From Myxococcales bacterium (GTDB lineage: Bacteria > Myxococcota > Myxococcia > Myxococcales > Anaeromyxobacteraceae), in NCBI GenBank assembly GCA_038320275.1, contig JBBQEB010000114.1, positions 1-12,877 of the forward strand: 12,877 nt of DNA. Reading direction: 5' to 3'. The notes beneath the pieces were generated by a model. It was not told the DNA's origin. It searched no databases and saw only the letters and a list, made by a program, of their open reading frames with translations. Of this stretch, positions 1-12,877 are shown in pieces; the stretch's first letter is position 1; each line of letters opens with the position of its first letter. Made by a program: the position numbers and the translations under genes.

Positions 1-2
1 TG

Positions 3-998
3 GAGCCCCTCCGCGAGGCGCGCCAGCACGGCACGGCAGCCGGAGCCAGCGCGGGGCTCCTCTGGTGGATCGGCCCCCAGGCGCTCACGGTGCGGGTCGA
101 GCCTCGCGGCGAGCGGCTCGACGCGGCGGGCGCCCCTGGGCGCGAACGGCTGGGGCTGGCCGTCTCCGCTTCCGACGACGTCGCGCTCGCGGGCAGCCGC
201 TTCCGGCTGCAGCCCGCGTTGCGCTGGGACAGGGAGGGGCCGTTCACCGGGGTGTCGGCGAAGCTGGGCGCCTCGGCTCGCCTGGCGGGGCCCGTCACCC
301 TTCGCGCCAACGGCGGCCATGGCTTCCGCGCGCCGAGCTTCGCGGAGCTGTACCTCTCGCAGGGGCTGCTCTCGGCCAATCCCGACCTCGTGCCCGAGGA
401 GTCCTGGTCGGCCGATGGGGCGCTGGTGGCCGAAGGGCGCCTGGGGCTCGCGTCGGCGGGGGTCTTCGCCCAGCTCTATCGCGACCTCATCGTCTACCAG
501 CCGGACTCCTTCCGCCGCTTCAAGCCGTTCAACGACGGCAAGGCCGCCTCGCGCGGGATCGAGCTGGAAGTCGCCACCGCGCCGGTGGGGCCCGCCGGGC
601 TTTCCGCCCAGGGGTCCTACACGCTCCTCGCAAGCGAGACCTTGCGCGGCGAGTCGGACGTGCTCGGGAAGGCGCTCCCTCATCGCGCGCGCCATCGCCT
701 GTTCGCACGCCTGAACGCCGGTCGCGGCCGCCTCGCCGCGCACGCCGAGGCGCACGCCGTCAGCTCGCAGTCCCTCGACCTGCGCAACTCGGCCTCCCTT
801 CGCGTTTCGGCCGCCTTCACCCTGAACCTCGGCGGCTCGATCCGCCTGCTGCGCAGCCCAGAGACCCTCCTCGCCCTCGAGGCGAAGAACCTCCTCGACG
901 ACCGTTCCATCCAGGACGGCTTCGGCAACCCGCTCCCCGGACGCATGGTGATGATCTCCGTGCGCATCGCCGGGGGAAAGGACGTGACCTCACCATGA
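3..998 (+). CDS. TonB-dependent outer-membrane receptor, C-terminal part (BtuB-like; truncated by window start)
   Basis: The frame of ORF 90..998 is open back to base 3. It has TBDR barrel motifs GFRAPSFAELY, NPDLVPEES and a terminal KNLLD...PLPGR segment, and lies upstream of an ABC uptake cassette. The substrate is inferred from context only. Confidence 0.9.
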   Translation, partial: EPLREARQHGTAAGASAGLLWWIGPQALTVRVEPRGERLDAAGAPGRERLGLAVSASDDVALAGSRFRLQPALRWDREGPFTGVSAKLGASARLAGPVTLRANGGHGFRAPSFAELYLSQGLLSANPDLVPEESWSADGALVAEGRLGLASAGVFAQLYRDLIVYQPDSFRRFKPFNDGKAASRGIELEVATAPVGPAGLSAQGSYTLLASETLRGESDVLGKALPHRARHRLFARLNAGRGRLAAHAEAHAVSSQSLDLRNSASLRVSAAFTLNLGGSIRLLRSPETLLALEAKNLLDDRSIQDGFGNPLPGRMVMISVRIAGGKDVTSP

Positions 999-2260
999 CG
1001 AAGCTCCCGCTGTTCGGCCTCACCCTCCTCGCGCTCGCCGCCTGCTCCAGCGAGAAGACCTGCTCCTCGGGCGAGAAGCTCATCGGCGACACCTGCTACG
1101 CCCTCCAGTCGGATCCCCTCAACTGCGGCTCCAAGGGGACCGCCTGCGGCGCTGGCCAGGGTTGCTCCGCCGGCGCCTGCGTCGACTGCACCTCGACGCC
1201 GGGCGCGTGCACCACCGACCTGCTCGCCGCCTGCTTCGACTCGAACCAGGTGCTTCCGCTCCGGGCCGACCTCGTCCAGAGCGGCGCTCCGTTCTCCGTC
1301 GACTCCGGACCGACCGCCTTCGCCAGGCTCGGGACGACCCTCTACGTGGCGAACAGCCTCTCGAGCACCATCTCCGCCATCACGCTGTCGCCACCGTCCG
1401 CCACGAGGGGCGCTAATGCCATCGCCGTCCGGTCCGGCGCGGCCGGCTCGGGTGACCTGGAGGGCCTCGCCGCCCACGGAGGGCTGCTGTGGGCGGCCAA
1501 CTCGGCGGCGGGAACGCTCGTCGCGATCGATGCTGCCAAGGGTACGGCGGTCGACGAGGTGGCGCTCGCCGCGAAGGCTGGAGACGCCACCCGGCCGCTG
1601 GGCATCGCTTTCGTGGACGCGCCCTCGAAGAAGGCCTACGTCGCGCTGAGCGGCACCGATGAGGTGGCCGTCGTGGACGTGACCACCGTACCCGGTGTGC
1701 GGCTGGTCGAGCGCATCTCGCTCGCCTCGCTCGCCACGCCCGGCGCCCTGGCCGGCCCCTCGCGCCTCCTCGCGACGGGGGGCAAGGTGTACGTGACGCT
1801 CAACAACGCGTTCGACGCCTCGTTCGCGCCGGTCGCGGGGGCGCAGGGGCGGCTCGCCGTGATCGACCCGGCCACCGACGCGGTGGTGGGTGCCGCGACG
1901 GACCTCGGGCTCGCCTGCTCCAATCCAAGCGGTCTGGCGATCTCTGGAACGACCCTCTGGGTCGGATGCGGCCGCCAGATCTTCGACCCGAAGACGTTCG
2001 CGGTGACCGGTCTCGCCGGGACTGCGCTCGTGCCGGTCGAGCTCGGCGGCGCCTCACCGGTCGCCGGGACGGCGCTCACCACCACGAGCGCGATCGGCGG
2101 GGTCGCCATCTGCGGCGAGCGGGGCTACGCTGCCGCGAGCGAGAGCGGGACGATGATCTCCTTCGATCCCAAAGCGCGGACGATCACGTCCTCGACCCTG
2201 GTCTGTCCCGCAAGCCCCGGCATGGGGAGCTTCGTCGCCGACGTGGCATGCGCGCGCTGA
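995..2260 (+). CDS. Lipoprotein with an N-terminal Cys-rich domain and a YncE/YVTN-like beta-propeller (421 aa)
   Basis: ATG at 995 overlaps the receptor stop (ATGA), with a purine-rich RBS GGAAAGGA just upstream. Signal peptide with lipobox LAA-C17, Cys-rich DPLNCGSKGTAC...C...C module, and blade-like repeats LYVANS, LWAANS, AYVALS, VYVTLN, LWVGC, GYAAAS. The upstream part of ORF 65..2260 is spurious. Confidence 0.85.
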   Translation: MTKLPLFGLTLLALAACSSEKTCSSGEKLIGDTCYALQSDPLNCGSKGTACGAGQGCSAGACVDCTSTPGACTTDLLAACFDSNQVLPLRADLVQSGAPFSVDSGPTAFARLGTTLYVANSLSSTISAITLSPPSATRGANAIAVRSGAAGSGDLEGLAAHGGLLWAANSAAGTLVAIDAAKGTAVDEVALAAKAGDATRPLGIAFVDAPSKKAYVALSGTDEVAVVDVTTVPGVRLVERISLASLATPGALAGPSRLLATGGKVYVTLNNAFDASFAPVAGAQGRLAVIDPATDAVVGAATDLGLACSNPSGLAISGTTLWVGCGRQIFDPKTFAVTGLAGTALVPVELGGASPVAGTALTTTSAIGGVAICGERGYAAASESGTMISFDPKARTITSSTLVCPASPGMGSFVADVACAR

Positions 2261-3120
2261 CCCACTCGCTCCCCCCCGTCCTCGCCGCGCTCGTCCTCGC
2301 GGCGGGGACGGCTGGGGCGGCCCCGGCCGCCGAGCGCGGCCCCGAGTGGCTCGGGCCCCCCGCGCCCGCCTCGCCCCGGCGCGTGGTCACCCTCGCCCCC
2401 AGCCTCACCGACATGGCGGTAGCGCTCGGCCATGCCGAGCTGCTCGTCGGCGTCACGCGCTACGACGACGCGCGCGAGGTGGCGAAGCTCCCGCGGGTGG
2501 GCGGCTTCCTCGACCCGAGCCCGGAGGCCGTCCTGGCGCTCCGGCCCGACCTCGTCCTCTGGATGACCGACGGCGGTGCGCTCGGGGCCGTCCGGCGCAT
2601 CGCCTCGCTGGGCGTCCCGGTGCGCGCCATCCCGGTGGTGAGCGTGGCCGACGTGCTCCGCGGCGCGCGGCTGGTGGGGAGCGCGCTGGGGGACGCCGCG
2701 GGCGGCGAGCGGCTGGCGCGCTCTCTGGAGGACGGGGTGGAAGCGGCGCGGCGGAGGGCGGCCGGTGAGCGGCGGGTGAGGGTCCTCTTCATCGTGGGGC
2801 GCGATCCGCTGGTGGTGGCGGGGCCGGGCAGCTTCCCCGATGAGCTCCTCCGGCTGGTGGGCGGGGTGAACGCGGTGAGGAGCGACCGACCCTGGCCCGT
2901 CTACCCGGTGGAGCGGGCCATTGCCGACGACCCGGCCCTCGTCATCGACGGTGCCGTGCTGGAGCCGCCCGAGGGCATGGCGCGCCTGGCAGCCATCCCG
3001 GCGGTGCGGCGGGGAGCCGTGCACCGGCTCCGGGACGACGCCGCCCTCCGGCCGGGGCCGCGGCTCCTGCAGGCGCTGGATGAGCTCGCGGGCGCGCTGC
3101 GAGAGGCGAGCGCACGGTGA
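2248..3120 (+). CDS. btuF: Periplasmic substrate-binding protein, BtuF/helical-backbone family (likely cobalamin-binding; 290 aa)
   Basis: ATG 2248 (MRALTHSLPPVLAALVLAAGTAGA signal peptide). Motifs RVVTLAPSLTD, LVGVT, VGGFLDPSPEAVLALRPDLVL, GPGSF..GGVN..WP and RPGPRL are typical of BtuF-like proteins. The symbol is family-level. Confidence 0.8.
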   Translation: MRALTHSLPPVLAALVLAAGTAGAAPAAERGPEWLGPPAPASPRRVVTLAPSLTDMAVALGHAELLVGVTRYDDAREVAKLPRVGGFLDPSPEAVLALRPDLVLWMTDGGALGAVRRIASLGVPVRAIPVVSVADVLRGARLVGSALGDAAGGERLARSLEDGVEAARRRAAGERRVRVLFIVGRDPLVVAGPGSFPDELLRLVGGVNAVRSDRPWPVYPVERAIADDPALVIDGAVLEPPEGMARLAAIPAVRRGAVHRLRDDAALRPGPRLLQALDELAGALREASAR

Positions 3121-4139
3121 GCCGCCGCCTCGCCGCGGTGGTGGTGCTGGGGCTCCTCGCCCTGGCGGCGGCGCTCGCCATCTCGTGCGCGCTGGGGGCG
3201 CAGCCCATCTCGCTCGCCCGGGCCTTCGCGGGAGGCGAGCCGGACCGGGCCATCCTCCTGGGACTGCGGCTGCCCCGGGCCCTGGTGGGCGCGCTCGTGG
3301 GGTGCGCGCTCGCCGCGGCGGGGACCGCCCTCCAGGCGCTCCTGCGCAATCCCCTGGCGGAGCCGTTCGTGCTGGGCGTCTCCGGCGGCGCGGCGCTGGG
3401 CGGGACGCTGGTGCTCCTCCTCGCCACCCTCGCCTCCCGCCTCGTCGCCGGGGGCGCGCTGCTGGGCTCGGCACCGCCGGTGGCGGCGGGCGCCATCGGC
3501 GGCGCGGCGGGCGCGACCGTCCTCGTCTTCGCGCTCGGCCGCGTCTCGGGCCGGCTCGTGCCCGAGGCCGCGCTCCTGGTGGGTGTCGTCTTCAACGCCT
3601 TCGCCGCCGCCGTCATCACGCTGGTGAAGGTGCTGGTGACGCCGGAGCAGGCGGCCCGCCTCCTCTACTGGCTCATGGGGGCCATCGGTTACGAGGGGAC
3701 GGAGACGATCGCGGTCGGCGCCGTCTGCGTGGGCCTGGCGGTGGGCGCGCTCCTCCTCTTGTCGGGGCGGCTCAACCTGCTCGCGCTGGGCGAGGACGAG
3801 GCGGCGAGCCTGGGCATCGACGTGGGCCGCTCCCGCGCGCTGGTGCTCCTCGCCGCCAGTGCCGCCACCGGGGCGGCGGTGGCGCTCTCCGGCCTGGTGG
3901 GCTTCGTCGGGCTCATCGTGCCGCACGCCGCCCGGCGGGTGCTGGGGCCGGACCACCGGCTGCTCGTCCCCGCCTCGGCGCTCTTCGGCGCTGCCTTCCT
4001 CGTGCTGGCGGACGCCCTGGCGCGGCTCGCCTTCGTGCCGCTGGGCACCGAGCCGCCGGTGGGCGCGCTCACCGCCTTCCTGGGCGGACCGCTCTTCCTG
4101 TGGCTCCTCCGCCGCGCCGAGCGGCCGGCGCGCGGGTAG
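3117..4139 (+). CDS. btuC: FecCD/BtuC-family ABC transporter permease
   Basis: GTGA overlap with the upstream stop. Motifs LRLPR, QALLRNPLAEPFVLGVSGGA, LGEDEAASLG, GFVGLIVPH, PVGALTAFLGGPLFLWLL and multiple TM segments. Confidence 0.9.
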   Translation: MSRRLAAVVVLGLLALAAALAISCALGAQPISLARAFAGGEPDRAILLGLRLPRALVGALVGCALAAAGTALQALLRNPLAEPFVLGVSGGAALGGTLVLLLATLASRLVAGGALLGSAPPVAAGAIGGAAGATVLVFALGRVSGRLVPEAALLVGVVFNAFAAAVITLVKVLVTPEQAARLLYWLMGAIGYEGTETIAVGAVCVGLAVGALLLLSGRLNLLALGEDEAASLGIDVGRSRALVLLAASAATGAAVALSGLVGFVGLIVPHAARRVLGPDHRLLVPASALFGAAFLVLADALARLAFVPLGTEPPVGALTAFLGGPLFLWLLRRAERPARG

Positions 4140-4150
4140 GATGCCCCGCC

Positions 4151-5167
4151 GTGACCCCTCGCCGCTCCGCCCTGCTCGTCTCCGCCCTCTGCGTCGCCGC
4201 CGTCGCGGCGGCCCTCGGCGCGACCCGGTACGTGGAGGCGCGCAGCCCGGGCCTGCTCATGGGCGCCGCGCCGGAGTTCCGGCCCCTTCCGCTGCGCCGC
4301 TTCGACGTCCACCAGCGCGTCACCCCGGGCACGGTGGCGGATGCGGTGCGCATCGCGGAGGCGAACGGCATCGACGGCTTCGTGAACCTCTCCGGCGGCC
4401 ACCTCGGCGGCGGGCTGGAGGAGAGCCTCGAGGCGGCGCGCCCCTTCGGCCGCCGCGTCATCGTGTTCATGGAGCTCGACCTCGAAGGCTGCTGCGGCGC
4501 CGGCTGGTCGGCCCGCGAGGTCGACCGGCTCGCGCGCGGCAAGGCGCTCGGGGCGCGCGGGCTGCACGCCTTCGAGCCCACCGAGGATGGACCCGCGGGC
4601 GCTCCCGCGCTCGACGCGCCGCAGCTCGACCCGATCTGGAGCGCCTGCGCGCGCCTCGCGCTTCCGGTCGCGATCGCCGCGGAGGGTCCGGCCTGGCTCC
4701 GGCTGGTGGAGCACAATCCCGACGTCCGCTTCATCGCCTCGCGCTTCGGCGGCTCGGAGCGCGATCCCGGCGCCGCGGCGGCGCTGCTAGAGCGGCTCCC
4801 CAACCTCGTCCTCGACACGGCGGGGGCGGTCCCTGAGCTCGGGCTCGGCGCCGAAGCAGCGCGGCGAGCCATCCTCGCCCATCCCGAACGCGTGCTCCTT
4901 GGAACCGGCCTGCAATATCTCCAGGGGGACGGCTACAAGGCGCTGGTTTACGGCGCGGGACCGCCCGGCGGCTCGGAGGCGATGCGCCGCTTCTTCGAAG
5001 GCATCTACCGCTTCTACGAGACCCGCGACGCGGAGATCCCGAGCCCCACCCCGGCGCAGGGGCGCGCTCCGCTCGCGGGCATGGGGCTGCCGCGCGACGC
5101 GCTCGACAAGCTCTACCACCGCAACGCCGAGAGCCTGCTGGGACTCGGCGACCGGTGGGCCCCCTGA
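4151..5167 (+). CDS. Amidohydrolase_2-fold (TIM barrel) protein with N-terminal signal/anchor and degenerate metal site (338 aa)
   Basis: Probable GTG start at 4151, 11 nt after the btuC stop. N-terminus TPRRSALL plus a hydrophobic stretch. Family-like segments FDVHQR, GARGL, LDPIWSACARLALPV, HNPDVRFI, PNLVLDT, ERVLLGTG and KLYHRNAESLL. Confidence 0.8.
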   Translation: MTPRRSALLVSALCVAAVAAALGATRYVEARSPGLLMGAAPEFRPLPLRRFDVHQRVTPGTVADAVRIAEANGIDGFVNLSGGHLGGGLEESLEAARPFGRRVIVFMELDLEGCCGAGWSAREVDRLARGKALGARGLHAFEPTEDGPAGAPALDAPQLDPIWSACARLALPVAIAAEGPAWLRLVEHNPDVRFIASRFGGSERDPGAAAALLERLPNLVLDTAGAVPELGLGAEAARRAILAHPERVLLGTGLQYLQGDGYKALVYGAGPPGGSEAMRRFFEGIYRFYETRDAEIPSPTPAQGRAPLAGMGLPRDALDKLYHRNAESLLGLGDRWAP

Positions 5168-5967
5168 GCTTCACCTCCTCGGCGCTGGCTTCGGCGGGGC
5201 CCCTCGTCGACGTGCGAGGCGTCTCGTTCTGGCACGGCGCGCTGCAGGCCCTGGCGGACGTCTCCTTCACCGCCGGGGCCGGAGAGCTGGTGGGCCTGGT
5301 GGGCCCGAACGGCGCCGGAAAGAGCACGCTCGTGAGACTCGTCGCCGGCCTCGCGGCACCCGCGGCCGGCCTGGTGCGCCTGGGCGGGCTCGATCCCTTC
5401 CGCGCGCCGCGGCGCGAGGTAGCGCGCGTGGCCGCGCTCGTACCCCAGGAGCCGAGCGTGGCCTGGCCCTTCACGGTGCGCGAGGTGGTGATGATGGGCC
5501 GCGCGCCGCGCCAGGGGCTCCTCGCGCGCGCCTCCCCGCTCGACCAGGGCGCGGTGGAGGGCGCGCTCCAGGCCTGCGACCTCACGCGCCTCGCCGGACG
5601 CAGGGTGGACGCGCTCTCGGGCGGCGAGCGGCGCCGGGTCTTCTTCGCGCGCGCGCTGGCGCAGGAGCCCCGCGTCCTGTTGCTGGACGAGCCCACCGCC
5701 TTCCTCGACCTCGCCCATCAGGTGGCGGTGATGAAGATGGCGGAGGTAGCCGCACGGGCCGGCCTGTGCGTGGTGGCGGTGCTCCACGACCTCAACCTCG
5801 CCGCCGGCTCGTGCAGCCGGCTGGTGGTGATGTCCGGCGCGCGGGTGGTCGCGGAGGGCCCTCCGCGCGAGGTACTCACCGCGGAGCGGGTGCGCGAGGT
5901 GTGGGGCGTGCCGGTCTGGCGCGGCGAGCACGGCCGCACCGGGATGCCGATCATCCTGCCGGCGTGA
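5155..5967 (+). CDS. btuD: ABC transporter ATP-binding protein, BtuD/FepC/FecE family
   Basis: Walker A GPNGAGKS, Q-loop VPQE, signature LSGGE, Walker B LLLDEP, then LDLAHQ and VLHDLNLA typical of cobalamin/siderophore ATPases. The exact start is uncertain. Confidence 0.9.
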   Translation: MGPLSFTSSALASAGPLVDVRGVSFWHGALQALADVSFTAGAGELVGLVGPNGAGKSTLVRLVAGLAAPAAGLVRLGGLDPFRAPRREVARVAALVPQEPSVAWPFTVREVVMMGRAPRQGLLARASPLDQGAVEGALQACDLTRLAGRRVDALSGGERRRVFFARALAQEPRVLLLDEPTAFLDLAHQVAVMKMAEVAARAGLCVVAVLHDLNLAAGSCSRLVVMSGARVVAEGPPREVLTAERVREVWGVPVWRGEHGRTGMPIILPA

Positions 5968-6014
5968 GCGGCTGAAAGAATTCCTCTCCGGGGACTGATC
6001 CGCGGCCCGTCTCC

Positions 6015-6890
6015 CTACTGCGACATGAGGAAGATCTTGATGGTCAGGCCAAACATTCGCTCGGTGGGCGCCTCGATGCGCTGGCGGTACGCGAGGTCGA
6101 CGGCGAAGCCGCTGGTGGTGATGATCCCGAGGCCGCCCGACCAGAAGGAGGCGCGCCGGGTGTCGTCCTTGAGGTAGCCGGCGCGCACCGGGAAGAAGTC
6201 GCCGAGGAGCAGCTCCCCGCCGACGGCGTAGGCGCTGGTGAGCTTCTCGGCGCGGTCGTAGTCGCCGCGCCAGTCGACCGCGAGGTGGAAGCGGCGGTCG
6301 TCGCCCACCGACGCGCCGACGCCCAGCCCTCGCGGCTGCACGCTCTTGTGGCCCGTCGAGAGCAGGTTGTAGCCGCTCACGCCCAGCGCCAGCCAGCCCG
6401 GCTTCAGGAAGGCGGAGGCATCCACGTTGGCGGCGCTCATGTGCTGTCCGCCGGGGCCGTCGACGTTCTGGTACTTGCCCGTGCCGCCCAGGAAGAAGGT
6501 CCGTCCCAGCGGGACGGCGAGCGCCATGTGATAGAGGCTGCCGAGCCACGGTCCGCCCAGCACGCGCGTGTAGCCGAAGCCGCCGGTCACCGAGCCTGTC
6601 TCGGAGTCCACCACCGACCCGCCATACGCCTGCAGGGCCGTCCCGTCGCCCACCCGGTCGAGCGTCCACTGCGACTCGACGGCGTAGCGGCGGAGGGCCG
6701 CGAGCGAGGCCGCGTTGGTGAAGATGCCGTCGTTCCCCGCGGCGACGCCGCGATACGCCCCCATCGACAGCGCACGCGCGCCGAGGAGGTCGGGGATGCC
6801 GGCCGGCAGCGGCGGGTCGGCCCCTTCCGCCGGCACCGCAGCGAGGGTGAAACAGGCCACGAGCGCCAGGAAGCCAGGGGATCTCCGCAC
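6015..6890 (-). CDS. Putative outer-membrane beta-barrel protein, PorV/FadL-like N-terminus (291 aa)
   Basis: The real gene is the last 291 codons of the 1617-aa ORF. GTG start gives a signal peptide (RRSPGFLALVACFTLAAVPAEG). GARALSMG...NAASLA motif, then alternating amphipathic strands (VRAGY, WSGGLG, VDLAY, FGLTIKIF). Confidence 0.7.
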   Translation of the reverse strand: MRRSPGFLALVACFTLAAVPAEGADPPLPAGIPDLLGARALSMGAYRGVAAGNDGIFTNAASLAALRRYAVESQWTLDRVGDGTALQAYGGSVVDSETGSVTGGFGYTRVLGGPWLGSLYHMALAVPLGRTFFLGGTGKYQNVDGPGGQHMSAANVDASAFLKPGWLALGVSGYNLLSTGHKSVQPRGLGVGASVGDDRRFHLAVDWRGDYDRAEKLTSAYAVGGELLLGDFFPVRAGYLKDDTRRASFWSGGLGIITTSGFAVDLAYRQRIEAPTERMFGLTIKIFLMSQ

Positions 6891-6896
6891 CGCGCG

Positions 6897-6925
6897 ACAG
6901 TAGCCGCCACCCCCGCCGGCGGCAA
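6897..6925 (-). promoter_or_regulatory. Putative sigma70-type promoter TTGCCG-N17-TACTGT, 6 nt upstream of the GTG start
   Basis: On the minus strand, -35 at 6925-6920, a 17-nt spacer and -10 at 6902-6897; no SD between -10 and the start. Confidence 0.55.
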
Positions 6926-6965
6926 TTCCACGCGATGTCGAACGGGGCATGCTGCCCCGCCCCGT

Positions 6966-7076
6966 CGGCTGAGCCGCCGGGTCCCCACCCCTGCCTGAAG
7001 GGCTCCGCCCTCCCCCGCTTCGCGGGGGACCCCTCCCGTTCGCGCGGCCTTCCCGGGCCCCGGGTGAGAGGCAGGG
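6966..7076. repeat. Cluster of inverted repeats (REP-like or structured intergenic element)
   Basis: CGGC-TGA-GCCG (6966-6976), GGGC-TCC-GCCC (7000-7010), TCCCCCGC-TTC-GCGGGGGA (7011-7029), and an outer pair CCCTGCCT (6989-6996)/AGGCAGGG (7069-7076). Confidence 0.5.
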
Positions 7077-7109
7077 CGCGAGCGTGGCCGCCCCGATAGA
7101 AGGCCGCCC

Positions 7110-7883
7110 ATGAGCGCCTCCTCCTTCCGTCCCCCCGGCGCGCGGGCGATCGCGGCGCTGCTCGCCGCCGCCTGCGCCCTTCCGGCGCTGGCCTACCTCC
7201 CGCCTGGGCCCGCCATCCTGAAGCGCGTCGCCCAGCGCCGCGCCGACCTGGGCGGTGGAGCGCTGGAGGTGCGCGGCACGGTGGTGTTCTCCGGCGAGGC
7301 TGCGCGCCGGGCCGCGGCCGCCACCGGCCTGCAGCTCGCCGGCGCGGACCTGACCTGTCCGGCGGTGATCACGGTGAAGGCGCCGGGCCGCTGCCGCCTC
7401 GAGCTCCTGCCCCCGGGGGCCGCGGCCTCGGAGCGCCCTTCTCTTTCCGTGAAGGCAGGCCGGCTGCTGGGCCACCGCGGCCTCGAGACGGTACCGGCGG
7501 CGGAGGCGGCGGTCACCGGGCTCTGCGCGCTCCTCGGCGAGCGCGGCCTGGAGGCACTGTCGACCGGGCTCGCCGCCCGCGGCGTGTCCCTGAGCGAGGT
7601 CGCGCTGGGTCGGCTGGAAGGGCGTGTCGCCTGGGTCCTCGGCGGCAGGCCCACGGAGGCGAAGCCGCAGGCCTGGTTCGACAAGGCCGCGCTGCAGCCC
7701 ATCCGGCTGGTGGCGCCGGTGGCGGGCGCGCTCCTCGACGTGCGGCTGCTCGACTTCGGCTCCCCAGTGGGGGCCGACATCTTCCCGCGGGCGCTCGAGG
7801 TCTGGTCGGGTAAGGAGCGGCTGGTGCGCTTCACCACCGAGGCGCTCACCACCAACGCTCGCGCGCCGGACGCGCTGTTCTAA
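7110..7883 (+). CDS. Exported hypothetical protein (possibly LolA-like fold)
   Basis: 257-aa ORF filling the gap before priA. Signal peptide AIAALLAAACALPALA|Y. Segments VKAPGRCRLEL, AWVLGG, AWFDKAALQPIRL and FPRALEVW resemble LolA-like beta-sheet proteins (pattern recognition only). Confidence 0.7.
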   Translation: MSASSFRPPGARAIAALLAAACALPALAYLPPGPAILKRVAQRRADLGGGALEVRGTVVFSGEAARRAAAATGLQLAGADLTCPAVITVKAPGRCRLELLPPGAAASERPSLSVKAGRLLGHRGLETVPAAEAAVTGLCALLGERGLEALSTGLAARGVSLSEVALGRLEGRVAWVLGGRPTEAKPQAWFDKAALQPIRLVAPVAGALLDVRLLDFGSPVGADIFPRALEVWSGKERLVRFTTEALTTNARAPDALF

Positions 7884-7910
7884 ACCAGGAGCCGCCGGCA
7901 GCGCAGCCCC

Positions 7911-10121
7911 ATGCTCGTCGAGGTCGCCGTCGCCGCCGCCGTGCGCGGCACCTTCACCTACCGCGTCCCGCCCGCGCTCGAGCCCCGCGTGGACGCGGGG
8001 ACGCGGGTGGCCGTCCCGTTCGGGAGGAGCCGCCGCGCCACCGGCTACGTCCTCTCCTTCCCGGCGGCCGCACCGGAGGGGGTCGCTCTCCGAGACATCG
8101 CGGGCGTGCTCGACGCCTTTCCGGCCTTCACTCCGGAGCTGGTGGAGCTCCTGCGCTGGGCCGAGGAATACTACCTCTGCGCGCCCGGCGAGCTCTTCCG
8201 CGCCGCGCTCCCCCCTGGCCTCAACAGGCGCGCGGGCGCAGCCGCGCCCCGCCGGCGCGGAGTCCCTTACGCTGCTCCGGCGGAGGGCGCCGCCGAGGCC
8301 TTGCCCTCCCTGGCTCGCCGGGCCCGGTCCCAGCACGCGGTGCTCGAGTACCTCCTCGCACGAGGCCGCATCCCGGTGGAGGAGCTGCGGGCGGCCTTTC
8401 CCTCCGGTCGGGCGGCGCTGATCGCCCTGCGCGATCGCGGCCTGGCGCTGCTGGACGAGGAGACGCCGTTGCCCGCCGGCGCGCTGCTGGACGGCGCTGT
8501 GCAGGCCCCGCCCCTCACCGCCGAGCAGGACGAGGCGGTGGAGGCGGTGTGCGGCGCGCTCGGCGGGTACGCGCCCTTCCTCCTCCACGGTATCACCGGG
8601 TCGGGCAAGACGGAGGTGTACCTGCACGCCATCGCGCGGGCCCGGGCCGCCGGCAAGGGGGCGCTGGTGCTCGTCCCGGAGATCGCGCTCACCCCGCAGC
8701 TCGCCGGCCGCTTCCGCGCGCGCTTCGGGAGCGACGTCGCGCTCCTCCACAGCGGGCTCTCCGACCCGGAGCGCCATGCCGAGTGGCTGCGGCTGCGGAG
8801 TGGCGAGGCGCGCATCTGCGTGGGCGTGCGCAGCGCCATCTTCGCCCCGGTGCAGGACCTCGCCATCGTCGTCGTCGACGAGGAGCACGACGCCTCCTTC
8901 AAGCAGGAGGACGGCCCCGCCTATCAGGCGCGCGACCTCGCGGTGGTGCGGGCGAAGCAGGGCGCGGCGGTCTGCCTCCTGGGCTCGGCGACGCCGTCCC
9001 TGGAGTCGCTGGAGAACGCGCGCCGCGGGCGCTACCGGCTCCTCTCGCTCACCCGCCGCATCGACGATCGTCCGCTGCCCGAGGTCCAGGTAGTGGACCT
9101 CGCCCGGCATCGCCCCCGCGGCGAGCCGGCGGCCGGCCTGCTCTCCCCCCCGCTCACCGCAGCGCTGGAGGACACGCTCGCGGCGGGGCGCCAGTCGATC
9201 CTCTTCCTCAACCGGCGCGGGTTCCAGACGCTGGTGGTGTGCGAGGCCTGTGGCCGCGAGGAGCGCTGCGAGAGCTGCTCCGTCTCGCTCACCTACCACC
9301 GGCGCAAGGGCGTCCTCCTGTGCCATTACTGCGGCCGGCGGGAGCGGGTGACCCCGATCTGCCCGGCCTGCGGCGGCCCGCGGCGCGGGGTGGGCGTCGG
9401 AACGGAGCAGGTCGAGGCGGCGGTACGGGCGCTCCTGCCGAGCGCGCGCGTGGCGCGGCTCGACCGCGACGCGGTGGGCTCGGCGGACGACGTCGCTGCC
9501 ATCCTGGGCCGCTTCGCCCGGCGCGAGCTGGACGTCCTGGTGGGGACCCAGATGGTGACGAAGGGCCATGACTTTCCCGGCGTGACGCTGGTGGGGGTGG
9601 TCCTCGCCGACACCGCCCTCGCGCTGCCCGACTTCCGGGCGGGCGAGCGGACCTTCCAGCTCCTCACGCAGGTGGCGGGCCGCGCCGGGCGGGGCGACGA
9701 CCCCGGCCGCGTGCTGGTGCAGACCTGGAACCCGGGCTCGCCCGCCATCGCCTGCGCCGCCGGGCATGACTACGCCCGCTTCGTGGAGGGCGAGCTCGCC
9801 TCGCGTGAGGCCGCGGGATGGCCGCCCTACGCCCGGCTGCTGGCGGTGCGGGTGGAGGGCGGCGAGGTCCCGGCGCGCGCGTGCGCCGAGCTGCTCGCCG
9901 CTGCGGCGCGGCCGGCCCTCTCGGCGGGAGGGCTCACGCTCCTGGGCCCGGCCCCAGCGGCGCTGGAGAAGCTGCGGGACAGGTACCGCTGGCACCTCCT
10001 CTTCCGGGCGTCCACGGTGGAGCCCCTGCGCCGCGTCCACCGCCAGCTCGAGCCGGTGGCCAGGCGGCCGCCGCGAGGAGCCGAGGTGCGCTTCGACGTG
10101 GACCCGTACTCGATGATGTGA
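7911..10121 (+). CDS. priA: Primosomal protein N' (replication restart helicase PriA)
   Basis: N-terminal FTYRVP/RVAVPFG, Walker A GITGSGKTEVY, LVPEIALTPQ, VVVDEEHD, SATPSLES, four CxxC pairs (CEAC, CESC, CHYC, CPAC), GTQMVTKGHDFP, QVAGRAGR and terminal DVDP. Confidence 0.97.
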   Translation: MLVEVAVAAAVRGTFTYRVPPALEPRVDAGTRVAVPFGRSRRATGYVLSFPAAAPEGVALRDIAGVLDAFPAFTPELVELLRWAEEYYLCAPGELFRAALPPGLNRRAGAAAPRRRGVPYAAPAEGAAEALPSLARRARSQHAVLEYLLARGRIPVEELRAAFPSGRAALIALRDRGLALLDEETPLPAGALLDGAVQAPPLTAEQDEAVEAVCGALGGYAPFLLHGITGSGKTEVYLHAIARARAAGKGALVLVPEIALTPQLAGRFRARFGSDVALLHSGLSDPERHAEWLRLRSGEARICVGVRSAIFAPVQDLAIVVVDEEHDASFKQEDGPAYQARDLAVVRAKQGAAVCLLGSATPSLESLENARRGRYRLLSLTRRIDDRPLPEVQVVDLARHRPRGEPAAGLLSPPLTAALEDTLAAGRQSILFLNRRGFQTLVVCEACGREERCESCSVSLTYHRRKGVLLCHYCGRRERVTPICPACGGPRRGVGVGTEQVEAAVRALLPSARVARLDRDAVGSADDVAAILGRFARRELDVLVGTQMVTKGHDFPGVTLVGVVLADTALALPDFRAGERTFQLLTQVAGRAGRGDDPGRVLVQTWNPGSPAIACAAGHDYARFVEGELASREAAGWPPYARLLAVRVEGGEVPARACAELLAAAARPALSAGGLTLLGPAPAALEKLRDRYRWHLLFRASTVEPLRRVHRQLEPVARRPPRGAEVRFDVDPYSMM

Positions 10122-10148
10122 ATCGAGCGGACGGTCGTGGCCTGGCCC

Positions 10149-10178
10149 TTGGCGCGCTCGCCGCCCCGCCTTTAAGCT
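10149..10178 (+). promoter_or_regulatory. Putative promoter TTGGCG-N18-TAAGCT for def
   Basis: -35-like at 10149-10154 and -10-like at 10173-10178, in the only AT-rich patch of the intergenic gap, 9 nt before ATG 10188. Confidence 0.45.
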
Positions 10179-10187
10179 CACAGGGTC

Positions 10188-10736
10188 ATGATCCGCGAAA
10201 TCGTCATCTGGCCAGACCCCGTCCTCAAGAAGATCGCGAAGCCGATCGATCGCGTGGACGAGACCATCCGCAAGCTCCTCGACGACATGGCCGAGACCAT
10301 GTACGCCGCGGACGGCGTGGGGCTGGCGGCGCCGCAGGTCGCGGAGCTCGTGCGCTGCATCGTCATCGACACCTCGCCGCGGCAGGAGGGGCAGACGCTC
10401 ATCCACCTGGTGAACCCGCGCATCGTGAAGACCGAGGGCGTCACCACCTACAACGAGGGCTGCCTCTCCATCCCGGGCGAGGCCGAGGAGGTGGAGCGCG
10501 CGGCCAAGGTCTGGGTGCGCGCCCAGGACCGCTCCGGCACCGAGCGCGAGCTGGAGTGCGAGGGGCTCCTCGCCATCGCGGTGCAGCACGAGTATGACCA
10601 CCTCGATGGCACGCTCTTCGTCGACCACCTCTCCAGCCTGAAGCGCGAGCTCATCCGCCGCCGCATGAAGAAGCTGAAGGCCGATCGCGCCGCCGAGGGG
10701 ATCCGCGGCGCTGCGCATCACGAAGAGGCGCTGTAG
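10188..10736 (+). CDS. def: Peptide deformylase
   Basis: All three PDF motifs are present: GVGLAAPQ, EGCLS and QHEYDHLDG. Confidence 0.97.
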   Translation: MIREIVIWPDPVLKKIAKPIDRVDETIRKLLDDMAETMYAADGVGLAAPQVAELVRCIVIDTSPRQEGQTLIHLVNPRIVKTEGVTTYNEGCLSIPGEAEEVERAAKVWVRAQDRSGTERELECEGLLAIAVQHEYDHLDGTLFVDHLSSLKRELIRRRMKKLKADRAAEGIRGAAHHEEAL

Positions 10737-10747
10737 AGGCGATCCGG

Positions 10748-11446
10748 TCAGGTGGGTGGCGCGGCGCCTCCCTTTTGCCTCGCCACACCCCGCTTCGGGC
10801 AGAGGTCCTCCAGCACGCAGCGCGAGCACGCGGGAGCCCTGGCGAAGCAGGTCCGGCGCCCGTGCCACACGAAGAGCTGGTGTCCCGCCCCCCAGCGCTC
10901 GCGCGGGACGAGCGCGCGAAGTCGCTCCTCCACGCGATCGGGCGCAAGCTCCCGGGTGAAGCCGAGCCTGCGGGCCACGCGCCCCACGTGCGTGTCGACC
11001 GGGAAGGCCTCCTCCGCGCCCAGCTGGATCAGCACCACCCCCGCCGTCTTCTGCCCCACCCCCGGCAGCGACTCCAGGGCCGCCCGCTCGCGCGGCACGC
11101 TACCCCCGTGATCGCGGGCGACCGCGCGCATGGCGAGGACGATGTTGCGGGCCTTGGCGCGGAACAGCCCGCACGATTTCACGTACGGCCAGAGCTCCTC
11201 CGGCTCCGCCGCTGCGTAGGCCTCCGCCGAGGGAAAGCGCCCGAAGAGCGCCGGCGTGACGAGGTTCACGCGCGCGTCGGTACACTGCGCGGAGAGGATG
11301 ACCGCGACGAGGAGCTCGACGTCGCGCTCGAAGTGGAGGGCGATGCGCGCCTCGGGGAGCGCCCGCTCCAGCCTGTCGAGCGCCTCGCCGGCTCGCGCCC
11401 GCTCGCCGGCCGTGGGCGCCCTCGCCTTGCGTGCCCTCCGTGCCAC
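10748..11446 (-). CDS. nth: Endonuclease III (HhH-GPD DNA glycosylase/AP lyase)
   Basis: [17 protein letters not shown], Hh[10 protein letters not shown] with the catalytic Lys, VDTHV, and a [4Fe-4S] motif C-x6-C-x2-C-x5-C ([17 protein letters not shown]). Confidence 0.95.
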
Positions 11447-11455
11447 CGTGCCCCG

Positions 11456-11465
11456 ATGCTACCAT
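11456..11465. promoter_or_regulatory. Overlapping divergent extended -10 elements (bidirectional promoter for nth and ltaE)
   Basis: ATGCTACCAT reads TGcTACCAT on + (7 nt before the ltaE ATG) and TGgTAGCAT on - (9 nt before the nth GTG), within a 26-bp intergenic gap. Confidence 0.55.
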
Positions 11466-11472
11466 CCGCGGG

Positions 11473-12501
11473 ATGAAGGTCATCGATCTGCGATCCGACA
11501 CCGTCACGCGCCCCACGCCGGCGATGCGCGAGGCGATGGCCCGGGCCGAGGTGGGCGACGATGTCTACGGCGAGGACCCCACCGTGCGCCGCCTCGAGGA
11601 GCGCTCCGCGGCGCTGCTCGGGAAGGAGGCCGCGCTCTTCGTCCCGAGCGGCACCATGGCGAACCAGCTCGCGCTCGCCGTGCTCGCGCGCGCCGGCGAC
11701 GAGGTGATCTGCGAGGTGGGCGCGCACCTCTACGCCTTCGAGGGCGGCGGCATGGCGGCGCTCTGGGGCGTGCAGGCGAGGCCGTTGACGGGCGAGCGCG
11801 GCATCCTCGATCCAGCCGCGGTGGAGGCTGCCATCCGCCCCGACGACGCGCACTTCGCCCGCACGCGCGCGGTCGCGATCGAGAATACGCACAACCGCGG
11901 CGGAGGGATCGCGTGGCCGCTCGCGGCGGTGCGGGCGGTCGCGGAGGTCGCCTCCCGCCGGGGTCTCCACCTCTACATGGACGGCGCGCGCCTCATGAAC
12001 GCCGTGGTCGCCCTGGGCGTCAGCGCCGCCGAGGTGGCCGCCCCGGCCACGCTCGCCTCCCTCTGCTTCTCCAAGGGGCTGGGCGCTCCGGTCGGCTCGG
12101 CGCTGGCGGGGCCGCGGGAGCTCATCTCCGAGGCCCGGCGGGTCCGCAAGCGCCTGGGCGGCGGCATGCGCCAGGCCGGCATCCTCGCCGCGGCGGCCCT
12201 CCACGCGCTCGACCATCACGTCGAGCGGCTCGCCGAGGACCACCGAAACGCGAGCCGGCTGGGGGAGCTCCTCGCAGGGCTCCCCGGCGGACGCCTCCAC
12301 TTCCCCGTCGAGACGAACCTCGTCTTCGTGCGCTTCGAAGGACGCGCCGCCCCCGAGCTCGCCCTCAGGCTGCGCGAGCTGGGGGTCCTCTGCAGCGCGG
12401 AGGGCTCACGTCCGGATCTCCTCCGGCTCGTCACCCACCTCGACGTCTCGGCGGATGACGTCGAGGACGCCGCGCGCCGCTTCGCGCGGGCCCTGGCGTG
12501 A
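11473..12501 (+). CDS. ltaE: Low-specificity L-threonine aldolase (PLP-dependent)
   Basis: Start [39 protein letters not shown]-lysine motif [20 protein letters not shown] and RLVTHLDV. Confidence 0.93.
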
Positions 12502-12515
12502 CCGTGGAGGGGCCC

Positions 12516-12877
12516 GTGCTCCTGCTCCTCCTCCTCTCGGCGCTCTCCGCGACGGTGGAGGTGCCCGCCGGCGCGCCGCTCGCGCCGGCAGTCGCGCGGC
12601 TCGGGGCGGGTGACGTGCTGCGGCTCGGGCCGGGCGTCCACCGCGGCTCGCTGGGCGCCCTCGCGCGCGGCGCCGTCGAGGGAGCCGGCATGGGCGTGAC
12701 GGTGATCGAAGCCGCGGAGGGGGAGCCCGCGGTGATCGTGGCGGCCTCGGCCGGCGAGGTGCATCTGCGCGGGCTCACCTTGCGCGCCGGCGCGCCCCGC
12801 TGCGCCCTCGCCGTCGAGAGCGGGACGGCCATCCTCGACGACGTGGCGCTGTCGGGCGCGGCCTGCGCAGCCTCGGT
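12516..12877 (+). CDS. Secreted right-handed parallel beta-helix (pectin-lyase-like) protein, N-terminal part (runs off the window)
   Basis: Open frame from GTG 12498 or 12516; SD GGAGG at 12506-12510 favours 12516. Translation MLLLLLLSALSATVEVPAG..GDVLRLGPGVHRG..VEGAG..TVIE..LRGLTL matches a typical beta-helix N-cap. It is not in the ORF track because there is no stop in the window. Confidence 0.65.
   Translation, partial: MLLLLLLSALSATVEVPAGAPLAPAVARLGAGDVLRLGPGVHRGSLGALARGAVEGAGMGVTVIEAAEGEPAVIVAASAGEVHLRGLTLRAGAPRCALAVESGTAILDDVALSGAACAAS

What the first reader, a model, noticed from the sequence alone, without database searches (positions are those of the whole stretch)
4151..5167. Probable exported pseudo-amidohydrolase inserted between the permease and ATPase genes
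Known: Amidohydrolase_2 enzymes use DxHxH (strand 1), His after strand 5 (PVxxH), His after strand 6 (xxAH) and Asp on strand 8 (GT/SD). Seen: D52-V-H-Q-R (second His to Arg), PVAIAAEG (His absent, following loop very short), FIASRF (His to Arg) and LLGTGL (Asp to Gly). The ORF is otherwise intact, keeps the fold motifs (PNLVLDT, KLYHRNA), overlaps btuD, has an RR-containing signal-like N-terminus (TPRRSALL, possibly Tat) and a vicinal CC. Inference: a catalytically dead or repurposed TIM barrel, with Arg replacing metal ligands (anion/phosphate pocket?), acting as a periplasmic binding, chaperone or editing component of the transporter. I know of no described transporter with such a subunit. 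This is the best novelty candidate in the window.
Basis: partly seen in the sequence, partly recalled or inferred. Interest (0 to 1): 0.72.

Follow-up and report, generated by a model that had tools for sequence, protein, structure and literature searches.

The report
Dead amidohydrolase inside B12 uptake operon
An intact gene wedged between the permease and ATPase genes of a vitamin B12 uptake operon encodes an enzyme-like barrel protein that has lost four of its five catalytic residues, is predicted to be exported and inactive, and is likely kept as a non-essential helper of B12 uptake.

Summary
ORF 4151-5167 is a real 338-aa Amidohydro_2 (PF04909) TIM-barrel gene between a FecCD permease and an ABC ATPase. 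It reads H54-Q-R56, A176, R198 and G253 where intact orthologues have HxH, His, His and Asp, and its beta5-alpha5 loop has 10 residues instead of 49.

The context is a B12 uptake operon: btuB-like receptor, lipoprotein, btuF, btuC, this gene, btuD. A cobalamin riboswitch leads it in 17 of 17 related operon loci. In the window's own genome the riboswitch lies on the contig that appears to abut the window.

The gene keeps this position in 22 of 27 myxococcal loci. Only 4 of 26 genomes read keep the full catalytic set. Loss arose at least 7 times. Two whole genera and one congener have the same operon without the gene.

Degenerate copies are not neutral: dN/dS is 0.24-0.43, and 71 positions stay at least 90% conserved, including a clade-specific Cys-Cys.

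The best reading is a catalytically dead, exported pseudoenzyme kept as a dispensable accessory of B12 uptake. Its function is inferred. The Tat signal and the Arg anion pocket are not supported.

The parts
3..998 (+). C-terminal 331 aa of a BtuB-like TonB-dependent receptor, cut by the contig start
   Evidence: PF00593 at E 2.9e-27. The GC3 phase changes near nt 950. The N-terminal piece (signal plus Plug) and an RF00174 riboswitch lie on own-genome contig C80. In relatives the two pieces map head to tail, e.g. L076 925-1767 then 1789-2757.
995..2260 (+). 421-aa lipoprotein with a Cys-rich N-part and a beta-propeller; function unknown
   Evidence: An ATGA overlap with the receptor stop, and an N-terminus MTKLPLFGLTLLALAAC with a lipobox. 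NCBIfam MXAN_6577-like Cys-rich at 1.8e-10, with weak YVTN, DUF6923 and SGL matches. Conserved in the related operons.
2248..3120 (+). BtuF-like periplasmic binding protein with a signal peptide
   Evidence: PF01497 at 5.4e-18. NCBIfam BtuF NF002894 at 2.8e-21, below the cut-off. N-terminus MRALTHSLPPVLAALVLAAGTAGA.
3117..4139 (+). BtuC-like FecCD permease
   Evidence: PF01032 at 4.5e-77. The best NCBIfam matches are BtuC models, below the cut-off.
4151..5167 (+). The finding: a 338-aa Amidohydro_2-fold pseudoenzyme
   Evidence: AF2 gives pLDDT 92.3 and pTM 0.85. The best Foldseek match in PDB is 3irs_A at E 2.8e-9.
4151..4243 (+). N-terminal helix (residues 3-31): a Sec-type signal peptide or signal anchor
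   Evidence: AF2 helix 3-31. A 20-residue uncharged stretch at residues 6-25, Kyte-Doolittle mean 2.25, with N flank MTPRR.
4304..4318 (+). D52-V-H54-Q-R56: strand-1 motif with the second His replaced by Arg (CGC)
   Evidence: D52 is kept in all 37 rows of alignment A1 (invariant column) and in all 42 degenerate and all 14 intact Cys-Cys-clade rows. H54 is kept in 58 of 62 rows.
4490..4495 (+). Vicinal Cys114-Cys115 in the beta3-alpha3 loop, specific to the operon-linked clade
   Evidence: Present in 55 of 56 clade rows and in 0 of 6 outgroup rows.
4676..4708 (+). A176 (strand-5 His lost) and the shortened beta5-alpha5 loop, 10 residues against 49
   Evidence: In the intact form P0012 this loop is ordered, with helices 195-198 and 208-213.
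4742..4744 (+). R198 (CGC) in place of the strand-6 His
4907..4909 (+). G253 (GGC) in place of the strand-8 Asp
5155..5967 (+). BtuD-like ABC ATPase; its first in-frame start overlaps the pseudoenzyme stop by 13 nt
   Evidence: PF00005 at 1.1e-29. The best NCBIfam match is the corrinoid ABC transporter ATPase, below the cut-off. A 4-nt stop/start overlap is seen in L003, L004, L006, L012, L013 and L014.

Best explanation
ORF 4151-5167 is an intact gene for an Amidohydro_2-fold barrel protein that lacks four of the five catalytic residues kept by its intact orthologues; it is predicted to be exported and catalytically dead, and it is likely retained as a dispensable, non-catalytic periplasmic accessory of a cobalamin-riboswitch-led btuB-lipoprotein-btuF-btuC-X-btuD uptake operon.

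Shown:
- the fold;
- the missing residues and the missing loop;
- the conserved position in the operon;
- riboswitch control in relatives;
- repeated independent loss of the catalytic set within this clade only;
- purifying selection on degenerate copies;
- clean absence of the gene from otherwise identical operons.

Inferred:
- Export by Sec, with the barrel on the periplasmic side.
- Loss of the ancestral activity. That enzyme was a metal-dependent hydrolase or decarboxylase of the ACMSD-like class, substrate unknown.
- A remaining role that depends on the conserved non-catalytic surface: the Cys-Cys loop, W119, R122/E123/R126, D52/H54, N79 and D222.

My best guess for that role is handling or holding corrinoid, or docking to another periplasmic Btu component. 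The effect would improve uptake without being required for it.
For: Fold and family:
- PF04909 at 45.2 bits.
- AF2 pLDDT 92.3.
- Foldseek matches to 3irs, ACMSD, LigI-like, LigJ and LigY.

Catalytic columns:
- The query reads H,R,A,R,G against H,H,H,H,D.
- The residues sit at the C-terminal ends of strands 1, 5, 6 and 8 of the model.

Operon:
- Gene order is conserved in 22 of 27 myxococcal loci.
- RF00174 lies on the operon strand in 17 of 17 operon loci and in 0 of 3 paralogue loci.
- The own-genome riboswitch plus receptor N-terminus is on contig C80, which maps immediately upstream of the window's first ORF.
- Junctions are tight or overlapping.

Degeneration is clade-specific:
- In the 50%-identity representative library, 2 of 11 Cys-Cys rows keep HHHHD against 105 of 112 other rows.
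- Among the family's genomes read, 4 of 26 are intact.
- Parsimony needs at least 7 intact/degenerate changes and 6 loop changes on a 62-row tree.

Selection:
- dN/dS is 0.24-0.43 in 8 degenerate pairs, with upper bootstrap limits of 0.57 or less. One intact pair gives 0.28.
- 71 positions are at least 90% identical among 42 degenerate rows.
- 30 positions that are at least 90% conserved in 14 intact rows fall below 60% in degenerate rows. These are the ligands plus a surrounding shell.
- The query departs from the 85% consensus at only 2 positions, D246E and R328S.
- No in-frame stop occurs in any of 41 matched places.

Export:
- An uncharged N-terminal helix is present in 56 of 56 clade rows.
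- The N flank is more positive than the C flank in 46 of 56 rows.
- Outgroup members carry a Tat-like SRRAWL or a lipobox.
Against: No binding, localisation or expression data exist.

The gene is absent from genus g2 (0 of 37) and g11 (0 of 13), although the orthologous permease is there (35 of 37 and 13 of 13). In 5 of 5 such loci read, including a congener (G047), permease and ATPase genes are directly adjacent. The transporter therefore does not need it.

The protein evolves about 3 to 9 times faster in dN than the permease. It is only 46-58% identical to its closest relatives, even within the genus. Selection on the window's own branch therefore cannot be measured.

dN/dS below 1 could reflect selection for folding of an expressed exported protein rather than for a function.

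dS is near saturation in the more distant pairs.

The tree is a quick search, with 17 of 59 inner branches unsupported.

The link of contig C80 to the window rests on homology across a contig break.
Confidence: 0.55

Rival explanations
1. A functionless relic. The enzyme became unnecessary in this family and the gene is on its way out. The frame and fold would be kept only by indirect constraints: translational coupling to btuD, avoidance of polarity, and avoidance of a misfolded exported protein.
For: The gene has been removed cleanly from whole genera and from one congener. Catalytic residues were lost many times in different ways. One genus-g1 copy has even lost the Cys-Cys (G040). The rate is high and the query's end branch is long, at 0.57. 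The stop overlaps the btuD start.
Against: dN/dS is 0.24-0.43 in copies that were already degenerate at their common ancestor, the same range as the intact pair. 71 positions are at least 90% conserved across 42 degenerate rows; many of them are charged surface-type residues, plus the clade-specific Cys-Cys. The degenerate state persists through whole genera: 7 of 7 read in g4 and 8 of 8 in g1. Coupling constraints alone would keep the frame open but not the amino acids.
Confidence: 0.3
2. Still an enzyme. A different catalytic centre would be built from residues that remain conserved at the barrel mouth (D52, H54, N79, D110, C114, C115, D222), possibly binding a metal through Cys. The loss of the classical ligands would then not mean loss of activity.
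For: D52 is invariant in the 37-row alignment A1 and kept in all 56 Cys-Cys-clade rows. H54 is kept in 58 of 62 rows. The Cys-Cys is kept in 55 of 56 clade rows. N79 and D222 are at least 95% conserved in degenerate rows. All lie after strands 1, 2, 3 and 7 of the model, on the catalytic face. From memory, some amidohydrolase-superfamily subtypes use a Cys or Glu ligand from strand 2 or 3.
Against: The whole shell around the classical site relaxes together with the ligands, 30 positions in all, and the lid-like loop is deleted. These residues are equally conserved in intact members, so they are not a replacement that arose with the loss. I had no coordinates with which to check the geometry.
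Confidence: 0.08
3. Arg residues that replaced the metal ligands would form an anion or phosphate pocket, in a Tat-exported binding or editing subunit of the transporter.
For: R56 and R198 do sit at former ligand positions. Arg at position 56 recurs in several lineages.
Against: Position 198 is R, N, D, G, L, A or H among degenerate copies, and position 56 is R, Q, E or I. Both Arg codons are CGC, one transition from CAC in a genome with 75% G+C, so recurrence fits mutation bias. A twin arginine is present in only 26 of 56 rows. The transporter exists without the protein.
Confidence: 0.05

Closest known systems
Amidohydro_2 (PF04909) metal-dependent enzymes of the ACMSD-like class: gamma-resorcylate and dihydroxybenzoate decarboxylases (2dvt, 3s4t/4qro), ACMSD, IDCase, LigY, LigJ, LigI-like proteins, and the uncharacterised BB4693 (3irs)
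   Same: They share the (beta/alpha)8 barrel and detectable sequence homology. Intact orthologues carry HxH, His, His and Asp in the matching columns.
   Different: This copy lacks four of those five residues and the beta5-alpha5 loop. It has an N-terminal export helix and a clade-specific Cys-Cys. It sits inside a B12 uptake operon. No solved relative matches by plain sequence search at E up to 10.
Cobamide remodelling enzymes CbiZ (amidohydrolase, PF01955) and CbiR (phosphodiesterase, AP endonuclease 2 TIM barrel, PF01261), which are encoded near cobamide genes
   Same: They are hydrolase-type genes linked to corrinoid loci. CbiR is also predicted to be a metal-dependent TIM barrel (PMC7733943, passages read).
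   Different: There is no sequence relation: only PF04909 is found. CbiZ and CbiR are cytoplasmic as far as I recall, whereas this protein has an export signal. Its presence and state show no clean link with CobS or CbiZ in the family. The own genome has neither, and two of the four genomes with an intact copy lack CobS.
Accessory B12-binding proteins of Bacteroides btu loci (BtuG, BtuH, BtuJ1, DUF4465 proteins)
   Same: They are non-transporter, exported proteins encoded within B12 uptake loci. They long had unknown function and turned out to bind B12 (abstracts of PMC8941943, PMC10404256 and PMC6143338 in the listings).
   Different: The folds, the phylum and the compartment all differ (surface lipoproteins there). 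Binding by the present protein is only a hypothesis.
BtuM, which ligates the corrin cobalt with a cysteine and decyanates B12
   Same: It is a precedent for a conserved Cys in a B12 uptake protein acting as a cobalt ligand (abstract of PMC6072759).
   Different: BtuM is an integral membrane S-component-like transporter and is unrelated in sequence. A role for Cys114/Cys115 here is untested.

Membership tests
Amidohydro_2 (PF04909) | Profile score above Pfam's gathering cut-off | tested here: met
   45.2 bits against 26.4, E 1.4e-11, residues 124-332.
Amidohydro_2 (PF04909) | (beta/alpha)8 barrel like solved members | tested here: met
   AF2 pLDDT 92.3. Foldseek probability 1.00 to 3irs, ACMSD, LigJ, LigY and 2dvt.
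Amidohydro_2 (PF04909) | H-x-H at the end of strand 1 | tested here: not met
   H54-Q-R56. The family column for the second His reads H in all 20 intact rows.
Amidohydro_2 (PF04909) | His after strand 5 | tested here: not met
   A176. The column aligns with the His of 7wjr in the profile alignment.
Amidohydro_2 (PF04909) | His after strand 6 | tested here: not met
   R198. The column aligns with the His of 3irs and 7wjr.
Amidohydro_2 (PF04909) | Asp after strand 8 | tested here: not met
   G253, in LLGTGL against LFGTD. It is therefore a descendant of the family by homology but not a catalytic member.
Cobalamin-regulated btuB/btuFCD uptake operon | Cobalamin riboswitch (RF00174) upstream on the operon strand | tested here: met
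   17 of 17 related operon loci. None lies within the window itself, because the contig starts inside btuB. The own-genome riboswitch is on contig C80, and its adjacency to the window is inferred from homology.
Cobalamin-regulated btuB/btuFCD uptake operon | TonB-dependent receptor, Peripla_BP_2 binding protein, FecCD permease and ABC ATPase in one transcription direction | tested here: met
Cobalamin-regulated btuB/btuFCD uptake operon | Components reach NCBIfam equivalog cut-offs for BtuB, BtuF, BtuC and BtuD | tested here: not met
   The best models are the B12 ones, but all fall below their cut-offs. The substrate assignment rests on the riboswitch.
Cobalamin-regulated btuB/btuFCD uptake operon | Transport of cobalamin or other corrinoids | not testable with these tools
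   This needs uptake assays.
Tat-exported proteins | Conserved twin arginine before the hydrophobic stretch | tested here: not met
   RR is present in 26 of 56 clade rows, and at least one Arg or Lys in 54 of 56.
Sec signal peptide or signal anchor | Positively charged N flank followed by an uncharged hydrophobic stretch | tested here: met
   56 of 56 clade rows have a stretch of 19-28 uncharged residues. AF2 predicts a helix at 3-31. No dedicated predictor was available, and cleavage and sidedness were not tested.
CbiZ (PF01955) / CbiR (PF01261) | Match to the family profile | tested here: not met
   Only PF04909 is reported at E up to 0.01.

The most novel reading that the evidence does not exclude
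The Cys-Cys clade of exported Amidohydro_2 barrels is a new class of periplasmic corrinoid-handling protein. It would hold B12, or change its ligation through Cys-cobalt or His-cobalt ligation at the old active-site mouth, between the BtuB-lipoprotein pair and BtuF. The ancestral enzyme chemistry has become vestigial and has been discarded again and again.
Probability: 0.15. Interest if true: 0.75.

Novelty: new variant of a known kind. Interest (0 to 1): 0.5.

Why it matters
B12 uptake outside Enterobacteria and Bacteroides is poorly charted. Here a soil and sediment bacterial family carries a riboswitch-led operon with two unexplained exported proteins: a Cys-rich propeller lipoprotein and this barrel.

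The barrel is a natural experiment. Intact, partly degenerate, fully degenerate and deleted states all occur within one family of genomes. That makes the question "what does a dead enzyme still do?" open to comparison.

One named member, listed for Anaeromyxobacter paludicola (P0028), carries the intact form.

If the protein binds corrinoid, it adds a new fold to the list of B12-handling proteins. If it does nothing, it is a well-documented case of slow gene death inside an essential operon.

Tried and rejected
Tat export was rejected.

The Arg anion pocket was rejected.

A link to cobamide remodelling through co-occurrence gave no clean pattern. CobS occurs in 24 of 92 genomes and CbiZ in 9 of 92. 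The own genome has neither, and the genomes with intact copies are split 2 and 2 for CobS.

A plain sequence search of PDB gave 0 hits at E up to 10. The profile search gave 3irs at 7e-7.

Rfam on the window gave 0 matches at E up to 1.

I first read the upstream region as one gene of 731 to about 1100 aa. The Pfam call on that read-through and a tblastn with it (no hit) were misleading. GC3 phase showed two genes, and searches corrected this.

Complex prediction (BtuF mature part with the barrel) was not available: the queue was full. No fold was made, so nothing can be said about binding.

Sequencing runs: no RNA holder was listed.

Earlier findings of this scan: none by place, sequence or words.

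The ESM Atlas search with the intact form returned only generic "Amidohydrolase 2" clusters.

Literature searches found no paper describing an Amidohydro_2 protein or a pseudoenzyme in a btu operon:
- amidohydrolase, btuCD, cobalamin riboswitch, Anaeromyxobacter;
- amidohydrolase, cobalamin riboswitch, btuF, pseudoenzyme;
- Anaeromyxobacter, cobamide, btuCD, corrinoid uptake, vitamin B12 transport;
- cobamide remodeling, CbiR, CbiZ, btuFCD.
I saw only listings and abstracts, plus passages of PMC7733943.

Split tblastn matches in L024 and L025 affect several genes of those contigs at once. I took them as assembly indels, not as pseudogenes.
Full report
OBSERVATION. Bases 4151-5167 hold a 338-codon ORF with a GTG start, 11 nt after the permease stop.

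- TPRRSALL at 2-9;
- D52-V-H54-Q-R56;
- E-G-C114-C115;
- PVAIAAEG from 172;
- FIASRF from 194;
- PNLVLDT from 217;
- LLGTGL from 249;
- KLYHRNA from 320.

The ORF is a gene, not a chance frame of a 75% G+C sequence:
- It matches Pfam Amidohydro_2 above the cut-off, 45.2 against 26.4 bits.
- It has 36 homologues at 30-58% identity among 5.8 billion clusters.
- Its GC1/GC2/GC3 of 0.80/0.55/0.92 resembles its neighbours, whereas the overlapping long ORFs do not.

CONTEXT. The neighbours on the same strand are as follows.
- A Peripla_BP_2 binding protein at 2248-3120, with a signal peptide.
- A FecCD permease at 3117-4139.
- An ABC ATPase at 5155-5967. Its first in-frame start overlaps the ORF's stop by 13 nt.

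I first misread the region upstream as one long gene. The third-position GC phase switches near nt 950, which shows two genes:
- The C-terminal 331 residues of a TonB-dependent receptor at 3-998 (PF00593). A full-length relative scores best with the TonB-B12 model, below its cut-off.
- A 421-residue lipoprotein at 995-2260. It has a lipobox, a Cys-rich part and weak beta-propeller matches.

The window has no Rfam match. In relatives, however, a cobalamin riboswitch lies on the operon strand just before the receptor gene in 17 of 17 operon loci searched. It is absent from 3 of 3 loci of non-operon paralogues.

The window's genome has one such riboswitch, on contig C80. It is followed by the signal and Plug part of a receptor that runs off the contig end. 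In relatives, that piece and the window's first ORF map head to tail on one gene. C80 therefore almost certainly abuts the window.

The unit is thus: riboswitch, btuB-like receptor, lipoprotein, btuF, btuC, X, btuD. The NCBIfam equivalog cut-offs are not reached.

THE FAMILY AND THE MISSING RESIDUES. I aligned the 36 homologues and then added orthologues cut from related loci.

Intact members read DVHQH, LPVAxH followed by a 49-residue loop, FxGxHFG and LFGTD. The query reads H,R,A,R,G at the five positions and has 10 loop residues.

In the AF2 model (pLDDT 92.3, pTM 0.85) these positions sit at the C-terminal ends of strands 1, 5, 6 and 8. A helix at 3-31 precedes the barrel.

Foldseek finds Amidohydro_2 structures only: 3irs, ACMSD, LigI-like, LigJ, LigY and 2dvt.

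A profile alignment puts the family's strand-5 and strand-6 His on the His residues of a solved dihydroxybenzoate decarboxylase (7wjr).

An intact orthologue (P0012) models equally well, at pLDDT 94. Its extra loop is ordered, and it is closest to gamma-resorcylate and dihydroxybenzoate decarboxylases, LigY, ACMSD and IDCase. The ancestral enzyme was therefore a metal-dependent hydrolase or decarboxylase of that class. Its substrate is unknown.

HOW COMMON IS THE DEAD FORM?
- Position: in 22 of 27 myxococcal loci the gene lies next to the permease and/or ATPase genes. The other 5 are paralogues in other contexts or contig ends.
- Age of the arrangement: a distant locus (L021; 34% identity here, permease 52%) has the same order and a riboswitch, with an intact site and no Cys-Cys.
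- Distribution: 32 of 92 genomes of the family have the gene.
- State: of 26 genomes read in full, 4 are intact (three in genus g3, one in g6). The other 22 are degenerate: g1 8, g4 7, g9 3, g10 3 and g7 1. One further copy is partial, and five genomes were not fetched.
- Independent origins: on a 62-row tree built without the loop columns, parsimony needs at least 7 changes between intact and degenerate and 6 changes of loop length. Single ligand columns changed 9-12 times, but H54 only twice. This was a quick search, with 17 of 59 inner branches unsupported.
- Clade specificity: among the 149 best representatives of a 1.84-billion-protein library, 123 fill all five columns. Of these, 105 of 112 without the Cys-Cys keep HHHHD, against 2 of 11 with it. 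Kin are not independent, so this is a contrast and not a test.
- Dispensability: the orthologous permease is present in 81 of 92 genomes. That includes g2 (35 of 37) and g11 (13 of 13), where the gene was not found (0 of 37 and 0 of 13). In 5 of 5 such loci read, including a congener of the window's genome, permease and ATPase genes are directly adjacent.

IS IT DECAYING NEUTRALLY? No.
- Nei-Gojobori dN/dS in 8 pairs of copies that are both degenerate is 0.24-0.43, with bootstrap upper limits of 0.57 or less. One intact pair gives 0.28 (0.20-0.39).
- In the same genome pairs the permease gives 0.05-0.18 and the ATPase 0.10-0.19. The barrel therefore evolves several-fold faster than its neighbours in both states.
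- Across 42 degenerate rows, 71 positions are at least 90% identical. They include D52, H54, N79, D110, C114, C115, W119, R122, E123, R126, D222, R238, H244 and R247.
- 30 positions that are at least 90% conserved in 14 intact rows drop below 60% in degenerate rows. These are the four ligands plus a shell: R67, R151, D155, D179, N201, D202, E204, R226, E229, R232, S298, T300, P301, Q303 and W306, given as the intact consensus residue with query numbering.
- The query departs from the clade's 85% consensus at only two positions.
- None of 41 matched places has an in-frame stop.

Limits:
- dS is close to saturation beyond the nearest pairs.
- The window's own branch cannot be measured, because its nearest relative is 58% identical.
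- Selection for foldability alone could give similar numbers.

EXPORT.
- All 56 clade rows have 19-28 uncharged residues after a short basic N flank.
- The N flank is the more positive one in 46 of 56 rows.
- A twin arginine is present in only 26 of 56 rows, so Tat is unlikely.
- A more distant homologue has a Tat-like SRRAWL and another has a lipobox, so export seems general in this branch of the family.
- Whether the helix is cleaved or anchors the protein is open.

MECHANISM. I commit to this reading, at about 0.55. The protein is exported. The old metal site and its lid are gone, so the ancestral reaction is lost. What is kept is a non-catalytic property of the barrel mouth and the beta3-alpha3 region carrying the Cys-Cys. 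This property would help, but is not needed for, corrinoid passage between the outer-membrane receptor with its lipoprotein and BtuF.

The parts that are shown and the parts that are inferred are listed under Best explanation.

The rivals are:
- a relic kept open by indirect constraints (0.3);
- a still-active enzyme with other residues (0.08);
R56, R198 and G253 are single A-to-G transitions from His and Asp codons, and the replacing residues differ among lineages.

COMPARISON WITH WHAT IS KNOWN.
- By descent it belongs to Amidohydro_2. By the defining catalytic residues it fails four of five tests, so I file it as a degenerate offshoot and not as an enzyme of that family.
- CbiZ and CbiR are hydrolases tied to corrinoid loci but are unrelated in sequence (PMC7733943, passages).
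- Bacteroides BtuG, BtuH and BtuJ show that unexplained exported proteins in btu loci can be B12 binders (abstracts).
- BtuM shows Cys-cobalt ligation in an uptake protein (abstract).
- Four literature searches found no description of an Amidohydro_2 protein in a btu operon.

NOT DONE. The complex predictor was unavailable. No RNA run was listed. I had no model coordinates, no signal-peptide predictor and no codon-model software.

Noticed in passing
window 995-2260 (+): A 421-aa lipoprotein (lipobox LAAC) with an MXAN_6577-like Cys-rich part and weak YVTN/DUF6923 beta-propeller matches. It overlaps the stop of the btuB-like receptor gene by 4 nt and is conserved in the related operons. A propeller lipoprotein next to btuB recalls BtuG of Bacteroides, but no homology to BtuG was tested.
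   Followed up: partly
window 3-998 (+) and own-genome contig C80 (L083 1-1205): The BtuB-like TonB-dependent receptor gene is cut by a contig break. The riboswitch and the Plug domain lie on C80, and the last 331 residues lie in the window. The long ORFs 2..2260 and 65..2260 in the ORF list are a read-through of two genes in different frames.
   Followed up: yes
window 6015-10868 (-): A 1617-aa ORF with no Pfam family, and only a weak PorV/PorQ-like match at its C-terminal end (NCBIfam 3.2e-4). It is syntenic next to btuD on the opposite strand in most related loci, and its C-terminal 260 residues are 33-66% identical.
   Followed up: no
window 10748-11446 (-) and 11431-12501 (+): An endonuclease III-like HhH-GPD gene and a GntG-family / low-specificity threonine aldolase gene. 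Both are ordinary and also syntenic in relatives.
   Followed up: no
L024 and L025: In these two related contigs several genes at once give split tblastn matches: the pseudoenzyme, the upstream region queried as up731 (receptor plus lipoprotein), the 1617-aa ORF, endonuclease III in L024, and the threonine aldolase in L025. For the pseudoenzyme gene the coordinates of its two matches (the L024 coordinates, and the two-part match of genome G062) show that they lie in different frames. This looks like assembly indel error rather than gene decay.
   Followed up: partly
L017 6869-8002, L015, L019, L023 and protein P0038: The nearest paralogues outside the btu operon keep the full catalytic set and the long loop, lack the Cys-Cys, and carry a lipobox (L017) or a Tat-like signal (P0038). 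L017 lies after a Ser/Thr kinase gene and L015 lies beside an aromatic amino-acid lyase gene. About 400 representative clusters match the profile at E of 1e-30 or better, so this exported Amidohydro_2 branch is large and uncharacterised.
   Followed up: partly
own genome (G000): No CobS and no CbiZ were found in the window's genome, which is 90.7% complete. The organism probably cannot attach a lower ligand and so depends on importing complete cobamides.
   Followed up: partly
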